Source: Spirochaetia bacterium (GTDB lineage: Bacteria > Spirochaetota > Spirochaetia > SZUA-6 > Bin103). From it: a stretch of DNA of 64,000 nt. The translations under genes were made by a program, and so were the position numbers. The stretch spans positions 619,396-683,395 of the forward strand of contig OZ242313.1 of NCBI GenBank assembly GCA_965208065.1, in the 5' to 3' direction. A model generated the notes under the pieces. The model did no database searches and had not been told where the DNA came from. It was given only the letters and a program-made list of their open reading frames with translations. Below are positions 1 to 64,000 of the stretch, piece after piece; positions within the stretch are counted from its first letter, which is position 1; the number at the start of each line of letters is the position of its first letter.

Positions 1-953
1 CGCTTGCCGGCATCGAGTTCCAGCAGTACGTCGTCGAGCAGCAGAATCGGGCGCCGCCCGGTGGTGCGCTCGAAGAACTCCGCCTGGGCAACGCGCAGCA
101 CCAGCGACGCCAGCCGCTTCTGGCCGGTCGATCCCTGTGCGCTGAACCGTGCCTGGCCGAGCGTAATCCGGAAATCGTCGCGGTGCGGGCCGCTGGTGGT
201 GGTACCGGCGGCGAGATCTCGCTCGCGGCGCCCGCGCAACTCGGCCGCGGCATCGTCCGCGCTCGCCGCCTCGCGCCACGACGGCCGATACTCGATGTTG
301 GCGTCGCTCAGCCCGCCGATGCGGTCGCACAGATCCGCGAACACGGCCGCGAACTCGGCGCACAGGTCACCGCGGCGGGTGCGAATTTCCCATCCGGCCG
401 CGGCCAGCACCGGCTCGTATACATCGACCATACCGGCATTGCGGTCGTCGCCGGCGCGCAGCAGCGCATTGCGCGCACGCAACGCGCGCCGATAGCGCCG
501 CAGCACGTCGATGAACGACGGGTTGAACAGCGACAGCGTGTGGTCGAACAAACTGCGGCGCCGCTCCGGGTCGCCGTCGATGAAGCGCAGGTCTTCGTGG
601 GTAAAGGCGATCGCGGGCGCGAACTCGATCAGCGCGGCACGGTCGCGGATGCGCTTGCCGTCGATTGCGATACGCTTGCCGGCGCTCCGCCCGAGACCGA
701 CCCCGACACCGCGCTCCTCCCCGCCGGCTGCCAGCCGGCCCCACACGGCCGCCTCGCTGCTGCCATTGGCTATGAGGTCGCGGTCATTGCGGGTACGGAA
801 CGAGGCGCCATAGCACAGCAGGTAGACCGCCTCCAGGAAGTTGGTCTTGCCCTGGCCATTGTCGCCGATCAGGAACACGTCGCGGCCGTCCACCTCGATG
901 CGCAACGATGCGATGTTGCGAAAGTCGGTGAGCCGCAACGCCAGCAGAGCCAA
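1..953 (-). CDS. recF: DNA replication and repair protein RecF, 3'-truncated by the window edge. The start is called at TTG 953 because the translation begins LALLALRLTDFRNIASLRIEVDGRDVFLIGDNGQGKTNFLEAV.
   Basis: Minus-strand translation gives the Walker A motif GDNGQGKTN and RecF-like N-terminal sequence. The gene follows dnaN in the canonical dnaA-dnaN-recF order. The plus-strand ORF 183..1301 is antisense to it. Confidence 0.85.
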   Translation of the reverse strand, partial: MALLALRLTDFRNIASLRIEVDGRDVFLIGDNGQGKTNFLEAVYLLCYGASFRTRNDRDLIANGSSEAAVWGRLAAGGEERGVGVGLGRSAGKRIAIDGKRIRDRAALIEFAPAIAFTHEDLRFIDGDPERRRSLFDHTLSLFNPSFIDVLRRYRRALRARNALLRAGDDRNAGMVDVYEPVLAAAGWEIRTRRGDLCAEFAAVFADLCDRIGGLSDANIEYRPSWREAASADDAAAELRGRRERDLAAGTTTSGPHRDDFRITLGQARFSAQGSTGQKRLASLVLRVAQAEFFERTTGRRPILLLDDVLLELDAGK

Positions 954-962
954 TGGTCCCGC

Positions 963-2069
963 TTAACTGCTCTGCATCGGCATGACGATGTGGAAGAAGT
1001 CACCCTCCGGTTCGGGCCGCAGCGACAGGGCCTTGCCGCTGTCGGTGAACTCCAGCGCGACCTGGTCGGTGGTCATCTCGCGCAACGGATCCAGGAGGTA
1101 CTCGAAGTTGAACGCCAGCACGATCTCCGGGCCTTCGTACTCGCACGCCACCTCCTCGCGCGCCGCGCCAATCTCCCCCTCGCTCGACCGGATCACCAGA
1201 CTGTCACTGTGGCTCTCCAGGTAGATGCGGCGCGACTTCTGCTCCACGAGCAGCGAAACCCGCCGCAACCCTTCCTCGAACGCGCCGCGATCGATCAGTA
1301 ACCGCTGCTCCTGACGCTCGGGAATCACCCGCTGGTAGTTGGGAAACTGCGCTTCGATCAGGTTGGACGACAGGTGCTGGGAATCGAACGCCACGTGGAA
1401 ACTGCGCTCGCTCACCGCCATGCGCAACTCGCCCTCGCGCGGCGCCTGGCGGCGCACCACGTTCAACACCTTGGGGGGTATGATCACCCCCTTGAAATCG
1501 GCCAGGTCACCGTCGATCGCCTTCGACGCGTAGGCCAGCCGGCGTCCATCGGTGGCTACCATGATCATCTGGCTGCCCTGCTTCTCCAGGAATACCCCGT
1601 TCATGAAATACCGGGTCTCGTCGTCGGACACCGCGAACAGGGTGTGGGAAATCATCTCGATCAGGTCCTGCTTGCCAAATGCAAACGCCTGCTCTTCGGC
1701 GTCGCTCTGAAACGGCGGGTACTTGTCCGCCGCTATGCCCTTGAGCTGGAAGCGGATGTTCTTGAACACCGGACTGATGCGCAGCACAGTGTCCTCCGAT
1801 AGTTCGAGTTCCACTTCGCCGTCGGGCAAGGAACGGAGAATGCCGTGCAGCTTGTCGCAGAATACCGTCACGCTGCCCGGCTGCATGACCTCCACTGGTA
1901 TCGTCGACTCGTAATTGACCTTCAGATCGGTGGCTCGGATGGTCAATGTCCCGTCACCGGCCTCAAGCAGCACGTTGGACAGAATCGACAGCGAGTTTCG
2001 CACCGAGATAATCTCGTAGGCATTCGCGATCTCGTGCAGGATGGCTTCGCGTTCGCAGGTGAACTTCAT
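963..2069 (-). CDS. dnaN: DNA polymerase III beta sliding clamp. The start is called at the internal MKFTCEREAIL, because the 21-aa N-terminal extension in the ORF track is unlikely.
   Basis: Full-length beta-clamp sequence (MKFTCEREAILHEIANAYEIIS...LRISPVFKNIRFQLKGIAADKYPP...), lying between dnaA and recF. Confidence 0.9.
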   Translation of the reverse strand: MKFTCEREAILHEIANAYEIISVRNSLSILSNVLLEAGDGTLTIRATDLKVNYESTIPVEVMQPGSVTVFCDKLHGILRSLPDGEVELELSEDTVLRISPVFKNIRFQLKGIAADKYPPFQSDAEEQAFAFGKQDLIEMISHTLFAVSDDETRYFMNGVFLEKQGSQMIMVATDGRRLAYASKAIDGDLADFKGVIIPPKVLNVVRRQAPREGELRMAVSERSFHVAFDSQHLSSNLIEAQFPNYQRVIPERQEQRLLIDRGAFEEGLRRVSLLVEQKSRRIYLESHSDSLVIRSSEGEIGAAREEVACEYEGPEIVLAFNFEYLLDPLREMTTDQVALEFTDSGKALSLRPEPEGDFFHIVMPMQSS

Positions 2070-2199
2070 GGTCTCATTCCCTTTTACTAGATGATTGGTG
2101 GTAATGGTAGTAGTTGCCGAGGATATGTGCAAAAACAGTATAACCTATTGGAGCGATTCATTTTAACAGTCCACCGCGGCGGTTGGGGATGGCCCCCGG

Positions 2200-2280
2200 T
2201 TATCCACATTATACCCGGCTCGGGCGCGGGTGGGCCGATTGTTCACGGCCGATGCAGAGCCCGTGCACAGGTTATCCAGA
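2200..2280. promoter_or_regulatory. DnaA boxes in the dnaA-dnaN intergenic region: a perfect TTATCCACA at 2200-2208 and TTATCCAGA at 2272-2280.
   Basis: The 9-mers were read directly from the sequence. An AT-richer stretch lies at about 2083-2170. The dnaA-dnaN intergenic region is a known oriC or dnaN-promoter location in several phyla. Confidence 0.5.
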
Positions 2281-2314
2281 CCGCACCACGCCGCCATGTC
2301 GCGAGCGGGAACGC

Positions 2315-3700
2315 TCAGGCCACGCTCTTCTGGCGCAGGGAGTTGATGATTTTGTGCAGGGTCGGCTCGAGGGTGGCGTCGGTCTTGATCCGCTCGGTGA
2401 TGCGCTGGCACGCGTGCATGACCGTGGTGTGGTCGCGGCCGCCGAATTCGAGGCCCACCTCGGTGGTCGAGCTGTTGGTGAGGGATCGCGCTACGTACAT
2501 TGCCACCTGGCGGGGGAAGGCAATCGCCTTGGTGCGCTTCTTGCCCTTCAGGTCGGCCGGCGTGAGCGAGAAGTAATCGGCCACGGCGCGTTGGATGCCG
2601 TCGATGGTAATGCTCAGGTGCTCCGGTTTGGCGAAAAACTCCTGCAGCTCCCGTTGGGCGATCGGCGGCGTGATGGTGCGCTGCATCAGTTCGGTGTAGG
2701 CCGCGAGCTTGGTGAGCGCCTTCTCCAGGTCGCGGACGTTGGAGCGGATGTTGCGGCAGATCAGTTCGACGATGCCGTGCTCGAGGGACAGGCCGCGTTC
2801 TTCGATCTTGCGGGTGACGATGGCGATGCGCGTCTCGTAGGTGGGTGGTTGCAGGTCGACGTTCAGGCCGCGCTCGAAGCGGTTGATGAGACGGTCGGGC
2901 AGGTTCATCAACTCCGATACCGGGCGGTCGCTGCTGAACACCATTTGCTTGTTGGCATCGTACAGTGCGTTGAAGGTGTGGAACAGTTCCTGTTGGGTCT
3001 CCACTTTGCCCTGCAGGAACTGGATGTCGTCGATCAGCAGCACGTCGGCCGACCGGTAGCGGTTCTTGAAGCGGTGCCCGGTCTTCTCCTTGATCGACTG
3101 GATGAATTCGTTGGTAAAGGTCTCGACGGTGACGTACACCACCTTGAGGTCGGGGAGTCCGGCGTGTACGGAGTTGCCGATTGCCTGCAGGAGGTGGGTC
3201 TTGCCGAGGCCCACCCCACCGTATACCAGGCACGGGTTGTAGGCCCGGCCCGGGTTCTTGGCGATGGCGATGGCCGCGTTGAGCGCGAACGAGTTGCTCT
3301 CGCCTTCGATCAGCCGTTCGAACGTGTAATCCGGGTTGAGCTGGCTGTGCCGGCGCGGCGGCTCGACGATCCAGGGCGCCGCCGCGGCCGGTGTTGCCGC
3401 GGGCCATGGCGCGGGCACCGCCGCGTCCGGCTCCGGCTGCGCCACGTTACGAATTACGTAGGCAAGCTTGAGGCGGCGGGCCGAGAGCTCGAACAGGGTC
3501 TGCTCGAGCGCCGACTGGAAGCGCTGCGCTACCTGGTCGCGGTAGAAGGCGGATGGTACACCGAGTTCAATGATTCCTTCCTGTGAACCATGATAAGTCA
3601 TGTTGGTAAACCAGGTGTCATATTCCTGGCTGGTGATGGTGCCGCGAAACTGCGTGCGCGCCTCGTTCCAGAATGCCTCGTAATCCCAGTTATCAACCAT
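2315..3700 (-). CDS. dnaA: Chromosomal replication initiator DnaA. The start is called at MVDNWDYEAFWNEARTQ; the ORF extension up to 3868 is probably untranslated.
   Basis: AAA+ Walker A motif GGVGLGKTHLLQAIGN and a C-terminal domain IV (...VARSLTNSSTTEVGLEFGGRDHTTVMHACQRI...). Confidence 0.9.
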   Translation of the reverse strand: MVDNWDYEAFWNEARTQFRGTITSQEYDTWFTNMTYHGSQEGIIELGVPSAFYRDQVAQRFQSALEQTLFELSARRLKLAYVIRNVAQPEPDAAVPAPWPAATPAAAAPWIVEPPRRHSQLNPDYTFERLIEGESNSFALNAAIAIAKNPGRAYNPCLVYGGVGLGKTHLLQAIGNSVHAGLPDLKVVYVTVETFTNEFIQSIKEKTGHRFKNRYRSADVLLIDDIQFLQGKVETQQELFHTFNALYDANKQMVFSSDRPVSELMNLPDRLINRFERGLNVDLQPPTYETRIAIVTRKIEERGLSLEHGIVELICRNIRSNVRDLEKALTKLAAYTELMQRTITPPIAQRELQEFFAKPEHLSITIDGIQRAVADYFSLTPADLKGKKRTKAIAFPRQVAMYVARSLTNSSTTEVGLEFGGRDHTTVMHACQRITERIKTDATLEPTLHKIINSLRQKSVA

Positions 3701-4102
3701 TATTTCCCCTATCCGACACGGAGCCAAAAACCCCCGCAAAACCCGCCCGAAAGCGACTATCCAAACATTTTGTACACAAGTTATACACAGGACCCTGGAA
3801 CAGCGCTGCGAGACAAGAAGATGCCCGCCGAGGCGGAGTCTGAACCGTTTCCAGATTCTGACGTGCATTCTGAGAATGTTCTAATTATATTCATAGTAAT
3901 ATGTTGATAAAATCCAACCGATATTCTGGTGTGCAACTTGAGATGCCCGGGAGGAACCCGGAAGTACCGCAATTGCTTGCGTCTGGGGAACCTATCGGAT
4001 GTCCACAAGTTATTCACAAGCCGCCCACCAAGTATTCGATAGTATCATCCCGAAGCCGTAGCGGCAAGTCACGGTACACGATAATCTGAACGCGGAATAC
4101 GT
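3701..4102. promoter_or_regulatory. Candidate oriC / dnaA promoter region, with several DnaA-box-like 9-mers and an AT-rich DUE-like stretch.
   Basis: TTATACACA at 3781-3789. TGTTGATAA at 3902-3910 (reverse complement TTATCAACA). TGTCCACAA at 4000-4008. TTATTCACA at 4010-4018. The only strongly AT-rich segment in the first 30 kb lies at about 3868-3925 (gaatgttctaattatattcatagtaatatgttgataaaatcc). Confidence 0.45.
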
Positions 4103-5302
4103 ATGCCTGATTCGCCTGATTCGGTGCCGGTAACGGTAAATCTGGGTGAGCGGTCGGTGCTCCTCATCGGCACCGCTCACATTTCGAAACGCAGCGTCGC
4201 CGAGGTGCGCGAAGCCGTTGCCCGCGAACAGCCGGACTGCGTGTGCGTGGAGCTCGACGCCAGCCGCTACGCCACCATGAGCAGCAAGCAGCACTGGATG
4301 GAGCTGGACATCCGGCGCGTGCTCAAGCAGCGCAAGGGCTTCCTGATGCTCACCAATATCGTGCTGCACTCGTTTCAGCGCCGCCTGGGCATGGACCTGG
4401 GCGTGCAGCCGGGTGCGGAGATGGCGGCGGCGGTGGCGGCGGCCGAGGCGGACGGCATCCGATTCGCGCTGTGCGACCGAGAGATCCAGGTGACCCTGCG
4501 GCGCGCATGGCGCAACACCGGTTGGTGGGGCCGCCTCAAGCTGCTCGCGGCGTTGCTGGCGGCGGGATTCTCGAACGAGCAACTCGACGGCGAGCAGGTC
4601 GAGGCGCTCAAGGAGCGTGGCGCGTTGCAGAGCATGCTCGACGAACTCGCCGACTACCTGCCGCAGGTCAAGGAGGTGCTGATCGACGAACGCGACCGGT
4701 ACTTGGCGCAACGCATCTTCGAGGCGGGTGGCTCGCGCGTGGTCGCCGTGGTAGGCGCCGGCCACGTGCCGGGCATCCAGCGCTGGCTGTCCGCGTTCGA
4801 ACACCGCGCGCCGCGCGCCGAGGAGCTGGAGGAGTTGGACCATGTGCCGCCGCCCGGCCGGCTGGTGCGGCTGCTGCCGTGGACCATCCCGGCGCTGTTC
4901 GCGGCGCTGGTAGGATACGGGTTCCTGCGCGCTGGCGCCGAGGTGACCTTCGAGAAGCTCGCCCAGTGGGTGCTGGTGAACGGTACGCTCGCCGCCCTCG
5001 GTGCGCTCGCGGCGCTCGCCCACCCGGTGACCATCATTTCCTCGTTCGCGGCGGCGCCGATCACCTCGGTGAACCCGACCATCGGAGTGGGTATCGTGGC
5101 GGGGCTGATCCAGGCGATGGTGCGCAAGCCGAGGGTCGTGGACTTCGAGAACCTGTCGCAGGACGTAACCAGCGTGCGCGGTATTCTGCGCAACCGGGTG
5201 ACGCACATTCTCGCCGTGTTCTTCATGTCCAGCGTCGGCAGCGCGATCGGCACGTTCGTGGGGTTGTCGTTCCTGACCAGCCTGCTGCGCGGCGGCGCCT
5301 GA
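4103..5302 (+). CDS. TraB/GumN/PrgY-family protein (pheromone-shutdown-related TraB family).
   Basis: N-terminal LLIGTAHISKRSVAEV motif and the overall TraB-family architecture, with a C-terminal hydrophobic region. Confidence 0.7.
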   Translation: MPDSPDSVPVTVNLGERSVLLIGTAHISKRSVAEVREAVAREQPDCVCVELDASRYATMSSKQHWMELDIRRVLKQRKGFLMLTNIVLHSFQRRLGMDLGVQPGAEMAAAVAAAEADGIRFALCDREIQVTLRRAWRNTGWWGRLKLLAALLAAGFSNEQLDGEQVEALKERGALQSMLDELADYLPQVKEVLIDERDRYLAQRIFEAGGSRVVAVVGAGHVPGIQRWLSAFEHRAPRAEELEELDHVPPPGRLVRLLPWTIPALFAALVGYGFLRAGAEVTFEKLAQWVLVNGTLAALGALAALAHPVTIISSFAAAPITSVNPTIGVGIVAGLIQAMVRKPRVVDFENLSQDVTSVRGILRNRVTHILAVFFMSSVGSAIGTFVGLSFLTSLLRGGA

Positions 5303-5317
5303 GCAGTACTAGCTGAT

Positions 5318-5914
5318 TCAGGAGGCGGGCGGCGCCGGTCGGCGGAGCAACGCGCCGGCACGGCGCAGGGCGCGCCCGCGGTGCGACACGCGGTCTTTCT
5401 CGGCGGCGCTCAATTCGGCCATGGTGCGCCCGCCGCCGCCGACCAGGAACACCGGATCGTAGCCGAACCCGCGCGCGCCGCGCGGCTGCTGCGCAATGCG
5501 CCCCGCCACCCGCTCCTGGACCAGCAGCAGGCGCTGAGCGTCCAGGACGATCGCGATGCAGCAGATGAACGCCGCCGAGCGGTGGGCGGCGCCGTGCAGC
5601 AGCGACAGCAGGTAGGCGCAGCGACCGGCGTCGTCCAGTTCCTCTCCGGGCGGCGCGAACCGCGCCGAACGCACGCCCGGCGCACCGCCGAGCGCCGCCA
5701 CGGCGAGCCCGGAATCGTCGGCCAGCGTCGGCATGCCGATCAGGCTATGCAGGTGGCGCGCCTTGCCGAGGGCATTCTGATCGTAGGTGGATCCGGTCTC
5801 CTCGAACGCGAACGATACGCCCAGTTCGGCGGGAGTGCGCACCGCGATACCGTTCAGGATGCGGCGCACCTCGGTGACCTTATGCGGATTGTTGCTCGCC
5901 AGGACCAATTCCAT
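5318..5914 (-). CDS. rdgB: Non-canonical purine NTP pyrophosphatase RdgB/HAM1 (dITP/XTPase).
   Basis: MELVLASNNPHKVTE...LADDSGL...GFGYDPVF motifs are typical of the Ham1/RdgB family. The start is taken at the internal Met. Confidence 0.85.
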   Translation of the reverse strand: MELVLASNNPHKVTEVRRILNGIAVRTPAELGVSFAFEETGSTYDQNALGKARHLHSLIGMPTLADDSGLAVAALGGAPGVRSARFAPPGEELDDAGRCAYLLSLLHGAAHRSAAFICCIAIVLDAQRLLLVQERVAGRIAQQPRGARGFGYDPVFLVGGGGRTMAELSAAEKDRVSHRGRALRRAGALLRRPAPPAS

Positions 5915-6932
5915 AGCGGCCAAGGTAGCGTGCCGCATTGTTGTGCAGCAACCAGTTCAGGCTGGTGTCGACCGTGCCCTTGGGTACGCCCAGCACCTTG
6001 GCGATGTGGCGATTGCTCGGCGCCATCCGAATCCGCGCCAGCTCCAGTTGCGCCAGGTACAACGTGACCCGATGGCGTTCCGCCTGCATCAGCGCCTTCG
6101 CGTGCGCATGCGGCTCGGGTTCCAGGCACGCGACGGCGGTCCAGAGGTGCAGGTCCGCGAATGCCAGGTTGCGGCGCTCGACGAGCATCTGCCTGCGCAT
6201 GAGCGCCGCCTTGCGGAACCGGTACAGCCGCTTGAACACCCGCGACAGGCTGTCCGGATGGCATCCGGTCGCGGCAACGAGCACGTCGAATTGGCGGTCG
6301 TCGAGCAGGTGGGCGGTCTTCAGCAGCGCATACAGCATGCGCCGGCGCATCGGTTGCTTCGGCAACTGAAAGCGGCGCGCGCGGCGGCGGCGCGCCGGCC
6401 GCGCGGTGTGCGCGTGGTAGGCAGCGCCGGGCGCGGCTCCCGGATCGGCGATCCGCAGCACGGCAGTCGGCGTCCGGGTCGGCGTCCGGGTCGGCGCTCG
6501 CGCCCCGGTGCGCGGCCGGCGCGGTTCCGGCACCCACACCCGGGCCGACGCAACGGCGGGAACGTACGGGAGTTGCTGGCAGCCAAATTGGACCGATCGG
6601 CCCCAGGTCTGGCTGTAGAGCCCGGTCTGCCACTCCGTATCGAGTTGCTTGCGTTGGCGGAGGAAGCTGCGCAGTTGCCACTTCAGCACCGAATTGACGT
6701 AGTGCTCGAAGGGAATTCCGCGATCCGCGAAATGATCGATCATCAGTCCCAGCTTGTCGTGGCAGAACAGGAAAAAGTCGCCCGGGACATCCTCGTCCAG
6801 GTTGCGCAGCGTGTTGCGCGGAAATCGGTAGGCGTAGGCGCCGAGCTCGTTGATGAGGGCGCGCCGCCGGCGGCGCGAGGTCTGTGCCGCGAATACCCGC
6901 TCGTTGCGGCATTCGGCGGGAAACTCCAGCAT
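5880..6932 (-). CDS. Hypothetical DNA-binding protein with a C-terminal sigma-70 region-4-like HTH (IAKVLGVPKGTVDTSLNWL). It contains a PTRTPTRTPT repeat.
   Basis: Long ORF with a plausible HTH near the C-terminus. A 12-bp tandem repeat (cggcgtccgggt x2.5) at about 6465-6500 encodes the PTRTPT repeat. Function is unknown. The ORF overlaps the rdgB start by about 35 nt. Confidence 0.4.
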   Translation of the reverse strand: MLEFPAECRNERVFAAQTSRRRRRALINELGAYAYRFPRNTLRNLDEDVPGDFFLFCHDKLGLMIDHFADRGIPFEHYVNSVLKWQLRSFLRQRKQLDTEWQTGLYSQTWGRSVQFGCQQLPYVPAVASARVWVPEPRRPRTGARAPTRTPTRTPTAVLRIADPGAAPGAAYHAHTARPARRRRARRFQLPKQPMRRRMLYALLKTAHLLDDRQFDVLVAATGCHPDSLSRVFKRLYRFRKAALMRRQMLVERRNLAFADLHLWTAVACLEPEPHAHAKALMQAERHRVTLYLAQLELARIRMAPSNRHIAKVLGVPKGTVDTSLNWLLHNNAARYLGRYGIGPGEQQSA

Positions 6933-7022
6933 GTCGGTACCTCCGTGCCGGTGTCCGGAGCAAGCGTCGTGCCAGGCGGGGAGGCGCGGAGCGGCTGGAA
7001 TGGGGCGGTGGTTTACCCTGGT

Positions 7023-8012
7023 TTACTCTGTTTGGGGCGCCAGGCGGCCGATCAACAGCGTGCGCAGCGTGTGCACGGTGCCGGTCCAGGTGAATCCGGC
7101 CGCCTGCCGGTGCCCGCCGCCGCCGAACTGGCGTGCCACCGCGGCGACGTCCACCGGGGGCGCGGAGCGCAGGCTCACCGAATACTCGCCCGCGCGCCGC
7201 TCGCGGACGAACGCCAGCACGTCGCTGCCGTCCACGGTGCGCAGCAGCTGGTAGAGCTCGTCGTTACCGGCCGGGCCATCCCGGAGCGGGCGCAGATCGG
7301 CCAGCGACTGGTAGGTGAACAGGACGCGGCCGCCGTGAAACCGCTCGGTGCGCTGCAGCAGGGCGCCGAGCAGGCGGCGGTGAGCGAAGCTGCGCCCGCC
7401 GTAGATGCCCTGGTGCACGGCGCGCGGGCTGGCCCCGGCGGCCACCAGCCGGGCGGCGGCCTCGAACGCGGCGGTGCTGCCGGCCGGGATGTGGCAGAAG
7501 AAGCCGGTGTCCGTGCACAGACCGAGCAGCAGCAGTTCGGCGAGTTCGGAGCCGAGGGGGTCGCCGCTCGACTCCAGGATGAGCTGCACCAGGTAGGCGG
7601 CGGCGGGCGCCGCCGGATCGACCAGCCGCAGGTCGCCGAAGTCGGCGTCGGGGGTGCCGGGCGGACCGGGCTGATGGTGGTCGATTACCACGGTGCGCAG
7701 GCCGGCGAGCTGGGCGGCCAGCGAGCCGGTGCGCTTGGGGGAGGAACAGTCGAGCAGCACGGCGAGCGGTTTGCGGCGCAACGTGTCCGCCTCGATGGCC
7801 GGGCGGAATCGCCCCGCGTAGGCGCGAATCTCATACCGGTTGAACGGCCCGGCCGAGTACACGCCGACGCGCTTGCCGCGGCTGCTCAGGAACTCGGCGA
7901 GCGCCAGTTGCGAGGCCACGCAGTCGCCGTCCGGCTCTTCGTGGCCGAGGATCACCAGCGAGTCGGCCGCGCACAGGGCATCCAGGATCTGCCTTGGCGA
8001 GGTATCGGTCAC
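7023..8012 (-). CDS. DHH-family phosphoesterase (NrnA-like bifunctional oligoribonuclease / pAp phosphatase).
   Basis: DHH motifs (ILGHEEPDGDCVASQLAL, VIDHHQ) and a DHHA1-like C-terminus. The start is called at GTG 8012, which overlaps the upstream stop (GTGA). The 150-aa Arg-rich N-terminal extension in the ORF track was rejected. Confidence 0.75.
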   Translation of the reverse strand: MTDTSPRQILDALCAADSLVILGHEEPDGDCVASQLALAEFLSSRGKRVGVYSAGPFNRYEIRAYAGRFRPAIEADTLRRKPLAVLLDCSSPKRTGSLAAQLAGLRTVVIDHHQPGPPGTPDADFGDLRLVDPAAPAAAYLVQLILESSGDPLGSELAELLLLGLCTDTGFFCHIPAGSTAAFEAAARLVAAGASPRAVHQGIYGGRSFAHRRLLGALLQRTERFHGGRVLFTYQSLADLRPLRDGPAGNDELYQLLRTVDGSDVLAFVRERRAGEYSVSLRSAPPVDVAAVARQFGGGGHRQAAGFTWTGTVHTLRTLLIGRLAPQTE

Positions 8013-9178
8013 AGGTGCAGCACCTCGCGCTGCGGCGCGCCGCCGGACACCACCAGCGAACGCTCCTGCACGTAGGCGTTGATCTCGGTGCGCAGCCCGA
8101 ACTCCGGCCGGTAAGCGCCGGGCTCGATCGAGAAGCAGGAGCCGTCGAGCAGCGGCCGCGGGTCGGGAAACTCCACGCCGTCGAGATTGACGCCGATGCC
8201 GTGCAGGCGGGTGTCGATGGCGTGGCCGGTGCGGTGGCAGACCCACGGCAGCAGGCGGTGGCGGACGAGGATGGCGCGCACATGGCGGTCCACTTCGGCG
8301 CCGGTGACCGGCTGCGCCGCGGCAAGGCGCTCGCCAATGAACGCCACCGCGCCGTCGCGTGCGGCGCACAGGGCGGCGAAGGTCTCCGCTACCGGCGCCG
8401 GCACGGCGGGCCCGGTAAACGCGACCCATGAAATGTCGGCGTATACCCCATCGGCGCCCGCCTCGCGGGCCCACAGGTCGAACTGCACCACCTGCTCGGC
8501 CGCGATCGGCGCGCCGGCGCCGGCCGGCTGGTAATGCGGGTCGTTGCTGTGCTTGCCGGCCGCCACCAGGGGCGCTTCCTCGGTAATCAGCCCGTGGCGC
8601 TCGAACGCCGCGCTGATCCAGTCGCGCACCTCCCCCTCGCTGACCGCCGCCCCGCCGCGCAGCCGGTCCACCAGGCGCTGCCAGGCGGCGTCGAGCACGC
8701 CGCGCACCTGGACCGCCGCGCGGTCGTGGCTGGCGCGCCCGGCGGCGCTCAGCACGCCGAGGACACGCTGGATCAACGTCTCCGCGGGCAGCACCGGGAT
8801 GGCGAGCTCACGCAGTAGCGTCACCAGGCCATGGTCGACCAGCGACAGGGCGGGGATGGTGGCCGAGTAGTTGACCGCTACCGGGGTGCGGTGCGGGCAG
8901 GCGGCGCGCAGCCGGGCCACGAACTCCTCGCGCGAGGCGTAGGTGGCCACCGGTCCCGGCAGGTGGGCGAGCACCCCCGCCTCGATGGCGTGCACGATGC
9001 GCGAGACGGTGCCGTCGGCACGCACCAGCGCCGCCCAGGGACGGGTGTTCATGGCGTCGGCGGGCACCCCGAGGATGGCGTCCGCGACGTCGTCGCGGTG
9101 ATATACGTTGTAGAACAGCCAGCCGTCGATGCCGGCGGCGCGCAGCGCGGACGCCGCACGTCCGAGATGGTCTGCCAT
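8009..9178 (-). CDS. M24-family metallopeptidase (Xaa-Pro aminopeptidase / creatinase-like).
   Basis: HRTGHAIDTRLHGIGVNLD...FSIEPG pita-bread metal-binding motifs. Confidence 0.8.
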   Translation of the reverse strand: MADHLGRAASALRAAGIDGWLFYNVYHRDDVADAILGVPADAMNTRPWAALVRADGTVSRIVHAIEAGVLAHLPGPVATYASREEFVARLRAACPHRTPVAVNYSATIPALSLVDHGLVTLLRELAIPVLPAETLIQRVLGVLSAAGRASHDRAAVQVRGVLDAAWQRLVDRLRGGAAVSEGEVRDWISAAFERHGLITEEAPLVAAGKHSNDPHYQPAGAGAPIAAEQVVQFDLWAREAGADGVYADISWVAFTGPAVPAPVAETFAALCAARDGAVAFIGERLAAAQPVTGAEVDRHVRAILVRHRLLPWVCHRTGHAIDTRLHGIGVNLDGVEFPDPRPLLDGSCFSIEPGAYRPEFGLRTEINAYVQERSLVVSGGAPQREVLHL

Positions 9179-9209
9179 ACGGGGATGGTCGAGCTTCGCG
9201 GCTCAGCGG

Positions 9210-10181
9210 TCAAGCGGTAGGCGGCTGTACGGCGTTTCGCGTCAGGGTGGCCAGCAGCAGCGCCCGGGCGGTGTGCTTGCGGTTTTCCGCCTGTTCCCAC
9301 ACCACCGAGGCGGGCCCCTCGAACACCTCCTCGGTGACCTCGTTGCCCTTCACCGCCGGCAGGTCGTGCATGAACACGCAGCCGGGGTTGCCGGTGCGGG
9401 CGAGCAGGGTGCTGTTCACCTGGTAGGGAGCCAGCAGCGCGTAGCGCTCGGCCGACTGCTCCTCCTCGCCCATCGACACCCATACGTCGGTATACACGGC
9501 GTCGGCGCCGGCCACCAGCCCGGTGCCGGAACCGCACTCGATGCGGGCGCCGCTGGCTGCCGCGTACGGCGCGCACTGGCTGCGCAGAGCGGCGGGGGGC
9601 GCCAGCTGGTCCGGGCCGACGGCGGTGAAGTGCACACCGGTCAGGCTGCACCCGATCATCAGCGAGCTCGCGATGTTGTTGCGGCAGTCGCCCACGTAGG
9701 CCAGCTTGAGGCCGGCCAGGCGGCCGAAGTGCTGCTCGAGCGTCATCAGGTCGGCGAGCACCTGAGTGGGGTGGCGGGCGTCGGTCAGGCCGTTGTACAC
9801 CGGCACGCCGGACAGGCGGGCGAGCGCCTCCACGGTTGCCTGCTCGAAGCCGCGGAACTGGATGGCGTTAAACATGCGGCCGAGAATGCGCGCGGTGTCT
9901 TCGAGCGACTCCTTGGCGCCGAGGTGGATGTCGTCGGAGCCGAGGAACACCGGGTGGCCGCCCTCTTCGCCGAACGCGGTGTCGAACGCGCAGCGGGTGC
10001 GGGTGGAAGGCTTCTCGTACAGCAGCGCCAGGCTCATGCCGGCGAACCGCTGCTGCACGGTGCCGGCGCGCCGGTCCTTCCTGGCGCGGTGAGCGAGCGC
10101 CAGCAGCAGGCGAATGTCGGCGGGCGAAAAATCGCTCAGCGTGAGCAGCGAGCGTCCATACAGGTGAGCGGTATCATCCAT
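9210..10181 (-). CDS. argF: Ornithine carbamoyltransferase-family protein (argF/argI-like). It carries HDLP in place of the canonical HCLP motif.
   Basis: STRTR, DVWVSMG and the C-terminal VWEQAENRKHTARALLLATL closely parallel OTC. The start is called at MDDTAHLY. Confidence 0.8.
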   Translation of the reverse strand: MDDTAHLYGRSLLTLSDFSPADIRLLLALAHRARKDRRAGTVQQRFAGMSLALLYEKPSTRTRCAFDTAFGEEGGHPVFLGSDDIHLGAKESLEDTARILGRMFNAIQFRGFEQATVEALARLSGVPVYNGLTDARHPTQVLADLMTLEQHFGRLAGLKLAYVGDCRNNIASSLMIGCSLTGVHFTAVGPDQLAPPAALRSQCAPYAAASGARIECGSGTGLVAGADAVYTDVWVSMGEEEQSAERYALLAPYQVNSTLLARTGNPGCVFMHDLPAVKGNEVTEEVFEGPASVVWEQAENRKHTARALLLATLTRNAVQPPTA

Positions 10182-10316
10182 GATTGGCTCCGCGGAGTTG
10201 CGAAATAGAGGCTGGACGTTACCGGATGAGCCGCCCGCGCCGCAAGAGGGTCCGTACAGCCGTACATGGGATCGCAGTTGACAGCAGGGGCCGAATCGAG
10301 GCAATTTGCCCCGTCC

Positions 10317-10401
10317 GCTGCGGTGGTGGAATTGGTAGACACGCTAGCTTGAGGGGCTAGTGGGCGTTTAGCCCGTGAAGGTTCAAGTCCTTTCCGCAGC
10401 A
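10317..10401 (+). tRNA. tRNA-Leu (anticodon GAG), 85 nt with a long variable arm.
   Basis: Acceptor stem GCTGCGG/CCGCAGC (7 bp), D-arm GTGGAATTGGTAGAC, anticodon stem-loop CTAGC-TTGAGGG-GCTAG, long variable arm, T-arm GGTTCAAGTCC. Confidence 0.85.
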
Positions 10402-10425
10402 ACCCCCTGCAGCCGCCCCGGTGCG

Positions 10426-11388
10426 CTACGGGATAAGCAGCAGCTTGCCCGCGGTGGTGCGGCCCGCCAGGTCGGCATGCGCCGCGGCCGCCTCCGCGAG
10501 CGGGTACTCGCGGTGAACCAGCACGTCCAACTCGCCGGCCGCAACCCAGGAGAACAGTTCCGCACTGCGCGCCGCGAGTTCGCCGGGCTCGGCAATGTAG
10601 TCGGCCAGCGACGGGCGGGTGAGATACAGCGAGCCGCCCTGCGACAGCATCGCCGGCTCGAAGCCGGTCACCGGACCGCTCGACTGGCCGTAGCTCACCA
10701 GCACGCCGCGCCTGCGCAGCGCCGCCAGGGAGCCGCCGAAGGTGGCCTGGCCAACCGAATCGTACACCACGTCGACGCCGGCGCCGCCGGTGAGCCGCCG
10801 CACCTCATCGGGTACGTCGCCGTAGTCGAGCACGTGGTCGGCGCCGAGCGCGCGCACCATGGCCGCCTTCGCCGGCGTGGAGCAGGTCGCCAGCACGGTG
10901 GCGCCGCGGTGCCGCGCGGCCTGCACCAGGAGGCGGCCGACGCCGCCCGCGGCTGCATGCACCAGCACCGCGGAGCCGGGCGCAAGCGGCGCGCTCGCGG
11001 TAACCAGGTAGTGGGCCGTGAGCCCCTGCAGAAACACCGCCGCCGCCAGCCTGGTGGACAGCCCGGCGGGCAGCTCGACCACCATGCGCGCCGGCACCAC
11101 GGCGTACTCGGCGTAGGCGCCCACGGTCATGGCGTAGGCCACGCGCATGCCCGGGGACACGGCGGTCACGTCGCTGCCGACGGCATCGATCACCCCGGCA
11201 CCCTCCATGCCGGGAGTGAATGGCGTGGCCACGGGGTAGAGACCGGTGCGCTGGTAGATGTCGATGAAGTTGACACCCGCCGCTTCAATCTTGACGCGGA
11301 CTTCCCGCGCGCCCGGTTCGGGTAAGGGTAGGTCGGTCATCCGGAGGACCTCGGGCCCGCCGGGCCCGGCAACTTGTACCGCCCGCAT
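10426..11388 (-). CDS. qor: NADPH:quinone oxidoreductase (zeta-crystallin / MDR superfamily).
   Basis: MRAVQV...GVNFIDIYQRTGLYP...AAGGVGRLLVQ... is typical of Qor. It lies 3 nt downstream of nrdB. Confidence 0.8.
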   Translation of the reverse strand: MRAVQVAGPGGPEVLRMTDLPLPEPGAREVRVKIEAAGVNFIDIYQRTGLYPVATPFTPGMEGAGVIDAVGSDVTAVSPGMRVAYAMTVGAYAEYAVVPARMVVELPAGLSTRLAAAVFLQGLTAHYLVTASAPLAPGSAVLVHAAAGGVGRLLVQAARHRGATVLATCSTPAKAAMVRALGADHVLDYGDVPDEVRRLTGGAGVDVVYDSVGQATFGGSLAALRRRGVLVSYGQSSGPVTGFEPAMLSQGGSLYLTRPSLADYIAEPGELAARSAELFSWVAAGELDVLVHREYPLAEAAAAHADLAGRTTAGKLLLIP

Positions 11389-11391
11389 CGG

Positions 11392-12405
11392 CTAGTCCCA
11401 GTCGAGGGCGCCGGCCGGCTGGTACTCGGTTACCCGGGTCTCGAAAAAGTTCTTCTCTTTGTTCAGGTCCATCGTGTGGCTCATCCAAGGGAACGGGTTG
11501 TCGGTTTCGTACTGGCGCGGCAGGCCGATCCGTTCCAACCGCCGGTCGGCGACGTACTCGACGTAGCGGGCAAACTGCACGGCGTTGATGCCGAGCAGCC
11601 CGTCGGGGCAGGCGTCGTGGGCGTACGCCTGTTCGAACTGCACGCCGCGCCGTACCAGGTCCACCACCTCGGCCTGCAGCTCCGCCGACCAGGCGGCCGG
11701 ATAATCCTGCCTGATGGTGTTGATCAACTCGCAGCCGAACGCCAGGTGCACGCTTTCGTCGCGCATGATGAACTCGAACTGCTCGCCGATGCCGATCATC
11801 TTGCCCTGCCGCTTGAGCGCCAGCATCATGGCGAACCCGGCGTAGAAGAAGATCCCTTCCATGATCACGTAGTAGCCGATCAGGTCACGCAGGAAGCGCT
11901 GCACGTTGGTGGTGCGGTCGGCCGCGGCCGGCGCGATCAGGTCAAAGGACGGATCGAAAATCGACCGGGTGATTTCGATCACGAACTGGTCCTTCTCGCG
12001 GATGCTCGGAATGGTGTGGTACATGGTGTAGATCCGGTCCGGATCGAGGCCGAGCGAATCGCTGCAGTAAATGAAGGTGTCGGTGTGGATCGCCTCCTCG
12101 AACGCCTGCCGCAGCAGGTACTGGCGGCACTCGGGGTTGGTGACGTGGCGATACACCGCGAGCACGATGTTGTTGGCGGTCAGCGACTCGGCGGTGGAGA
12201 AGAAGCCGAGATTCCACAGAATAAGACGCCGCTCGGTGTCGCTGAGCACGTCCGGGGCTTTCCACTGCTCCACGTCCTTCTGCATCGACACCTCTTCCGG
12301 GACCCAGTTGTTGGCTACCCCATTCTTGTAGAACTCGCGTGCCCACGGGTAGGTAAGCGGGAGAATCTTGTTGGGGTCGGTGGCGGAGGCGCCGATGATC
12401 GGCAT
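11392..12405 (-). CDS. nrdB: Class I ribonucleotide reductase small (beta) subunit.
   Basis: Ferritin-like diiron/tyrosyl-radical motifs (EAIHTDTF, FYAGFA, DESVHLAFG). It lies immediately downstream of nrdA. Confidence 0.9.
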   Translation of the reverse strand: MPIIGASATDPNKILPLTYPWAREFYKNGVANNWVPEEVSMQKDVEQWKAPDVLSDTERRLILWNLGFFSTAESLTANNIVLAVYRHVTNPECRQYLLRQAFEEAIHTDTFIYCSDSLGLDPDRIYTMYHTIPSIREKDQFVIEITRSIFDPSFDLIAPAAADRTTNVQRFLRDLIGYYVIMEGIFFYAGFAMMLALKRQGKMIGIGEQFEFIMRDESVHLAFGCELINTIRQDYPAAWSAELQAEVVDLVRRGVQFEQAYAHDACPDGLLGINAVQFARYVEYVADRRLERIGLPRQYETDNPFPWMSHTMDLNKEKNFFETRVTEYQPAGALDWD

Positions 12406-12408
12406 GGT

Positions 12409-15357
12409 TTACTGACACACCTCGCACGACTCGTCGTCGAGCTGGCAGGCCTGCGGGGTCGGGAGGGCGTCGTGCAGCGCTTCGGGATCGGCCACGGCCG
12501 TGGCCGCGGCGCCCGCGGCTGTCGCCGCCGGGGAACTCACGGCCGCGGCGTTCACGGCCGGGGTCGTCACGGCCGGGGCGCTCACCGCCGGCGCGGCGCC
12601 GTTGGCGGCGCCGTTCCGGGCCGGGTCCGGCGCGGGTGCGGCGCCGGGGCTGTCCGCGGTGCCGTTGCCGCGCCGCTGCGTGTAGCCGTAGGCGGAGCCG
12701 AGGGTCGCCTTCTCCACCTGCGACGCGGCCATGGTGCGCAGGTAGTAGGTGGTCTTCAGGCCGAGTTGCCACGCCAGCTGGTAGATGTCCGACAGCAGCC
12801 GGCCCGACGTTCCCTGCATGAATATGTTCAGCGACTGGCTCTGATCGAGCCACTTGCCGCGCACCGCCGCCAGCCGCAGGTACCACAGCGGATCGATTTC
12901 GAACGCCACCTTGTACTTGCGGCGCAGGTGCGGGGACAGGTCGTGCATCTGCTGCAGGCTGCCGTCGTGGAACTTCAGTTCGTCGGCGGTTTTCTGGTTC
13001 CAGTGCCCGGCGGTGCGCAGGTCCGCCACCAAGTAGGGATTGATCACCGTGAACTCGCCGCTGATGTTGCTCTTCACGTAGATGTTCTTGTAGGGCGGCT
13101 CGAAACTCGGGAAGCAGCCGGCGATGTTGGAGATGGTCGCGGTCGGTGCGATCGCCATGGTGTTGGAGTTGCGCATGCCGTGGCGCGCCACGTGCTCGCG
13201 GACCGGCGTCCAGTCCAGCGCGCCGCCGGCCTCCACCGCCAGCGCCATGCCGCGCTCCTCCTCCAGCAGTGCCAGGGTGTCGTGCGGCAGCACGCCGCGG
13301 TCCCACTTGGAGCCGGGGTAACTTTCGTAGGTGCCGCGTTCGGCGGCGAGCCGCGAGGAGGCAAGAATGGCGTGGTAGGAGATCGACTCCATCATGCGGT
13401 CCACCACGGTCATGGTGTCGGGGTCCTCGTACGCCAGGTCGAGCTTGAACAGAGCATCCTGCAGGCCCATCAATCCGAGGCCGACCGGCCGATGGCGCAG
13501 GTTGGAGTGCTTCGCCTCCTCGGTGGGGTAGAAGTTGATGTCGATCACGTTGTCGAGCATGCGCATCGCCACGGTTACCGTGTCGGCGAGCAACTCCTCG
13601 TCCACCCCGTCGGCGCTGACGTGGTTCTCCAGGTTCACCGAGCCGAGGTTGCATACCGCGGTCTCGCTATCGGAGGTGTTGAGCGTGATCTCCGTGCACA
13701 GGTTGGAGCTGTTCACCACCCCGGCGTGGTCCTGCGGGCTGCGGATGTTGCACGGGTCCTTGAAGGTAATCCAGGGATGCCCGGTCTCGAACAGCATGCT
13801 GAGCATCTTGCGCCACAGCTTGACGGCCGGCAGCGTGCGGTGGCGGCGCAGCTTGCCGGCGCGCGCCTGTTCTTCGTAATGGCGGTAGCGCTGTTCGAAC
13901 TTGCGGCCGTAGAGCGCGTGCAGGTCGGGGGTCTCGTCGGGCGAGAACAGGGTCCACTCCTGGCCGGCGAGCACCCGCTTCATGAACAGGTCCGGGATCC
14001 AGTTGGCGGTGTTCATGTCGTGGGTGCGGCGGCGCTCGTCGCCGGTGTTGCGGCGCAGATCCAGGAAGTCCTCGATGTCGAGGTGCCAGGTTTCCAGGTA
14101 GGCGCAGGTGGCGCCGCGGCGCTTGCCGCTGCGGTTGATGGCCAGCGTCACGTCGCTGGCGATCTTCAGGAACGGCACCACGCCCTGGCTCTCCACGCCG
14201 GTGCTGCGGATGGCGGCGCCGGTGGCGCGGATGTTGCTCCAGTCGTTGCCGAGCCCGCCCGACCACTTGGACAGCTGCGCATTGTCGGAGAACGCCTTGA
14301 AGATGCTGCCGAGGTCGTCGCCGACCGTGGTCAGGTAGCAGGAACTGAGTTGCGGGTGGTTGGTGCCGGCGTGGAACAGGGTCGGCGTCGAGGGTACGAA
14401 GCGCAGGCTCGAGATCAGCTCGTAGAACCGGATTGCCTGCGCCTCGCGATCCTGCTCCGGCAGTGCGATGCCCATGGCGACGCGCATCCAGAACGCCTGC
14501 GGCGTTTCGATGACCGCACCGTCGACGCGGGTGAAGTAGCGCTCGTACAGCGTCTGCACGCCCATGTACAGGAACTGGCCGTCGCGTTCCGGCCGCAGCG
14601 CGGCGCTCAGGCGCTCGAAGTCGTAGTCGAGCAGCCGCTTGTCGAAGGTGCCGGCGTTCACGCCGCGGCGGATGCCGTCGCGGAACGCGCTCCGGTAGTC
14701 GGCGTCGAGGGTGTCGGCGGCCAGCGGGGCGCCGATCACCTCCTTGTAGATGCGGCGCAGGAACAGGCGCGCGGCGAGCCGGCTGTAGGCGGGATCGCGC
14801 TCAATGAAGGAAGCGCTCGCGAGCAGCAGCGCCTTCTCGATTTCGGTGCTCGCGATGCCGTCGTAGATGTTGCGGATGGTCTCGCGCGCCACCTCGTCGA
14901 CGGCGATCGACGCGGCCGGGGCGGCGCCCTGCGCGGCGTCGCGGATGGTGCGCGTCAGCTTGGCGATGTCGAACAGCACCACCCGCCCATCGCGGGCGCG
15001 TACGGTGAGCTTGCCGAGCAGCGACTGCTCGGCGACCTGGTCCTTGTGCTGTTCGCGCGCCTGCTGGCGCTCGGCCCGGTACAGGATGTACGCCTTGGCG
15101 ATCTCGTACATTCCGTTCTTGACCAGGTGTTTCTCGACGATGTCCTGGATGTTCTCGACGTTGGGGTACAGTTCGGTGAAGCGGGTATCTATTTCGCCCA
15201 CCACGGCCGCCACCACCGAGCTCAGGGTGCCGTTCTCGAGCGTGCCCCACTGGTCAGGGGGAGCGGTAGCCCGTATGGCTTTCGATATCGCGACACGGAT
15301 CCGGCCGCCGTCAAAGTCGACGACCTCTCCGGTCCGCTTGATGACCATCTGGCTCAC
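12409..15357 (-). CDS. nrdA: Class Ia ribonucleotide reductase large (alpha) subunit, with an N-terminal ATP-cone and a C-terminal Cys pair.
   Basis: ATP-cone VIKRTGEVVDFDGGRIRVAISKA, catalytic core (NLCTEI, SNL, ...), and a C-terminal CQLDDESCEVCQ. An unusual Ala/Pro/Val/Thr-rich linker of about 75 aa precedes the C-terminal Cys pair. Confidence 0.9.
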   Translation of the reverse strand: MSQMVIKRTGEVVDFDGGRIRVAISKAIRATAPPDQWGTLENGTLSSVVAAVVGEIDTRFTELYPNVENIQDIVEKHLVKNGMYEIAKAYILYRAERQQAREQHKDQVAEQSLLGKLTVRARDGRVVLFDIAKLTRTIRDAAQGAAPAASIAVDEVARETIRNIYDGIASTEIEKALLLASASFIERDPAYSRLAARLFLRRIYKEVIGAPLAADTLDADYRSAFRDGIRRGVNAGTFDKRLLDYDFERLSAALRPERDGQFLYMGVQTLYERYFTRVDGAVIETPQAFWMRVAMGIALPEQDREAQAIRFYELISSLRFVPSTPTLFHAGTNHPQLSSCYLTTVGDDLGSIFKAFSDNAQLSKWSGGLGNDWSNIRATGAAIRSTGVESQGVVPFLKIASDVTLAINRSGKRRGATCAYLETWHLDIEDFLDLRRNTGDERRRTHDMNTANWIPDLFMKRVLAGQEWTLFSPDETPDLHALYGRKFEQRYRHYEEQARAGKLRRHRTLPAVKLWRKMLSMLFETGHPWITFKDPCNIRSPQDHAGVVNSSNLCTEITLNTSDSETAVCNLGSVNLENHVSADGVDEELLADTVTVAMRMLDNVIDINFYPTEEAKHSNLRHRPVGLGLMGLQDALFKLDLAYEDPDTMTVVDRMMESISYHAILASSRLAAERGTYESYPGSKWDRGVLPHDTLALLEEERGMALAVEAGGALDWTPVREHVARHGMRNSNTMAIAPTATISNIAGCFPSFEPPYKNIYVKSNISGEFTVINPYLVADLRTAGHWNQKTADELKFHDGSLQQMHDLSPHLRRKYKVAFEIDPLWYLRLAAVRGKWLDQSQSLNIFMQGTSGRLLSDIYQLAWQLGLKTTYYLRTMAASQVEKATLGSAYGYTQRRGNGTADSPGAAPAPDPARNGAANGAAPAVSAPAVTTPAVNAAAVSSPAATAAGAAATAVADPEALHDALPTPQACQLDDESCEVCQ
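12537..12596. repeat. 15-bp tandem repeat, about 4 copies (tcacggccg[c/g]gg...), inside the 3' end of nrdA. It encodes part of the low-complexity C-terminal linker.
   Basis: Read directly: tcacggccgcggcgt / tcacggccggggtcg / tcacggccggggcgc / tcaccgccggcgcgg. Confidence 0.6.
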
Positions 15358-15358
15358 C

Positions 15359-15619
15359 TCAGGTACCCCCCCGCCGTAGCGCGTGTTCTGGAAAGAGCTC
15401 CCGCTGACCTACGGCGGTGTCCGGGGCCGACCGGGCGGCGGCATCTGGTTCTATGACCGGCAGATACGTGCCATCGTCGATGGCGCGTTCCACGTCGGCC
15501 TCGATAAGTTGTATGAGCCGTCGAGTCATGGAGGTACCGCGCAGCGCGCACACCGCGTGAAACTGGTCGCGCAGCCGTATTGGCACCTGTCTGAGGTTTA
15601 TGGCCCCGTAGGCGCGCAT
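15359..15619 (-). CDS. Small ribbon-helix-helix (CopG/ParD/Arc-like) DNA-binding protein encoded immediately upstream of nrdA.
   Basis: An AAGGAG RBS is correctly spaced before the ATG at 15619. The translation INLRQVPIRLRDQFHAVCALRGTSMTRRLIQLIEADVERAI fits an RHH beta-strand plus two helices. Its stop lies 1 nt before the nrdA ATG. Confidence 0.45.
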   Translation of the reverse strand: MRAYGAINLRQVPIRLRDQFHAVCALRGTSMTRRLIQLIEADVERAIDDGTYLPVIEPDAAARSAPDTAVGQRELFPEHALRRGGT

Positions 15620-15680
15620 TTCGCTCCTTCCTGTTTTCCTGCCGCGGACGCCGTTACTACAAGCGCCTGAACCGACAGGG

Positions 15681-15721
15681 TATCAACCGTATCACTTGTA
15701 TTATCGGTAGTCAATGTGATT
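15681..15721. promoter_or_regulatory. Imperfect inverted/direct repeat (TATCAAC cg TATCACTTG ...N13... CAATGTGAT) in the nrd upstream region. Candidate operator.
   Basis: Read from the sequence about 60-100 nt upstream of the RHH ORF start. It does not match the NrdR-box consensus well. Confidence 0.25.
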
Positions 15722-15834
15722 CATCCTGAGCGGACGCGGAAATTTTCCCCTGGCTTGCTGCCTGTCCTCACCCGGCTCTGCGTTCCAACCCAGGCGCCGT
15801 TGCTTCAACGTAACTATTGGTATGAAAATATTTA

Positions 15835-16755
15835 CTAACCGTCCACCAGATCGGGATGGCCGGCGATGCAGACGAGGTTGCCGGCGCGGTGCAGGAATTG
15901 CTCGGCGGCCAGGTCGGCCAGCACCGCGGCGAGCCGGTCGTCGGGGCAGTGCTGCTGCAGTTCGGCGGTGGTCAGGCAGTGGTGCTCGGTGAGCAGGCGC
16001 AGCACGCGCCCGCGCAACTCGCGGCGGGAGCCGGCGAACGGGGTCTGGCGGCTGTAGTGGGCGCTGCGCCGGTTCGGGTTGCCGGGAAGGCGGCCGAGTG
16101 CGGCTCCCCAGTCCATCAGCGCGTGGTACCAGTGCCGCGGCTGGCGGCGGTCGACGGTGCGCGCCACCAGCGGTAGCAGCGCCGCGTCCGGGACGGTGGC
16201 GGCGGCGGGGAAGAACTGGTGCAGGAACACGCGCCGGATGTTGGTCTCGATGAACGCCGCCGGTTGCGCGAAGGCAAACGCCAGCAGGGCGCCGGCGGTG
16301 GACGGCCCTACCCCCGGCAGGCGCAGCAGGGCGTCGCGGTCGGGCGGCAGGGCGCCGCCGTGTTCGCCCACCAGGACGCCGGCGGCGCGCTGCAGCGCCA
16401 GCGCGCGGCGGTTGTAGCCGAGGCCGCTCCACCGTTCCAGGACGGCGGCCAGCGGCGCAGCGGCCAGGGTGGCGGGGTCCGGGAAGCGGGCGAGGAAGCG
16501 CGCGTAGTGGTCGAGCACGCGCGTAACCTGGGTCTGCTGCAGCATTACCTCCGATACCAGGATGGCGTACGGATCGCCGGTTTCGCGCCACGGCAGGTGC
16601 CGGTAGTGGCGCCGCCCGTGCCAGCAGACCCGGCGCCGGAACCGTACCAGCGCGGTTTCGTCGAGCACGACCGGGGCGGCGTGCCGCTTGCTCGCGGCAA
16701 GCGGCGGGCCGTAGTTTGAGTCGGCGCGGTCAGCGCGCGCCACGGTTGTACCCAT
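15835..16755 (-). CDS. HhH-GPD superfamily base-excision DNA glycosylase, MutY/Nth-like. No C-terminal 4Fe-4S Cys cluster is evident.
   Basis: YAILVSEVMLQQTQV...LPGVGPSTAGALLAFAF are HhH-GPD motifs. The start is uncertain, because the ORF overlaps the divergent ypdA start. Confidence 0.6.
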   Translation of the reverse strand: MGTTVARADRADSNYGPPLAASKRHAAPVVLDETALVRFRRRVCWHGRRHYRHLPWRETGDPYAILVSEVMLQQTQVTRVLDHYARFLARFPDPATLAAAPLAAVLERWSGLGYNRRALALQRAAGVLVGEHGGALPPDRDALLRLPGVGPSTAGALLAFAFAQPAAFIETNIRRVFLHQFFPAAATVPDAALLPLVARTVDRRQPRHWYHALMDWGAALGRLPGNPNRRSAHYSRQTPFAGSRRELRGRVLRLLTEHHCLTTAELQQHCPDDRLAAVLADLAAEQFLHRAGNLVCIAGHPDLVDG

Positions 16756-17779
16756 GGACATTGGACAGTTGATCATCATCGGCGCCGGCCCGGCCGGACT
16801 GGCGTGCTCGATCGCCGCGACCGGTGCCGGTCTCGATCACCTGGTCCTCGAGAAGGGCGCCATCGCCAACACCATCTACCGGTTCCCGGACGACATGACC
16901 TTCTTTTCCACCCCCGACAAGCTGGCCATCGGCGGCGTGCCGTTTACCTGTCCGGACAAGAAACCGTCGCGCCGCCAGACGGTCGCCTACTACCGCGACG
17001 TCGCCGTCCACTACGGCCTGCCGGTGCGAACCGGGCATACCGTTACCGCGCTGCGCCGGACGCCGGGCGGCTTTGCCGTAACCGCGGAGCAGCACGGCGC
17101 ACCCTACGCGCTCGCGGCGCACTCGGTGGTGGTGTCGACCGGCTTCTTCGATACGCCGGTGCGCCTCGGCATTCCGGGCGAGGATCTGCCCAAGTGCTCG
17201 CACTACTTCCATGACGGCCACCCCTATTATGGCCAGCGGGTGGCGGTCGTGGGAGGCGGCAATTCGGCCGTGGAGACCGCGCTCGATCTAATGCGCGCCG
17301 GTGCCCGGGTGACGCTGATTCACCGATCCGCCGAGTTGCGCCGCGGGGTCAAGTACTGGGTGCGTCCGGAACTGGAGAACCGCGTCGCCGACGGCGCCAT
17401 CGAGGCGCGCTTCAACACCGCGGTGGAGTCCGTGGAGCCGGACGCCGTCGTGGTGCGCGGCCCGGACGGCCGCGAGCGGCTGGCCAACGACGCGGTGCTG
17501 TTTCAGATCGGCTACCTGCCGACCGTCACCCTGCTGCGCCAGCTCGGCATCGGCAGCGACCCGGAAACCGCCGTGCCGGAGCACGATCCGGACACGCTGG
17601 AGACCGCGGTGCCGGGGCTGTTCGTGTGTGGCGCGCTGCTCGCCGGCAACATTGCCGGCAGCGTGTTCATCGAAGATGGCCGCGACCACGGCGAGCGCAT
17701 CGTCGCTATCATCCGGCGCCGCCTGCAGGAGCGCCGCCACGACAGCCGGGACAGCAGCCGGGATCGCGCCGCCGGCTGA
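16754..17779 (+). CDS. ypdA: YpdA-family pyridine nucleotide-disulfide oxidoreductase (putative bacillithiol disulfide reductase).
   Basis: GAGPAG FAD motif, PDDMTFFSTPDKLAIGG (characteristic of YpdA) and a second GGGNSA NAD(P) motif. Confidence 0.7.
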   Translation: MDIGQLIIIGAGPAGLACSIAATGAGLDHLVLEKGAIANTIYRFPDDMTFFSTPDKLAIGGVPFTCPDKKPSRRQTVAYYRDVAVHYGLPVRTGHTVTALRRTPGGFAVTAEQHGAPYALAAHSVVVSTGFFDTPVRLGIPGEDLPKCSHYFHDGHPYYGQRVAVVGGGNSAVETALDLMRAGARVTLIHRSAELRRGVKYWVRPELENRVADGAIEARFNTAVESVEPDAVVVRGPDGRERLANDAVLFQIGYLPTVTLLRQLGIGSDPETAVPEHDPDTLETAVPGLFVCGALLAGNIAGSVFIEDGRDHGERIVAIIRRRLQERRHDSRDSSRDRAAG

Positions 17780-17947
17780 GCCGCCGCGTCCACGCCGGGC
17801 ACGGTGCGCCGTCACCGCCGGCGTTCCCGATGGTGCCCGTCCTGACGCCGGCAAACCTGCCATGTACGAAGGCCGAGAGCCAACCGCCGGAACCGTGAGG
17901 GAACATGCTGTGGCTTCACGACGGGTGATGGGCGGGCCGCGGCGTTT

Positions 17948-18916
17948 TCAGTTTGCGGGTCGTGCGGCGTGCTCCACCGCGGCGGCGAGCAGCCGGCGCG
18001 CTTCGCCGTCGAGGCGCAGATTCGTGGCTTGCGCGGCCTGCTCGATCTGGCGCGGTGTGCGGGCGCCTACCAGCACGCCGCGCACGGCGGGGTGGCTCGC
18101 TGCCCAGGCAATGGCGAGTTGTTCGGCGCGGACGCCGCGCTCGGCGGCGCACCGGCGCAGCGCGGCGGCGGCCTGCAGGTTGCGCGCCAGCAGCGGTTCG
18201 TTGAAGGCGGCGGCGCGGGTGCGCCAATCGTCGCCGGGCAGGCGGCGGCGCCGGCGTGCGTCGAATGCCTCGGTCAGGATGCCGGAGGCGAGCGGGCTGT
18301 AGGCCAGCGCCGCTACCCCGAGGTGCGCGCAGCGCGGCAGCAGTTCCGGTTCGGCGGTGCGGTCGAGCAGGTGGTAGGGGAGCTGCAGGGTCGCAACCGG
18401 GCGCGCGGTGTGGAGGCGCTCCAGGTCGCCGGTTGCCAGGTTGCACACGCCGCCGGCCACCACCTTGCCCTGCTCTACGAGGCGCCCGATCGACTCCCAG
18501 GCGGCGTCGATGTCGCAGTCGGGGCCCGGCCAGTGCACCTGATACAGGTCGATGCGGTCGGTGCGCAGGCGGCGCAGACTGGCCTCGACCTCGTCGAACA
18601 CGCTCGCCGCGGTGAGCCGCGGATAGGGCCGCCGGCTGCCCGGCTGCCACAGGAAGCCGCACTTGGTCGCCAGCCGTACCCGCGGCCGCAGGCCGTGCGC
18701 GGCGAGCGTGCGCCCGACCACCTCCTCGGCGTACCCGACTCCGTACACGGGGGCGGTGTCGATCCAGTCGATGCCCAAATCCACGGCGCGCACGATGGTG
18801 GCCGCGGAGCGGGCTTCGTCCTGGCGCCCCCAGGAGTAGCGCCAGCCCTGCCCGCCCATCGCCCAGGTGCCGAGGCCGATCGGCGACCAATCGGACGCCG
18901 GCGCGGTGTCCGTCAT
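17948..18916 (-). CDS. Aldo/keto reductase family oxidoreductase.
   Basis: GLGTWAMGG...IDTAPVYG...LYQVHWP AKR signatures. Confidence 0.8.
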   Translation of the reverse strand: MTDTAPASDWSPIGLGTWAMGGQGWRYSWGRQDEARSAATIVRAVDLGIDWIDTAPVYGVGYAEEVVGRTLAAHGLRPRVRLATKCGFLWQPGSRRPYPRLTAASVFDEVEASLRRLRTDRIDLYQVHWPGPDCDIDAAWESIGRLVEQGKVVAGGVCNLATGDLERLHTARPVATLQLPYHLLDRTAEPELLPRCAHLGVAALAYSPLASGILTEAFDARRRRRLPGDDWRTRAAAFNEPLLARNLQAAAALRRCAAERGVRAEQLAIAWAASHPAVRGVLVGARTPRQIEQAAQATNLRLDGEARRLLAAAVEHAARPAN

Positions 18917-21123
18917 CGCGCGCCCCGGGCGTCGGCGACGCGCTCGGCGAGGGCGGAGTGGCGCTCCCGGTCGGCGCCGCGCCGCACCGCGATGGAGACC
19001 GCCATCTCGCTGCCGACCACCACCACCAGGCGCTTGCCGCGCGTCACCGCGGTGTACAGCAGATTGCGGCGCAGCATGACGAAGTGCTGGGTGTGCACCG
19101 GAACCACCACGGCGGGAAACTCGCTTCCCTGCGAGCGGTGAATGGAGATCGCATAGGCGAGCACCAGGTCGTCGCGTTCGGGGCCGCCGTATTCCACGTC
19201 GCGGCCGCCGAAGTCGACCCGCACCGCGCCGGCGTCCGCATCCACGTGGATCACCTGGCCGATGTCGCCGTTGAACACCTCAAGCTGGTAGTTGTTGCGG
19301 GTCTGCAGCACGCGGTCGCCGGCGCGCAGCCGGCCCGCCGCACCGTCGCCGGCCGCGCCCGCGGCGGCAGGATTGAGGCGGTCGCGCAGCCGCGCATTCA
19401 GTTGTACGGTGCCGAGCGGGCCGCGGTTCATCGGCGACAGCACCTGGATGTCGTGGCGCGGGTCGAGCCCGAAACGGCGCGGTATGCGGCTGGTGACGAC
19501 GCGCTCGAGCGTGTCGGCCACCTGCTCCGGCTCACGCCGCGCGATGAAGTAGAAATCCTCGCCGGCGGCGGACAGCTCGGCGGGATCGAACTCGCCGCGA
19601 TTGATGGCGTGCGCGGCGCGCACGATCTGGCTGGCCGCCGACTGGCGGAACACCTCGGCGAGGCGCACCGTGGGAATGGCCGCGATCTGCGCCAAGTCGG
19701 CCAACACGGCGCCGGCGCCGACCGACGGGAGCTGGTCGGCATCGCCCACGAACAACACCCGGCAGCGGTCGGGGATGGCGTCGAGCAGCGCGGCCAGCAA
19801 CATGACGTCGACCATCGATGCCTCGTCGATCACCACCAGGTCGGTGGCCAGCGGGTGGTCGCGGGTGCGGGTAAAGGTGCCGTCGCGCGGGCTGAACTCC
19901 AGCAGCCGGTGGATGGTGCTGGCCGCCATGCCGGTCGACTCCTCCAGCCGCTTGGCGGCGCGTCCGGTGGGGGCGGCCAGCGCAACGCGCGCCCGGATGC
20001 GGCTGAAACTGGCGGCAATCCAGCGCACCAGCGTGGTCTTGCCGGTGCCGGGGCCGCCGGTGAGCACGCCCACCTTGCTGCGCAGCAGGCGCGCCGCGGC
20101 GGCCTGCTGCGCGGGCGACAGTTCGATTCCGGTATCGCCGGCGACCGCGGCGACGGCTGCGTCCGGGCCGCGGGCGGGCGCGGCCAGCAGCGCGGCGAGG
20201 CGGGCGGCGGCGCGGGTCTCGGCGCCCGCCAGGTGGGGAAGGTAGCGCGCCGCGACCGTGCCGCCGGGCTGGCCGGCGGCCGGCAGCTCCATGCACACCA
20301 TGCGCCCCTCCCGGCACAGGTCGCTTAGCGCCGCCAGCACCTTGCGCTGATCGGTGAGGCCGGTCAGCTCGGCGGTGCGCTCGCGCAGGTCGGGCTCGGG
20401 CAGGAACACGTCGCCCTCGCTCGCGGCCGCGCCGAGCTGGTGCAGGGCGGCGGCCTGGATGCGCTGCGCCGAGTCCGGGGCAATGCCGAGCTGGGCGGCG
20501 ATGCGGTCGGCGGTGTGGAATCCCATGCCCGGCACGTGGCTGGCCAGCCGGAACGGGTCGTCCTGCAGCACCGCCCGCGCGCGGGCGCCGAACTGCCGGT
20601 AGATGCGCCGGGCGTGGGCGGCGGAGATGCCGTACGACTGCAGGAACAGCATGGTGCCGCGCTGTTCGTGCTGCTCGTGCCAGGCGCGCGCCACCTGCTT
20701 GGCGCGGGCGGCGCCGATGCCGGGCACCTCGCGCAGCCGGGCGCTGGCGTGGTCGAGCACCTCCAGGGTCTTGAGCCCGAAGTGGCCGACGATGCGGCGC
20801 GCGAAGCCGGGCCCTATGCCCGGCACCATCCCGGAACCGAGGTACTGCTCCAGGCCGGCCACCGTGCGCGGCGCGACGGTGGCGTAGGAGTGCGCCTCGA
20901 ACCGGCGTCCGTACCTGGCGTGATCGACCCAGTTGCCGGCCAGGCGCACCGTTTCGCCGGGCTTGATGCCGAGCAGGTTGCCGACCGCAACCGCCTCGGC
21001 GCCGGCCTCCGTCTGCTGCAGGACCAGCACGGCAAAGCCGCTGTCCTCCTGCTCGTACACCACCCGGCTCACGCTTCCCTCCAGGGTCACGCGCGGGCTG
21101 TCACCGGGGGCGGGTCGCGGCAC
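18913..21123 (-). CDS. recD2: RecD2-type ATP-dependent DNA helicase (RecD-like with an N-terminal extension).
   Basis: Walker A GGPGTGKTT, VIDEASMVD, and a C-terminal IHRSQGSEF...VTRGKR. There is a long N-terminal domain with HhH-like segments. Confidence 0.85.
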   Translation of the reverse strand: MPRPAPGDSPRVTLEGSVSRVVYEQEDSGFAVLVLQQTEAGAEAVAVGNLLGIKPGETVRLAGNWVDHARYGRRFEAHSYATVAPRTVAGLEQYLGSGMVPGIGPGFARRIVGHFGLKTLEVLDHASARLREVPGIGAARAKQVARAWHEQHEQRGTMLFLQSYGISAAHARRIYRQFGARARAVLQDDPFRLASHVPGMGFHTADRIAAQLGIAPDSAQRIQAAALHQLGAAASEGDVFLPEPDLRERTAELTGLTDQRKVLAALSDLCREGRMVCMELPAAGQPGGTVAARYLPHLAGAETRAAARLAALLAAPARGPDAAVAAVAGDTGIELSPAQQAAAARLLRSKVGVLTGGPGTGKTTLVRWIAASFSRIRARVALAAPTGRAAKRLEESTGMAASTIHRLLEFSPRDGTFTRTRDHPLATDLVVIDEASMVDVMLLAALLDAIPDRCRVLFVGDADQLPSVGAGAVLADLAQIAAIPTVRLAEVFRQSAASQIVRAAHAINRGEFDPAELSAAGEDFYFIARREPEQVADTLERVVTSRIPRRFGLDPRHDIQVLSPMNRGPLGTVQLNARLRDRLNPAAAGAAGDGAAGRLRAGDRVLQTRNNYQLEVFNGDIGQVIHVDADAGAVRVDFGGRDVEYGGPERDDLVLAYAISIHRSQGSEFPAVVVPVHTQHFVMLRRNLLYTAVTRGKRLVVVVGSEMAVSIAVRRGADRERHSALAERVADARGAR

Positions 21124-21148
21124 GGCGCGGGGCGGCGACGCCGGGGGC

Positions 21149-21994
21149 CTAGTTCGCTTTGCGCCGCGCGGTGATACCGAGCAGCTCGATCATGAAGGCG
21201 CTCAGGTCATGGTCCCCGGCCCGGCGGTAGGCGTGGTTGAGGTTGTGCAGCACGCGCTGCACGGTGCGCACCGGGTCGGAGCCGTTGCGCAGCATCTGCA
21301 GTTGGCGCAGGTTGGCGGGCGAGCGGGAGAGCAGCTTGCCCGCCTCCACCACGCGGCCGCGATCGAAGCAGTCGACCAGCACGATGCGCTTGTCGTGGAT
21401 GACGCGCGCCAGAAAGTGGTTCGGCACATTGCAGCCCTGGATGTCCAGGCCGAGGCGGCGCCCGACCAGCATGTAGACTGCCACCAGGCTGATCGGAATT
21501 CCGCGCTTGGAAAGCACGACCGAGATCAGGTTGCTGTTGAGCGGATTGTAGAAATCGTCGCGGTTGCCGCTCAGTCCAACCTCTTCGAACAGAAACTTGG
21601 CCAAGCCGAACGCATCCGGGGTGAGGCCGGATCCGCGAAAGTCGTCGGCGAGATCGTCGAGCAGGTCCCCGGGGGAGAGCGGGAATTCGACACCGAGCTG
21701 GAACCGGGCGAGCAGGCTCAGGGCGGCCTCAATGCGGGGGCGCCGGCCCTCCACCGCCGCCCAACTCGGCCACCGCTCGCGCAGCCACGCCTTGCGCTGC
21801 CTGGCCAGCACCCGCCGCAGGGCGTCGTGCTGATCGGCATTCAGTTCGGGCAGGTGTGGCTCGGCGAGCAATTCCAGGTCGGCGCCCAGTACCTCGAGGG
21901 TGTCCATCACCCGCCGCCGCACGGCCGCGGTGTCGTCGTCGAGCAACTGCAGCAGGTAGGGAACCTGGCTGCGAGTGTCGTCGTCGTTCTTCAT
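21149..21994 (-). CDS. SirB1/YchA-family transglutaminase-like protein.
   Basis: DFYNPLNSNLISVVLSKRGIPISLVAVYMLVGRRLGLDIQGCNVPNHFLAR matches the SirB1 N-terminal/transglutaminase-like core. Confidence 0.6.
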   Translation of the reverse strand: MKNDDDTRSQVPYLLQLLDDDTAAVRRRVMDTLEVLGADLELLAEPHLPELNADQHDALRRVLARQRKAWLRERWPSWAAVEGRRPRIEAALSLLARFQLGVEFPLSPGDLLDDLADDFRGSGLTPDAFGLAKFLFEEVGLSGNRDDFYNPLNSNLISVVLSKRGIPISLVAVYMLVGRRLGLDIQGCNVPNHFLARVIHDKRIVLVDCFDRGRVVEAGKLLSRSPANLRQLQMLRNGSDPVRTVQRVLHNLNHAYRRAGDHDLSAFMIELLGITARRKAN

Positions 21995-22067
21995 CTCCGC
22001 TAAGGACAGAGCCTACTCCCGCGGCAGCGCGAAATCAAGGGCGCGGGCGCAGCCGATCGTGGCCGCG

Positions 22068-22535
22068 TCAATCGGGCAGGTACGCTTCCAGGTCTTTCTC
22101 GATTTCGGCTTCGCTGAACCCGAGCTTGCGGTCGTAGCGGATGGTCTTGGCGACGCGGCGGTCGCGGTCGGGCGAACGCACGTAACTTTTCGGCAGCAGT
22201 CCCTTGGCCAGCGCCTCGTCGACCAGTTCGGCCGTCCGTTCGGCGGTCATCAGGTAGCGATCGTTGAAGTGGCGCATGGCGAGCGCGCACCAGCGCAGCA
22301 GTGCAAAGGTGACGGCGGACGACACGACCGCGATGACGATGTCCTGGATCCGGATCGAGGTGCTCTTGCCCTCCCAGCCGATGCCGGCGCCGATCGCCAG
22401 CGAGGCCAGCACGCTGAACGACAGCAGCCAGGTCGCCAGCCGCCAGCGCCGCCAGTAGGCGCGGTGGGCGGTCACGGTCAGCGGGTATTGATTGCCGGGG
22501 GCGGTGGGCCGGCCGGCCACAATTGCCTGTCTCAC
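22068..22535 (-). CDS. Hypothetical small membrane protein (two predicted transmembrane helices).
   Basis: Hydrophobic segments WLLSFSVLASLAIGAGIG and IVIAVVSSAVTFALL. No recognisable family. Confidence 0.35.
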   Translation of the reverse strand: MRQAIVAGRPTAPGNQYPLTVTAHRAYWRRWRLATWLLSFSVLASLAIGAGIGWEGKSTSIRIQDIVIAVVSSAVTFALLRWCALAMRHFNDRYLMTAERTAELVDEALAKGLLPKSYVRSPDRDRRVAKTIRYDRKLGFSEAEIEKDLEAYLPD

Positions 22536-22633
22536 AGCCGCAAGTCCTCACTGCAAGGTACTGCGAACGCGGTCCGTCCGCCACTGTCCCCGCCGGCCGC
22601 GCCGAGGCGCCGGCCCCGCGCCGTCCGGTGCGC

Positions 22634-24664
22634 TCAAAACCGGACCACCGAGAGCAGGCCGGTGGTCAGAAACGGCGCATAGGTAATTACCAGCACCACG
22701 ACAAGCAGAACCAGCAGGAACGGCACCACGGTCCGGTAGACGCTCACCAGGTCCTTGTCGAAGCGGTAGGAGGACAGGAACAGGTTGATGCCCACCGGCG
22801 GCGTGAGGTAGCCCAACTCCAGGTTGGCCAGGAAGATGATGCCCAGGTGAACGGGGTGGATGCCGTACGAGACACCGAGCGGGATCAGCAGCGGCCCGAG
22901 CACCACGATGGCGGAGAAGATGTCCATCAGGGCGCCCGCCACCAGCAGGGTGAGGTTGAGCAGGATCAGGAACAGCAGCGGCGAGCTGATCGCGCCGCTC
23001 GCCCACGCCGCCAGGCTGGTGGGCACCTCGGCGTCCACCATGAAGTAGGACAGGCCCTTGGCGAGGGCGAGAATGACCATTATGCCGCCGATGATCGGCG
23101 TGCACTTGGCGAGCACGCGCGGCAGGGAGCGCAGGGGAATGTCGCGGTGCACCAGCGTCTCCACCAGCAGGACGTAGAGGGTGGCTGCCGCCGCCGTTTC
23201 CACCAACGAGGTGACGCCGCCGAAGTAGAGCGCCACCACCACCACCGGCAGAGCCAGTTCCCAGGCCGCGCCGCGCGCCGCCAGCAGGGCCGGACGCAGG
23301 TGGAAGCGGGGCCGGTCGCCGCCGGTGCCGGGTGCGGCGTCGGTGCGGCGCCGGAGCGCCTGGAAGATGCCGAGCGCGGCCAGGGCGAGCACCATCAGCA
23401 CGCCCGGTACGAAGCCGCCCACGAACAGCTGGCGGATGTCGATCTGGGCGATGACGCCGTACATGATGATCGGCAGGGCGGGCGGGAACAGCAGCCCGAT
23501 GCTGCCGGCGGCCGTCAGCAGGCCGATGCTGAACTGTTCGCGGTAGCCGTTGCGCTGCAGCATGTACAGCAGCAGTCCGCCGAGGGCGAGGATGGTGACC
23601 CCGGAGGCGCCGGTGAAGGTGGTGAAGAATGCGCACAGCAGCACCGCCATCACCGCCAGACCGCCGCGGAACCAGCTGAACCAGGCCTGGAACAGGGTGA
23701 TAAGGCGTTCTCCCGCCTTGCTCTCGGAGAGAATGAAGCCCGCTACCGTGAACAGCGGGAGCGCCGGCACCAGCGGCTGCGACAGCATGGCGTAGGCCTC
23801 GTCCGGCACCACCTCCAGGGCACCGCCGGAGCCCAGGAACTGCAGCAGCGTGAAGCCGCTCAGGATCACGAAGATGGGCGTGCCAATAAACGCCGAGGCG
23901 ACCAGCACCAGCACCAGCGGCAGGCGCGCCGCGGCGGCGACGGCGGCCACCGCGTCGACCAGGGCGTAGCTGGGGAAATAGCCGGGCACGGCTACCTGCA
24001 GCGCGTTGACCAGCGGCCCGACGCCGATCAGCAGCCCGGTGGGAATGGCGAGCAGGACCGCCGCGCGCGCCACCGGTTGGCGAAACCCGTGGACCACGAA
24101 ATGCGCGGTCATGCCGGCAAACCCGAGCGGCAGAACCGCGACGGCAAACTGAATCGGCACTCCGCCCACGTCCTGGCTGGGATCGAACGCGATCAGCACC
24201 AGCGACAGGGCGCTGACCGCCAGGGCGGTAGTGACCACCACCGATATCGCGCTGGCGGCCGCTCGTACCCGCGCACCCCACGGGTCCGGCAACTGGTGGA
24301 GGCCGCTGGACAGGGCGAGATGGGACCCCTGGCGGGTGGTCACGACGCCGCCGAGCAGCGCCACCCACAGGGTGAGGTGGCGGACGTACTCGCCGCTGGC
24401 GGCAAGCCCGCCGCCGAACAGCAGGCGCAGCACGGCGGCGGCGGTGGGCAGCGCCGCCAGCAGCACCAGCGCCGTGGTGACGGTGCCGTTTTCCAGGCGC
24501 GCGAGCAGGGTGCGGGGGGCGGCCGGTTCACCGACCGCCGCGTGCGCCGCGAGCGGCGACTGCGGATCTCCCGGCACCGGAGCACCCGGAACCGCCAGGT
24601 TACCCGCGGCCCCGGTGGCGGCGGGCTCTTGCGGCCCCGCGGACTTGTCCCGCCCCTCGGTCAC
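22634..24664 (-). CDS. TRAP transporter fused small/large permease (DctQ-DctM fusion).
   Basis: N-terminal 4-TM DctQ-like region followed by a 12-TM DctM-like region. The gene is adjacent to a DctP gene. Confidence 0.8.
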   Translation of the reverse strand: MTEGRDKSAGPQEPAATGAAGNLAVPGAPVPGDPQSPLAAHAAVGEPAAPRTLLARLENGTVTTALVLLAALPTAAAVLRLLFGGGLAASGEYVRHLTLWVALLGGVVTTRQGSHLALSSGLHQLPDPWGARVRAAASAISVVVTTALAVSALSLVLIAFDPSQDVGGVPIQFAVAVLPLGFAGMTAHFVVHGFRQPVARAAVLLAIPTGLLIGVGPLVNALQVAVPGYFPSYALVDAVAAVAAAARLPLVLVLVASAFIGTPIFVILSGFTLLQFLGSGGALEVVPDEAYAMLSQPLVPALPLFTVAGFILSESKAGERLITLFQAWFSWFRGGLAVMAVLLCAFFTTFTGASGVTILALGGLLLYMLQRNGYREQFSIGLLTAAGSIGLLFPPALPIIMYGVIAQIDIRQLFVGGFVPGVLMVLALAALGIFQALRRRTDAAPGTGGDRPRFHLRPALLAARGAAWELALPVVVVALYFGGVTSLVETAAAATLYVLLVETLVHRDIPLRSLPRVLAKCTPIIGGIMVILALAKGLSYFMVDAEVPTSLAAWASGAISSPLLFLILLNLTLLVAGALMDIFSAIVVLGPLLIPLGVSYGIHPVHLGIIFLANLELGYLTPPVGINLFLSSYRFDKDLVSVYRTVVPFLLVLLVVVLVITYAPFLTTGLLSVVRF

Positions 24665-24794
24665 CCGCGGCCCTCCCGGGCTGCTTCGGTCGCCGACAGC
24701 CGGTAGCGCAACACCCGCTGCACTCGAGCGGCGCTCTCGGCGTGGCGCCGGGTTCCACCGCGGGACACCGGCAGCTCCGTCGTCAGTTCAGTTG

Positions 24795-25841
24795 TCAGTT
24801 GCTGCCCCCGCGGGCGCGGTAGGCGTTGACCTTCTCGATAACCAGATCGTACGCCTCCGGATCGATCTCGTCGCCGATCAGGTCGCCGAAGTAGCGCCCG
24901 ATGATGTCCGTGAACTCCTGCTCCAGCTCGGCGGTCGCCTCGTGCACCTGCAAGCCGTGGGCAACCATGACGTGTACCGCCAGGTCGTCCATCTCGTAGG
25001 CGCCCTCGCTGACTCGCTGCGCGGCGACGGTGGCGGCGCGCATCAGGCGCGGGCGCAGGTCGGCGGGAATGCGCTGCCAGGCGCGCTTGCTGATCATCAC
25101 CGCCCCGAACAGCGGCGTGAAGCGCAAGTCGGTCATGTGCGGCACGATGCCGAACCATTGGAACGATGCCGCCCCCGAGGGGCTGGACGCCACCGCGTCG
25201 ATCATGCCGCTCTGCAACGCGGTGGTAACCTCCGCAACCGGCAGCGCCACCGGGTTGAAGCCGGCCTGCTGCCAGGCGCGCAGCACGGCCGGGCTGGCCG
25301 AACCGACCCATAGCTTATGGCGGCGCAGGTCGTCCGCGGTATGCACCGGCTCGCGCGCAAAGAACTTCACCCAGCCGATCGGCGCCCACATCAGCGGTAC
25401 GAAACCGCGCTCCTCGAGCTGCTCGTTGAAGAACGGCGTCATCTCGTCGAGGATGTTGCGCATCTCCTCGTCGGTGCGCACCAGCATCGGCTGGGCGATG
25501 GCCAGCACGCCCGGGTAAATGCTGTTGAAGCTGATCGCGGTCATCGCGGCGGCCTGCAGTTGGCCGATGCGCATCTTGCGGATCATGTCCGGCTCGTTGC
25601 CGGCAATGCCGCCGGGAAAGATCTTGACCTCGATTTCGCCGTCGGAGATGCGCGCCCAGTCGGCGGCCAGGCCGCGCAGGGCAAGATCCCACGGCGTGTT
25701 GGCGGGAGCCACGCTGCCCAGCTTGATGGTGAGCGCGGTGGCGCTGGCGGTGCAGCACAGCGCCAGCACCAGCGCCAGCAGCATGCGCCGCCGCCACCTG
25801 CCGGTGCGGTGGCGCGGTTGAACCTCGTTATAACTCAACAA
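24795..25841 (-). CDS. TRAP transporter substrate-binding protein (DctP/SiaP family).
   Basis: Signal-peptide-like N-terminus, and the DctP-family fold is implied by the sequence (PGGIAGNEPDMIRKMRIGQLQAA...). The start may instead be at the internal MLLALVLAL. Confidence 0.8.
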   Translation of the reverse strand: MLSYNEVQPRHRTGRWRRRMLLALVLALCCTASATALTIKLGSVAPANTPWDLALRGLAADWARISDGEIEVKIFPGGIAGNEPDMIRKMRIGQLQAAAMTAISFNSIYPGVLAIAQPMLVRTDEEMRNILDEMTPFFNEQLEERGFVPLMWAPIGWVKFFAREPVHTADDLRRHKLWVGSASPAVLRAWQQAGFNPVALPVAEVTTALQSGMIDAVASSPSGAASFQWFGIVPHMTDLRFTPLFGAVMISKRAWQRIPADLRPRLMRAATVAAQRVSEGAYEMDDLAVHVMVAHGLQVHEATAELEQEFTDIIGRYFGDLIGDEIDPEAYDLVIEKVNAYRARGGSN

Positions 25842-26808
25842 ACAGATCCTCCATGTGTTCGAGCAGCCAGACGGCGTACTGCTGATCGAGCGTATTTTGC
25901 AGCCGATACTGCGCCACGTCCAACTCTATGGCCAGCGCATCGTCGAGCAGGCTGCGGAACGCCTCCGCATCCTGCTGGTTGATGGCCACGCCGGCCATCG
26001 CCAGGTAGGGTCCGGTGCGCTTGTCGCCGGAAGCGGCCACGGCGCGTGCGAAGTGCTCGGCGGCGAGTTCCATGCCGCCGCCGAGGGCCGTCGCGGTACC
26101 TGCATAGTAGCGGATCAGGATGTCGTGTGCGGCACCGCCCTGGTAGCCCTCGTCCCAGCCGATTACCGTGTGCAGCATCTGAGCGGCGTACGGTGCGGTG
26201 ATCAGCAGCTCCATGTCGAACGGATCGGTGGACAGGGCGCCCAGGCACGCCGCCGCCGTCCAGTACATGAAGTCGATGCTCGAAGCATCCACCATGGCCA
26301 GCGCCCGGTCCATGGTGTCCGGCGACGCGAACAGAGCGCCGAAGCCCGGATGGCGCAGATCGAGACCGGCGAGCAGGTAGTCGCGCCCGCGCAGGTAGTG
26401 CAGCTTGGCGCGCTGCAGTTCGCTGATGCGCTGGTCGATCTCGGTTACTGCCATCTGCTCCGCCGGGCGCTGCACGAACGCATTGGCGTAGGCCACGAAG
26501 CTGCGCCCGGTGGCCAGATGCAGGCCCGGATCGTCGCGCGCCCGGGTCAGCAGAATCTCGTACAGCTTGAGGGCGAACGGCAGAGCGTCGCCGACCAGGC
26601 GCGGGTCCTGTTCGCTGGCGAACACGTCATCGTCGCCGGTTGCGCTGACCAGGTCGGTCACCGTGCGGGTGGCGAGCCGGTCGAGCGAACAGCCGGCGAG
26701 CATGGCGGCGATGCATCCGAGTACGCACAGCAGCCGGACGGCGCTGCGCCGGCCGGGGCGTCGAGTCATTGCGTGAGCGTGCGAGGCACGTGCTGCAGGT
26801 GCAGTCAT
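25828..26808 (-). CDS. TRAP-associated TatT-like TPR/helical lipoprotein.
   Basis: Lipobox (LAGC) after a signal peptide. All-helical sequence resembling the TRAP-transporter TatT component family. The ATG at 26808 overlaps the tatD stop (ATGA). An alternative start lies at 26769. Confidence 0.5.
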   Translation of the reverse strand: MTAPAARASHAHAMTRRPGRRSAVRLLCVLGCIAAMLAGCSLDRLATRTVTDLVSATGDDDVFASEQDPRLVGDALPFALKLYEILLTRARDDPGLHLATGRSFVAYANAFVQRPAEQMAVTEIDQRISELQRAKLHYLRGRDYLLAGLDLRHPGFGALFASPDTMDRALAMVDASSIDFMYWTAAACLGALSTDPFDMELLITAPYAAQMLHTVIGWDEGYQGGAAHDILIRYYAGTATALGGGMELAAEHFARAVAASGDKRTGPYLAMAGVAINQQDAEAFRSLLDDALAIELDVAQYRLQNTLDQQYAVWLLEHMEDLFVEL

Positions 26809-27611
26809 TGTACTCCTTCCGGTTGCAGGCGCGGGAACAGCCGTGCCGCGTTGCCGGTGGTTTGCAGAGCGATCTGCTCGGTGTCGGTGGCGCGCACCGC
26901 CGCCAGCCGCTCGGCGACGTGGCGCAGCAGGGCGGGCTCGTTGCGGCGCCCGCGCAGCGGCTCGGGGGCCAGGTAGGGAGCGTCGGTCTCCAGCACCAGG
27001 CGGTCGGCGGGCGCCGCCGCGGCGACCGCGCGCACCTCGTCGGCGCGGCGGAAGGTGAGCATGCCGCCGATGCCGAGGTAGAAGCCGGCGGCGAGCGCGA
27101 AGTCGGCGGCGGCGCGGCCGGCGCTGAACGCGTGCAGTACCCCGGGCGGCTGCGGCAGCTCGGCGCGCTGTCCCCAGGCGCGCAGCCGTTCCAGCAGGTT
27201 GCCGGTGGCCTCGCGGTTGTGCAGGATTACCGGCAGGCCGGTTGCCGCGGCCAGGTCGAGCTGGGCGTCCAGCCACCGCTCCTGCAGCTCCGGGGCCGGC
27301 CCGCGGTAGTAGTCGAGGCCGATTTCGCCGATGGCGACCACCGCCGGGTCGCCGGTCAGTGCCCGCAGTTCGGGCATGACCCGGTCCGGGTCGCCCGCCT
27401 TCTCGCACCACAGCGGATGGATGCCCACCGCGACGCCGATGCCGGGGTAGCGCGCGGCCAGGCCGACGGCGGCGCGCGCGCTCGCCAGTCCGGTGGCCGG
27501 GATCAGCACGCCGGTTACGCCGGCCGCCGCGGCGCGCTCCAGCACCTGCTCGCGGTCGTCCGCGAAGCGGTCGTCGTTTAGGTGGCAGTGGGTGTCGACG
27601 AAACCGTTCAC
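26805..27611 (-). CDS. tatD: TatD-family metal-dependent hydrolase (DNase).
   Basis: VDTHCHL...GIHP...GEIGLDY...LETDAPYL motifs. The GTG start at 27611 overlaps the upstream stop (GTGA). The Arg-rich 109-aa ORF extension was rejected. Confidence 0.8.
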   Translation of the reverse strand: MNGFVDTHCHLNDDRFADDREQVLERAAAAGVTGVLIPATGLASARAAVGLAARYPGIGVAVGIHPLWCEKAGDPDRVMPELRALTGDPAVVAIGEIGLDYYRGPAPELQERWLDAQLDLAAATGLPVILHNREATGNLLERLRAWGQRAELPQPPGVLHAFSAGRAAADFALAAGFYLGIGGMLTFRRADEVRAVAAAAPADRLVLETDAPYLAPEPLRGRRNEPALLRHVAERLAAVRATDTEQIALQTTGNAARLFPRLQPEGVQ

Positions 27612-28603
27612 GCCGCCGCCCTCGCTTCGTGCAGCACCGGCTCGGGTACCGCCGGGGTGGCGCCGCGCCGGGTCGCCACGAAGGCGGCGTACCGGTTCGC
27701 CGCCGCCGCGGTGCGCTGCAGGTCGCCGCCGCGCAGCGCGTGGTAGAGGAGCGCGGCGGCGAACGCGTCGCCGGCGCCGACGGTGTCGGCCACCGGGACA
27801 TTGATGCCGGGCTGTTCGGCGATGCACGGCGCAATGGACCGCGTTGCCGCGGGCTGGCCGCCGCCGTCGGCAGGGGTGCCGAGACCGCCGGCACGGGCGC
27901 CGGCCAACAGGCAGCCGCGTGCGCCGCGGGTGAGACATGCCACGCTGAGACCGTAGCGTTCGAGCAGAGCGGCGAGCATGGCGGGCTGGTCGCCGGCGGG
28001 CAGGCCGAGCGCGGCCGCTACCAGCGGCAGCTCCTCGTCGTTGAGTTTCACGGCGGTGGCGGCTTCGAGCGATGTGTCGAGCACTTCGGCGGACCAGAAG
28101 TGCTGGCGCAGGTTGACGTCGAACAGGCGCACGCAGTGCGGCGGGCAGGCGGCGACGAATGCGCCGATCACCGCGGCCGCGTCCACGGAGCGCTGCGCCA
28201 GGGTGCCGAAGGTGACCGCGTCGGTGCGGGCCGCCAGTTCCCGCCAGGCGTGGTCGAGCCGGGGATGGTCGAACGCCACCTGTTCGTGAATGGTGTAGGT
28301 CGGCGCACCGTCGTGCAGGGCGACGTCGACGGTCCCGGTGGGGTGGCCGGCAGCGCGCTGCAGGTAACGCCCGTCCACGCCGAGCTCACGCAGGCGCCCG
28401 GCCAGGTCGTCACCATTGGCGTCGCGGCCGACGCTGCTGGCCAGGACGCCGCGGTCGCCGAGCAGCGAAGCGTGGTAGGCGAGATTCGCCACCGCCCCGC
28501 CAAGTTCGCGGCGTCCGTCGGGAAACACGTCCCACAGCAGTTCACCGATGCCGACGACCACAAACGGGCCTCCAGATGGCGATCGCTTCGCAGCCATCAC
28601 CAT
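27608..28603 (-). CDS. PfkB-family carbohydrate kinase (fructokinase/ribokinase-like).
   Basis: VVVGIGELLWDVF N-terminal motif and the GAGDAF ATP-binding motif near the C-terminus. Confidence 0.75.
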   Translation of the reverse strand: MVMAAKRSPSGGPFVVVGIGELLWDVFPDGRRELGGAVANLAYHASLLGDRGVLASSVGRDANGDDLAGRLRELGVDGRYLQRAAGHPTGTVDVALHDGAPTYTIHEQVAFDHPRLDHAWRELAARTDAVTFGTLAQRSVDAAAVIGAFVAACPPHCVRLFDVNLRQHFWSAEVLDTSLEAATAVKLNDEELPLVAAALGLPAGDQPAMLAALLERYGLSVACLTRGARGCLLAGARAGGLGTPADGGGQPAATRSIAPCIAEQPGINVPVADTVGAGDAFAAALLYHALRGGDLQRTAAAANRYAAFVATRRGATPAVPEPVLHEARAAA

Positions 28604-28641
28604 TGTTATCGGCCGTTTGACGGCGTAACTAGCGTGTAGTG

Positions 28642-30573
28642 TTAAGAATTGCCAAGGCGAATGCCAAGGCGAACGCCAAGGTCACGGCATCGGCGCTCCC
28701 GCCACGCCGTGACGGCGTCCGCGGGCACCTCCGGCGCGCGCCACAGCGCCCAGTTGAGGCAGGCGGTGAGGTCGGCCTCGTGCTCGACGCCGATGCCGAG
28801 CCGCACCAGCCGGTCGACGCCGATGCGGCGTACCTCGGCCGCGGCGGTGAAATACTCCGACACCGAGCGGTGGTGGTTGATCTTGGTGGCCAGGCCGTCG
28901 AAGCTGAGCGCGTAGCGCGGCACCCCGGTCATCGCGAGCACGTCGCAGAAGTGGCGGGTGGCGTCCTCGTCGGCGTCGCGCAGGCGCAGGCTGACCATCG
29001 ATCCCGGCAGCCGGTAGTGGCGGGCAATCGCGGCGGCGTCGGGATGATCGGGCAGCGACGGGTGCAGCACCTCCGCCACGCGCGGATGGCCGGCCAGGAA
29101 GCGCGCCACCGCGGTCGCCGTCCGGCAGCGCCGCTCGAAGCGCGCGCGCGCGCCGCCCAGGCCGGCCAGGATGACGCGCGCGCGCCGCCAGTCCAGGATG
29201 CCGCCGCGCATCGCCTGCAGATCCATCGCCTCGTTGACCAGGTCGACCTGGTTGCTTGCCAGATAGCCCCACATGTCGCGGTCCTGGCCGCCGAGCGCCT
29301 TGGTGCCGCTGGCCACCACCGCGTCGATGCCGGGCGCCGACAGCAGCGGCTCGCGCAGGCCCCACGGCGTGGCGATGGTGTTGTCCACCACCACCCGCAG
29401 GTTGCCGGCGCCGGCGGCGCGGGCGCGCGCGGCCACCGCCGCCAGGGCGGGCGGGTCAAGCGCCCTGGTGTGCGGATTGGTGTAGGTCTCGGTGAACAGC
29501 ATGGTGGTGTCCGGGCGCAGTGCCCGCTCGACGGCGCCGAGGTCACCGTCGTCGACCAACGTCACTTCGCCGCCCTGGCGCCCGGCGAGGCGCTGCAGGT
29601 AGCTCTTGGTCTTGTTGTACACGCTGCGCGTAACCACGGCATGGCTGCCCGGTGCGAACAGCACGTCGCAGGTCAGCGCACACGCCTGCATGCCGCCGTC
29701 GGTGAGCAGGGCGCCGGCGGCCTGTTCCAGGCGGCGCACCTCGGCGAGCAGCAGGCGGCCGCTCTCGGTGCCGTAGCGGCCGTAGGTCTGCGGCAGCTCG
29801 GACCACGCCTCGCCGGCCAGAAACACCGCCGCCGCCTTGCGCTCCTGCCAGCGCACCATCGGCTCGCTGCCGAACAGGTCGAGCTGCAGGGTCTCGCCGT
29901 CGGGGTGCAGGTAGGGCTGCCCGAGGCGGCGCATGGAGGCGTCGATGGCGTCGTGCAGCGAACGCGTCGCCGCGTTCATGGCCGCGCGCGGCGGCGGCTC
30001 GGCGGGCAGCGCGGCGGCGGCGTCCGGGTCGAGGTAGGCCGGGTCGAGCACCGTTCCCGCACCGATCACGCCGAGCAGCGCCAGTTCGTGCTCCAGCATC
30101 GGGGTCAGCACCCCGGTGCCGGCGGCGCCGCGCAGCTCCTCGGCAGACCAGAAGCGCACCTCGTCGACCTCCTCCGGGTGCGGGCGGAACGGGCCGCCGT
30201 GCTCGATCCGGTAAGAGGTGACGTGCTCGGTCTCCACCGGTGAGCGCCACACGTATTCGTGCACCGGCGCCAAGGCGGCCGCGTCGACGGTAAGGCCCAA
30301 CTCTTCGGCAGTTTCGCGCGCCGCGGCTTCCGGGTAGCTCTCGCCGGCCGCCAGGTGGCCGCCCACCGAGGTATCCCACTTGCCGGGCTGGATCTCCTTG
30401 CTGGCCGAGCGCTTCTGCAGCAGCAGCCGGCCGCGGTCGTCGTACACCAGCACATGCACGGCGCGATGGCGCAGGGCGGGTGCGCCGTGCACGCGGGAAC
30501 GCGGAACCGTGCCGATCACCGTGTTGTCGGCATCGACCAGGTCCAGCAGTTCCGTGTCCGACCGTGAAGACAC
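28642..30573 (-). CDS. Fusion protein: an N-terminal NUDIX hydrolase domain (IDI-1-like fold, no catalytic Cys) and a C-terminal PLP-dependent Cys/Met-metabolism-family enzyme (cystathionine gamma-synthase / beta-lyase-like).
   Basis: Nudix box GGHLAAGESYPEAAARETAEELGL. PLP-family motifs DNTIATP and ASGTKALGGQ (PLP lysine). The start is called at GTG 30573, just after the redoxin stop. Confidence 0.7.
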   Translation of the reverse strand: MSSRSDTELLDLVDADNTVIGTVPRSRVHGAPALRHRAVHVLVYDDRGRLLLQKRSASKEIQPGKWDTSVGGHLAAGESYPEAAARETAEELGLTVDAAALAPVHEYVWRSPVETEHVTSYRIEHGGPFRPHPEEVDEVRFWSAEELRGAAGTGVLTPMLEHELALLGVIGAGTVLDPAYLDPDAAAALPAEPPPRAAMNAATRSLHDAIDASMRRLGQPYLHPDGETLQLDLFGSEPMVRWQERKAAAVFLAGEAWSELPQTYGRYGTESGRLLLAEVRRLEQAAGALLTDGGMQACALTCDVLFAPGSHAVVTRSVYNKTKSYLQRLAGRQGGEVTLVDDGDLGAVERALRPDTTMLFTETYTNPHTRALDPPALAAVAARARAAGAGNLRVVVDNTIATPWGLREPLLSAPGIDAVVASGTKALGGQDRDMWGYLASNQVDLVNEAMDLQAMRGGILDWRRARVILAGLGGARARFERRCRTATAVARFLAGHPRVAEVLHPSLPDHPDAAAIARHYRLPGSMVSLRLRDADEDATRHFCDVLAMTGVPRYALSFDGLATKINHHRSVSEYFTAAAEVRRIGVDRLVRLGIGVEHEADLTACLNWALWRAPEVPADAVTAWRERRCRDLGVRLGIRLGNS

Positions 30574-30575
30574 GG

Positions 30576-31157
30576 TCAGACCAGGTCGCAGGCCTCCGCG
30601 GGCATCCAGTGGGCGTCCTGGTTCTTCCATTTCACATTGCAGCCGATCGGGTTGGTCAGCGGAACGGCCACCTCTTTGCCGGCGAGCACCGCGTCGAGGG
30701 CGTCACGCAACTCGCGGGTGGAGGCGCCGGCGGGGTCGCGCGGGTCGTCGTCCATGCGCCCGGTGTAGCGCAGCTTGCCGTCGCCGTCGAACAGGTAGAA
30801 GTGCGGCGTGCGCAGCGCCCCGTAGGCGAGCGCCACCTCCTGGCTGTCGTCGCGCACGTAGGCGAACTGGAAGCCCCTTTCGGCGGCGCGCTCCTGCATG
30901 TGCTCGAAGGAGTCGGTGGGATGGTCGTCGGTCTCGTTGGAGTTGATCGACACCATCGCCACGCCCTTGTCCTTGTAGTCGGCGTACAGGTCGTTGAAGC
31001 GGTCTTCCGAACCGATCACGAACGGACAGTGGTTGCACGCGAACACGACGATGAGCGCCTCCGCGTCGGCGAAGCTGGCCAGTGAGTAGTCGTTGCCGTC
31101 CACTCCCGGCAGGTTGAAGTCGGGCGCTTTTGCGCCCAGGTCGAGGGTAAATGCCAT
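30576..31157 (-). CDS. Thioredoxin-fold redoxin (AhpC/TSA / thiol-disulfide oxidoreductase family).
   Basis: FACNHCPFV thioredoxin-like CxxC-type motif. The start is called at MAFTLDLGAKAPDF. Confidence 0.65.
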   Translation of the reverse strand: MAFTLDLGAKAPDFNLPGVDGNDYSLASFADAEALIVVFACNHCPFVIGSEDRFNDLYADYKDKGVAMVSINSNETDDHPTDSFEHMQERAAERGFQFAYVRDDSQEVALAYGALRTPHFYLFDGDGKLRYTGRMDDDPRDPAGASTRELRDALDAVLAGKEVAVPLTNPIGCNVKWKNQDAHWMPAEACDLV

Positions 31158-31255
31158 TGGGGTCTCCTTGGTTTCCTGGACTCTGGTAATATGCCCGGCA
31201 CCGGCGCCGGCCGGCAACAAGGCTGCGCCGCCCGCCGCAATGGAGGAGCCGAACG

Positions 31256-32488
31256 ATGAAAATAAGTGCTGTTTCCACTCGACCCTTCCGCATCGACCTG
31301 AACCGTCCCATTGGGGATGCGAATTCGCCTCAGGGGCGGCGTGCTTTTGCGGGGTTGATCGTCTCCGTACACTGCGCCTCTGGGCGCGGCGTCAGTGGAG
31401 GCTCCGAGCACGGCGGCGCCGAAACCACCGGCATATCCATCGCACCGGCCGATGCCGGCGATGCCATTCGCGGCCTGGCGGAACTGCTCGTCGGCGCCGA
31501 CCCGCGCGGCGTACGCGGGCTGTGGCAGCGCATGAACGATGCCCTGTTCAAGGGCGGTGCGGTGGGGGTGGCCGGCGATGCCATGGGCAGTCTGGACGTG
31601 GCGCTGTGGGATCTGAAGGGCAGGCTCGCCGGCGAGCCGTTGTGGCGCCTGCTCGGTGCCGCCGACCCGCGCGTGCGCGCCTACGCCAGCGGCCTGGACC
31701 TGCCGCTCGCCGACGCCGAGCTGGATGCCTACTACCGGCGCATGGCGGCGGCCGGGGTGCGCGCCGGCAAGCTGAAGGTGGGGCTCGATCTGCAGCATGA
31801 CTTGCGCCGGCTGGCGATTGTGCGCGACGCGCTGGCCACGGCGCCGGTGGGATGCGGGGCGCCGGCGCTGATGATCGACGCCAATGAGTATTGGGCGCCG
31901 AAACAGGCGGTGCGCCGGGTGGCCGTGTTCGAGGAGCGCTTCGACCTGACCTGGGTGGAGGAACCGGCGCGGCGCTGGGACTACCGCGGCCTGCGCACCG
32001 TGTCGCGCGCCATCCGCGCCGCGGTGGCGACCGGCGAGAACCTGGACTGTCTGTCGCAGTACCGGCCGCTGGTGGAGCACGGCGCGGTGGACATCGTGCA
32101 GGTGGGCACCAACGCCGGCGGCATTACCGGCGCGCTGCAAGTGGCCGAGCTGGCGTACGCCTTCGACTTGCCGGTGGCGATGATGAACTCGCCGGGCAGC
32201 TTCCTGGCGCACGTGGCGGCGGCGCTGCCCAACCACCTGATGATCGAGGTGCTCGACGCCGGACGCGGGGCGATATTCGACCGCGACCTGGTGTTGCGCG
32301 ACGGGTATCTGCACCTCGGCGAGCGGCCCGGCCTGGGCATGGTGCTCGACGAGGAACGGTTGGCCGCCGCCGAGGCCGCCGCGCGGGAGGCGGCCGCTGG
32401 CGAGGGTGGCCTGGATGCCGGCGCCGTACCCGCGGGCCGCCGCGCCGGCGCCGGCCTGATCGAGCACCCGCCCGAGCGGTGGCCGTGA
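31256..32488 (+). CDS. Enolase-superfamily enzyme, mandelate racemase/muconate-lactonising enzyme (MR/MLE) family; probable acid-sugar dehydratase or epimerase.
   Basis: KVGLDL...MIDANEYW...EEP metal-ligand pattern and the overall MR/MLE architecture. Confidence 0.7.
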   Translation: MKISAVSTRPFRIDLNRPIGDANSPQGRRAFAGLIVSVHCASGRGVSGGSEHGGAETTGISIAPADAGDAIRGLAELLVGADPRGVRGLWQRMNDALFKGGAVGVAGDAMGSLDVALWDLKGRLAGEPLWRLLGAADPRVRAYASGLDLPLADAELDAYYRRMAAAGVRAGKLKVGLDLQHDLRRLAIVRDALATAPVGCGAPALMIDANEYWAPKQAVRRVAVFEERFDLTWVEEPARRWDYRGLRTVSRAIRAAVATGENLDCLSQYRPLVEHGAVDIVQVGTNAGGITGALQVAELAYAFDLPVAMMNSPGSFLAHVAAALPNHLMIEVLDAGRGAIFDRDLVLRDGYLHLGERPGLGMVLDEERLAAAEAAAREAAAGEGGLDAGAVPAGRRAGAGLIEHPPERWP

Positions 32489-32561
32489 ACTGCCCGGGCC
32501 GCCACTCCGGCAGCCCCCCTGCCGAAAGCGCACTGACGATGGCGCGCGGCAACGGCGGGCA

Positions 32562-34190
32562 GTGGCGGTGAGCCAGCCCGGCAGACCCCCTGCCCTGCGC
32601 GCCGGTGAGGTGGGTCGCGCTGGGAGCACTGAAGCAGCCGCCATTGAACAGGGTGCGTTGCCGGAGCCGCGCGCGCGGCGCTCGCCGTGGCCGGGCGCAG
32701 TCGCGGTCGTGGCCGACGATCTCACCGGTGCAATGGACGGCGGCGTGCAGCTTCTGCCGCGAACCGCCGTGGAGGTGCTGATAAGCGCCGGCGGCGTGGT
32801 CCCCTTCGCCGCCATGGCCGGCCGCGGTCAGAGATCGGCGCGCGTGCAGACGCCGCCCGCGGGCGGCGATTCGGGGGTATGCCGGCCAGAGGATGCGCCC
32901 CCGGCGGTAGACACTCCTGCACGCATCGCGCAAGCGGCGGATGCGTCGGTGTTGCCGGTGATCAACACGCAGTCGCGTGGCATGCCGCCGGAGGAGGCGT
33001 CCGCGCGCTTTAGTGCGCTATGCCGGGACGTGTCCGCGGCGGGCCGCACGGTGTGGTTCAAGAAGATCGACTCGACGCTGCGCGGCAACGTCGGCGCCGA
33101 GTTGGCGGCCCTGCACGAGGCGCTGGCGCCGTGCGTGATCGTGTGCACGCCGGCGCTGCCGGAAGAGGGGCGCACCGTGCGGGGGGGCGCGCTGCTGGTG
33201 GCCGGCGAGCCGGTCATGGCAACGCCCTACCGCGACGAGATTCCCACCACGCACGGCGCTGCCGCCAGCTCCGCGGTGATAGACATCGTGCGCCGCCAGT
33301 GGCCGGGGTGCCGCGCCGCCCATCTGCCCGCGCGCCCGAGCCGTAGCGAGATCGCCGCCGCGGCGCACGGACGGGTCGACCTGGTCGTGGCCGATGCCGC
33401 CAGCGACGGCGACCTGCATGCGCTCGCAGCGGCAGCGGAAGGGGCCGTTCGCGGGGGCCGCCGGCTGGTGTGGGCGGGGGCCGCCGGCCTGTTGCGCGCG
33501 CTGACGCTGGCCGGCGCGCCCGGGGTCGCCGCCGCGCCGCGCGTGGAGAGCGGCTATCCCGTTGGTAGCCCGGACCCTGCTCCCCCGGCGCCGCTGGTAC
33601 TGGTCTGTGGATCGCGCCGCAGCCTGTCCCACAGGCAGATGGATTTTGCCGCCGCCGCCGCTCGCCCGCTGCTGGTGCGCGCGAGCGCAGCCTCCGGCGC
33701 CGCGGCAAGCAAACGCTGGCACGTCTCCGGCGGCGCGGAAGATGGTGCACCGGGCCCACTGAGCGCCGTGGATGCAGCCGCGCTGTCCGCCAAGGCGCTG
33801 GCCGCCGGCCGGGATCTCTTTCTGTGCGCACCCTCGCTCGCGGAATCCGCCGCCCGGCCATCCGTCCCCGTGGCGGAGACGGTGGCGGCGGATCTTGCCG
33901 ATCTGGCCGCGCGCGCACTGGCGTCGGCGGGCATGCTCCCGCGCGCGCTGCTGCTGGTGGGCGGCGACACCGCCTACGCCTGCCTGCGGCGGCTGGCCAT
34001 TCACCGCCTCGAGCTGTGCGGCGAAGTGGAGCCCTACGTTCCGTGGGGCCGCGTGCTCGGTGGGGCGTGGGACGGCATGGTGCTGGTCACCAAGGCCGGC
34101 GGCTTCGGCGATCCCCACACCCTGCGCCGCGTATGCGGATTCCGCCCCGTTGCCTCACCGCCGGTGCGCGCAGTACGCTCCACGCCATGA
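32562..34190 (+). CDS. Four-carbon acid-sugar kinase family protein (DUF1537/DUF1357, OtnK-like).
   Basis: N-terminal VADDLTGAMDGG signature (ADDxTGA) and a C-terminal nucleotide-binding region. The real start may be the GTG at about 32709. Confidence 0.7.
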   Translation: MAVSQPGRPPALRAGEVGRAGSTEAAAIEQGALPEPRARRSPWPGAVAVVADDLTGAMDGGVQLLPRTAVEVLISAGGVVPFAAMAGRGQRSARVQTPPAGGDSGVCRPEDAPPAVDTPARIAQAADASVLPVINTQSRGMPPEEASARFSALCRDVSAAGRTVWFKKIDSTLRGNVGAELAALHEALAPCVIVCTPALPEEGRTVRGGALLVAGEPVMATPYRDEIPTTHGAAASSAVIDIVRRQWPGCRAAHLPARPSRSEIAAAAHGRVDLVVADAASDGDLHALAAAAEGAVRGGRRLVWAGAAGLLRALTLAGAPGVAAAPRVESGYPVGSPDPAPPAPLVLVCGSRRSLSHRQMDFAAAAARPLLVRASAASGAAASKRWHVSGGAEDGAPGPLSAVDAAALSAKALAAGRDLFLCAPSLAESAARPSVPVAETVAADLADLAARALASAGMLPRALLLVGGDTAYACLRRLAIHRLELCGEVEPYVPWGRVLGGAWDGMVLVTKAGGFGDPHTLRRVCGFRPVASPPVRAVRSTP

Positions 34191-34303
34191 GCGAGCGGGC
34201 AGGTTCGTGAGGCGGCGGAGGCGCGCGACGCCGAGCACGCGGCAGCCGCCGGCCGTGCGAATACGGCCGCCGCGTTGCGCGAGTTCGCCGACCCGCAAGG
34301 AGC

Positions 34304-34561
34304 ATGTCATCAATGAATGATTCAGCCCAACCGACACTACGAGATGTCCTCACCGAGCTGCGCGAAATCCGCGCCGAACTCGCTGCGATGCGTACCGAAC
34401 TCGGCTCCCGCCTGGACGGAATCTGCGACGAAATCCGCGCCATCCTGGAGGAGTTCGCCACCAACCTGCGTGCCGACCTCGCCGCCCGGCTGGACGGGGT
34501 AGGCAGCCAAGCCGAGCAAGCGCGCGCCGCCCTGCGCATCGTCGAGGACGACGAGACCTAG
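34304..34561 (+). CDS. Small coiled-coil hypothetical protein (85 aa).
   Basis: AAGGAG RBS. Heptad-like repeats (ELREIRAELAAMRTEL...IRAILEEFATNLRADLAARL). A better-spaced ATG lies at 34313. Confidence 0.35.
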   Translation: MSSMNDSAQPTLRDVLTELREIRAELAAMRTELGSRLDGICDEIRAILEEFATNLRADLAARLDGVGSQAEQARAALRIVEDDET

Positions 34562-34692
34562 CCGCGCGCCTCGGCTCTACATCGCGCCAGCGGACGGCGG
34601 CAAGCAACTTCCCGTTCCAACGGATCGCGCCTCCAGCCGACCGCGCTGCAGGCCGGACGTGTCGGCTACGTGAACGCCAGGTAGACCCGGGA

Positions 34693-35958
34693 TCAGAAGA
34701 CCGCGGCGGTGGGGAGATCGGACAGCAGGGTCTCCGGGAAGTGCAGGTAGGTGACCTGCTGCCAGCGGTGCGGGATGAACATGTGGATGGTGCCGCGGTC
34801 GACGAACAGGTCCATGTAGGAACACTGGTGATTCCGGAACGGCGTGTCGAACGAGGGCTCGAGCGCATTCGCCAGCAGGAAGCGGGGCTCGGACCAGGAG
34901 CGGCCGCCGTCGCCGGACAGGGCGACCCAGAGTTCGGAGCGGTCGGCCATCAGTTCCGGCTTGGTGCCGTCGAGGCCGGTGTAGTCGAGGTCGTGATGCC
35001 GGTTGTGGTGGAACGCGGCCAAGGTGGCGCCGTCGGACAGCATGAACAGCATCGGCGGGGCATCCGGGTGGACCAGCGGCGTGGGTTCGGGATAGCTCCA
35101 GGTTCTGCCGTCGTCCATGCTGCGGGCCTGCCACAGGTGGCCCTCGGGTGAGCGTGCCATCAGCAGCACCTCGCCGCCGCCGAGGTCGATGGGGCGGCCT
35201 TCGTCCAGCCTCCCGAACCCGCTCGCGAACCAGCCGCCGCCGCGCGCCCCGGGCAGCAGTTGCCAACTCGCACCCTCATCATCGCTGCGCAGCACGTACT
35301 GGCGGGTCTGCAGTGGCCGGTGGCTCCAGTCCGCCTCGTGGGAGCCGATCAGCCAGCTCCCGGCCTCGGTCTCGCACATGCGCATCACCGACATGCCGGT
35401 AAAGCCCGGATCGTTGCCTGGCTCGATAAGCCGCACGCCGCTCCAGGTGTGGCCGTCGTCATCCGACCACCGGTAGCCGATCGGCGCGTTTTCGCGCAGC
35501 CCCTGGTCGCGGCGGTAGCGGTCCCAGATTGGCTGCGTCCCGAACGCGTAGAGGCGGCTGCCGGTGCGCGGGATGAACGGCACGAAGCCGTGCTGGTTGT
35601 AGTCGATGTCGAACGCGATGCGGGGGCCGTGCCAGCTCTCCCCGCCGTCCGAAGAACGGAACGCCACCAGGTCGTTCACCTTGCGCTCCGCGCGCCCGTA
35701 GTGGCAGTGTCCCTCGGCCGGGTCGTGGCCGTCGCTGTCGGTCGGGAACATCAGCAGGTAGTCGCCGCCCGGCGTGACCGTGGCACGGGTCTCGAACAGC
35801 GACCCCGGCGCCCGGTAGATCACCTGCCCCCGCACCCCGGGCACCGACAGCAGCCCAACCTCTTCCAGCACCTGCAGACCGCCAGGAGGCGAATTCATGT
35901 CGACCCGGACTCCATGAACGGCCACCTGCTCAGCCAGCGGCAGCGGTTGATACCTCAT
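34693..35958 (-). CDS. BNR/Asp-box repeat beta-propeller protein, exo-alpha-sialidase-like (GH33-like). No signal peptide.
   Basis: Five Asp-box repeats: SSDGGESW, SDDDGHTW, SDDEGASW, SMDDGRTW, SGDGGRSW. Confidence 0.7.
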   Translation of the reverse strand: MRYQPLPLAEQVAVHGVRVDMNSPPGGLQVLEEVGLLSVPGVRGQVIYRAPGSLFETRATVTPGGDYLLMFPTDSDGHDPAEGHCHYGRAERKVNDLVAFRSSDGGESWHGPRIAFDIDYNQHGFVPFIPRTGSRLYAFGTQPIWDRYRRDQGLRENAPIGYRWSDDDGHTWSGVRLIEPGNDPGFTGMSVMRMCETEAGSWLIGSHEADWSHRPLQTRQYVLRSDDEGASWQLLPGARGGGWFASGFGRLDEGRPIDLGGGEVLLMARSPEGHLWQARSMDDGRTWSYPEPTPLVHPDAPPMLFMLSDGATLAAFHHNRHHDLDYTGLDGTKPELMADRSELWVALSGDGGRSWSEPRFLLANALEPSFDTPFRNHQCSYMDLFVDRGTIHMFIPHRWQQVTYLHFPETLLSDLPTAAVF

Positions 35959-36061
35959 CGCGCGCGGCCGACCCTACCACCGCCGCCCGAACCCACTCAA
36001 CCTGCAACAACCTGCCACCCGGCGTGCTGGTCAGCGGCACCATCCAGGTTATACTGCCCGT

Positions 36062-36133
36062 ATGAAGACGGCGGTGTCGCTGCCCGACGATCTGTTTCAA
36101 GCCGCGGACGTCGAACTCAGGTGGGCGCGATGA
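36062..36133 (+). pseudogene. 23-codon fragment resembling the N-terminus of an RHH/CopG-type antitoxin (MKTAVSLPDDLFQAAD...). It terminates in an ATGA overlap with brnA-like.
   Basis: Read directly. It is too short to be a functional RHH protein. It lies at the left edge of the low-GC island. Confidence 0.25.
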
Positions 36134-36336
36134 GAGACAACTACGACTTCTCCAAGGCGAAACGAAATCCCTACGCGAAGCAGCTCAAGAGACAGGTCAC
36201 GATACGGCTGGACCTGGACACGCTGGAGTATTTCAAGGCACTGGCAGCCGACAGCCGCATCCCCTACCAGACGCTGATCAATCTCTACCTTCGGGAGTGC
36301 GCCACAGCTGAAAAAATGGGCTGCGCTGAGAGATAG
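36130..36336 (+). CDS. BrnA-like RHH antitoxin/regulator (COG3514-type); no cognate BrnT toxin gene is adjacent.
   Basis: MRDNYDFSKAKRNPYAKQLKRQVTIRLDLDTLEYFKALAADSRIPYQTLINLYLRE matches BrnA-family antitoxins. Confidence 0.6.
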   Translation: MRDNYDFSKAKRNPYAKQLKRQVTIRLDLDTLEYFKALAADSRIPYQTLINLYLRECATAEKMGCAER

Positions 36337-36410
36337 CCCCATGGAAGATAAGAAATGCTTTCTTACCCCCATCGCGCGCCTACCTTGTAGCGGGTGCGCG
36401 TAAATCCGAG

Positions 36411-37403
36411 TTGGACCCTGCCATGCCGACGCGCGCCCCTCGAAATCGGACGATCTCATGCACAGAGGCGGAACGGGAACAACTCGTACGCCGCGTCATG
36501 CGGCTCGATAGCCCGGTCTCGTGCCGTGAGGTCGCAGGGCGGGTTGTCGGCGGCGACATCTTCTCCGTCGCCTGGCACCTCCCCTTCTCGTTTGTCGACC
36601 TGCTGGTCCTCGATCCTCCATACAACATCACCAAGCACTTCGGTGGCAGCACCTTCAGGAAGAAGCCGGCAGACGAATACCGGCGCTGGTTCCAGGCCCT
36701 CATCGATCTGTTGCTGCCGCTGATGAAGCCGGACGCTACGCTGTACGTGTGCTCGGACTGGAGCACTTCAACCGTGATCTTTCCCGTTTTGGAGGCGTCC
36801 TTCCGGGTACGGAACCGAATCACCTGGGAACGTGACAAGGGGCGCGGCGCGAAGCGGAACTGGAAGAACAATACCGAAGACATTTGGTTCTGTACGCGGT
36901 CGGACGACTTCTACTTCGATGTCGATGCCGTCAAGCTGAGGCGCAAGGTGCTGGCGCCCTACCGCAACAACGGGAAGCCGAAGGACTGGTCGGAGGACCA
37001 GGATGGCAGATTTCGCCTGACCCACCCGTCCAACATCTGGACCGACATTACCGTGCCGTTCTGGTCGATGCACGAGAACACCGAACACCCGACCCAGAAG
37101 CCCGAGAAACTGATGGCAAAGCTGATCCTGGCCAGCTCGAAGCCGGGTGACTGGGTGTTTGATCCGTTTCTCGGCAGTGGCACCACCGCGGTCGTCGCGG
37201 AAAAGCTGTCACGCCGCTGGTGCGGAGTCGAGATCGATGCCGACTACCAGTGCCTGGCGCTCAAGCGCCTCGCCGCCGCCCGGACCGATTCGTCGATCCA
37301 GGGCTACGCTGAAGGCGTGTTCTGGGACCGCAACACACACCCGGTCCGCACCCCGCCGGGCGGAACCGACACCGGCCACGCCCAAACCGAGTTGTTCTCA
37401 TGA
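36411..37403 (+). CDS. Type II DNA methyltransferase, beta-class amino-MTase (N6-adenine or N4-cytosine).
   Basis: Motif IV DPPYN precedes motif I FDPFLGSGTT (beta-class order). HPTQKP is present. Confidence 0.8.
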   Translation: MDPAMPTRAPRNRTISCTEAEREQLVRRVMRLDSPVSCREVAGRVVGGDIFSVAWHLPFSFVDLLVLDPPYNITKHFGGSTFRKKPADEYRRWFQALIDLLLPLMKPDATLYVCSDWSTSTVIFPVLEASFRVRNRITWERDKGRGAKRNWKNNTEDIWFCTRSDDFYFDVDAVKLRRKVLAPYRNNGKPKDWSEDQDGRFRLTHPSNIWTDITVPFWSMHENTEHPTQKPEKLMAKLILASSKPGDWVFDPFLGSGTTAVVAEKLSRRWCGVEIDADYQCLALKRLAAARTDSSIQGYAEGVFWDRNTHPVRTPPGGTDTGHAQTELFS

Positions 37404-38068
37404 GGGCGCGGTTCTACTACGACGGTTACCATCATGCGGTGGCAACGAGTATCAAAGCGCACCTGAATTCGATTCCTGATTTCCTGACGACGGAGACTGC
37501 GAATAGTCCGAGAGCGGTGGGTGACGCGCTCGAATCGATAGTCGCGGAACGATTCAACACGTTCCTCGGCGACTGGTGCTCCGAGTACTCAAGCGATTTT
37601 GCGCGTCGCGCAATGGCCGACCTTGCGTTCACTGATCGAGACGGCATCTACACCGTCGTGGACGTGAAGACGCACAGGGAAGACACACGATTCAATATGC
37701 CCAACCTCACGTCGGTGGAGCGGCTGACTCGATTCTACGAGTCCGACTTCAACGTGTTTGCGCTTCTGCTCATCAGGTACTCGATTCAGGGTACGTCCCT
37801 TACGGCGTCCGGCGTCACCCTGGTGCCGATTGAGTTTCTGGACTGGGACTGCCTCACAGTAGGGGCGCTGGGCTGGGGCCAGATCCAGATTGCCAACGCC
37901 AACCAGGTCCACGTCCGGGATCGATACTCGCGAAAACAATGGATGTTGCAGCTCTGCGACGCGATGATGGAGTTCTACCCTCGCGAAATCGACAAGATTC
38001 GCAACAGAATGAACCGCTTCGCAAATGTGAGGGCAGACTGGGAATCGAGACAGGACGTCTGGAAATGA
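37400..38068 (+). CDS. Putative restriction endonuclease (PD-(D/E)xK-like), partner of the adjacent MTase.
   Basis: ATGA overlap with the MTase stop. Candidate PD-(D/E)xK core FTDRDGIYTVVDVKTH. No other similarity recognised. Confidence 0.45.
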   Translation: MRARFYYDGYHHAVATSIKAHLNSIPDFLTTETANSPRAVGDALESIVAERFNTFLGDWCSEYSSDFARRAMADLAFTDRDGIYTVVDVKTHREDTRFNMPNLTSVERLTRFYESDFNVFALLLIRYSIQGTSLTASGVTLVPIEFLDWDCLTVGALGWGQIQIANANQVHVRDRYSRKQWMLQLCDAMMEFYPREIDKIRNRMNRFANVRADWESRQDVWK

Positions 38069-38324
38069 AAGATACACCACTGCTTGCATTCGCCACGTTC
38101 CTCCTCGGCGCACTGCGTGGCAGAGGATCGGCGACTCTTGCCTGCGGCCATCTCTAGATCCGAATCTCACGGGCCGCGATTCCGTCTCGTTGATTCAGGG
38201 TGGGCCGTTGAACTCCCTGACGGCGTGCGGGTGGGCCCCAAGCAGGCTGCGGATTATCTGCCCGTTCATAGAGTATATTGTGCGGGCTGGTTGAAAGACC
38301 AGTGAAATTTGAGCTGAGGGTTCA

Positions 38325-39416
38325 ATGCGTACTGAAGTTTTGTTCTCGCAACGCAACTGGATACTTAAGAACGAGTCTCCGTCTGACAAGATGCCAACAG
38401 AGATCACCGAGTATGACGTGTATTCCGATGCTCGGTTTACGGGACAAGTAGACCTTCCTGACTGTCCGTATGCTTTTCTTAATGCGCTGTCATCTGAGTC
38501 AGGGACGGTGGACACCAGAATGGTTCTCAGGATTGAGAGTTATGACGATTCTCACGTTTCGCCATCTATTGACTGGTCAAAGACCGACGATGCGACGTAT
38601 CATGGGGGGTGGTACGATGATGAGATAATCTCGCTTGCGTCGCTCATTCTTGGCGTTAGGTTGGCGTCTGGTGGCATCTCCCGGCGCTGGTCCCGACCTG
38701 CTGACGATCGTTATGGACAACCAAACCGTCTCGCAATGAAACCTAAGCTGCCGTTTGTCATCAAGGGTGGCGGTATCCTTCCGGATGTGACAGGAGAACA
38801 TTCGATGATGAACTTGGAGCATTTTGGTTCGATTCTACAAATCGAGCCCAGTCGGTTTGTTTCACTTGTTCGGGCATGTAGTCTCTATCGCAATGCTTTG
38901 TGGATGGTGGAGTTGGACACGAATCTTGCATGGTTGCTATTTGTGTCGGCATTGGAGACTGGCGCAAGAGACGTATGCGGTTCGGGAAGCGTCACTGAGT
39001 CTTTTTCTAAGTTTGTGATTCAATTCCGACCATCCCCGCCGAAGCAGCGCCCGGATGCCGGCACACTACAGTTTGAGTGGACTAAGGAGAACTTCAAGCG
39101 GATGTTGAAGTTGGTATACGATTACCGCTCACGAGCATTGCATGATGGGAAGCCATTTCCCCCGCCTATGTTGAGTCGTCCTTGGCAACACGGTCACGGC
39201 GCTCCGCCTAACGAGGTTCCCGGTCCAGGGCTTGCAGTTTCTACGATGGGCGGTACTTGGCGCAAAGAGGAATTGCCGATCAATCTCCATACGTTTCATT
39301 ACATAACGAGACACGTATTATTGGAATGGTGGGCCCGTGAGTTGTCTATTTCGCAGGAACGCGAGGTGCCGTATAGTGCCACTAAGGGCCGACGCAATAC
39401 AAGACCCTATAGATAG
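38325..39416 (+). CDS. Hypothetical protein, 363 aa, in the lowest-GC part of the island; unknown function, possibly defence-related.
   Basis: Clean ORF in AT-richer DNA with a distinct codon usage. No motif I can assign. Confidence 0.5.
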   Translation: MRTEVLFSQRNWILKNESPSDKMPTEITEYDVYSDARFTGQVDLPDCPYAFLNALSSESGTVDTRMVLRIESYDDSHVSPSIDWSKTDDATYHGGWYDDEIISLASLILGVRLASGGISRRWSRPADDRYGQPNRLAMKPKLPFVIKGGGILPDVTGEHSMMNLEHFGSILQIEPSRFVSLVRACSLYRNALWMVELDTNLAWLLFVSALETGARDVCGSGSVTESFSKFVIQFRPSPPKQRPDAGTLQFEWTKENFKRMLKLVYDYRSRALHDGKPFPPPMLSRPWQHGHGAPPNEVPGPGLAVSTMGGTWRKEELPINLHTFHYITRHVLLEWWARELSISQEREVPYSATKGRRNTRPYR

Positions 39417-39436
39417 ACGCAATCAAGCCGTTACCG

Positions 39437-39751
39437 TTAGCAGCATGGAGGCTTTGTGATGGCTGTTCGTGGCGTGCATGATGGGTACCGCTCGCCCATT
39501 GTGGCACTATTATGATTATGAGACCTCCCCTGTACTCCACCGCCGCGCTCGTCGACCTGTTTCGCCAGCACACCGTCGGCAGTGATGACGTAGGTAGCGC
39601 GGGCAAGCCTCTCAATAAGCCCGCCCGCAACCAAGTGAGTGAGCGGGTAGCCTGGCATCCGGTTTACACCCATCCGGGCAAGGATTTCTTGCCGCGCCAT
39701 CGGCCTACGATCGGAAAGGGCTTCCAGTATGCCCCATCGTGCTTCCGTCAT
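39437..39751 (-). CDS. Small winged-helix DNA-binding protein (putative transcriptional regulator).
   Basis: MTEARWGILEALSDRRPMARQEILARMGVNRMPGYPLTHLVAGGLIERLARATYVITADG looks like a wHTH. The C-terminal 35 aa are probably read-through. Confidence 0.35.
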   Translation of the reverse strand: MTEARWGILEALSDRRPMARQEILARMGVNRMPGYPLTHLVAGGLIERLARATYVITADGVLAKQVDERGGGVQGRSHNHNSATMGERYPSCTPRTAITKPPCC

Positions 39752-39981
39752 GTACATCGTTTCTTCGCTTCGGGCTGGGCCCTCGGGGTGGTTGGTTCGT
39801 TGGTTCTAACTTGCCGGTGCCCCTCGTCCATCTGTGCAATCTGAGCCATGGTGTCGATCGCTTCCTTTACTTTGGGGCTATGCAGCAGTTCGGCGGGGTC
39901 GACGTATAGGCCGCCAGTATAGGTTACGTGCACCCTGGGTTTGGACCGCTCGCGTGACGAGGGGTTGCGCGATCGTGCCAC
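39748..39981 (-). CDS. Small hypothetical ORF (77 aa) overlapping the wHTH gene start.
   Basis: ORF only. Same strand as, and a 10-nt overlap with, the wHTH gene. Confidence 0.2.
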   Translation of the reverse strand: MARSRNPSSRERSKPRVHVTYTGGLYVDPAELLHSPKVKEAIDTMAQIAQMDEGHRQVRTNEPTTPRAQPEAKKRCT

Positions 39982-40189
39982 AGACGAACCTCCTTGCTAC
40001 CCGACCAACTTATCATACGCGAGGCACCGCGCAACGACCCGGTTGATCGGTGGTTGGAGGGTTGGCAAGGAGTATACGTCCTGCCGGGAAGGGTTTGCGT
40101 CCAACCGCGAGTGACAGGAATCCATAGCGGGACGTTGCTAACCTGATTGACGCCGCCATTGGCTGTTGTTCGGCACGGTGTGGCAGGGC

Positions 40190-40300
40190 ACGGTGCGTGA
40201 GGTGGGCGTGGCGGGCGGGCGGGGGCGGGCGGTGCGGGCGGGTGCGGGCGGTGTGCGGGGTAGACAGGGGGTGGCGAGTGCGGGTAGGGTGGCGCGGCGC
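40190..40300 (+). repeat. G-tract-rich low-complexity region (GGGCGG/GGGTG repeats), a potential G-quadruplex-forming sequence directly upstream of the HMG-CoA synthase start.
   Basis: ggtgggcgtggcgggcgggcgggggcgggcggtgcgggcgggtgcgggcggtgtgcggggtagacagggggtggcgagtgcgggtagggtgg, read directly. Confidence 0.5.
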
Positions 40301-40302
40301 TG

Positions 40303-41580
40303 ATGGAGAGGTCCTTCGGGATCGGCGACATCGCCGTTTATATCCCCCATCTACAGATTTCGCTCGATACGCTGATCGCACGGCACCGTGAACGCAACCC
40401 GCAGTGGGCCCGGACCCTGGCGCGGGCGCGGCGGCGCACGGGACAGGAGTCGCTGCGCTTCCCGGAGCCGTGGGAGGATGCCGCCACGATGGCGGCGCAG
40501 GCGGCGGCCGCACTGCTGGAACGGATGAGCGAGGCCGAGATCGGCTCGCTGCGCTACCTGGTGGTGGGTACGGAGTCCGGCGTCGACCAGGCCAAACCGG
40601 TGGCGGCGCACGTGCAGGGCATGTTGCAGCGCGCCGGGTTCGCGCTGTCGGGGGCGCTGTCCACGTTCGACATTCAGCACGCTTGCGCCGGCGGGGCGAT
40701 TGGTCTGGCGAGCGTGGGGGCGATGCTGCAGGTGAGCCGCGGCGAGGCCGGGCGCGGGCTGATAATCTGCACCGACGAGGCGCGCTACGCTGCGGGCAGC
40801 AGCGCCGAGATTACCCAGGGCGCGGCTGCGGTGGCGCTGCTGGTGGAGCCGGAGCCGCGCCTGCTGGAGATCGACTTCGCGGCGATCGGTTATGCGTCGC
40901 GCGACGTGGACGACTTCTTCCGCCCGCACGGCTCGGTGGCGGCGCGCGTCAGGGGGCGGTTCTCCATCGATTGCTACCAGCGTGCGGTGGAGGAGGCGCT
41001 GCTCGACCTGGGTGCCCGCACCGGGCGCAGCATGGCGGCGCTGCTGGAGGAGGCCGACCTGTTCGCACTGCACGTGCCGTTCCGCTCGCTGCCGGAGGAG
41101 TCGATGGCGGGCCTGGTGCAGCGCCACCTGGACCTTGATGCGGCCGCGGCGGCGCGGTTTCTGGCCGGGCGGCAATTCGCGGACGGTACCGCCCCCGCCG
41201 CGGTGGTGGGCAACGTGTACTCGGGGGCGCTGTTTCTGAGCGCGGCGGCGCTGCTGGCGGCGCGCCACCGCGAGTGCCGGTCGGCGCTGGCCGGCCAGCG
41301 CGCGGTGCTGGTGGCGTACGGCTCCGGCAACACCGCGCTGGCGTTCTCGGCGCGGGTCGGCGGCAAGGCCGGCGCGGTGCTGGAACGCTGGTCGTTCGAT
41401 GCCCTGATCGACCAGGGGGTGGAGGCGCCGCTGACCGCGTACGATGCCTGGATTGCCGACTATCCTGGCCGGCGCGGCGCCGAACCGGCCCCGGGGCAGG
41501 TTCCGGTGGGCCGCTTCTACCTGCACGGGATTCGCGACGACGGCTATCGCACCTACCGGCACGCAGGATCCGCCGGGTGA
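40303..41580 (+). CDS. mvaS: Hydroxymethylglutaryl-CoA synthase.
   Basis: VVGTESGVDQAKPVAAHV, active-site FDIQHACAGGAIGL, EITQGAAAVALLVEPEPRLL, DVDDFFRP, FALHVPF. These are collinear with bacterial HMGS. Confidence 0.85.
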   Translation: MERSFGIGDIAVYIPHLQISLDTLIARHRERNPQWARTLARARRRTGQESLRFPEPWEDAATMAAQAAAALLERMSEAEIGSLRYLVVGTESGVDQAKPVAAHVQGMLQRAGFALSGALSTFDIQHACAGGAIGLASVGAMLQVSRGEAGRGLIICTDEARYAAGSSAEITQGAAAVALLVEPEPRLLEIDFAAIGYASRDVDDFFRPHGSVAARVRGRFSIDCYQRAVEEALLDLGARTGRSMAALLEEADLFALHVPFRSLPEESMAGLVQRHLDLDAAAAARFLAGRQFADGTAPAAVVGNVYSGALFLSAAALLAARHRECRSALAGQRAVLVAYGSGNTALAFSARVGGKAGAVLERWSFDALIDQGVEAPLTAYDAWIADYPGRRGAEPAPGQVPVGRFYLHGIRDDGYRTYRHAGSAG

Positions 41581-42698
41581 GCTGGAACGAGCCGGCGGCG
41601 GCTGCGGCCGAAATCAGTACCCGCAAGGAGCACCATCTCGACATCTGCCTCGATGACGAGCGCTATCCCGACCCGGCGGCCGGCGGCACCAGCCTCGACC
41701 AGGTGCGGCTGGTGCACCGCGCGCTGCCGGAACTCGACTACAACGCCATCGACACCGCGCAGCCGTTCCTGCGCGCGCGGCTGCGGCTGCCGCTGCTGAT
41801 TTCCTGCATGACCGGCGGCTCGGGGCGCGGGCGCAGCGCCAACCGCGCACTGGCGGAGGCGGCGCAGCGCGCCGGCGTCGCCGTCGGGGTGGGGTCGATC
41901 CGCCCGCTGCTGCGCGATCCCGACACCTTTGCCGACTTCCACGTCAAGCCGCACGCGCCCGACGTGCCGGTGCTCGCCAACCTGGGCGCGGTGCAGCTCC
42001 GCGACCTCGGCGCCGCCGCGCTGCGGCCGCTGCTGGAGCGGCTGGAGGTACAGGGGCTGGTAATCCACCTGAACGCCGGCCAGGAGCTGTTTCAGCCCGG
42101 CGGCGACCGCGATTTCCGCGGCCTGCTGGAGGCGATTGCCGGCGCCGTGGCGGGCTGCGGGGTGCCGGTGCTGGTCAAGGAGACCGGATTCGGCATCGGC
42201 CCGGCGGAGATCCGGCGGCTGCTCGGCTACGGGGTGCGCTACGTGGACGTGGCCGGCTCGGGCGGCACCAACTGGATCGCGGTGGAGGGGGAGCGGCTGG
42301 CCGCGCCGGAGCGGCAGAGCGCGCGTGCGTTCGCTGACTGGGGGTTGCCGACCGGGGTGCTGCTGGCGGCGCTCGGCGGAGCCGAGGCGGGCCGCGTGAT
42401 CGCTTCCGGCGGCTTGCGCAACGGCGTGCACCTGGCCAAGGCGCTGGCCCTGGGCGCCGGGCTCGGCGCCATGGCGTTGCCGTTCATCCGCGCCGTGATG
42501 GCTGGCGGCAGCGAGGGCGCGCTGGCCCTGATCGGGCGTACGGAACATGAGCTGCGCACCGCCATGACGCTGTGCGGCGCCCCGACGCTGGCCGCCCTGC
42601 GCGGGGCGCCGGTGATGCAGTCGGCTTCTTTCCGCCACCAGGTCACCGAACTGCGCCGGGCCGCCCTGCCGAAGTCGGCCTCCGCGGCCGAGGAGTAA
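41577..42698 (+). CDS. fni: Isopentenyl-diphosphate delta-isomerase type 2 (FMN-dependent).
   Basis: N-terminal TRKEHHLDIC (RKxxHL), TIM-barrel FMN-binding motifs (VKETGFGI, ASGGLRNG). The GTG start overlaps the mvaS stop (GTGA). Confidence 0.85.
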   Translation: MSWNEPAAAAAEISTRKEHHLDICLDDERYPDPAAGGTSLDQVRLVHRALPELDYNAIDTAQPFLRARLRLPLLISCMTGGSGRGRSANRALAEAAQRAGVAVGVGSIRPLLRDPDTFADFHVKPHAPDVPVLANLGAVQLRDLGAAALRPLLERLEVQGLVIHLNAGQELFQPGGDRDFRGLLEAIAGAVAGCGVPVLVKETGFGIGPAEIRRLLGYGVRYVDVAGSGGTNWIAVEGERLAAPERQSARAFADWGLPTGVLLAALGGAEAGRVIASGGLRNGVHLAKALALGAGLGAMALPFIRAVMAGGSEGALALIGRTEHELRTAMTLCGAPTLAALRGAPVMQSASFRHQVTELRRAALPKSASAAEE

Positions 42699-42703
42699 CA
42701 GGC

Positions 42704-43867
42704 ATGGCTGAGTTGGAACTTCGCTACGGCGCCAACCCGCACCAGGCCGGCGCCCGCGTCACGGCGTCCGGGGCTCTGCCGTTCACGGTGCTCGGCGGAG
42801 CGCCCGGCTATATCAACTTCCTTGATGCGCTGAACTCGTGGCAACTGGTGCGCGAGGCGCGCGGAGCCACCGGCCTGCCGGCGGCGACCTCGTTCAAGCA
42901 CGTCAGCCCGGCGGGGGCGGCGCTCGGGCTGCCGCTGACCGATGCCGAGCGGCGGGTGTTCGCGGCCGGGACCGGCGAGCTGTCGGCCACCGCAGCCGCC
43001 TACGCGCGCGCCCGCGGCGCCGACCGCATGAGCTCCTACGGCGACTGGGTGGCGGTGAGCGACCAGGTGGACCTGGCCACCGCGCGGCTGCTGAAGCGGG
43101 AAACATCGGACGGCATCATTGCCCCCGGCTACGACGCCGACGCGCTGGACGTGCTGCGCGCCAAGAAGGGCGGCGCCTACCGGGTGCTGGCGATCGATCC
43201 CGACTACCGGTCGCCCGCTACCGAGCGGCGCCAAGTGTTCGGGGTGACCCTGGAACAGCCCCGCAACGACACCGTCATCGACGGCGAGCTGCTGACCAAC
43301 GTCCCCACGGCGGCGCGCGACATCCCGCCGGCGGCGGCGCGTGACATGCTGCTGGCGCTGATCGCCCTGAAGTACACCCAGTCCAACTCGGTGTGCATCG
43401 CGTATCGCGGCCAGACCATCGGTATCGGCGCGGGCCAGCAGTCGCGCATCCATTGCACCGCGCTCGCCGCCGACAAGGCGTGCGCCTGGTACCTGCGTTT
43501 TCACCCGGTGCTGCAGGAGGTGCGTTTCCGCCCCGGGGTGCGCCGCCACGACCGCGACACCTGGATGACCCAATACGTGGGCGGGGTGCAGGTCACCGAC
43601 GATGCCTGGCTGCGCGCGCAGGTGGAGGAGATGCCGCCGCCGCTGACCGCGAAACAGCGCGCCGACTGGCTGGCCGGGCTGGACGGTGCCGTGCTGGCCT
43701 CGGATGGGTTCTTTCCGCATCGGGACAGCATCGACGTGGCACGGCGCTGCGGCGTGCGATACATTGTGCAGCCGGGCGGGTCGCTGCGCGACGGCGACGT
43801 GATCGAAGCGTGCGACGAGCACGGGCTGGCGATGGTGATGACCGGCTTGCGCCTGTTCCATCACTGA
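42704..43867 (+). CDS. Stand-alone AICAR transformylase-domain protein (PurH C-terminal domain-like; no MGS-like IMP cyclohydrolase domain).
   Basis: ELRYGANPHQ, SFKHVSPAGAA (catalytic K-H), QPGGSLRD. The protein is 387 aa, so only the AICARFT domain is present. Confidence 0.7.
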   Translation: MAELELRYGANPHQAGARVTASGALPFTVLGGAPGYINFLDALNSWQLVREARGATGLPAATSFKHVSPAGAALGLPLTDAERRVFAAGTGELSATAAAYARARGADRMSSYGDWVAVSDQVDLATARLLKRETSDGIIAPGYDADALDVLRAKKGGAYRVLAIDPDYRSPATERRQVFGVTLEQPRNDTVIDGELLTNVPTAARDIPPAAARDMLLALIALKYTQSNSVCIAYRGQTIGIGAGQQSRIHCTALAADKACAWYLRFHPVLQEVRFRPGVRRHDRDTWMTQYVGGVQVTDDAWLRAQVEEMPPPLTAKQRADWLAGLDGAVLASDGFFPHRDSIDVARRCGVRYIVQPGGSLRDGDVIEACDEHGLAMVMTGLRLFHH

Positions 43868-43894
43868 GCGTCACCGCCTGCGAGGAGGAACGGT

Positions 43895-45715
43895 ATGGGC
43901 AGCAGCAACGGCAGCAATGGGAGTCACGGCGATCACGGCGGCAACGGAATGGTCCCGGTGGCGAGCCTGGAAGAGGTGCGCCGGCGTGGGGTGATGGTGA
44001 CGCGGGCGGGCGACCGCTCGTTGGCGGTATTCGCGGACGGCGACGAGATCCACGCGGTGGACAACCGCTGCCCGCACATGGGGTTTCCGCTCGACCGCGG
44101 CAGCGTCAAGGATGGCATCCTGACCTGCCACTGGCACGAGGCGCGCTTCGAACTGGCGAGCGGCTGCACCTTCGACCTGTGGGCCGACGACGCCATCTCC
44201 TACCCCACCGCGGTGCGCGGCGACCAGGTGTGGGTGGCCACCAGCCCGCGCCAGCAGCGCGACGCCGCCTACCACCGGCTGCGCCTGCGCCGCGGCATGG
44301 AGATGGGGGTCGGGCTGGTGCAGGCCAAGAGCCTGATCAGCCTGCTCGGCGGAAATGACGGCCTGCTGCCGATCGTGGCGAGCGTGGTCGATTACGCGGC
44401 CGCCAACATCACCAGCTTCGGCGAAGGCATGGTGCGGCTCACCTGCGTAGCGCGCCTGGCACCCTGGCTGAGCGCAGAGACGCTGTACCTGGGGATGAGC
44501 TACGCGGTACGCCAACTGGCCGCCGAGGCCAACGATGGCACGGCGCGCCGTCCCCGCGATCCGCTCGCCGCGCCGGCGCCCAACGAGGCGCTGAAGGGGT
44601 GGCTGCGGCAGTGGGTGCTGACCCGCCACCGCGACGCGGTCGAGCGCACCCTGCTCGCCGGCGTGGCCAACGGCCTGCCCGCCCCCGAGCTGGCAGACCT
44701 GCTGTACGGCGCCGCGGCCGACCGGCTGTACGCCAACACCGGACACCTGTTCGACGCCTGCAACAAGGCGCTGGAGCTTCGCGACCTGCTCGACGGATCC
44801 GCGCCCGACGACCTGCTCGCGTTGCTGGCCCCGTCGCTGGCCGACGCGCGCGGCGAGGAAGAGAACACCCCCTGGCACCACCCGGTGGAGATCGCCGCCG
44901 CCGTGCGCGCCGCCGAGGAGCGCCTGCCTGCCCTGCTCGCCAACGGCAGCGGAGGCGCACCAGCACTGCTTGACGAGGCTGCCGAAGACGACCTGGTGGA
45001 GCGAATTCTCGGCGACGATCCGCTCGATGTCATCGCCGCGGTAGAGGGCGCGCTGGCAGGCGGTGCCGAGCCCGCCGCGGTGGGAGCCGCCATCTGCCGC
45101 GCCGCCGGCCTGCGGCTGGCGCGCTTTGCCACCTCCAACGAGGTCAGCGACTGGTTCAACCCGCAGCACACGTTGATATTCTGCAACGCCGTGCAGCGCG
45201 CGCTGCTGCGCACCGGCGGCCCGGACGTGGTGCGGGCGCTGTACCAGGCCGCCATCGCCGTGTACATGGACCGCTACCTGAACGTGCCGTCCGCCAAGCT
45301 GCCGGCGGAGCGCGGTACCGCCATCCCGGCCGCGGACGGCGCGGCGGCGGCCGGCCTGCTCGACGACCTGCTCGACGCCCTCGACAACCGCGCCGAGGTG
45401 GAGCGCGCCGCCGACCTGACCAGCAGCTACCTGCGCACGCCGACGACCGACTGGCACGCCCACCTGCGGCGCCTGGTGGACCGGCTGGCCTATGCCACGC
45501 TGCGCGAGGACCTGGACTTCCACACCCTGCAGGTGCTGGAGGCAGCCACCACGCAGCTTGCCGCGCGCGGCAACGATCGCGGCGCCGAGCAGATCATGGT
45601 GGGCGTGGTGCGCAACCTCGCCGCGCACTGTCCCACGCAGCGCGCCGGCTACCAGACGGCCGTGATCGCCCGCCGCCTGCAGCACGGCGAGGAACTGTTC
45701 GCCGACGACGCATGA
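43895..45715 (+). CDS. Rieske [2Fe-2S] domain protein fused to a large (about 480-aa) C-terminal domain of unknown function.
   Basis: CPHMGFPL...CHWHEARF Rieske CxH/CxxH ligands. Good RBS (GAGGAGG). A low-complexity GSSNGSNGSHGDHGGNG N-terminus. Confidence 0.6.
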   Translation: MGSSNGSNGSHGDHGGNGMVPVASLEEVRRRGVMVTRAGDRSLAVFADGDEIHAVDNRCPHMGFPLDRGSVKDGILTCHWHEARFELASGCTFDLWADDAISYPTAVRGDQVWVATSPRQQRDAAYHRLRLRRGMEMGVGLVQAKSLISLLGGNDGLLPIVASVVDYAAANITSFGEGMVRLTCVARLAPWLSAETLYLGMSYAVRQLAAEANDGTARRPRDPLAAPAPNEALKGWLRQWVLTRHRDAVERTLLAGVANGLPAPELADLLYGAAADRLYANTGHLFDACNKALELRDLLDGSAPDDLLALLAPSLADARGEEENTPWHHPVEIAAAVRAAEERLPALLANGSGGAPALLDEAAEDDLVERILGDDPLDVIAAVEGALAGGAEPAAVGAAICRAAGLRLARFATSNEVSDWFNPQHTLIFCNAVQRALLRTGGPDVVRALYQAAIAVYMDRYLNVPSAKLPAERGTAIPAADGAAAAGLLDDLLDALDNRAEVERAADLTSSYLRTPTTDWHAHLRRLVDRLAYATLREDLDFHTLQVLEAATTQLAARGNDRGAEQIMVGVVRNLAAHCPTQRAGYQTAVIARRLQHGEELFADDA

Positions 45716-45787
45716 GGCAGTCCGGGCGAGCCGGCACCGCGCTTGGCCGGCGGCACGAGCGGGCGCGGTGTCTCCGGTAGCGGGCCG

Positions 45788-46753
45788 ATGAGCCGCGACG
45801 CAGCGCCTGCCAGCCGGCGCCCGGCGGCGCCGGCCCTCGAAGAGATCCTGGGCCAGCCGTTGCCGGTGCTCGACGACGGCTACGTGCGGGTGGTGGACTA
45901 CATGGGCAGCGACGCCGCCATCGTGCAGGCGGCGCGAGTCTCCTACGGCGCCGGCACCCGGCGGGTCAGCGAGGACCGCACCCTGATCCGCTACCTGATG
46001 CGGCACCGCCACACCACGCCGTTCGAGATGTGCGAGATCAAGCTGCACGTGCGCGTGCCAATGGACTGCTGGCGGCAGTGGATCCGCCATCGCACCGCCA
46101 ATGTCAACGAGTATTCGACCCGCTACTCGGTGGCGATCGACGCCGCCAGCCGCACCGCGCCCGACCAGTGGCGCCTGCAGACGGCCGCCAACCGGCAGGG
46201 CTCGGAGGGGCGTATCGATCCCGAGGCCGGCGCCCGGCTGACCGCGGCCGAGGGAGACCTGCAGGAGCGTGCGCGCGCCGTCTACCAGGAGCGCCTGGAT
46301 GCCGGGGTGGCACGCGAGCAGGCGCGCAAGGATCTGCCGCTGTCCACCTACACCGAGTCGTACTGGAAGATCGACCTGCACAACCTGCTGCATTTCCTGG
46401 GCCTGCGTGCCGACAGCCACGCCCAGGAGGAGATTCGCGCCTACGCCACCCTGATCGGCGAGCAGGTGGTGAGCCGCTGGGTGCCGCTCACCTGGGAGGC
46501 GTACCGCGACTACCGCGCCGGCGGCCTGCTGCTGACCCGCGCCGAACGCGACATCGCCGCCTGCCTGAATGCCGGCCGCCCGCAGGATGCGCTGCGCATC
46601 GCGGAACAAGCCGGCTGGCTGCGCCGGCGCACCGACCCGCCGCCGGGCGCAACGGGCGCCGCACTCCTGCGCCGCAACCGGGAGCGCTCCGAGGCGGAGG
46701 CCAAGCTCGCCGCGCTGGGCCTGACCGCGCCCTGGCTCACCGCCCTGCCCTGA
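45788..46753 (+). CDS. thyX: FAD-dependent thymidylate synthase ThyX.
   Basis: ThyX motif RHRTANVNEYSTRYS (RHRx7-8S) and RHRHTTPFEMCEIKLHVRVP. Confidence 0.85.
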   Translation: MSRDAAPASRRPAAPALEEILGQPLPVLDDGYVRVVDYMGSDAAIVQAARVSYGAGTRRVSEDRTLIRYLMRHRHTTPFEMCEIKLHVRVPMDCWRQWIRHRTANVNEYSTRYSVAIDAASRTAPDQWRLQTAANRQGSEGRIDPEAGARLTAAEGDLQERARAVYQERLDAGVAREQARKDLPLSTYTESYWKIDLHNLLHFLGLRADSHAQEEIRAYATLIGEQVVSRWVPLTWEAYRDYRAGGLLLTRAERDIAACLNAGRPQDALRIAEQAGWLRRRTDPPPGATGAALLRRNRERSEAEAKLAALGLTAPWLTALP

Positions 46754-46857
46754 CGAGCGCTGCAGGCGGCACCGGCGGCAACGGTGAACGGTCGCGGGCC
46801 GCGCCAGCCGCGCCAGCCGCGTAAACGGCGCATGAACGCCGGGAGCGCCGAGTAGAA

Positions 46858-47595
46858 TTGCCGGGTGGCGGGCGGTACGTTCCCTTCGTGGCAGCCGTGG
46901 AAGTTACCGACGTACGCAAGGTCTACCCGCTCGGCAAGACGGAGGTGCACGCCGTAAAGGGCGTGAGCTTTACCGTTGAGGAGGGCGACTTCGTGTCGAT
47001 CGCGGGGCCGTCCGGGTCCGGCAAGACGACAATCCTCAACATGATCGGCTGCATCGACTCCCCCACCACCGGCACCGTGCGGGTGATGGGCACCGACACC
47101 GCCGGCATGGCCGACCGCGCCGTGACCGACCTGCGCCACCAGGTGCTCGGCTTCATCTTCCAGTCGTTCAACCTGGTGCCGGTGCTGAACGTGACCGAGA
47201 ACGTGGAGTTCCCGCTGCTGATCGGCAAGGCGCGGGTGCCGAAGGCGGAGCGGGCCGGCTGGGTGGCGCACCTGATCGATGCCGTGGGGCTGGACGAGCA
47301 TCGCGCGCACCGGCCCGCCGAGCTGTCCGGCGGTCAGCGCCAGCGGGTGGCGATCGCCCGCGCCCTGGCCAACAAGCCGAGCATCGTGCTCGCCGACGAG
47401 CCCACCGCCAACCTCGACTCCGAGACCAGCGAGCAGATCATCGAGCTGATGAAGCGGATGAACGCCGAGTTCGGCACCACCTTCATCTTCTCCACCCACA
47501 AGCCCGCCATCGTCGCGATCGCCGACCACGTCATCCGCCTGCAGGACGGGCTGGTGACGGAGGAATTCAGGACCGCCGCGGAGCCGCCCGCGTGA
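46858..47595 (+). CDS. ABC transporter ATP-binding protein (LolD/MacB/FtsE-like).
   Basis: Walker A GPSGSGKTT, signature LSGGQRQR, Walker B IVLADEPT. Confidence 0.85.
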   Translation: MPGGGRYVPFVAAVEVTDVRKVYPLGKTEVHAVKGVSFTVEEGDFVSIAGPSGSGKTTILNMIGCIDSPTTGTVRVMGTDTAGMADRAVTDLRHQVLGFIFQSFNLVPVLNVTENVEFPLLIGKARVPKAERAGWVAHLIDAVGLDEHRAHRPAELSGGQRQRVAIARALANKPSIVLADEPTANLDSETSEQIIELMKRMNAEFGTTFIFSTHKPAIVAIADHVIRLQDGLVTEEFRTAAEPPA

Positions 47596-49076
47596 GCATT
47601 GTCTGGCGCATCGCGATCCGCAATCTGCAGGAGCATCGCGCCAAGAGCCTGATTGTCGGCATCATCATCCTGATCGGCACCTTCGTGCTGGTGGTGGGAA
47701 ACTCGCTGATGGACTCGGCCGCGGCCGGCATCCGGCGGTCGTTCATTGACAACTTCACCGGCCATCTGGTGCTCGCCGGCGTCACCGACGCGCCGGTGAG
47801 CCTGTTCGGCGTGCGCAGCACCGACTTTCTCAACAACCGCACGCCGCGGCTGGACGGCTACGACCGGCTCCTGCAGGCGGTGGCAGCGCACCCGGATATC
47901 GCCGCCTGGAGCCCGCAGGCCGGCGATGCGGCCACGGTGAACCTGGCCGGCCCGGACGGTACCACCGAGGGAGAGTCGTTCTCGCAGCTGTGGGGGATTG
48001 AGCCGGTCCGCTACCTGGCGGTGTTCCCGGACGCCGCCGAACTGGTCGCGGGGTCGTTCCTGGAGCCGGACCAGGTTGGGCTGCTGCTGTCGGAAGAGAT
48101 CGCCGCCGACCTCGCCGAGTCGGCCGGGCGCGAGGTGCGGCCCGGAGACCGCGTGCTGCTGACCGCCACCACGCAGGCCGGCATCAAGGTGCGCGAGGTG
48201 CCGGTGACCGGCATCTTCCGCTTCCGCAACGCGCTGCCACAGCTCGATTTCGTGTCGCTGGTGGACATTACCACGCTGCGCACGCTCACCGGCATGACCG
48301 TGTCGGCGCCGGCGGAGCAGATCCTGACCGCCGAGCAGGTGGCCGGGCTCGGCACGGTGGACGAGGACGACCTGTTCGGGGGCGGTGGCGCGGGCGGCGG
48401 CGCCGGCAGCCTGGTGCAGGAGGTGGAGTCCGGTACGGCAGCGCCGGCTCCACTCGACCTGGGCGGGCGCGAGGCGACGGTGATCGATTCCGGCGCCTGG
48501 CACTTCCTGCTGTTGAAGCTGCACCGCCCCGGCGCGGCGGGCCGGGTGACGGCGGAGCTGGAGCAGGTCATCGCCAAGGCGGACCTGAACGCCCAGGTGC
48601 TCGGCTGGGTGGCGGCCGCGGCGCCGCTTTCGCAGCTCTCCGACGGCTTCAAGATCGTGTTCAACGTGGTGATCATCGTGATAGCCGTGGCCGCCGTGAT
48701 CGTGATCATGAACACGCTGGTGATCTCGGTGACCGAGCGGATCAGCGAGATCGGCACCATGCGGGCGATCGGCGCGCGCAAGGGGTTCGTGCGGCGCATG
48801 ATCGGCGCCGAGACGGTGACCCTGGCGTTCCTATTCGGGGCCGTCGGCGTCGTGCTCGCCCTGCTGCTGCTGGCGATCCTGGGCGCCACCGGGATCCGCG
48901 CCGGCAACCTGTTCCTGCGCATCCTGTTCGGGGGCGAGGTGCTGCGCCCGGCGGTGTCGGCAGGTTCGGTGGCGTTCTCGTTGCTCATGGTGGCGGCGAT
49001 CGCCGTGCTGTCGAGCCTGTATCCGCTGGCGGTGGCGCTGCGCATATCGCCGCGGCAGGCGATGGGGGTCGACTGA
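47592..49076 (+). CDS. ABC transporter permease, FtsX/MacB/LolC-E family (first of two).
   Basis: N-terminal TM, a large periplasmic domain, and a C-terminal 3-TM FtsX domain (ISEIGTMRAIGA). Confidence 0.75.
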   Translation: MSIVWRIAIRNLQEHRAKSLIVGIIILIGTFVLVVGNSLMDSAAAGIRRSFIDNFTGHLVLAGVTDAPVSLFGVRSTDFLNNRTPRLDGYDRLLQAVAAHPDIAAWSPQAGDAATVNLAGPDGTTEGESFSQLWGIEPVRYLAVFPDAAELVAGSFLEPDQVGLLLSEEIAADLAESAGREVRPGDRVLLTATTQAGIKVREVPVTGIFRFRNALPQLDFVSLVDITTLRTLTGMTVSAPAEQILTAEQVAGLGTVDEDDLFGGGGAGGGAGSLVQEVESGTAAPAPLDLGGREATVIDSGAWHFLLLKLHRPGAAGRVTAELEQVIAKADLNAQVLGWVAAAAPLSQLSDGFKIVFNVVIIVIAVAAVIVIMNTLVISVTERISEIGTMRAIGARKGFVRRMIGAETVTLAFLFGAVGVVLALLLLAILGATGIRAGNLFLRILFGGEVLRPAVSAGSVAFSLLMVAAIAVLSSLYPLAVALRISPRQAMGVD

Positions 49077-50434
49077 TGCTCGGGCAGCTCCGCATCGCCT
49101 TCCGCAACACCGGCCGGCAGAAGAAGCGCACCGTGCTGCTCGCCGGCGCAATTTCCTTCGGGGTCCTGGTGGTAACCGTGCTGAACGGGTTCACCGGCGG
49201 GGTGTCCCGCAACATCGAACGGGCGCTCACCGACCTGATCGGCGGTCACGTGTACATCAGCGGGACCGAGCTCACCGAATCGCGCCTGATCGTCAACGTG
49301 ATCCGCGACTCGGTGGCGGACGGCTCGGCGGGCGGCGGCTCGGCTCTCGCGGATGCAGTCGCCGAGGTCGAAGGGCAGATCGCCGAGCTGAACCGGCGCA
49401 GCCGTACGCTCGGCACCCTGATATTCGGATCCAAGCAGGTCAACCAGATCATTGAGGGCGTGGACTGGGTCGGTGAGCCCGGGTTCTTGCCGAGCCTGTC
49501 GCTGACCGGCGGCGCGCTGCCCGGGCCGGAGGCGCGCAACGCGCTGATCCTGCCGCAGTCGGCGGCCGACCGGCTGCGGGTGGCGGTCGGCGACCAGGTA
49601 CTGGCGCGCGTGGCCACGGTTACCGGCCAGCAGAACGTGGGCGAGTTCGTGCTCGCCGCCACCATCGAGGAGTCCGGGATTACCGCCTTCTCGTCGGCGT
49701 TCGTCCGCCTCGACTACCTCGCGGAGCTGATCGACACCGGCGCCGGCGAGTTCCAGCTCCTGCACCTGTACCTGCACGACCCGCGCCAGGCCGACCGCGT
49801 GGCGGAGGTGCTGCGTGCCCGGCTGCCGACCGCGCCGGAGGAGGAGCGCGTGCAGGAGGACGCCGGCGGCCCGCCCGGGACGCCGGGGGCGTTCGGGGGC
49901 GGCGTGAGCCGCCTGCCCGCCGACGAGGAACCGTGGGACGGCACCCGCTACGAGATCACCACTATCGACGACGTGATGGCGCAGGCCTCCGACCTGTTCC
50001 GGGTACTGGACATCGTCAGCCTGGTGGTGTTCCTGATCCTGCTGACCATCACCATGGTGGGCGTCGTGAACACGTTCCGGATGGTGCTGCTGGAGCGCAT
50101 CCGGGAGATCGGCACCATGCGCGCCGTCGGCATGCAGCGCGGCGCGGTGCGCGCCATCTTCCTGATGGAGGCGGGCTTCATCGGGTTGCTCGGCGCGCTG
50201 TTCGGGCTGGTGCTGGCGGCCGCCGCCATGCTGATCCTGAGCCGGCTGACCCTGGACACCGACACACCGCTGCAGTTCTTTCTGGATGCCGGCCGGCTCA
50301 CCTTTGCGGTGCCGCCGTTGTCGGTGGCCACCAACCTGGCCATCCTGCTGGCCCTGAGTCTGCTCGCGGCCTTCATCCCGGCCCGCCGCGCGGCGCGCGT
50401 ACCCCCGTCCGTCGCGCTGCGCGGTTCGGCATGA
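49076..50434 (+). CDS. ABC transporter permease, FtsX/MacB/LolC-E family (second).
   Basis: Same architecture as the first permease (IREIGTMRAVGM). Confidence 0.75.
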   Translation: MLGQLRIAFRNTGRQKKRTVLLAGAISFGVLVVTVLNGFTGGVSRNIERALTDLIGGHVYISGTELTESRLIVNVIRDSVADGSAGGGSALADAVAEVEGQIAELNRRSRTLGTLIFGSKQVNQIIEGVDWVGEPGFLPSLSLTGGALPGPEARNALILPQSAADRLRVAVGDQVLARVATVTGQQNVGEFVLAATIEESGITAFSSAFVRLDYLAELIDTGAGEFQLLHLYLHDPRQADRVAEVLRARLPTAPEEERVQEDAGGPPGTPGAFGGGVSRLPADEEPWDGTRYEITTIDDVMAQASDLFRVLDIVSLVVFLILLTITMVGVVNTFRMVLLERIREIGTMRAVGMQRGAVRAIFLMEAGFIGLLGALFGLVLAAAAMLILSRLTLDTDTPLQFFLDAGRLTFAVPPLSVATNLAILLALSLLAAFIPARRAARVPPSVALRGSA

Positions 50435-50470
50435 CCGGCGCGGCCAGATGAGCAAGGAGGACGAAAGACC

Positions 50471-51229
50471 ATGATTCGACGCTGCGCAACTGCGCTCTTG
50501 ATGACAGCGGGGCTACTCTCCGCAACCGCCTCGTGGGCCGCCGACATCGATGTGCAGGCGCTGCTCGCGGAGATCGACCGCCAGCGTACTTTCGGCGACC
50601 AGGACTTTACCGCGGTGCTGACGCTGGTTTCGGAGGACCCCGAGGAGGGCGTGGAGCGCACCGTGGCGCAGCAGTTCCGGCGCGACACTGACGACGCGTT
50701 TCTGATCCTGATCCGCGATCCGGCGGTGCAGCGCGGCCAGGGCTACCTGCGGCAGGGCGACAACCTGTGGTTCTACGATCCGGACAGCCGCAAGTTCTCG
50801 CACACCTCGCTGAAGGAGGCGTTTCAGGACACCGACGCGCGCAACTCCGACTTCGGCGACGTCAAGTATGCCGAAGACTACACGGCGCGCACCATCGAGG
50901 AGGGGACGCTCGGCAAGTACGCCGTATACGTGCTCGACCTGCAGGCGACCAGCGACGAGGTGACCTATCCGTTCCTGAAGGCGTGGGTGACGCGGGAGGG
51001 CGGCCTGGTGCTGAAGACCGAGGACTACAGCCTGACCGAGCGGCTGATGCGCACGTCCTACTACCCGCGGTACGCGCGCGTCGGCAGTGCCGTGGTGCCG
51101 ACCGAGATGATCTTCGTCGACGAACTGGTGGAGGGCAAGAAGACCCGCATCAGCATGACCGACCTGTCCGCCGCCGCGATCCCGGACTCGGTGTTTACCA
51201 AGGCATACGTGGAGCGGGCCAACCGATGA
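50471..51229 (+). CDS. LolA-like outer-membrane lipoprotein-sorting / carrier protein family; secreted.
   Basis: Signal peptide MIRRCATALLMTAGLLSATASWA. Size and sequence pattern are consistent with the LolA-fold outer membrane lipoprotein-sorting protein family. Confidence 0.55.
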   Translation: MIRRCATALLMTAGLLSATASWAADIDVQALLAEIDRQRTFGDQDFTAVLTLVSEDPEEGVERTVAQQFRRDTDDAFLILIRDPAVQRGQGYLRQGDNLWFYDPDSRKFSHTSLKEAFQDTDARNSDFGDVKYAEDYTARTIEEGTLGKYAVYVLDLQATSDEVTYPFLKAWVTREGGLVLKTEDYSLTERLMRTSYYPRYARVGSAVVPTEMIFVDELVEGKKTRISMTDLSAAAIPDSVFTKAYVERANR

Positions 51230-52656
51230 CGGCGTGGATCGGCCGGCTGGCGGGGGTGATCCTGCTTGCGCTGATCGTGACCGGAGGCCCGGCGGGCGCG
51301 CAGGCGATCGACACCGACGAGGAGTCGCTGTTCGGCTCGCCCGATGAGGATGACGGCGGCGCGCGGGAGAGTCTCGACACCGCCGACCTGTTCGATGGCG
51401 AGGTGCTGGTCACCGAGCCGGAGGCTGCGGGCGAAGCTGCCGCCGTGCCGGCCGCTGCCGCCCCGCCGCCGGTGGAGATAGGCGGCTCGTACCGCTTCGC
51501 GCTGACCGGGGAAGCGGACTGGGCGTCGCTGGACGACCTGGCCGCAATGCCGCTGGAGCCGGACGCGCACCGCGCCACCGTGGACCTGGGCGCGACCGTG
51601 TTCCTGGACGCCCGCCCGGCGGACGACTTCCGCGTGTTCGGCAAGGTGGACCTGAGCTATCCGTTCAGCACCGATGAGGATGCGCAGCCGGCGCGCGAAT
51701 TCGACGACATCGTTACGGTGAAGGAACTGTTCTCGGACTTCGCGATCGGCGACGCGCTGTTCCTGCGCGGCGGCAAGCACACGATTGCCTGGGGCGTCGG
51801 CTACTTCTTCAGCCCGGCCGACGTGCTCAACCTGACCGCCATCGATCCGGAAGATCCCGACGCCGAGCGCGAAGGACCGGTGTCGCTGCGCGCCAACCTG
51901 CCGATCGACTTCCACAACCTCTACCTGTACGCGATCGCCGACCCGATCGACGACGGCGGCGTGCAACTCGCCGCGGCGCCCAAGGCGGAGGTGGTGCTGG
52001 ACGGCGCCGAGGTGGGCGCCGGCGCCTACTTCCACCCCGAACGGGTGCCGCGCGCCATGCTGACGCTGACCACCAGCCTGCTGGAGTTCGACCTGTTCGC
52101 GGAGCTGGAGGGCAGCCTCGGTTCCGACCGGCGCTTCGTGGAACGGGCCGCCCGTAGTGCCGGCAACCGTTTCGGGCTGCGCACGGTGCGCAACACCGAA
52201 GATCCGTTCGCGGCGGCTACCGGCGGGCTGCGCTACACCTACGCGCCGGAGGCCGGGGACTGGTCGGCCACCGTAGCCGGCCAATACCTGTGGAACGGCG
52301 AAGGCTACGAGGACGCTTCCCTGCTGCGCGACAACCGCGCCGGGGTGGCCGCGCTGCTGGCGGCGGGCGACCTGAGCTTCGCCGACCTGGTGTATTCGGG
52401 GCGCCACTACGCGGCGGCGTCCCTCAACGTGGCGCTCGGCCGCGGCGCGGACTGGTCGGCGGGCGTGTTCTGGCTGTCCAACCTGAACGACGGCTCCGGG
52501 CAGGTTGCGCCCCAGGTCACGTTCCGCCCGCTCGACCAGCTCAGTTTGCGCGCTGCCGCTACCGCCGCCTACGGCGACGACGGCGCCGAGATGACCCCGT
52601 TCGGCCGCCGCGTCGCCATCTCCCTCACCGCCACCCTCGGTTCCGGCCGCTTCTGA
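51226..52656 (+). CDS. Putative outer-membrane beta-barrel protein (secreted, C-terminal aromatic residue).
   Basis: Signal peptide (LLALIVTGGPAGAQA). Alternating amphipathic strands. The C-terminus ends in ...TATLGSGRF (terminal Phe). ATGA overlap with the upstream gene. Confidence 0.45.
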   Translation: MTAWIGRLAGVILLALIVTGGPAGAQAIDTDEESLFGSPDEDDGGARESLDTADLFDGEVLVTEPEAAGEAAAVPAAAAPPPVEIGGSYRFALTGEADWASLDDLAAMPLEPDAHRATVDLGATVFLDARPADDFRVFGKVDLSYPFSTDEDAQPAREFDDIVTVKELFSDFAIGDALFLRGGKHTIAWGVGYFFSPADVLNLTAIDPEDPDAEREGPVSLRANLPIDFHNLYLYAIADPIDDGGVQLAAAPKAEVVLDGAEVGAGAYFHPERVPRAMLTLTTSLLEFDLFAELEGSLGSDRRFVERAARSAGNRFGLRTVRNTEDPFAAATGGLRYTYAPEAGDWSATVAGQYLWNGEGYEDASLLRDNRAGVAALLAAGDLSFADLVYSGRHYAAASLNVALGRGADWSAGVFWLSNLNDGSGQVAPQVTFRPLDQLSLRAAATAAYGDDGAEMTPFGRRVAISLTATLGSGRF

Positions 52657-52676
52657 CCCGACCCGAGCCGGTGCGC

Positions 52677-55600
52677 CTACGGTTCGGGCTCCGCGAGCAG
52701 CTCGCCGGCGTCGATGCGCGCGCGGGTGGCGGCCAGCGCTTTCCACAACTCGCCGGGATCCGGTTCGTAACTGACGCCGGGGCGCAGGAAGTGCAGCGCG
52801 GCCGCCGGCATCTCCCCAACCGCCTGCTGCAGCGCGGCGGCGTACAGGGCGATCTGCCCCAGGTAGGGGGCGGCCGCCTGCTTGATCCGCCCGCGCCGCA
52901 CGTCGTCGGTCTTGAAGTCGACCAGGTGCCAGCTGCCCGCATGCTCGTATGCCAGGTCGATGGTGCCGTGCACCGGGGCGCCGTCCCAGTACCAGCCGAA
53001 CGGCAGCTCGAAGTGGGCGCGCGTATCCGGATGACGCAGCGTCCGGGCCAGGTCGCTGCCGTCGAGGTGGGCCAGCATCTGCTCCACGTCAACCGCGGCG
53101 CGCAGGATTGTCGCCTCGGCCGCGGACGGCTCGACCTGCCGCGCTACCTGAATCGCATCGGGCCGCACGCCCGAGGTGAACCAGATCCGGATCGCTTCGT
53201 GCGCGAGCGTGCCGCGCAGCAGGGCCAGCCCGTCACCGTGTCCGCTCGCCGCCACGTACCTCGGCGGCGGCCGCAATCCGGTAACCGGCGTGCTGGCACG
53301 CAGCGGGATCACCGCCGGACGCTCCACCAGCGGCGCGGCCACCGGCTCCTCGTCGGCCGCCGGCGGGACCGGAACGTCGGTGGGCACGGCGCGGCGCGCG
53401 ATGGCGGCCACATCCACCGGCAGCGCGGGGCGCAGGTCCACGAGCGCCGAGTCGAGTCCCGCCAGGGTGTCGTTGCAGAGCCCGAGCCAGGTTCCGTCGC
53501 CGGCCTGGCCGTCGCCGCTCAGGTAGAGCCGGTCGGCGGCGCGGGTCGCCGCCACGTACAGCAGCCTGCGGTGCTCGGCGTCCTCGTCGTGCTGGTCGCG
53601 CTGCTGGAGGTAGCGGTGCATGCCCGGCTGGCGGCGCGGGTCGGAGGCGGTCGCCCCGGCGCCGGGACTCAGAGTCATGGAGATGCCGTCGGCGGCACGC
53701 CAGCGCACCGGTTCGGTAGAGCGCGGCGGACGCGCGTGCGCCTCCGGCACGAAGACGATCGGAAACTCGAGCCCCTTGGCGCCATGCACGGTCAGCACGC
53801 GCACGGCGTCGGTCTGATCGATCACCGCCAGGCCCTCGCGGTCGACCAACTCGTCGCGGCGCCGGCGCAGGTAACCGACCGCCTCGTCGATTGAACGGCC
53901 GCCGAGGGAGCGTAGGATGGCGACCAGCTTGCGGATGTTGGCGAGCGCCTGCTCGCCGCCGCGCAACGGCGCCCAGGAGGCCTCGAAGCCGGTCAGAACC
54001 AGGGCGCGCTCGACGATCGCGTCAACCGGGTCGATGGCCACCGTGCGGCGCAGATCGGCAAGCACCTCGGCGGCATGCGCACAACGCCGCCGCTCGTCGT
54101 CGGCGACGCTGGCTGGCGGGCGTTGCAGCACCCGCATCCAGTTGTGCTCGGCGGCGTGGCATGCCAGCAGCGTGCGGTCGTCAATCATGAACAGCGGCGA
54201 GCGCAGCGCGCCGACCAGGGCGATGAGGTCGTCCGGTTCGGCCAGCCATGCCAGCAGGTTGGTGAGGTCGCGAATCTCCTGGCGGGTAAAGAAACCGGCC
54301 CCGGCCGGCGTCACGTAGGGCACGTCGTGGCTCTCGAGGGCCTGCTCGAAGACGTGCACGTAGGCCAGCCGCCGCAACAGGACCGCGACGTCGCGGGCGG
54401 TTGCTGGCCGTTCGCGCCGCGATTCCGGATCGCACACCGCCGCGCCGCCGCGCAGCAGGCCGGCAATCTCGGCCGCCACCGCGTCCGCCTCCACGCGGCG
54501 GCACTCCAGGGCGCCGGCAGCGCTGTTCCGACCCTGCTTTTCCAGCGTAATAACGGTGAGGTGCGGCCCTTCGCGGCCGGCGGGTCCGCGTCCTGACATC
54601 CGCTGCATGCGCACGCCGCTGCCGTTGCCGCCACTCGCGAACAGCGGCCGGAACAGGGCGTTGCTCACCGACACCAATTCGTCGTGGGTGCGAAACGACT
54701 GTGTGAGCGCGTGCAGGGCGCCGCCGCTGCGCCGCAACTCGGCCTCGAACTGGGTAAAATGTGCCACGTTGCTGCCGCGAAACCGGTAGATGGACTGCTT
54801 GGCGTCGCCGACCAGGAAACGGTGCGGGCGCGCGGTGCCGCTCCCATCCGGGTCGGTGAGCAGGCGCACCAGGGCAATCTGCGTGTCGTTGACGTCCTGG
54901 AACTCGTCCACCATGACGTGGCGATACCGTGCGCGGCACGCCGCCGCGATTTTCGGGTGCTCGCGCAGCAGCCGGACCGCCTCGATCTCCAGATCGAGGT
55001 AATCGCAGGCGCCCAGGGCCGATTTGCGCAACCGGTACCGGCGGCAGGCGTCCATGAACAGGTCGTGCAACGCGGCGGTGGTACGCAACGCGAGGTCGTC
55101 GTCAGGCCCCCAGCGGGGCGCGTTCTGCAAACTCTTGGCAAGGTCTCGCAGGGCCCGGAGATCATCCTTGACCTGGGCCATGTCCTGCCAGCTCGCCTTT
55201 TTGCCCGGCCTGAGGTTGATCGCGCCGGCAGCGCTGACAATCGTGTCGATCAGGGCCGCGGCGTCCTGGCCTTCCCGCTCGCCCAGGGTGGCAAGCACGA
55301 CCCCGACCTGTTGGGCAAGCTTGTCGTCCGGCGCTGCGCCGGCCAACGCCTCCCGCAGCGCGGCGACCAGCCGCTCAAGCTCGGGCAGGGCCGCGGCGAC
55401 GGCCTCACGCTGTGCGCCGTCCAGGGCGCCCTTCACGTAAGCCGTCCACGCCGCCAGGCGAGCCGCCCGAGCGGCGCGGTCATCCTGGTGGCGGCCGCTG
55501 CCACCGCCGTCCCGCGCACCGGCGAGACTCCCGAATGCCTCGCGTACCTGGTCGCGCTGGTCGATCATGCGCGGTAGCTGCTCGGTCAGCCAGTACACGC

Positions 55601-56081
55601 TGATTTCGCTCACCGCCTCGGCGCGTCCGTCGCCGGCTTGGGCGCCCGCTTCAAGGGCATCCATGGCGGCGCCGATCCGCTCGTATTCGGCCTCGTCGTC
55701 GGGCAGGATTCGCGCCAGGGCAATCGGCCCCGCCGCCACCGGGTGCTCGCGCAGCAGGCGCAGGCACAGCGAGTGGATGGTGCCGATGACCGCCTGATCG
55801 ATTTCCGCGCGGTGGCCGGCCAGCGACGGCCGCCGGTGCACTTCGCGCCGCACCCGGTCGCGCATCTCGGCGGCGGCTGCGTCGGTAAAGGTGACGGCGA
55901 CGATTTCCGGAATGCGGCAGGTGGCCAGCAGAGCGACGTAGCGCTCCACCAGAACGCGGGTCTTGCCGCTGCCGGCGCCCGCCGAGACCAGCATGTCCGC
56001 ATTGCGGTCGCCGACAATCGCCCGCTGCTCGCCGGTCAGATCCGCCTCCGGACTGGCGGTGGCCGCTCCGTGTGCGCTCAT
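52677..56081 (-). CDS. addA: AddA-type ATP-dependent helicase/nuclease subunit A (UvrD/PcrA family plus a C-terminal PD-(D/E)xK nuclease).
   Basis: Walker A SAGAGSGKTRVLVER, UvrD helicase motifs, and a C-terminal nuclease motif HLVDFKTDD. The ATG start at 56081 overlaps the addB stop. Confidence 0.8.
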   Translation of the reverse strand: MSAHGAATASPEADLTGEQRAIVGDRNADMLVSAGAGSGKTRVLVERYVALLATCRIPEIVAVTFTDAAAAEMRDRVRREVHRRPSLAGHRAEIDQAVIGTIHSLCLRLLREHPVAAGPIALARILPDDEAEYERIGAAMDALEAGAQAGDGRAEAVSEISVYWLTEQLPRMIDQRDQVREAFGSLAGARDGGGSGRHQDDRAARAARLAAWTAYVKGALDGAQREAVAAALPELERLVAALREALAGAAPDDKLAQQVGVVLATLGEREGQDAAALIDTIVSAAGAINLRPGKKASWQDMAQVKDDLRALRDLAKSLQNAPRWGPDDDLALRTTAALHDLFMDACRRYRLRKSALGACDYLDLEIEAVRLLREHPKIAAACRARYRHVMVDEFQDVNDTQIALVRLLTDPDGSGTARPHRFLVGDAKQSIYRFRGSNVAHFTQFEAELRRSGGALHALTQSFRTHDELVSVSNALFRPLFASGGNGSGVRMQRMSGRGPAGREGPHLTVITLEKQGRNSAAGALECRRVEADAVAAEIAGLLRGGAAVCDPESRRERPATARDVAVLLRRLAYVHVFEQALESHDVPYVTPAGAGFFTRQEIRDLTNLLAWLAEPDDLIALVGALRSPLFMIDDRTLLACHAAEHNWMRVLQRPPASVADDERRRCAHAAEVLADLRRTVAIDPVDAIVERALVLTGFEASWAPLRGGEQALANIRKLVAILRSLGGRSIDEAVGYLRRRRDELVDREGLAVIDQTDAVRVLTVHGAKGLEFPIVFVPEAHARPPRSTEPVRWRAADGISMTLSPGAGATASDPRRQPGMHRYLQQRDQHDEDAEHRRLLYVAATRAADRLYLSGDGQAGDGTWLGLCNDTLAGLDSALVDLRPALPVDVAAIARRAVPTDVPVPPAADEEPVAAPLVERPAVIPLRASTPVTGLRPPPRYVAASGHGDGLALLRGTLAHEAIRIWFTSGVRPDAIQVARQVEPSAAEATILRAAVDVEQMLAHLDGSDLARTLRHPDTRAHFELPFGWYWDGAPVHGTIDLAYEHAGSWHLVDFKTDDVRRGRIKQAAAPYLGQIALYAAALQQAVGEMPAAALHFLRPGVSYEPDPGELWKALAATRARIDAGELLAEPEP

Positions 56082-58918
56082 GGCCAGCGCTTCCAACGGC
56101 TGAACTCGTTGACGCGGCACGCGTGCTGGTACGCGCAGTAGCTCGGGCAGGGGCGCACCTTCGGGTCGACGCGGAAGTCGCCGGCCCGCACCGATTCGCG
56201 TACGGCGGCGGCGCGCCGGACCACATCGTCGATCAGCTGCCGGTCGGCGTCAGCGGCCGTGTCGAGCTGCCACTCCCTGCTCGGCGGCTTCACCCAGGCG
56301 TAGCGCGCAACAACCTGGGCGGCATCCACATGGTCGCGGGCCAGGTAGGCGTACAACTGCAGCTGGACGCGGCGGTCATCAAGGTCAGTGCGGCTGATGA
56401 AGCGTCCCGACTTGTAGTCTACAATCACCGCCACGCCGGGCGCCGAGTCGAAGCGGTCGATCTTCGCCCGTACGGTGAGCGGCGGCTCCAGCGGCAGGTC
56501 TGCCCGGAGATCCAGCTCCGTTCCCTGCACCCTGGTGATGCCGGCCTGCTCGGAGCGCCCGGCCTCCGCGTGCAGCAGGGCCGCCAGCCGATCCAACACC
56601 GTATCGCACTCCAGCTCCCAGATTCCGGCGCGTCCGAAACCATGTTGGGCAGGCGCCCGGTTCCAGATGGTGCGCCCCCTGGTCCGCAGCCGCTCGACCG
56701 CGGCCGGTACCGTGTCCGAGTCCAGCGGCTTCCCCGCCTTGACCAGTTCGCTCAGCGCGTCCTGCAGAATCTCGTGCATCACGGTGCCGCGGATCGCTGC
56801 GTCCGCTGTTTCCTGCTCCTCTTCCAATTCATACAGGTCCAGCGCGTAGCGCCCGAAAAATTGGAACGCGCAGGTCTGATAGGTCTCCAGGCGTGACGCG
56901 CTCCAGACGGCCTCGCGGTCGCTCAGCCCGCGGCGCAGGTCGGCCGCAACCGATCCCTCGAACGTGCCGGCCGACGCGAACGAGCGGCGGCGCTGCTCCA
57001 CGTGCGCCGCCAGCCGTACCACCTCCCACGCCGCCGCGTCCGCCGGCCGGTTGCGGCCCCCGTTGGCCCAGCCGGAGGTGCAGGCGATGGCGAGTTCGCG
57101 GCGGGATGCAGTCTCGGGCGGGGCAGGCGGCCGCACACCGGCGCCGCCGTCGCCGGCGGCATCCTCGAAATAGATCGAAGCGGCGACTTGGCGCCCGCGC
57201 TCGTCCAGCCGCGTCCGCCATGCGGTGAGCGACCCGTCGGCACGGCTGCGCACGGTACGCCACAGTTCATCCTCAGTCGGCTCGGGTTCGGGCGGCAGGG
57301 CGATTCCTTGTGCCGCCAGGCTGGTGCGCGCCTGCACGGACAGGAGAAGCGGCGCCGTCCGCGCCAGCGGGAATTCACCCTCCACCAGTCCACCGACGGC
57401 CAGGTGGTGCAGCCGCAGGCCGGGCAGCGCCGTCATCGGTCCCAGCAACACCCCGCCCGCCTCGCGCAGGATCGCCGCCGGCGCCTCCAGGCGGCTCAGG
57501 AGCCGGTCGGCGAACAGGGGAAACCCGATCGCGGCTGCGCCGAGCGCGGCATCGGCGGTGGCGATCTCGTCAAGGTGGCGGCGCAGGGCGTCGAGCTCGG
57601 CGGCGAGTCCGGCGATCAGGCGCACGTGCGGGCGAATAAGCGGGGAACCGCCGAACAGCGCCGCGTTCAATCGTTTGGCGTGCTCCGCGGCCGGCGCTGC
57701 CGGCGGCTCCAGCAGCCCATACAGATCGGTCAGCGCCGCGCCGAGTCCACGCTCCTCCAGCCCCGGCAGGGCCGGCGCCGGGCTGGCGGGTTGCCCGTCC
57801 GCGTCAGGCTGTCCGGCGGTCGCTGCGGCGGCATCCCGCACCGTCAACTCGGCCAAGCGATCAAGAGCGCCGCGTCCCGCCCACAGGTTCTCCTTCCGCC
57901 CACGGCGCGAAACCGCGGCGAGCGACTGTGCGTCGAGACCCCAACGATCGCCGTCGATGAAACCGCTCGACAGCGTCGCCACCAGATCGCGCAGGCGCCA
58001 ACCTTCCTCCGGCATCCGCAGCAGGCGGCGAATCCAGATGCCGAGCGGCCGGTTGGCGAGCGGTTCCCCGGCCACCGGATCGAGCGGCAGGTCGTATTCG
58101 GCGAACACCTGGCGTGCCAGGCCGAGCGCGGGACCGAGGCGCCGAAAGGCAACGCCGCAGTCGGATGGCCGCAGCGTGCGGTCCTCGGTGAGCCGTCGCT
58201 TGATGGAGCGTGCGATTGCGCGCAGCTGCGCCTCGCGGTCGGAGGTGACGAAACCGTGTACCGGTGCCTGGTGGATGCCGCCCGCGGTGCGCTCGACCGT
58301 CGCAGCGGGGCACAACTCGCTCAGGCGCTGGTATGAATGGCGGGCACGCGTCCCAGCGTCCGGATCGAAGGTGAGCGCAAAGTCGCGGCCGCTGGCGAGC
58401 GCGGCAAGCAGGCGCAGTTCTCCCTCATGGAAAAACGTGAATCCGTCCACGGCGATCACGCCAGGGATGTCGCTTGCCGCGGCAGCCGCGGCGGCGGCCG
58501 CACCCGGCAGCGCCGCGGGGTGCAGCCAGCGGTGCCGGTCGAGAGCGGTGTGGTAAGCGCGGTAGATGGCGGCAATCGCCGCAAGCTGCGGGTCGCCGGT
58601 AGCGTCGGCCGCCGCGGCGAGGCGATGGCGGTCTATCTCTTCGGCAGACAACTCCTCGATCGCGGCCCACAGCATCTGGTGCAGGCCGGGGGCCGCCGCG
58701 ATGGATGCGAAGTAGCTGGCGGAGCCGGCAGCGACTTCCTGCCGTATGACGCCGGCCAGCAGTTCACGGGCGACGCCGGGCGATGCCGGCACCCGCTCCC
58801 CGCACAACCGGCGGGCGAGGCCGCGCGGCGTTTCCACCTGCAGATCCAGCGCGACGCCGCAGAGCGCCAGCAGCCGGCGGCGGAATTGGTCGCCGTGGCG
58901 GACAGTGGGCACCAGCAT
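56078..58918 (-). CDS. addB: AddB-type helicase/nuclease subunit B (inactive helicase fold plus a C-terminal PD-(D/E)xK nuclease with a Cys cluster).
   Basis: C-terminal VIVDYKSGR...LQLYAYL...CPSYCAYQHAC (RecB-family nuclease plus Fe-S Cys). Position upstream of addA. Confidence 0.75.
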   Translation of the reverse strand: MLVPTVRHGDQFRRRLLALCGVALDLQVETPRGLARRLCGERVPASPGVARELLAGVIRQEVAAGSASYFASIAAAPGLHQMLWAAIEELSAEEIDRHRLAAAADATGDPQLAAIAAIYRAYHTALDRHRWLHPAALPGAAAAAAAAASDIPGVIAVDGFTFFHEGELRLLAALASGRDFALTFDPDAGTRARHSYQRLSELCPAATVERTAGGIHQAPVHGFVTSDREAQLRAIARSIKRRLTEDRTLRPSDCGVAFRRLGPALGLARQVFAEYDLPLDPVAGEPLANRPLGIWIRRLLRMPEEGWRLRDLVATLSSGFIDGDRWGLDAQSLAAVSRRGRKENLWAGRGALDRLAELTVRDAAAATAGQPDADGQPASPAPALPGLEERGLGAALTDLYGLLEPPAAPAAEHAKRLNAALFGGSPLIRPHVRLIAGLAAELDALRRHLDEIATADAALGAAAIGFPLFADRLLSRLEAPAAILREAGGVLLGPMTALPGLRLHHLAVGGLVEGEFPLARTAPLLLSVQARTSLAAQGIALPPEPEPTEDELWRTVRSRADGSLTAWRTRLDERGRQVAASIYFEDAAGDGGAGVRPPAPPETASRRELAIACTSGWANGGRNRPADAAAWEVVRLAAHVEQRRRSFASAGTFEGSVAADLRRGLSDREAVWSASRLETYQTCAFQFFGRYALDLYELEEEQETADAAIRGTVMHEILQDALSELVKAGKPLDSDTVPAAVERLRTRGRTIWNRAPAQHGFGRAGIWELECDTVLDRLAALLHAEAGRSEQAGITRVQGTELDLRADLPLEPPLTVRAKIDRFDSAPGVAVIVDYKSGRFISRTDLDDRRVQLQLYAYLARDHVDAAQVVARYAWVKPPSREWQLDTAADADRQLIDDVVRRAAAVRESVRAGDFRVDPKVRPCPSYCAYQHACRVNEFSRWKRWP

Positions 58919-59080
58919 CAGCGTGGCGGCAAACGGGTCCGCGCGATACCGGTCGGCAGTTCGCCGGAGCAGCGCCTCGGTCTTTCCGGATGCTGCCGGC
59001 CCGACTATGAAGGTGGTTCGTGCGATGCCTCATGGTACCGCCGGCGCGGGCCGGAAGTCTCATGCCGGCGTGATGAAGAA

Positions 59081-59145
59081 ACCGTGAATGGTGGCCAGTT
59101 ATCGTCTCCCATTCACGCCAAAGTTGTGATTTTCCGTGAATGGTG
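59081..59145. promoter_or_regulatory. Operator-like triple motif upstream of fic: CCGTGAATGGTG (59082-59093), the inverted copy CCCATTCACGC (59108-59118), and a direct copy CCGTGAATGGTG (59134-59145).
   Basis: Read directly. It lies 16-80 nt upstream of the fic ATG, in the addB/fic divergent region. Confidence 0.35.
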
Positions 59146-59160
59146 CGATGATGAGGCAGG

Positions 59161-60042
59161 ATGGCAACTTCCCTCGCCGCCAGAAACCGCATCCACGCGT
59201 TGCACCGCGAGTACGCCAGTCTGCGACCGGGCAAGGAGTCGCTCCTGGCGATGATCGACGAGGTGGAGATCCCCGAAAGCGTCTACAATTCCAATGCCAT
59301 AGAGAACTCGACGCTCACCCTGGAGGAAACCGAGAAGATCCTGCTGGAGCAGATGCTGTCCCGCAACGTGTCGGTGCGAGAAGTGTTCGAGGCGGTCAAC
59401 TTGGCACGTGTCATCGAGTACCAGCGGAACAGGGCCGGCGACACGGACCCGGGCAAGGAACGGATCCTGCTGTTGCACCAGATGCTGATCGGAGCAATCG
59501 ACGACGACATTGCCGGCCGCTTCCGCCGCAGTGGGGAGTACGTGCGGGTGGGTTCCCATATCGCGCCGGCGCCGGAGCAGGTCGACGGCATGATCGATGA
59601 GGCGCTGCTGCAGTACGGGAGTGACCTCGACTGCTATTTCCTGGACAGGATCGCCCGATTCCACCTGGATTTCGAAGTAATTCATCCGTTCTACGACGGC
59701 AATGGCCGTGTCGGCCGGGTCATCATCAATGCCCAACTGTTGAAGCAGGGGCTGCCGCCGCTGATCGTTCGCAACTCGGAAAAACAGACCTACTACCGCG
59801 CGTTCCGGGAGTACACCGACCGCCAGCGCACCGCGACCATGGAGCGGATCCTGGCGCTGGCGCTGATCGAGTCGCTGCACAAGCGGCTCAGTTACCTTCA
59901 GGGACAGCGCATCGTGACGCTGTCCAACTACATCAGGCAGGAGGGGCGGTCGGCCCCCGCCGTCACCAACGCCGCCCGCCGCCAGACCATTCCGGCGTTT
60001 CGCGAAAAGGGCGTGTGGAAGATCGCCAGTGACAGCCGGTAA
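59161..60042 (+). CDS. Fic/Doc-family protein (putative AMPylase/adenylyltransferase).
   Basis: Fic motif HPFYDGNGRVGR (HPFx[DE]GNGR). Confidence 0.8.
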   Translation: MATSLAARNRIHALHREYASLRPGKESLLAMIDEVEIPESVYNSNAIENSTLTLEETEKILLEQMLSRNVSVREVFEAVNLARVIEYQRNRAGDTDPGKERILLLHQMLIGAIDDDIAGRFRRSGEYVRVGSHIAPAPEQVDGMIDEALLQYGSDLDCYFLDRIARFHLDFEVIHPFYDGNGRVGRVIINAQLLKQGLPPLIVRNSEKQTYYRAFREYTDRQRTATMERILALALIESLHKRLSYLQGQRIVTLSNYIRQEGRSAPAVTNAARRQTIPAFREKGVWKIASDSR

Positions 60043-62164
60043 CACAGCGATGAGCGGTTGGATTACCCGGGTGGCGACCGATGTCGGGGGCACGTTTACG
60101 GACCTGGTCAGGTTCGACATCGATCCCGCGTCGGGCCGGACGCGGGTGACCACGGCGAAGACGGCGACCACCCCACCCGACTTCGAGCGCGGCGTGCTCG
60201 ACCTGCTGCGCAGCGGCGGCGTGGCGCTGGGCGACATCGATTTTCTGGCCCACGGCACCACCGTGGTGATCAACGCGCTCACCGAGCGCGCGGGTGCGAA
60301 GGTGGGGCTGGTCACCACCGCGGGATTCCGCGACACGCTGGAGATCGCGCGCGGCAACCGGCCCGACCTGTTCAATCTGCACTACCGGAAACCGAAGCCG
60401 TTCGTACCGCGCTACCTGCGCCGCGAGCTGCCGGGCCGGATGAACTACCGTGGCACGGAGCTGCGGCCGCTCGACCTGTCTCCCGTGCCGGCGATTGTCG
60501 AGGATTTCCGCCGCGAGGGCGTGGCGGCGGTGGCGATCTGCTTTCTGCATTCCTACGCCAACGATGCGCACGAACGCGCCGCGGAAGCGGAGGTGCGGCG
60601 CCTGTGGCCGGAGGTGTACGTGGTGTCGTCGCACCGCATCGCGCGCGAGTGGCGCGAATACGAACGCACCAGCACGACGGTGCTGTCCGCCTACGTACAG
60701 CCGACCGCCGAGCGCTACCTGCGCCGCCTGAGCAACGGCCTCGCGAGCGAAGGGTTCGCGGGCAGCCCCTACGTGATGCAGTCCAATGGCGGCATCGACT
60801 CGCTCGCGGCGGCGGCCCGGACGCCGATCACGATGCTCGAATCGGGGCCAGCCTCCGGCGTCCGGGGCGCCGCGCAGCTTGGCAGGCTGATCGGCGAGCA
60901 CAACATCATCGCCCTCGACATCGGCGGCACCACGGCGAAGTGCTCACTCATCGACCAGGGCAGCATCAGGATCGTGACCGATTACTGGATCGGGCGGGAC
61001 GGCAGGTCGGCCGGCTACCCGGTGATGGTGCCGGTGGTGGACATCGTCGAGATCGGCAACGGCGGCGGTTCGATAGCCTGGGTCGACGAGTTCGGCAAGC
61101 TGCGCGTGGGGCCGCGTTCGGCGGGCGCGGTGCCCGGTCCGGCGGCGTACGGCATGGGCGGTACCGACGCGACTACCACCGACGCCAACCTGTGGCTGGG
61201 CAGGATCAACCGCGACTGTTTTTCTGGCGGCTCCAGGAGCGGTGGCGCCGGCAGCGGCCGTGGCGGCGGCGAGCTGCTCGCGGACATGGAGGCGGTGGAG
61301 GCGGCGCTGCGCAAGGTTGGCGACCGGCTCGGCCTGGGGCCGGACCAGGCGGCGGCCGGCATCGTGCGCATCGCCAACAACAACATGGTCAACGCGCTCA
61401 AGCTGGTGTCGCTGAACCGGGGGTTCGACCCGCGCGAGTTCACGCTGGTGGCGTTCGGCGGCGGCGGCGGCATGCACGCGGTGGCGCTGGCCGCCGAACT
61501 CGGCATCGCCAAGGTGGTGATTCCAGCGGACGCGGCCGTGTTCTCGGCGTGGGGCATGATGATGTCCGACCTGCGCCGCGACTACATCGCCACCCACCTG
61601 CTGGACCTGGTGGCGGACAACGCGGCGGCGATCGAGAGCGCCTTGGCCGAGACCGAGGCCGCGGCACGGGCGCAGTTCGCCGGCGAAGGCGTCGACACCG
61701 GGCGGCTGTCGTTCCGGAGGTTCGGCAAGTTCCGCTACCAGAACCAGGAGCACACCACCGAGGTGGCGCTCGGCGACGGCGCGGTGACGGCGAATCGCAT
61801 CCGGGAAATCAGAAGCGCGTTCGAAACCGGGTACGAACGCGAATACACGTACCGCCTGGATGCGCCGGTGGAGATGGTCGGTATCCATGTCACCGCCACG
61901 GCCTCGGTTGGCCGCGTGGAGATAAGGCGGCAGGAACTCGGCCCCGAGAGCGCGGAACGGGCCCGGAAGGGTGCGCGCCGGGTCGACTTCGCGCCGGAGG
62001 GGGTGTGGGAAGCGGCGATCTACGACGGCGGCAAGCTCAGCCCGGGCATGCGGTTCGCCGGTCCGGCAATCGTGGAGGATGCGGCGTCGACCGTGGTCGT
62101 GCAGCGCGGCAACGAGGCGCAGGTCGACGGGTTCGGCAACGTCGTCATTCACATCCATGCATGA
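60029..62164 (+). CDS. hyuA: Hydantoinase/oxoprolinase A-type subunit (HyuA; N-methylhydantoinase A / acetone carboxylase beta-like).
   Basis: VATDVGGTFTDLV N-terminal ATPase motif of the hydantoinase A family. Size 711 aa. Confidence 0.85.
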   Translation: MTAGNTAMSGWITRVATDVGGTFTDLVRFDIDPASGRTRVTTAKTATTPPDFERGVLDLLRSGGVALGDIDFLAHGTTVVINALTERAGAKVGLVTTAGFRDTLEIARGNRPDLFNLHYRKPKPFVPRYLRRELPGRMNYRGTELRPLDLSPVPAIVEDFRREGVAAVAICFLHSYANDAHERAAEAEVRRLWPEVYVVSSHRIAREWREYERTSTTVLSAYVQPTAERYLRRLSNGLASEGFAGSPYVMQSNGGIDSLAAAARTPITMLESGPASGVRGAAQLGRLIGEHNIIALDIGGTTAKCSLIDQGSIRIVTDYWIGRDGRSAGYPVMVPVVDIVEIGNGGGSIAWVDEFGKLRVGPRSAGAVPGPAAYGMGGTDATTTDANLWLGRINRDCFSGGSRSGGAGSGRGGGELLADMEAVEAALRKVGDRLGLGPDQAAAGIVRIANNNMVNALKLVSLNRGFDPREFTLVAFGGGGGMHAVALAAELGIAKVVIPADAAVFSAWGMMMSDLRRDYIATHLLDLVADNAAAIESALAETEAAARAQFAGEGVDTGRLSFRRFGKFRYQNQEHTTEVALGDGAVTANRIREIRSAFETGYEREYTYRLDAPVEMVGIHVTATASVGRVEIRRQELGPESAERARKGARRVDFAPEGVWEAAIYDGGKLSPGMRFAGPAIVEDAASTVVVQRGNEAQVDGFGNVVIHIHA

Positions 62165-62224
62165 TCCCATCACTAGCGAAGCCGTCCGCAGCTCGGAGCA
62201 GGCGGGTGGCGAAAGGACCGTTCC

Positions 62225-63913
62225 ATGACAATGCGACAGCATGACCCGATTACGCTCGAAATCATTCAGAACTCGGTGCAGGCGGCGGCCGACGAGATGT
62301 TCGCGGCGATGCGCAAGACGGCGATGAGCTCGATCATCTACGAAGTGCTGGACATGGGCACCGGCATCCTGGACGCCAACGGCGAGATCGCTTCCTCCGG
62401 CGCCGGCATCCCGGCGTTCATCGGCGTGCTCGACAAGTCGGTGAAGTTCATCGCCGCCCGGTTCGACCAGCCGGGAGACATCGAGCCGGGTGACATCTTC
62501 GCCACCAACGATCCCTACTACGGGGGCGTTACCCACCTCAGCGACATCGTGGTGATGATGCCGGTGTTCCACGGCGGCCGGCATATCGCCTGGACCGCCA
62601 ACATCGCGCACCACTCGGACGTGGGGGGCATGGCGCCGGGATCGCTGACCGGAGAGGCCACGTCGATCTTCCAGGAGGGCGTACGGCTGCCGGCGATCAA
62701 GATCATCTCGCGGGGCCGCACCAACGAACCGGTGATGCAGGTGATCAAGGTCAATTCGCGCATGCCGGAGGTGCTCGAAGGCGATCTGTGGGCGGCCATC
62801 GCCTCGGTGCGGGTCGGGGCAAGACGGATCGAGGCGCTGGCGGAGAAATACGGCACCAGCACGTTCACGGCCGCGCTTGAGGGTTTCATGGCGTTCGGCG
62901 AGCAGGCGTCCCTGAGCGCGCTCGCGAAGCTGCCCCGCGGCACCTTCGAACTGGCGGAAGAACAGGACCACGGGCAGATCTACCACGTCGGGATCACCAT
63001 TGCGAAGGACCGGTTCACGGTCGATCTGCGCAACAACCCCGACCAGCTCGACGGACCCCTGAACACCAGCCGCGACAGCGCCATGGTGGCCGCGCAGATG
63101 ATCTTCAAGTCGCTGACCGATCCGTACACCCCGGCCAATGGCGGATCGTTCCGTCCGGTCGAGTTGTTGACGCGTAACGGCACCGTGTTCGATGCGCGCG
63201 AGCCGGCCGCGCTCGGCTTCTACTACGAGATCGGGCTGCGCGTGTACGACCTGATGTGGCGCTGCCTGGCGGGCCACATGCCCGACCGCCTGGCGGCCGG
63301 ACACTTCGCGTCGATCTGCGGCACCTTTATCGGCGGCATCCATCCCGATACCGGGCGGCAGTATACGGTTATCGAGCCGCAGCTCGGCGGCTGGGGGGCG
63401 AGCATGAGCGGCGACGGCAACACCGCGATGTTCAGCGGCTTCCACGGCGAGACCTACAATTGCCCCGCCGAGGTCACCGAGGCGCGCAACGGGCTGATCG
63501 TCGACCAGATGCGGTTGAACACGGCACCCGGCGGCGAGGGCAGGCATGCCGGGGGCCGCGGCATCGTGCTGGACTACCGGGTGCGCTCCGAAAGGGGCTT
63601 CCTGACTGCCGGCTACACCCGGTCCAAGTTCCCGCCCTGGGGTGTGGGCGGCGGGCGCGACGGTTCGCCGAACTACATCGAGTTTATCCCCAGGCAGGGC
63701 GAGCGGCGGCGGTTCGCCGCGGTATCCGGACTGGCCACCGGCAAGGATGACGTGATCCGCGTGTTCACCGGCAGCGGCGGCGGTTGCGGCGACCCGCGTG
63801 AACGCGACCCCGAGCTGGTGCGCGCCGACGTGCGCAACGGCCTGCTGTCGCCGCGGCGAGCACGCGACATATACGGCGTTGAAACGGAGGGGAGTTGCAA
63901 TGGCAAACGCTGA
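62225..63913 (+). CDS. hyuB: Hydantoinase B/oxoprolinase-type subunit (HyuB).
   Basis: Hydantoinase_B family pattern (DPYYGGVTHLSDI..., 562 aa), downstream of hyuA. Confidence 0.85.
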   Translation: MTMRQHDPITLEIIQNSVQAAADEMFAAMRKTAMSSIIYEVLDMGTGILDANGEIASSGAGIPAFIGVLDKSVKFIAARFDQPGDIEPGDIFATNDPYYGGVTHLSDIVVMMPVFHGGRHIAWTANIAHHSDVGGMAPGSLTGEATSIFQEGVRLPAIKIISRGRTNEPVMQVIKVNSRMPEVLEGDLWAAIASVRVGARRIEALAEKYGTSTFTAALEGFMAFGEQASLSALAKLPRGTFELAEEQDHGQIYHVGITIAKDRFTVDLRNNPDQLDGPLNTSRDSAMVAAQMIFKSLTDPYTPANGGSFRPVELLTRNGTVFDAREPAALGFYYEIGLRVYDLMWRCLAGHMPDRLAAGHFASICGTFIGGIHPDTGRQYTVIEPQLGGWGASMSGDGNTAMFSGFHGETYNCPAEVTEARNGLIVDQMRLNTAPGGEGRHAGGRGIVLDYRVRSERGFLTAGYTRSKFPPWGVGGGRDGSPNYIEFIPRQGERRRFAAVSGLATGKDDVIRVFTGSGGGCGDPRERDPELVRADVRNGLLSPRRARDIYGVETEGSCNGKR

Positions 63914-64000
63914 ACTGGCGAACGGCGGTCCGCTGAAGGTGATGTACCTGAACCCGGTCGGAACGTCCGACTACGACGAGGTGTTCGCCGCCATGGCGCG
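63900..64000 (+). CDS. 5' end of a gene (MANAELANGGPLKVMYLNPVGTSDYDEVFAAMA...), possibly an Asp/Glu/hydantoin racemase-family protein; truncated by the window.
   Basis: An ATG overlaps the hyuB 3' end by 14 nt. The N-terminal pattern KVMYLNPVGT...YDE resembles the Asp/Glu racemase / maleate-isomerase superfamily. Confidence 0.35.
   Translation, partial: MANAELANGGPLKVMYLNPVGTSDYDEVFAAMA

Follow-up and report, generated by a model that had tools for sequence, protein, structure and literature searches.

The window analysed here (the whole stretch of DNA, 64 kb) carries on its minus strand a predicted operon, which starts with a small gene for a ribbon-helix-helix (RHH) protein and continues with nrdA and nrdB of a class I ribonucleotide reductase (RNR) and an alcohol dehydrogenase (ADH)-like gene. 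The features of the locus and the basis of each assignment were as follows.

10426..11388, minus strand: zinc-type alcohol dehydrogenase/quinone reductase-like gene (Pfam ADH_zinc_N, ADH_N)
11392..12405, minus strand: nrdB, assigned to class Ic (R2c) by alignment to PDB 1syy
12409..15357, minus strand: nrdA, class I RNR large subunit with two ATP-cone stretches (Pfam)
15359..15619, minus strand: RHH gene, 86 aa, first gene of the operon (ORF and translation)
15386..15409, minus strand: conserved short linear motif GQRELFPE in the disordered tail (alignment A1)
15470..15619, minus strand: predicted RHH DNA-binding domain, residues 1-50 (AF2, Foldseek, profile matches)
15624..15629, minus strand: Shine-Dalgarno sequence AAGGAG of the RHH gene (sequence; a GGAGG-type site is kept in relatives)
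15680..15703, minus strand: candidate operator, three direct repeats with a 9-bp period (cross-lineage conservation)
15686..15694, minus strand: extended -10, TGa + TACGGT (assigned by homology)
15709..15714, minus strand: -35 TTGACT of the operon promoter (conserved across 11 lineages)

The nrdA product was identified by its Pfam domains (Ribonuc_red_lgC, 1.5e-184; ATP-cone; Ribonuc_red_lgN). An earlier, sequence-only reading had let the upstream ORF end 1 nt before an nrdA ATG; the distance was correct, but the start codon is a GTG (15357-15355), and the first in-frame ATG of the window gene occurs at 15348, 9 nt beyond it. In relatives, an ATG occupies the homologous nrdA start (ATGAGCCAGATGGTC...). 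The translational abutment proposed at the same time turned out to be peculiar to the window: in relatives, 18-109 nt separate the RHH stop from the first position of the NrdA tblastn match, and this match begins 9 nt into the gene. Where the gap is 67-109 nt, nrdA could be served by a separate promoter.

The best PDB match of NrdB was the R2c protein of C. trachomatis (1syy, E=3e-129). Class Ic is defined by an R2 in which Phe replaces the radical Tyr and Glu replaces the first Asp ligand (PMC4009431). Phe and Glu were found at exactly these positions in NrdB, and the alignment to 1syy paired EEAIHTDTF with EEAVHTHTF and showed FFSTAESL to be conserved; the C-terminal tail reads ...PAGALDWD. 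Judged by these residues, the reductase is class Ic with a Chlamydia-type R2c, and the class Ia label given to it before was wrong. The ADH-like gene starts 3 nt past nrdB, is syntenic in most relatives, and is the probable last gene of the operon. In all loci the RHH gene was flanked by an HhH-GPD glycosylase gene upstream and nrdA downstream, and no toxin fold, toxin gene or partition partner gene was found near it in this conserved neighbourhood.

The RHH gene reads from the ATG at 15619-15617 to the TGA at 15361-15359, with AAGGAG (15629-15624) separated from the ATG by 4 nt; the 86-codon ORF with its strong ribosome-binding site was therefore present at 15619..15359 as originally described. 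About 35 homologous protein clusters were found for its product, with identities of 53-100%. The gene lay directly 5' of nrdA-nrdB in 12 Spirochaetia lineages (MAGs and metagenome contigs, GC 36-72%): this arrangement was seen in 9/9 genome loci and likewise on the metagenome contigs, including those of a marine lineage with 36% GC. The conservation upstream of nrdA on which the initial proposal depended was thus found in relatives. Codon-position differences among the 12 lineages were 0.17/0.10/0.49 for positions 1/2/3, and because they sit mainly at third positions, the codon pattern indicates a real RHH gene under purifying selection. Its GC3 was 0.70, versus 0.89-0.93 in the neighbouring genes, and a low GC3 in a family confined to one clade would fit a gene domesticated from a mobile element, with a marginal function.

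Cluster look-ups for the family returned only the annotation 'hypothetical protein', no curated family or paper describing the RHH protein was found, and the viral-contig scan yielded no family member; the nearest relatives outside the family were located on phage-like contigs. In the marine lineage, the called RHH ATG preceded the -10, and the true start must follow it; the gene calls of this lineage were corrected in this way, since the candidate operator had been translated as an N-terminal extension. In some strains the nrd leader was a hot spot of insertions and duplications. Rare rearranged loci carried a tail-less RHH gene followed by a small ORF whose RL(D/N)WD motifs are the same as at the C-terminus of NrdB; a homology search with this ORF gave only 3 clusters, too few to test mimicry of the NrdB tail.

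Scans of the RHH protein against Pfam, NCBIfam and PHROG gave nothing above threshold, and family members obtained only sub-threshold matches to ParG and RHH_10 in these scans. Homology appeared at the profile level: profile A4, built from the RHH family and its distant relatives, matched ParG (7.6e-5), 56B (0.009) and Mnt (0.025) in the PDB, hhalign of the family with ParG gave a probability of 67%, and the 55 distant profile matches included Pfam RHH_10 (25), ParG (13) and FitA-like proteins (13). With a deeper alignment, AF2 modelled residues 1-54 at a pLDDT of 94.3 as a strand followed by two helices. The layout comprised an extended stretch of residues 1-13 with the strand GAINLRQVP, helix 14-26, a turn G28-T29-S30 and helix 31-49; the strand was extended and unpaired in the monomer, as expected of an obligate dimer. 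In this superfamily, the paired strands of such a dimer enter the major groove of a specific operator. The best Foldseek matches of this domain model were nearly all RHH proteins (VapB12, Arc, DinJ, PutA, FitA, RelB, ParD), and VapB12 was superposed with a target-normalised TM of 0.87 and an rmsd of 0.9 A. On the basis of models and profiles, the protein is predicted to have the ribbon-helix-helix fold of the MetJ/Arc superfamily, and the strand plus two helices anticipated from the bare sequence were borne out. The full-length AF2 monomer from a shallow alignment reached a pLDDT of only 58; the Foldseek matches of this model (e.g. xylose isomerase) were meaningless, and the domain-only model was used instead. 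A match to retinol dehydratase in the PDB profile search was judged spurious, as it involved a sulfotransferase fold and a short stretch only.

Residues 56-86 had a pLDDT <50, and the tail was disordered apart from the motif. In alignment A1 the RHH domain and the tail motif were conserved and the linker was variable. The family consensus of the motif was G-Q-[GR]-[QE]-L-[FW]-P-[DE], in which Q72 and P77 were kept in at least 90% of the sequences and L75 and F/W76 in almost as many. Members of the window's subclade have further residues after the motif. The arrangement Q72-x-x-L75-[F/W]76-P77 also fits the MutL-type pattern Qxx[L/I]xP. In the beta-clamp motif Q-phi-x-L-F, positions 1, 4 and 5 matter most for binding (bioRxiv 10.64898/2026.05.27.728225). 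Q72, L75 and F/W76 fall on positions 1, 4 and 5, and position 2 holds G or R in place of an aliphatic residue.

The promoter of the operon was recognised by comparison of upstream regions. In 11 lineages the -35 followed the consensus TTGMCN/GTGACA at 17-18 bp 5' of the -10, the TGATAC(N)(N)T element was invariant in position, and the geometry -35/17-18 bp/TGnTACnnT was the same. A generic promoter and terminator scan of the window called no promoter, the -10 hexamer TACGGT being too weak, and the promoter scan called the homologous promoter in lineages L010 and L008. In every lineage examined, the conserved promoter lay 5' of the conserved RHH coding core; as the promoter of the window also lies 5' of the RHH ATG, the ORF falls within the predicted transcript.

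The candidate operator spans the promoter spacer, the -10 and about +1. Its copies on the minus strand are TAATAC (15703-15698), TGATAC (15694-15689) and TGATAC (15685-15680), separated by AAG and GGT. The conserved core is TGATAC-N3-TGATAC, and a third copy is confined to the window's subclade. The first two copies were perfect or had at most one mismatch in 10/11 lineages, including the one with 36% GC, and were degenerate in L013; variants of the first copy were TGAGAC (L008) and TGCGAC (L013). The repeat region formed a conserved island amid otherwise unalignable intergenic DNA, and no other repeated element was conserved upstream of the RHH gene. Allowing at most one mismatch, the 64-kb window has TGATACNNNTGATAC at this site and nowhere else; with at most two, 0.84 occurrences were expected in the window and 3 were found, two of them at this site. 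Across about 200 kb of related loci, all its occurrences lay upstream of the RHH gene. The bases of a promoter spacer are not recognised specifically by RNA polymerase, so conservation of the spacer copy implies another binding factor; the middle TGATAC is the extended -10, and part of the conservation therefore reflects promoter function rather than an operator. The sequence-only reading had noticed an operator-like repeat, and the element and its letters at 15681-15720 were confirmed, but its description as an inverted repeat was replaced by the conserved direct repeat: the pair ATCACTTG-N13-CAATGTGAT was kept in no relative and was rejected as the operator; its arm CAATGTGAT, which overlaps the -35, is missing from relatives. 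An automated repeat search picked out another inverted pair, a weak one, and missed the direct repeat, whose units are below the minimum length of the search.

Presence and absence of the gene and the repeat went together. Both were present in 11/11 lineages with upstream sequence, and both were absent from L017, a syntenic relative whose NrdA is 69% identical, and from the outgroups L018 and L019. The class Ic operons of L018 and L019 carried tandem NrdR-like palindromes exactly 32 bp apart around TTGAC. Known NrdR boxes are tandem 16-bp palindromes (acaCwAtATaTwGtg) placed integral helical turns apart in the nrd promoter (PMC4009431). In the leaders of the RHH clade no NrdR boxes were found, the best match to the consensus in each region having 5-7 mismatches and being the TGATAC element itself, which is single and non-palindromic in contrast to the palindromic, tandem NrdR boxes. 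The contrast with NrdR control drawn in the initial reading was therefore apt. A tblastn search with an E. coli NrdR query found no match in the 64-kb window or the loci and was uninformative.

Taken together, the RHH fold, the conservation, the co-occurring operator-like element and the upstream promoter make an autoregulator of nrdAB the best reading of this gene; from them we infer binding of the repeat by the RHH protein, repression, co-transcription with nrdAB and a partner for the tail. The protein would be a small transcription factor encoded by the first cistron of RHH-nrdA-nrdB(-ADH), whose dimers would bind the 9-bp-spaced direct repeats TGATAC-N3-TGATAC(-N3-TGATAC) cooperatively. 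As these repeats are predicted to sit on the spacer, extended -10 and start region of a sigma-70-type promoter (TTGACT, 17 bp, TGaTACGGT), bound RHH protein would shut out RNA polymerase, resulting in negative autoregulation of the regulator together with the class Ic RNR. The module would occupy the place of the tandem NrdR boxes in other class Ic operons and presumably do the same job. The disordered tail (G-Q-x-x-L-[F/W]-P) would be the likely input, through docking of a partner which alters operator occupancy. We regard an autoregulated RHH-nrdAB repressor, with a tail that docks a partner such as the beta clamp or NrdA, as moderately probable, and the protein is probably a so far undescribed regulator of DNA-precursor synthesis, specific to this lineage. 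A more specific version, in which the protein is a replication-coupled RNR repressor with a clamp-binding tail (or, as a variant, an NrdB-tail mimic sensing free NrdA), is tentative and fairly unlikely. If it were true, clamps loaded at replication would capture, displace or destabilise the repressor, and dNTP synthesis would be switched on when forks are active.

Two other readings keep the protein functional and were weighed against autoregulation of nrdAB. The RHH protein might bind DNA elsewhere or at a site that escaped recognition here, with the TGATAC repeat being an extended -10 plus the site of another regulator; one copy is indeed a TG-extended -10, and L008 and L013 have imperfect repeats. 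Against this stand the joint presence of gene and repeat in 11 lineages and their joint absence from L017 and the two outgroups, the preservation of the spacer copy from 36% to 72% GC, and the lack of any other conserved repeated element in the region, and we consider this reading unlikely. It is also rather improbable that the protein acts mainly at the protein level, as an antitoxin-like factor whose tail binds NrdA, possibly in the cleft that receives the C-terminal tail of NrdB, with DNA binding being autoregulation tuned by the complex (conditional-cooperativity-like) or with RNR assembly modulated directly. The gene stands in the 'antitoxin position', near or abutting nrdA, the fold resembles that of the RHH antitoxins VapB, DinJ, RelB, FitA and ParD, the aromatic/acidic motif L-[W/F]-P-[D/E] of the disordered tail is loosely like the NrdB tail A-L-[D/E]-W-D of the same genomes, and the rearranged loci place the NrdB-identical RL(D/N)WD motifs directly after a tail-less RHH gene. 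However, the registers differ (L-D-W-D in NrdB, L-W-P-D in the RHH tail), and NrdB has nothing that corresponds to the invariant Q72 and P77. In class I RNR the R2 peptide docks via its C-terminal end, whereas the RHH motif is not C-terminal in the window's subclade.

The remaining two readings deny the protein a regulatory role. That it is a domesticated or selfish phage or plasmid remnant, hitch-hiking in the nrd leader without any regulation, would agree with its nearest non-family relatives on phage-like contigs, its GC3 of 0.70 next to about 0.9 in the neighbours, and a leader prone to insertions and duplications in some strains. Purifying selection on the gene, a position and orientation fixed across lineages spanning 36-72% GC, the lack of a toxin or partition partner nearby and the absence of the family from viral contigs all speak against it, and this reading is very unlikely. 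A leader peptide or attenuator, in which translation of the ORF and not its product controls nrdA, had been offered as the alternative to an autoregulator, and the 1-nt spacing of RHH stop and nrdA start in the window would suit it. The abutment is not conserved (gaps of 18-109 nt), and the ORF is under purifying selection and encodes a confidently predicted fold with conserved residues. In addition, the terminator scan of the window found none, the leader RNA folded no better than shuffled sequences (z = -0.41), and Rfam gave no match in 15000-16200; a riboswitch or attenuator was dropped on these grounds. The conservation pattern effectively refutes the leader-peptide reading, to which we attach almost no credence.

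Control of RNR sets the dNTP supply and hence replication fidelity. In bacteria this control has been attributed almost wholly to NrdR and a few global regulators, and one lineage seems to head its class Ic nrdAB with an unrelated repressor of the phage/plasmid RHH type and its own operator. The module is compact, with one 86-aa protein and one 24-bp site, L017 represents a natural knockout relative, and the partner of the conserved linear motif would reveal the signal that replaces the ATP/dATP sensing of NrdR. The RHH proteins of these loci make up a family outside all curated libraries; it is small and restricted to one clade, and its whole mechanism is what we infer.

The predicted fold is that of the RHH repressors ParG of TP228, omega of pSM19035, Arc/Mnt of P22, CopG and MetJ. 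Like them, the protein is small and encoded by the first gene of the operon that it presumably controls, and its candidate operator consists of short, close repeats overlapping the promoter. Omega recognises 7-bp WATCACW heptads in direct or inverted orientation, the sites of ParG are 8-bp-spaced repeats and those of MetJ are 8-bp metboxes, whereas the repeat period here is 9 bp. The TGATAC unit reads GTATCA(C) on the other strand; the half-site of E. coli NikR is TCATAC. Unlike these repressors, the nrd-linked protein falls below the threshold of every curated model of these families, presumably controls a chromosomal housekeeping enzyme instead of a plasmid or phage function, and carries a conserved C-terminal linear motif without a ParA- or toxin-type partner gene.

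With NrdR, the RHH module shares the regulatory position and the presumed logic of a repressor site over the nrd promoter, the tandem NrdR-like boxes of the outgroup class Ic operons lying at the equivalent place, 32 bp apart. The two differ in protein and in site: NrdR combines a zinc ribbon with an ATP-cone and binds 16-bp palindromes, whereas the RHH protein has a disordered tail without a nucleotide-sensing domain and a direct hexamer repeat at its locus, and it is encoded in cis, as the first operon gene, in one clade only. Type II RHH antitoxins (VapB, RelB, DinJ, FitA, ParD) provided the best structural matches to the domain; they likewise have an N-terminal RHH domain and a disordered C-terminal tail, which binds the partner in antitoxins, their genes lie immediately upstream of the next gene and sometimes overlap it, and autoregulation at a promoter-overlapping operator is typical of them. 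Here, unlike in those systems, the downstream gene is nrdA and there is no adjacent toxin gene. Among beta-clamp binders (pentapeptide Q-phi-x-L-F or Q-phi-x-L-x-L; MutL QEMIVP), the motif often lies in a disordered terminal tail, as it does here, and the RHH motif matches positions 1, 4 and 5 but has G or R and not an aliphatic residue at position 2; clamp binding is a candidate function. To our knowledge, no transcription factor has a clamp-binding tail of this kind. In fission yeast, the RNR inhibitor Spd1 is removed in a PCNA-dependent manner; the clamp-binding tail, if true, would be the bacterial counterpart of this removal, and it would represent an NrdR-independent solution in one spirochaete clade.

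The RHH gene was identified in the window as an 86-codon ORF coding for a ribbon-helix-helix (RHH) protein, and the ORF, its translation and the neighbouring genes were located as follows.

15619 (ATG) to 15361-15359 (TGA), minus strand: RHH ORF, 86 codons
15629-15624, minus strand: ribosome-binding site AAGGAG of the RHH gene, 4 nt 5' of its ATG
15357 (GTG start), minus strand: nrdA, 982 codons, starting one base past the RHH stop
11392-12405, minus strand: nrdB, adjoining nrdA on its 3' side
10426-11388, minus strand: zinc-ADH-like or quinone-reductase-like gene, 3 nt past nrdB
15835-16779, minus strand: HhH-GPD glycosylase gene, 5' of the RHH ORF on the same strand
16754-17779, plus strand: thioredoxin-reductase-like flavoprotein oxidoreductase gene, divergent, beyond HhH-GPD

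The intergenic stretch 5' of the RHH ORF was 215 nt long with 52% GC, compared to 69% for the window, and the GC3 of the RHH gene was 0.70, with 0.89-0.93 in the neighbouring genes. An AT-rich island (15790-15840, 41% GC vs 69%) was also found where the HhH-GPD gene ends, and it contained an imperfect palindrome at 15819-15840; of the relatives, just the closest ones, L007 and L001, had a TACCAnnAGTTACG stretch resembling this island.

In the protein search, which covered 5.8 billion proteins, 35 clusters of the RHH gene were detected at 53-100% identity, none carrying a Pfam domain and all called "hypothetical protein" where the source gave names. The N-terminal 47 residues were almost invariant (GAINLRQVP..LRDQFHALCALRGTSMTRRLIELIEADVERA) in the alignment, followed by a variable linker and a conserved C-terminal motif, G-Q-[GR]-[QE]-L-[FW]-P-[DE]. 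Over a 43-codon core in 12 lineages, pairs differed on average by 0.17, 0.10 and 0.49 per site at the first, second and third codon positions, a pattern indicating purifying selection on the protein. The clusters and this selection established the ORF as a genuine gene. The family is small, since the HMM search of 1.84 billion representatives returned only four of the family proper (E <= 1e-25).

The genome scan revealed nine loci, all from MAGs assigned to Spirochaetia or Spirochaetaceae, with 66-72% GC, and the order divergent oxidoreductase, HhH-GPD, RHH, nrdA, nrdB and (ADH) was kept in all nine. The arrangement was unchanged in more diverged members on metagenome contigs, including one marine lineage of only 36% GC, so the position 5' of nrdA proposed for checking was conserved. 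The close junction with nrdA was not. The sequence-only reading had the RHH ORF end 1 nt before an nrdA ATG; the spacing was correct for the window, but the codon was GTG 15357, the positional homologue of the relatives' nrdA ATG (ATGAGCCAGATGGTC...), and the earliest in-frame ATG was at 15348. In relatives the RHH stop was followed by a gap of 18-109 nt, counted up to where the NrdA tblastn match begins, 9 nt inside nrdA. The abutment is thus peculiar to the window, where the RHH ORF was extended across the nrdA ribosome-binding site (...RRGGT*).

No curated library model (Pfam, NCBIfam, PHROG) reached the RHH protein. Profile positions 5-47 were matched by about 180 more short proteins (E 1e-14 to 1e-3), and 55 of these, when scanned, gave 25 Pfam RHH_10, 13 ParG, 13 FitA-like RHH and 3 RHH_5 assignments. 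Against solved structures, the profile of the family with its distant relatives matched ParG (7.6e-5), 56B (0.009), Mnt (0.025) and also antitoxins; hhalign of the family alone with ParG gave 67% probability. Residues 1-54 were modelled by AF2 with a deeper alignment at pLDDT 94.3, showing an extended N-terminal segment, a helix at 14-26, a G-T-S turn and a helix at 31-49, while residues 56-86 were disordered in the full-length model. The best Foldseek matches were nearly all RHH proteins (VapB12, Arc, DinJ, PutA, FitA, RelB, ParD), with a target-normalised TM of 0.87 and an rmsd of 0.9 A for VapB12; the E-values were poor, which is normal for a query of just 54 residues. The fold proposed from sequence was confirmed by distant profile matches, AF2 and Foldseek.

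When the leaders of nine lineages were aligned, a single conserved island was found in otherwise unalignable DNA. It comprised a -35 hexamer (TTGMCN or GTGACA), a 17-18-bp spacer and TGa + TAC(N)(N)T, a TG-extended -10, with identical geometry across 11 lineages. A generic promoter scan called it in L010 (TTGACC-18-TACAGT, TG) and L008 (GTGACA-18-TACAGT, TG), and did not call the window promoter, whose -10 is TACGGT. The promoter also held a direct repeat, TGATAC-N3-TGATAC, whose first copy fell in the spacer and whose second coincided with the extended -10; in the subclade of the window, the start site was covered by a third copy.

15714-15709, minus strand: -35, TTGACT
15703-15698, minus strand: repeat copy TAATAC
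15694-15689, minus strand: repeat copy TGATAC
15691-15686, minus strand: -10, TACGGT
15685-15680, minus strand: repeat copy TGATAC

Transcription is predicted to start near 15679, giving a leader of about 60 nt. The operator-like element of the earlier reading survived as this conserved direct repeat, but its inverted arm overlapped the -35 and was not conserved. At <=1 mismatch the repeat 15-mer had no second site in the window, and in about 200 kb of loci it was confined to RHH-gene upstream regions. An extra single GTGATAC (CAGTGATACCGGGTC) was seen in the RHH-nrdA spacer of L002 (6262-6300) and in no other locus. The repeat was intact in the 36%-GC marine lineage, where gene callers translate it as an N-terminal extension, "MIQLIQ...". 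On these contigs (L010 3527-3560, L011, L012) the called RHH ATG lay inside the candidate operator, with ATGATACAACTGATACAG translated; since the predicted -10 falls within the extension, the true start must be downstream, and the "long" members of 110-112 aa (P0033-P0035) are explained by gene calls starting inside the operator.

Three outgroup loci were compared. L017 had the same synteny (RecD2-like, aldo-keto reductase, divergent oxidoreductase, HhH-GPD, nrdA, nrdB) and a NrdA of 69% identity, a divergence similar to that of the most distant RHH-bearing locus, L008 (68%), and it contained neither RHH gene nor repeat, its HhH-GPD-nrdA gap being just 85 nt. Both were also absent from L018 and L019, of other lineages. 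These comparisons indicated that gene and repeat travel together. In L018 and L019, a TTGAC hexamer (-35) was instead flanked by a pair of NrdR-box-like palindromes at a distance of exactly 32 bp.

L018, 2770-2830: NrdR-like boxes CCACACCATCTTGTGG and GTGCTACATCTTGTAT
L019, 2370-2425: NrdR-like boxes TTGCATGATGTTGTGG and CCACAACATGTTGTAG

These boxes at class Ic nrdAB genes match the tandem arrangement described for NrdR in passages of a 2014 review of RNR regulation (PMC4009431). In RHH-clade leaders, the best match to the NrdR consensus had 5-7 mismatches and coincided with the TGATAC element, which, unlike NrdR boxes, is non-palindromic and single; a NrdR site was therefore rejected there. 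The RHH gene and repeat occupy the place held elsewhere by NrdR boxes.

The reductase had been labelled class Ia. Its NrdB was closest among solved structures to Chlamydia trachomatis R2c (1syy, E=3e-129), with Phe at the radical-tyrosine position (EEAIHTDTF) and Glu replacing Asp as first ligand (FFSTAESL), and by these residues the enzyme is assigned to class Ic (Chlamydia-type Mn/Fe R2c), as defined in passages of the same review (PMC4009431). This R2 type was widespread and highly conserved in the NrdB search; R2c proteins with the labels Acidobacteriota, Dependentiae and even DPANN shared about 74-77% identity with the window NrdB, which is unusually high for conservation across phyla. 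The zinc-ADH and divergent flavoprotein genes both kept their synteny with nrdAB throughout the clade, a hint that the class Ic enzyme has a redox supply of its own.

RNA polymerase contacts at sigma-70 promoters cannot explain a conserved repeat copy in the spacer, which implies a second factor. Cooperative RHH dimers usually target short repeats in tandem, spaced by roughly one turn of the DNA helix (MetJ, ParG, omega, Arc). The best-supported interpretation is that the RHH protein acts as an autoregulated repressor of an RHH-nrdA-nrdB(-ADH) operon: the RHH gene would be co-transcribed with nrdAB, and dimers of the RHH protein would occupy the TGATAC repeats (9-bp spacing) from the promoter spacer through the -10 to the start site, which would keep RNA polymerase out. 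Judging from RHH structures in general, bases are likely read by N8 and R10, the invariant polar residues in the strand. The leader peptide or attenuator offered earlier as an alternative was discarded, because the product is conserved and folded; the leader region had no terminator and no Rfam family, and its RNA fold gave z = -0.41. A toxin-antitoxin module was rejected since a toxin gene is absent.

The tail motif is likely the signal input of the putative RHH repressor, and two candidate functions were considered. As a putative beta-clamp-binding motif, its Q72, L75 and F/W76 would correspond to positions 1, 4 and 5 of Q-phi-x-L-F, which weigh most for binding (bioRxiv 10.64898/2026.05.27.728225), but position 2 is aliphatic in the clamp motif and G or R in the tail. 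If it instead imitates the C-terminal tail of NrdB (A-L-[D/E]-W-D* in RHH-clade genomes), it would dock on NrdA, but the register differs and the RHH motif is not always C-terminal.

A few strains carried an insertion of 1.4-1.8 kb in the nrd leader (L014 5150-6960, L015, L016, L022 3780-5892), in the order promoter/operator copy, truncated RHH, 118/119-aa ORF, full-length RHH, nrdA. The truncated RHH was cut after codon 47 (68 aa, tail gone) and overlapped by the start of the 118/119-aa ORF. L022 also had a second copy of the promoter/operator plus, on the opposite strand, a 97-aa paralogue, and in L014 a fragment of the RHH gene was still present behind the original promoter.

L022 4100-4459, plus strand: insertion small ORF
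L014 6200-6556, plus strand: insertion small ORF
L022 5114-5407, minus strand: insertion small ORF

This small-ORF family formed only 3 clusters among 5.8 billion proteins. Its members had one or two RL(D/N)WD motifs, at the extreme C-terminus in two versions and there identical to the R1-docking tail of clade NrdB (...AGALDWD*), and also clamp-motif-like QQLEFQF or GQLDLGF. Their coding status was uncertain (GC3 0.71), yet two paralogues aligned at 38% identity (E=2e-9). The product is possibly a NrdB-tail mimic encoded within the nrd leader.

No member of the RHH family was found in IMG/VR viral contigs, and the closest non-family relatives of the RHH domain were on phage-like contigs; taken with the low GC3 of the gene, this suggests that a mobile-element repressor was domesticated.

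Full-text literature searches found no description of an RHH/CopG regulator of ribonucleotide reductase or nrd genes, and the passages of the 2014 review (PMC4009431) that cover NrdR do not mention an RHH protein. An autoregulatory RHH repressor is itself a known kind of regulator; the proposed role and the tail motif are new, and the family is confined to one clade.

Follow-up and report, generated by a model that had tools for sequence, protein, structure and literature searches.

The 643-aa open reading frame on the minus strand at 28642..30573 of the window (the whole 64,000-nt stretch of Spirochaetia DNA that was analysed) encodes a genuine, unpublished and lineage-specific fusion of two enzymes, a Nudix hydrolase and a Cys/Met-metabolism PLP enzyme. 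With moderate confidence, we read it as a merger of operon neighbours in one Spirochaetia clade, which joined a PLP enzyme acting on O-acyl-homoserine to a Nudix pyrophosphohydrolase working independently of it. In other words, the fusion looks like two neighbouring genes that have merged, and not like a new coupled pathway.

The gene begins with GTG at 30573, 2 nt past the TGA of the upstream redoxin gene (30578-30576), and the two genes are probably translationally coupled. The longest version of the ORF, which starts at an ATG, spans 28642..30630 (662 aa); the nearest homolog (P0001, 98% identical) has 643 aa as well. Pfam recognizes NUDIX (PF00293) at residues 35-148 (E = 6e-22, 78.5 bits against a cut-off of 21.1) and Cys_Met_Meta_PP (PF01053) at residues 262-610 (E = 5e-59, 200 bits against a cut-off of 27), and GC3 is 0.90 over the whole ORF, uniform across both halves and at the level that genuine genes of this window (69% GC) typically show. 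The ORF is a genuine gene in which a whole Nudix domain and a whole PLP domain share a single frame, as the initial annotation had described it (Table 1).

Table 1. Features of the fusion gene and its neighbours, with positions in the window.
Feature	Position	Strand	Basis
AhpC/TSA-redoxin gene upstream, CNHC motif	30576..31157	-	Pfam Redoxin/AhpC-TSA
Complete fusion gene	28642..30573	-	GTG start, stop codon 28642-28644; both Pfam domains in one frame
Nudix module, IDI-like/YfcD-like, residues 4-170	30064..30564	-	Pfam NUDIX 6e-22; PDB matches; AF2 pLDDT >90
Nudix box GGHLAAGESYPEAAARETAEELGL, residues 71-94	30292..30363	-	Sequence; census of 171 family members
Gly/Ala-rich interdomain linker, ~residues 164-179	30037..30084	-	Alignment; dN/dS; frameshift site in L005
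PLP module, residues 179-643	28645..30039	-	PF01053 5e-59; stand-alone homologs cover ~179-634; Foldseek TM 0.80-0.83
N-terminal extension of PLP module, residues 180-262, YLDP...PYLHPDGETLQLDLFGS..WQERK	29788..30036	-	Stand-alone homologs start at YLDP
Lys425 codon, predicted PLP Schiff-base lysine in SGTK	29299..29301	-	Invariant G423-T424-K425
PfkB-family sugar kinase downstream	27608..28603	-	Pfam PfkB; no NCBIfam equivalog passes
TatD-family hydrolase downstream	26805..27611	-	Pfam TatD_DNase 6e-71

The same fusion occurs in ~50 protein clusters at 73-98% identity, plus one at 53% (P0054), each with both Pfam domains, and in 8 species-level Spirochaetia MAGs (8 among the 80 top loci retained out of 246 species genomes that have the PLP family). 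At 50% clustering the fusion proteins collapse to a single representative. It is an old fusion that occurs in a single clade of uncultured Spirochaetia and nowhere else, and its retention down to 53% identity could reflect functional coupling. Of the possibilities raised by the initial annotation, a frameshift-free, lineage-specific fusion therefore holds, while the suspicion that the architecture might be common and annotated does not: the proteins are named only “PLP-dependent transferase” at NCBI, and a literature search for fusions of Nudix domains to cystathionine gamma-synthase found no relevant publication. The linker, whose length varies between homologs, connects the Nudix module to the PLP protein right at YLDP, where the latter natively begins. 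The dN/dS values are ~0.14-0.37 for the Nudix module (0.52 in one pair), 0.16-0.28 for the PLP core and 0.25-0.94 for the linker, showing purifying selection on both modules and drift in the linker. The two modules are separable, because one relative (L005) carries them as two ORFs overlapping by 4 nt, which, compared with its fused relatives, result from a 2-nt indel in the linker.

The C-terminal 465 residues are a full-length member of a compact and strongly conserved, uncharacterised family of ~460 aa within the gamma-family, which is found in 246 MAG species. This PLP family is sharply delimited, as full-length members score 394-592 bits and the next full-length matches at most 167 bits, at 26-37% identity; its members are 55-67% identical across five phyla, with a rare and patchy distribution. 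The SGTKALGG motif, correctly picked out beforehand as the PLP lysine site, spans residues 422-429, and its Lys425 is invariant in 32 homologs and lines up with the lysine in the SATK motif of CGS/OSHS structures that have been solved. Y264/R266, G294-M295, Y319, D397 and G423-T424-K425 are invariant in the same homologs, and R591 nearly so. All gamma-family motifs align with 9iqh and 1i41, namely the S-x-T-K lysine, the DNT aspartate (assigned to the pyridine N), the stacking tyrosine, the Y-x-R phosphate clamp and the C-terminal arginine (assigned to the alpha-carboxylate). A Foldseek search with the model of this module matched MGL, CGS and OSHS at E ~1e-27 and TM 0.80-0.83 (normalised to the targets), in line with a fold-type-I gamma-family enzyme. 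The N-terminal extension is family-specific, with many invariant columns; in the AF2 monomer, residues 221-267 have low pLDDT though conserved, and the conserved stretch 554-570 is poorly modelled as well. None of the NCBIfam equivalogs for CGS, OAHS, OSHS, MGL, CGL and CBL comes near its cut-off: the CGL model scores best (156 bits against 440), and the others reach 100-150 bits against 366-730. We also considered an SbzP-like, NAD/SAM-annulating PLP enzyme, whose dinucleotide product a Nudix domain could cleave, and set this idea aside given that the nearest PDB sequences are only canonical CGS, MGL, OSHS and CGL and that the context is one of primary metabolism.

For the stand-alone members of the PLP family, gene context points to methionine metabolism. 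In 28 loci from Acidobacteriota, Myxococcota and Acidimicrobiia, whose outer flanks vary, a same-strand gene lies immediately upstream at a gap of ~18 nt and codes for a fusion of a MetX-type acyltransferase with homoserine dehydrogenase (MetX-Hom). One protein (P0119) is a direct MetX::PLP fusion. Judged from gene context alone, above all these 28 loci and the MetX fusion, the family most likely catalyses gamma-replacement on O-acyl-homoserine and would be a homocysteine or cystathionine synthase. The MetX part of the partner scores 184-188 bits against an NCBIfam cut-off of 296, and therefore we infer its acyl donor and even its homoserine substrate. Other members lie beside sulfite reductase, PAPS reductase and siroheme genes (L006), downstream of gcvT/H/P (L004), or next to a bona fide MetY (L044); the last suggests that the family may do something that canonical MetY does not. 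The MetX-Hom adjacency is seen for the stand-alone family and not inside the fused clade, and a literature search on MetX-Hom fusions found no relevant publication. At Rfam gathering thresholds, the window and 14 loci contained only tRNAs, with no SAM riboswitch, T-box or other cis-regulatory RNA.

The Spirochaetia loci have a different setting. All 23 Spirochaetia-type loci, whether their PLP gene is fused or stand-alone, have a redoxin gene immediately upstream of it, and loci from other phyla do not; we considered the redoxin as a universal partner of the PLP family and rejected this on account of its confinement to Spirochaetia loci. Within the fused clade the order is always redoxin, fusion, (PfkB), TatD. 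The PfkB kinase is present in most of these loci and missing in two (L001, L011), and TatD follows the fusion in every one, with tblastn matches in L001, L002, L005 and L007-L014. Spirochaetia loci with a stand-alone PLP gene have neither TatD nor Nudix, and among all 69 non-fused loci (flanks of up to 8 kb on each side) there was not a single Nudix gene beside the PLP gene.

By its sequence, the N-terminal part of 170 residues belongs as a complete member to a large IDI-like Nudix family. Its Nudix box, G72-x5-E78-x7-R86-E87-T-A-E90-E91-L-G93-L94, satisfies the superfamily pattern G-x5-E-x7-R-E-U-x-E-E-x-G-U and is kept in 51 fused homologs. The AF2 model of the module shows a mixed sheet with helices, in agreement with the alpha/beta/alpha Nudix fold, and its sequence is homologous to 2fkb, 1q27 and 1hx3; the PDB matches are, in order, E. 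coli YfcD (2fkb, 2e-17), Deinococcus DR_0079 (6e-13) and then IDI. The initial annotation had remarked on a glycine in place of the catalytic cysteine of IDI. This residue sits in VGGH (30355-30366, minus strand), and the position matching E. coli IDI C67 is glycine in 171/171 members of the Nudix family. The IDI metal ligands H25/H32/H69/E114/E116 are all present in the window protein, four of them being invariant in 171/171 members and E114 in 170/171; the equivalent of IDI E87 is conserved, the acidic residues of the Nudix box are essentially invariant, and the equivalent of Tyr104 is mostly tryptophan. Scores fall below the cut-offs of both the IDI models (NF002995, the best NCBIfam match, 106.1 bits against 127; TIGR02150, 63.7 against 105.8) and the YfcD equivalog (NF011922, 82.6 against 152). 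Given the glycine in all members, these sub-cut-off scores and a type-2 IDI encoded in the same window, we rejected the possibility that the module is a true IDI-1. Instead, it is predicted to be a metal-dependent pyrophosphohydrolase without isomerase activity, most likely a house-cleaning enzyme with nucleoside di-, tri- or polyphosphates as its substrates. DR_0079 is a hydrolase that prefers CDP and CTP.

Our preferred reading of merged neighbours would then work as follows. In the PLP module, the substrate would form an external aldimine on Lys425, the acyl group of O-acyl-L-homoserine would be eliminated, and a sulfur nucleophile (sulfide, cysteine or possibly methanethiol) would be added, giving homocysteine, cystathionine or methionine. 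The Nudix gene may have been inserted between an ancestral redoxin-PLP gene pair and then have lost its stop codon, and the fusion may have persisted by costing nothing or by aiding co-expression. The two activities are probably chemically independent.

An oxidative-stress or H2S defence operon is a rather unlikely alternative. Here the redoxin, a nucleotide-sanitising Nudix, an H2S- or persulfide-making PLP enzyme (a generator of the cystathionine-gamma-lyase or homocysteine-desulfhydrase type) and a TatD repair exonuclease would act together, with the fusion serving co-expression. TatD and Nudix enzymes help to control oxidative damage, and H2S derived from CGL protects bacteria. The fixed order from redoxin through the fusion to TatD, the redoxin-PLP pairing in all Spirochaetia loci and the CGL model as top match of the PLP half (albeit far below its cut-off) all fit such an operon. 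However, the partner of the PLP family outside Spirochaetia is MetX-Hom, a biosynthetic supply of activated homoserine, and not redox or repair genes, and the absence of TatD and Nudix from Spirochaetia loci with a stand-alone PLP gene also speaks against it. Moreover, the CxxC of the redoxin (CNHC) is a thiol-disulfide motif, and the protein resembles ResA/TlpA more than a peroxidase.

We are equally doubtful that the PLP family is an unrecognised type of homocysteine or methionine synthase with a non-canonical sulfur donor, and that the Nudix module is functionally coupled to it in the fused clade. The donor might then be methanethiol, persulfide or a species derived from thiosulfate, which the CxxC redoxin always preceding the PLP gene in Spirochaetia would deliver or reduce, and the Nudix module might remove an inhibitory nucleotide by-product or sense an alarmone.

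Substrate channelling, the coupling that the initial annotation had proposed, appears quite unlikely. The Nudix module would cleave a nucleoside-diphosphate-linked sulfur or amino-acid compound, and the product would feed the PLP module. Gene fusions often signal functional links, this one persists down to 53% identity while the active sites of both modules stay intact, and the closest stand-alone Nudix relatives come from Planctomycetota, Acidobacteria and Polyangia, phyla that also hold the PLP family. Yet the 69 non-fused loci are without a Nudix gene in flanks of up to 8 kb, and a search for a conserved neighbourhood around the stand-alone Nudix relatives found none, their neighbours being unrelated. 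The Nudix family is also fused elsewhere to at least six unrelated partners (MazG, Ppx/GppA+HD, IspA-like, Rce1-like, Peptidase_S9 and ABC-permease). The near-neutral evolution of the linker and a gene that tolerates splitting argue against channelling too, and MetX-Hom is already an obvious supplier of substrate for the PLP family. No evidence ties the chemistry of the Nudix half to that of the PLP half.

By analogy with the N-terminal regions of plant cystathionine gamma-synthase, the Nudix module might also be a regulatory domain that senses (p)ppGpp or NTP and modulates the PLP enzyme, which we regard as very unlikely. Its family's fusions to MazG and Ppx/GppA+HD suggest an affinity for nucleoside polyphosphates or alarmones. 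Gamma-family enzymes are expected to be tetramers, and the N-terminal position would place four Nudix domains on the periphery. Against this, the conservation of all catalytic Nudix-box glutamates and metal ligands argues for catalysis over mere binding, and a linker that is flexible and drifts speaks against close allosteric coupling.

Finally, an assembly or sequencing artefact, in which a missed stop or frameshift (suspected beforehand at about 29950-30050) joins separate genes, is almost certainly not the explanation: although L005 has its halves apart, that split is itself an indel in the linker, the junction lies at ~30037-30084 without a stop or change of frame, both halves share one frame and a uniform GC3, and we rejected the artefact on this sole split variant and on the recurrence of the continuous ORF in independent assemblies from different studies and assemblers.

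As both domains belong to well-known superfamilies, the fusion is no new kind of system; rather, it points to two sizeable uncharacterised protein families. The PLP family is the more interesting object than the fusion itself, being present in at least 246 uncultured species. Its link to a MetX-homoserine dehydrogenase supplier of its own suggests that Acidobacteriota, Myxococcota, Planctomycetota and Spirochaetia make homocysteine or methionine by a route that replaces or supplements the usual one. The Nudix family is routinely mislabelled “isopentenyl-diphosphate isomerase” despite the missing catalytic cysteine, and fixing this label matters for the reconstruction of isoprenoid pathways from metagenomes. 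If the coupling were true, nucleotide house-cleaning or the turnover of alarmones would be tied to the synthesis of sulfur amino acids, and given a non-canonical donor as well, the fusion would point towards a new branch of their metabolism.

Compared with known systems, the PLP module shares its fold with CGS, OSHS, OAHS and MGL (PF01053; 9iqh, 1qgn, 3qhx, 2rfv), as well as the gamma-family core (including GM, and with the C-terminal Arg in vRLgiGvE), and its family shares their pathway context, adjoining MetX, Hom and MetY. It differs from the solved enzymes by an identity of 24-33%, by the extra conserved extension of ~80 residues, and by motifs that replace the canonical ones (NPT by TES; YGGT by YNKTK; the SLGGxESL...TH loop by RYALSFDGLATKxNHHxSVSEYF), and here also by its fusion to a Nudix domain. 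The Nudix module is of the same Nudix-fold subfamily as IDI-1 (E. coli Idi, 1hx3/1nfs), with the five metal ligands and E87 in common, but has Gly for Cys67 and mostly Trp for Tyr104, and keeps the full REx2EE Nudix box that IDI-1 has lost. YfcD (2fkb), on whose function a literature search found no relevant publication, and DR_0079 (1q27/2o5f) are the closest solved structures by sequence, and share the IDI-like N-terminal beta-hairpin and the complete Nudix box; they are without the histidine matching IDI H69 (GGV and GGA, versus GGH in the Nudix module). The MetX::PLP protein and the [MetX-Hom][PLP] units of Acidobacteriota and Myxococcota contain the same PLP family at 55-60% identity. While the Nudix partner has no evident pathway relation to the PLP enzyme, the MetX-Hom partner makes its presumed substrate, a classical Rosetta-stone link, and P0119 shows that the PLP protein tolerates an N-terminal fusion, as it does in the Nudix fusion.

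The ORF encoding the fusion lies on the minus strand and carries both domains in one shared frame (Pfam NUDIX, E=6e-22; Cys_Met_Meta_PP, E=5e-59), and its GC3 of 0.90 is in line with the other real genes of this window (69% GC). These results confirm the 643-aa two-domain ORF reported in the initial annotation, with the strand as the sole correction, and both the Nudix box and the SGTKALGG motif quoted there were found in the sequence. The start that gives 643 aa is a GTG located 2 nt past the TGA of the upstream gene, and a 98%-identical homolog (P0001) has the same length.

Coordinates of the fusion gene and of associated features in the window and at loci of PLP-family relatives (prefix L)
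Feature	Position	Strand	Basis
Long single ORF	28642..30630	(-)	ORF listing of region
GTG start of the fusion	30573	(-)
TGA of upstream gene	30578-30576
Nudix box	fusion residues 71-94		sequence
SGTKALGG, includes Lys425	fusion residues 422-429		sequence
Fusion residues 221-267	29773-29913	(-)	AF2 monomer
Fusion residues about 553-575	28849-28917	(-)	AF2 monomer
TRAP transporter genes	22634-26700	(-)
Dehydratase and acid-sugar kinase genes	31256-34190	(+)
HMG-CoA synthase and IPP isomerase genes	40303-42698	(+)
tRNA gene	10317-10401	(+)	Rfam
MetX-Hom, ~782 aa	L084:5797-8145, L066:5632-7986, L058:5659-8010, and 25 further loci
Methyltransferase	L058:9405-10067
Possible MetX::PLP fusion	L044:103-1740
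Split fusion gene	L005:5399-7392
Example of Planctomycetota ORF	L027:9292-9993

Stand-alone relatives of the PLP half, about 440-490 aa long, occur in Planctomycetota, Myxococcota, Acidobacteriota, Acidimicrobiia, and other Spirochaetia and match fusion residues ~179-634 with 55-67% identity; in the alignment, the Nudix module is joined precisely at the native N-terminus (YLDP) of the PLP protein. This family is sharply set apart, with full-length members scoring 394-592 bits and the next-best full-length matches <=167 bits (26-37% identity), and no NCBIfam equivalog came near its cut-off for the PLP half. Its signatures are a conserved N-terminal extension of ~80 residues (PYLHP.GETLQLDLLGS..M..WQERK), YNKTK, SGTKAL.GQDRDLWGY, MDLQAMRGGILDWRRA, and RYALSFDGLATKLNHHRSVSEYFT, and the canonical gamma-family catalytic residues are kept (Y-x-R, GM, the stacking Tyr, the DNT Asp, the S-x-T-K Lys, and the C-terminal Arg). 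Two segments (residues 221-267 and about 553-575) were the parts of the PLP module modelled worst in the AF2 monomer (pLDDT 30-48), although they are nearly invariant and the most family-specific; they may order only in a tetramer or oligomer, or upon substrate binding.

Partners of the PLP family were sought by unbiased clustering of neighbouring ORFs and a follow-up census. At 28 loci of Acidobacteriota, Myxococcota, and Acidimicrobiia, the PLP gene is immediately preceded, about 18 nt away and in the same orientation, by a gene for a divergent MetX-type homoserine O-acyltransferase fused to a homoserine dehydrogenase (MetX-Hom). The MetX part is PRK08775-like (184-187 bits, under the 296 cut-off), and the homoserine dehydrogenase part matches NF004976 (334-356 bits, over the 205 cut-off); no description of this bifunctional protein was found in the literature searched. 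Since the outer neighbours vary between loci, the two genes behave as a self-contained unit. In a homologous protein of 782 aa (P0119), a MetX of this divergent type is fused directly to a member of the PLP family, a second and independent case of fusion at the N-terminus of the PLP protein; locus L044 possibly encodes another MetX::PLP fusion. The L044 PLP gene also adjoins a bona fide MetY (TIGR01326, 642 bits vs 495), which hints that the role of the family is other than that of MetY. Elsewhere, the PLP gene adjoins sulfite reductase, PAPS reductase, and siroheme genes (L006), or comes after a glycine-cleavage operon (L004), and neighbour clusters that include L004 are also found upstream in six more loci from Spirochaetia. 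Together, the MetX-Hom pairing, P0119, and these three contexts place the PLP family in the homoserine-to-homocysteine/methionine branch, and gene context makes O-acyl-homoserine its likely substrate. We lean slightly towards independent modules, with the PLP half in the methionine branch: the polypeptide would comprise two enzymes acting independently of each other, of which the C-terminal one would use Lys425 to bind PLP and catalyse a gamma-replacement reaction on O-acyl-homoserine, and the N-terminal one would hydrolyse a diphosphate bond via an IDI-type metal site and the Nudix-box glutamates.

At L050, L052, L058, L063, L064, L068, and L075, the PLP gene is followed on the same strand by a gene for a ~220-aa class-I SAM-dependent methyltransferase, with an overlap in L058; the resulting order is MetX-Hom, PLP, methyltransferase, and this might be a sign of a methylated product or methanethiol-type chemistry. 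At Rfam gathering thresholds, the window and 14 loci yielded neither a SAM riboswitch nor any other Met-responsive RNA, the sole match in the window being a tRNA gene (RF00005, 53 bits).

In the window, as in all fused-clade loci, the genes are ordered AhpC/TSA redoxin, fusion, (PfkB kinase), and TatD. The redoxin is cytoplasmic and has an AhpC/TSA fold and a CNHC motif; its gene is located immediately 5' of the PLP gene in 23/23 Spirochaetia-type loci (fused, split, and stand-alone), and in no other phylum. Because fused and non-fused Spirochaetia share this arrangement, the ancestral Spirochaetia unit is a redoxin-PLP pair. Within a single sub-lineage, a Nudix gene would have come between the two and fused to the PLP gene. 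The company of redoxin, Nudix, and TatD could instead point to a stress/H2S operon, which we consider unlikely. Downstream of the TatD gene and co-directional with it lie genes for a TRAP transporter (TAtT (T-component), DctP, and a fused DctQM), with TAtT downstream of TatD in 9 of 11 fused-clade loci. Divergent from the redoxin gene are those for an MR_MLE (enolase-superfamily) dehydratase and an SBD_N/NBD_C four-carbon acid-sugar kinase, a pair that suggests sugar-acid catabolism unrelated to the fusion. In Planctomycetota (L003, L019, L023, L024, L027, L030, L032, L033, and L036), neither MetX-Hom nor redoxin was found; downstream of the PLP gene and co-oriented with it is a conserved ORF without a Pfam match (median ~163 aa), and the opposite strand carries an amidohydrolase gene and a sigma-70 gene close by.

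Among 5.8 billion proteins, both Pfam domains occur together in ~50 clusters (90% level) at 73-98% identity, and also in P0054 at 53%; the few named members are from Spirochaetaceae MAGs and are labelled only 'PLP-dependent transferase'. When 1.84 billion representatives at 50% identity were searched exhaustively with HMMER, one alone covered both halves. With one genome scanned for each GTDB species, relatives of the PLP half turned up in 246 genomes, every one a MAG, and in only 8 of the best 80 loci kept did the match start at residue 1-8, all eight being 'Spirochaetia'. The fusion is restricted to one lineage, and the earlier suggestion of a frameshift-free, lineage-specific fusion holds: there is one frame, and full-length matches among these 80 loci are from Spirochaetia only. 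Within the fused clade, pairwise dN/dS amounts to about 0.14-0.37 in the Nudix module (0.52 in one pair) and 0.16-0.28 in the PLP core and reaches 0.7-0.94 in the linker of several pairs, so that both modules are maintained while the linker drifts. In the split version of the gene (L005), the halves are two ORFs with a 4-nt overlap; the alignment places a 2-nt indel within the Gly/Ala linker and close to a G5 run, with homologous linker residues running on in the PLP frame. This split is not ancestral: it either derives from the fused form, as a real recent fission, or is a long-read indel/homopolymer error. The initial annotation had suggested that cleavage of a nucleotide-linked sulfur or amino-acid metabolite by the Nudix half could be coupled to a PLP gamma/beta-elimination. 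Retention of the fusion down to 53% identity would fit a coupling, as would a stress-related unit of redoxin, Nudix, and TatD, but the flanks of the PLP gene (up to 8 kb on each side) contain no Nudix gene at the 69 non-fused loci, the same Nudix family is joined to many unrelated partners, evolution of the linker is nearly neutral, and splitting of the gene is tolerated, which together make channelling between the halves quite improbable. A regulatory Nudix domain acting on the PLP enzyme appears very improbable, and an artificial joining of two genes by assembly or sequencing error is practically excluded by the recurrence of the fusion in ~50 clusters and eight Spirochaetia loci.

The Nudix half belongs to a large IDI-like family (P0121-P0240, P0265-P0384), for whose stand-alone members a conserved neighbourhood was looked for and none was found. 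Its other fusions are a recurrent IspA-like+Nudix protein of about 355-365 aa, Rce1-like+Nudix, Peptidase_S9+Nudix, Nudix+Ppx/GppA+HD, MazG+Nudix, Nudix+ABC permease, and a tandem double Nudix; this variety, and the MazG and Ppx/GppA partners, fit general house-cleaning of nucleoside polyphosphates. Many members carry the JGI label 'isopentenyl-diphosphate isomerase', which is probably wrong. Separately, the window has a gene for HMG-CoA synthase and, after it, one for a bona fide type-2 (FMN) IPP isomerase (TIGR02151, 323 bits vs 281), which indicates that this spirochaete lineage of high GC has a mevalonate pathway; L002 has the pair close to its fusion operon as well, and L005 has the HMG-CoA synthase there.

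Both superfamilies are textbook, and the fusion sequences are public in MAG records under generic names; in the literature searched, no description of the Nudix-PLP architecture or of the PLP clade was found. Of more value than the fusion are two families recognised along with it: a distinct PLP family linked to MetX-Hom, and an IDI-like Nudix family without the catalytic Cys that is widely, and probably wrongly, annotated as the isomerase. Compared with known enzymes, the AF2 model of the PLP half matches MGL, CGS, and OSHS structures with TM 0.80-0.83 at 24-33% identity. The best solved relatives of the Nudix half are E. coli YfcD (2e-17), DR_0079, and then IDI-1, and it falls between two NCBIfam models, passing neither (IDI, 106 bits vs 127; YfcD, 83 vs 152). 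An isomerase (IDI-1) assignment was rejected on this score and on the residue at position 67 (E. coli IDI numbering). In a census of 51 fused and 120 stand-alone members, the metal ligands H25, H32, H69, E114, and E116, plus E87, are essentially invariant, as in IDI. Unlike in IDI, the catalytic Cys67 position is Gly in 171/171 members, extending to the whole census what had been noted for this ORF, and the Tyr104 position is mostly Trp, with the REx2EE Nudix box retained; the family therefore probably represents a hydrolase-type Nudix on an IDI scaffold.

Follow-up and report, generated by a model that had tools for sequence, protein, structure and literature searches.

What does an abrupt fall in GC content encode in a high-GC Spirochaetia genome, and do the genes within it form one defence system or several? 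We analysed a stretch of 64,000 nucleotides (contig OZ242313.1; hereafter the window, with position 1 as its first letter) in which a first-pass annotation had described a horizontally acquired, low-GC defence islet. All of the open reading frames (ORFs) described there are present, and their coordinates are corrected here. We think it probable that the region is a mosaic defence islet of ~4 kb made of two independent immunity modules, a restriction-modification (R-M) system and a HEPN-like gene, accompanied by decayed or regulatory small genes. Of the two modules the second, a gene for a 363-aa protein, matters more: the restriction system is ordinary, and the HEPN family is moderately interesting.

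A low-GC islet in a variable genomic slot

Across positions 36062-39981 the GC content is 0.570, compared with 0.699 (sd 0.038) outside the island when measured in 1-kb windows along the same stretch, and the claim of low GC relative to the flanks is borne out. The lowest value in the island, 0.51, is reached at 38251-39250. The sole other GC dip in the window (1250-4000) corresponds to dnaN/dnaA. The GC3 of host genes is 0.83-0.90; in the island it is 0.82 for the methyltransferase (MTase), 0.73 for the restriction endonuclease (REase), 0.75 for a BrnA-like gene, 0.53 for the 363-aa gene, 0.61 for a winged helix-turn-helix (wHTH) gene and 0.65 for orf77. Since these values differ from gene to gene, the island is compositionally mosaic; GC and GC3 unlike those of the flanks support horizontal acquisition. 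As had been noted, no integrase or transposase ORF is found near the island (34000-43000; ORF list and Pfam search). The only tRNA in the window lies at 10317, outside the island.

Comparison of the island with related genomes shows that the DNA just upstream of the HMG-CoA synthase (HMGS) operon varies and is a hotspot. At the same genomic site, one relative (L006) has an MTase 81% identical to ours, then a REase gene cut down to its first 18 codons, followed by an Eco57I-like IIG gene, DUF6338, an orf77 homologue and an HTH+AAA_16 protein. In another (L005), transporter genes and a DDE transposase precede HMGS, and the homology of L005 with the window restarts only ~55 nt ahead of the HMGS start. 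The islet would occupy a variable slot directly upstream of this mevalonate-pathway operon (HMG-CoA synthase/IDI-2).

The restriction-modification pair and the small genes

The first module is a classical type IIP R-M system by fold and gene pairing, which bears out the original reading of the MTase and the adjacent 222-aa ORF as type II R-M. The MTase ORF (36411-37403, forward strand) is open from a TTG at 36411, and the likely start is the ATG at 36423 (gene 36423..37403), because the resulting 326 aa resemble homologues of 321-326 aa. The protein matches Pfam N6_N4_Mtase (1.8e-42), PADLOC MTase_II (3.1e-56) and, under the equivalog cut-off, the NCBIfam adenine-specific MTase PRK11524 (8.7e-40). 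Its DPPY (motif IV, residue 68) and FLGSG (motif I, residue 253), numbered from the TTG at 36411 with which the listed ORF opens, stand in the order of the beta class, and we assign it as a type II DNA methyltransferase, probably of the N6-adenine kind.

The REase gene (37400..38068, forward strand, 222 aa) overlaps the MTase gene by a verified 4 bp, ATGA, and the two genes are translationally coupled. An N6_N4_Mtase gene paired with a 222-aa gene through the same 4-bp overlap recurs at two other loci (L091 and L092). A separate MTase, a separate endonuclease with nuclease fold and catalytic residues, and their linkage and co-inheritance are all in evidence. The REase has a PD-(D/E)xK fold like that of EcoRV, HincII, SwaI and NlaIV, although its sequence identity to the solved enzymes of this class is only 7-16% and residues 65-81 of its model, D74 included, are of low confidence. 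It has no match among Pfam or NCBIfam models, and PADLOC REase_II is reached only at E 0.036; its family, of more than 4,254 clusters, is unnamed in the databases searched. SwaI, EcoRV and HincII resemble one another in structure and all cut bluntly (PMC5415892); our REase is predicted to be a blunt cutter too. We infer that it would cut unmethylated incoming DNA, presumably bluntly, at a palindrome. Palindrome counts in 60 kb of host sequence include CAGCTG at 11 observed versus 28.9 expected and CTCGAG at 15 versus 32.2. The R-M pair is routine, yet it supplies both fold and function for a very large endonuclease family that lacks a name.

Upstream of the pair lies a BrnA-like (RHH/CopG) gene (36130..36336, forward strand, 68 aa). 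Its product carries the RHH domain of the BrnA antitoxin above the Pfam threshold (BrnA_antitoxin, PF14384: E 1.3e-10, 41.9 bits, cut-off 26.1), matches CopG_antitoxin (Pfam, 7.8e-07) and falls far under the cut-off of the NCBIfam BrnA equivalog (16.7 versus 60 bits). In contrast to the BrnT/BrnA system, it is an orphan, with no BrnT toxin gene beside it. The 171 nt between the start of a BNR gene (35958) and its ATG at 36130 are occupied by 23 codons (36062..36133, forward strand; MKTAVSLPDDLFQAAD...) that look like the N-terminal fragment of an RHH antitoxin, by resemblance only, and whose stop overlaps the BrnA-like ATG as ATGA. This fragment had been proposed as the gene disrupted by the insertion, a view that finds no support here: it is translationally coupled to the BrnA-like gene, and no full-length counterpart occurs in any related locus retrieved.

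Could the BrnA-like protein control the R-M system as its C protein, as was first suggested? Its gene is co-oriented with that of the MTase, ending 75-86 nt upstream of it, and RHH proteins are DNA-binding repressors. However, in L091 and L092 the homologous pair is preceded by transporter genes, which stop 59-103 nt short of the MTase, with no BrnA-like gene and no conserved controller gene there. Known C proteins are of the Xre-type HTH class and not RHH. Finally, the gene itself matches BrnA/CopG antitoxin models and shares a stop-start overlap with an antitoxin fragment, and therefore looks like a toxin-antitoxin (TA) remnant. We regard a role as controller as highly improbable.

Two further small genes lie on the reverse strand at the other end of the island. 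The wHTH-like gene (39437..39757, 106 aa) is convergent with the 363-aa gene, and only its first ~70 residues are conserved. All of its matches are sub-threshold (Pfam AbiEi_4 0.014 and MarR_2 0.037; PADLOC AbiEi 0.03-0.04). An AbiE system was considered and rejected: AbiEi_4 scores 15.9 bits where its cut-off is 25, and the island has no nucleotidyltransferase (AbiEii) gene. The second, orf77 (39748..39981, 77 aa), overlaps the wHTH start by 10 nt and has no family match in Pfam, PADLOC, NCBIfam or PHROGs; it is probably a real gene, since a copy that is 72% identical (53 aa) sits at the same genomic site in the L006 island. The first-pass annotation had treated the two as associates of the 363-aa gene. 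Neither occurs at any homologue locus examined, and the wHTH protein has only four homologues among 5.8 billion proteins, all beside other cargo; those in L173 and L174 adjoin a different, unknown pair of 572 and 577 aa near type I R-M genes. We regard the BrnA-like orphan, the RHH fragment, the wHTH gene and orf77 as bystanders, either TA remnants or small regulators, as is typical of such islands.

The 363-aa protein and its family

The 363-aa gene (38325-39416, forward strand) had been singled out as the most interesting element of the island and as devoid of recognisable motifs. The former judgement is supported by what follows; the latter is not, because the protein carries an invariant R-x4-H inside a HEPN-like helical domain. 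In the AF2 model (pLDDT 92), a novel beta-rich N-terminal domain (residues 1-160; 38325..38804) with no confident structural relative precedes a C-terminal HEPN domain (residues ~161-346) and a disordered tail (together 38805..39416). Conserved in the N-terminal domain are Y49, N53, YHGG 92-95, E100, R112, R120 and G131, and we propose it as a sensor or regulatory domain.

HEPN domains are characterized by an R-x4-6-H motif that closes helix 3, a polar residue after the R, an acidic residue in helix 2 and an insert between helices 2 and 3 (PMC3710099). The predicted model has a four-helix up-and-down core with such an insert. The motif R268-S-R-A-L-H273 (39126-39143) lies at the C-terminal end of helix 3 (254-274), with the polar S269 after the R, and E211 lies within helix 2 (199-218, SALE motif). 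R268, S269, H273 and E211 are invariant in 62 aligned family sequences, and R-x4-H is kept in 298 of 317 members (94%). We assign the domain to HEPN on the AF2 fold, the invariant motif and the helix positions.

Might the protein instead be no nuclease at all, i.e. a non-catalytic HEPN-like protein or an unrelated four-helix bundle with a regulatory or housekeeping role? Foldseek finds no PDB match, no Pfam family at E<=1 is common to the 62 members, a profile search of PDB sequences with the family gives no HEPN match at E<=10, and some neighbours in metagenomes are housekeeping genes. Against this stand the four invariant residues, placed exactly where a catalytic HEPN domain is expected to have them, and the patchy distribution of the family (5 of 5,426 complete E. 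coli genomes), whose members are spread over plasmids, phages and defence islands with no conserved synteny. We consider a non-nuclease very doubtful.

The family is broad and has no match in the model collections searched. A threshold of E<=1e-3 gives 1,894 representatives, of which nearly all measure 370-400 aa; the rounded total of ~1,900 refers to clusters at 50% identity. None of the 62 members matches Pfam or PADLOC, and the window's own protein has no match in NCBIfam or PHROGs and no sequence match in the PDB. Members occur in Spirochaetia and Myxococcota, on plasmids of Actinobacteria and Alphaproteobacteria, and in enterobacterial P2-like phages; the occurrences include 10 viral contigs and seven plasmids.

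Genomic context suggests defence or mobility. Seven of eight long contigs bearing family members have a defence or mobile setting: the window itself (type II R-M) and contigs with, respectively, a DUF1156 MTase, SNF2/PLD and a helicase; integrase/AlpA, RES and DruA; a type I R-M locus that encloses the homologue; PglZ and Fic-like fragments; ThsB_TIR, SLFN, Fic and an MTase; and transposases with SNF2/PLD. Among 149 immediate neighbours at metagenome loci, recognisable defence/mobile genes (N6_Mtase, Mrr_cat and DpnII-MboI among them) are a minority, and several are housekeeping genes. In a P2-like prophage the member sits between tail-fibre assembly and tail sheath genes, and in the cultured Peduovirus vB_YpM_22 it lies directly upstream of gpFI. 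From the P2 gene order H-G-Z/fun-FI, we take this slot to be the Z/fun hotspot. Z/fun lies between tail-related proteins and carries defence cargo (10.1101/2024.10.15.618418; PMC13586616). One member (QKE55509.1) is present as a 99.7%-identical copy in cultured Peduovirus genomes and in five complete E. coli genomes, which makes the family directly testable in E. coli.

A candidate stand-alone abortive-infection RNase

We read the 363-aa protein as a putative stand-alone RNase of the abortive-infection type. That it would act alone is suggested by the absence of any recurring neighbour family across ~80 loci, and by upstream conservation that extends over only ~55-70 nt. This upstream stretch, shared with a homologue of 85% identity whose locus is unrelated (L004) and not conserved further upstream, holds the promoter/5'UTR of the gene (38271..38324, forward strand), with TATATT, the hairpin CTGGTTGAAAGACCAG (38287-38302) and a GAGGG ribosome-binding site.

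The location of the gene, 256 nt downstream of the R-M pair, invites a different reading, in which the protein is a guardian coupled to R-M, silenced by the R-M proteins and freed when a phage inhibits restriction, like PrrC with EcoprrI. HEPN domains are known with R-M systems, and PrrC and DUF4145 proteins illustrate HEPN RNase genes that adjoin R-M loci or lie within them and may serve as a second defensive layer (PMC3710099). Our family offers parallels in the homologue embedded in a type I R-M locus, in others that abut DUF1156-MTase, SNF2-PLD or helicase genes, and in the R-M genes among its metagenome neighbours. However, the R-M type beside homologues varies by locus, no neighbour family is conserved, and in P2-like phages members occur singly, without R-M genes in the vicinity, so the association is not obligatory. 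The 363-aa protein also differs from PrrC and DUF4145 proteins in having no ABC-ATPase domain and no DUF4145 match. Its GC3 is 0.53 and that of the R-M genes 0.73-0.82; this difference and its own conserved promoter/5'UTR argue for separate acquisition. Coupling to restriction is, in our judgement, unlikely.

We likewise give little credence to the protein being the toxin of an addiction module that stabilizes the island, with the wHTH protein, orf77 or an unseen RNA as antitoxin. Many HEPN proteins are TA toxins (PMC3710099), small genes flank the 363-aa gene, and the BrnA-like gene and RHH fragment are TA remnants; but the wHTH gene, orf77 and BrnA are missing from all homologue loci examined, and the conserved cassette is confined to the ORF and ~55-70 nt upstream. 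A type III TA system (AbiF-like HEPN with an RNA antitoxin) was rejected on the same upstream limit and on the lack of tandem repeats in 38069-38324.

The stand-alone reading has relatives among known effectors. ApeA is reportedly a single-gene HEPN anti-phage system (Gao et al. 2020). ApeA and DARNA are single-protein HEPN precedents in defence (10.64898/2026.01.26.701840; 10.64898/2026.02.22.705581), and in ApeA the cleavage of tRNA anticodons is triggered by a ligand that binds in a pocket to which the N-terminal domain contributes (10.64898/2026.01.26.701840). Like ApeA, the 363-aa protein has no partner gene and occurs in defence islands. It is not an ApeA, however: none of the 62 members matches the Pfam Apea-like HEPN family or any PADLOC model, the protein is much shorter (363 aa, where the catalytic arginine of ApeA is R502), and ApeA is mostly helical with a Mid domain (10.64898/2026.01.26.701840), unlike the beta-rich N-terminal domain here. 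DARNA (PD-T7-3) was rejected too, since its HEPN domain is N-terminal and its ~300-aa C-terminal domain, all-helical, binds ssDNA (10.64898/2026.02.22.705581), i.e. the domain order is reversed, and no PADLOC match exists. The family likewise matches no PADLOC model for the other single-protein effectors HepS, PD-T4-2 and AbiV, and AbiV usually lacks the motif H (PMC3710099), whereas both R and H are invariant here.

The module is thus a self-contained cassette of one gene, which carries its own promoter and 5'UTR and has a two-domain product. Our working model, modelled on the ligand-switched cleavage of ApeA, is that this product acts in the manner of ApeA, DARNA, AbiV and other single-protein HEPN effectors. 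The HEPN domains would dimerise and together build a composite RNase site, independent of metal and inactive as long as the cell is healthy; the N-terminal domain would sense an infection cue, and the activated RNase would cleave tRNA or other cellular RNA, so that infection is aborted. Extended to the whole family, the proposal is that of a new and widespread single-gene abortive-infection system, in which a previously unseen beta-rich domain recognises a phage-derived cue and switches on the HEPN RNase, and on this we are evenly divided.

The 363-aa gene defines a sizeable family that goes unrecognised by Pfam, NCBIfam, PADLOC v2 and PHROGs. Its members bear the hallmarks of HEPN RNase effectors; some lie in defence islands, others on plasmids or at the presumed Z/fun site among the tail genes of P2-like phages. 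If confirmed, the family would be a new immune sensor-effector made of one protein, with a sensing domain of a novel kind, and would fill a gap in the tools used to annotate defence systems.

Composition and setting of the island

The island (window 36062–39981) has a GC content of 0.570, with a minimum of 0.51 over the 363-aa gene, compared with a mean of 0.699 (sd 0.038) in 1-kb windows outside it. This calculation bears out the sharp drop in GC described in the first-pass annotation, whose listed open reading frames (ORFs) are all present in the sequence. The sole other dip in the window (GC 0.57–0.60 at 1250–4000) proved to correspond to dnaN (963–2132, minus strand) and dnaA (2315–3868, minus strand). 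Because these two genes lie at 963–3868, the start of the window falls in the replication-origin region of the chromosome; the distance from dnaA to the island is ~32 kb. Third-position GC falls into three layers: 0.83–0.90 in host genes, 0.73–0.82 in the BrnA-like gene, the methyltransferase (MTase) and the 222-aa restriction endonuclease (REase) candidate, and 0.53–0.65 in the 363-aa gene, the wHTH gene and orf77. This layering marks the island as a mosaic, assembled through two or more acquisitions.

The slot itself, upstream of the HMG-CoA synthase (HMGS) gene, is variable. Two Spirochaetia MAGs, L005 and L006, carry HMGS counterparts with 89% and 82% identity, respectively, and the DNA 5' of HMGS has a different content in each of the three genomes. 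In L006, this site is occupied by an island of lower GC that extends over at least ~10 kb (L006 1–9844); its first gene is an 81%-identical version of the MTase, behind which no more than the first 18 REase codons survive. Downstream of this stub are an Eco57I-like type IIG gene, DUF6338, an orf77 homologue (72% identical) and a gene for a STAND-like HTH+AAA_16 protein of 1216 aa. In L006, cassettes have been replaced inside an island scaffold that both genomes share. In L005, the corresponding DNA contains peptide-transporter genes, a DDE transposase and an SLFN_AlbA_2 fusion. The tblastx comparisons of the island with related loci were discarded as high-GC noise except for a ~55-nt junction, which was then aligned directly: upstream of HMGS, the window and L006 share ~330 nt, and L005 shares only these ~55 nt. 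Moreover, the distance from the 542-aa gene (window 32562–34190) to HMGS is 6.1 kb here versus ~1.2–3.4 kb in more distant relatives. Since both the DNA and the distances upstream of HMGS differ across genomes, the slot is a cassette-swapping hotspot, and an integrase is not needed for this pattern. The first-pass annotation had also reported no tRNA at the island, and the sole tRNA of the window indeed lies 26 kb away. The comparison with related genomes that it proposed revealed a variable site, at which L006 keeps the MTase and an orf77 homologue. When the island ends were searched for flanking repeats, direct or inverted, that could serve as att sites, only short, chance-level matches emerged. 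A promoter/terminator scan did not rise above the shuffled expectation.

Two further features lie near the island. A G-rich tandem repeat tract, (GGGC)n/GGGCGG, lies at 40191–40253, 50–110 nt upstream of the HMGS start codon; it is longer in the window than in L005 and L006, the two closest relatives, and may serve as a promoter-region element or as one of the G-quadruplex type. A BNR_2 (sialidase-like) gene (34693–35958, minus strand) also flanks the island. Elsewhere, a 421-aa BNR_2 equivalent and an aminotransferase gene lie next to a copy of the MTase–REase pair (contig L091, 7213–8478), and a 363-aa BNR-like gene with faint Pfam matches only, again with an aminotransferase gene (contig L085, 8959–10050), adjoins a type I restriction-modification (R-M) system plus a homologue of the window's 363-aa protein. 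A BNR-like gene beside defence cargo in Spirochaetia contigs may mark a clade-wide hotspot.

Restriction-modification pair and accessory genes

The MTase is a beta-class N6_N4 enzyme in which DPPY precedes FLGSG. It matches Pfam at 1.8e-42 and the PADLOC MTase_II model at 3.1e-56, and the NCBIfam models closest to it are those of adenine-specific enzymes. The ATGA overlap between the MTase and REase genes was verified in the sequence, and the pair recurs with the identical 4-bp overlap in two other genomes. We predict that the pair forms a genuine type IIP R-M system; the first-pass reading of a defence island that carries a type II R-M system was right. No specificity was inferred from a palindrome-avoidance scan limited to 60 kb, a tblastn search of plasmids with the REase returned no match, and searches of PDB sequences with both uncharacterised proteins, whether each on its own or in profile form, yielded nothing useful.

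The RHH fragment and the BrnA-like gene also overlap by ATGA. The 68-aa BrnA-like protein scores above the Pfam BrnA_antitoxin threshold; it has no BrnT partner, and its gene is missing from the other MTase–REase loci. Rather than the R-M controller proposed initially, the gene is best read as a toxin–antitoxin remnant. The suggestion that the 23-codon RHH fragment is a disrupted target gene is left without support because no full-length relative of the fragment was found in the related loci.

At the other end of the island, AbiEi and MarR were considered as identities for the wHTH protein and set aside as sub-threshold matches; the putative wHTH assignment itself rests on matches of this kind. 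The protein has four relatives among 5.8 billion proteins. Two of these (L173 890–4338 and L174 6433–9176) are convergent with an unrelated, conserved 572+577-aa pair, which has no Pfam match, lies near type I R-M genes and is another uncharacterised candidate defence pair. In L173, the pair sits beside YgjP/SprT-like and HsdR genes. The orf77 gene recurs in the L006 island only. Both wHTH and orf77, which the first-pass annotation had placed with the 363-aa gene, are absent from the loci of its homologues, and neither is its partner. The 3' ends of the 363-aa and wHTH genes, which converge, are bridged by a 17-nt inverted repeat (39373–39389/39494–39510), its arms 88% complementary and separated by 104 nt.

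The 363-aa protein and its family

The 363-aa protein has 114 close homologues, and a profile search recovered 1,894 family representatives at 50% clustering (861 at E<=1e-30), nearly all of 370–400 aa. None of 62 family members matches Pfam or PADLOC, and the window's protein has no match in NCBIfam or PHROGs. An AlphaFold model, with the alignment as input (pLDDT 92, pTM 0.90), predicts a beta-rich N-terminal domain (residues 1–160) and a helical C-terminal domain. Matches reported for the model include 4nqf, the HepT-type toxins 8xdj, 7ae2 and 5yep, HI0074 and the HEPN domain of sacsin, as well as AbiV and Csm6; the remaining matches are also HEPN proteins. Foldseek, run with the model on the PDB, returned no hit with E<1, and the HEPN evidence from the model is therefore topological rather than close.

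The first-pass annotation had seen no recognisable motifs in this protein. Yet R268, S269, H273 and E211 are invariant in the family alignment, and their layout in the model is of the HEPN type. In HEPN proteins, the R-x4-6-H motif sits at the end of helix 3, a polar residue follows the arginine, helix 2 carries a conserved acidic residue, and inserts between helices 2 and 3 are frequent (Anantharaman et al., PMC3710099). The model agrees with each of these features: E211 lies within helix 199–218, this helix is followed by an insert to which most homologues add ~35 aa, helix 254–274 terminates in RSRALH and helix 321–346 closes the bundle. Of the approaches first suggested for this gene, structure prediction thus gave a HEPN-like C-terminal domain and PADLOC did not register it. 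We assign the protein to a large HEPN family that lacks annotation and whose N-terminal domain is novel.

Genomic contexts and proposed role

In an all-against-all BLASTP of neighbours from ~80 loci, no conserved partner of the HEPN gene recurs. Conservation with an 85%-identical homologue starts only ~55–70 nt upstream of the ATG, in a stretch with a TATATT box, a short hairpin and a GAGGG ribosome-binding site, and there are no tandem RNA repeats upstream of the gene (as in a type III antitoxin). The HEPN gene is a one-gene cassette. Housekeeping contexts had been named at the outset as a finding that would speak against a defence role. Defence or mobile genes lie within 8 kb of family members in seven of eight long-contig contexts (window included), the exception being a Sorangium locus, but some housekeeping genes do appear among the 149 neighbours in short metagenome contigs. 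These neighbours, annotated in bulk with Pfam/PADLOC and no control set, are heterogeneous, with a minority of R-M/helicase genes and some conjugation genes.

Family members directly adjoin SNF2/PLD + Helicase_C genes at two loci, L001 (1565–7727; 71% identical to the window's protein, also with a DUF1156 methylase) and L187 (9310–12412; 41% identical to it), and at L097 (2437–5901) the third gene upstream is a related helicase-type ORF. These neighbours may reflect a recurrent tie to DISARM-like modules, or chance.

Ten viral contigs and seven plasmids of actinobacterial or alphaproteobacterial origin also carry family members. In a P2-like prophage, the gene is flanked by tail-fibre assembly genes on one side and tail sheath genes on the other, and the cultured Peduovirus Yersinia phage vB_YpM_22 and related phages carry a 99.7%-identical copy directly upstream of gpFI. 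The vB_YpM_22 copy (QKE55509.1; locus L186, MT374855.1 19460–20581) is annotated 'hypothetical protein', and the same gene (hits H16–H20) is present in 5 of 5,426 complete E. coli genomes. We take the slot upstream of gpFI to be the Z/fun locus of P2 (gene order H-G-Z/fun-FI). The Z/fun hotspot is placed between tail-related proteins and carries defence cargo (10.1101/2024.10.15.618418; PMC13586616).

ApeA combines a C-terminal HEPN domain with an orphan N-terminal region and is a ligand-activated tRNA anticodon nuclease (10.64898/2026.01.26.701840). By analogy with ApeA and with DARNA/PD-T7-3 (10.64898/2026.02.22.705581), the 363-aa protein would dimerise via its HEPN domains and be held inactive. 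Detection of an infection cue by the N-terminal domain, or by a pocket lying between it and the HEPN domain, would switch the protein on, and the activated protein would cleave tRNA or other RNA so that the infection is aborted. This proposal builds on the fold, the motif, the stand-alone cassette and the contexts shown by our analysis; the RNase activity, trigger, target and phenotype are drawn from the analogy. Tests for membership of ApeA, DARNA, PrrC-like, AbiE or type III toxin–antitoxin families all came out negative. The gene would thus be a candidate single-gene immune effector of a known HEPN kind with a novel N-terminal domain, for which QKE55509.1 in Peduovirus/E. coli offers a ready experimental handle.
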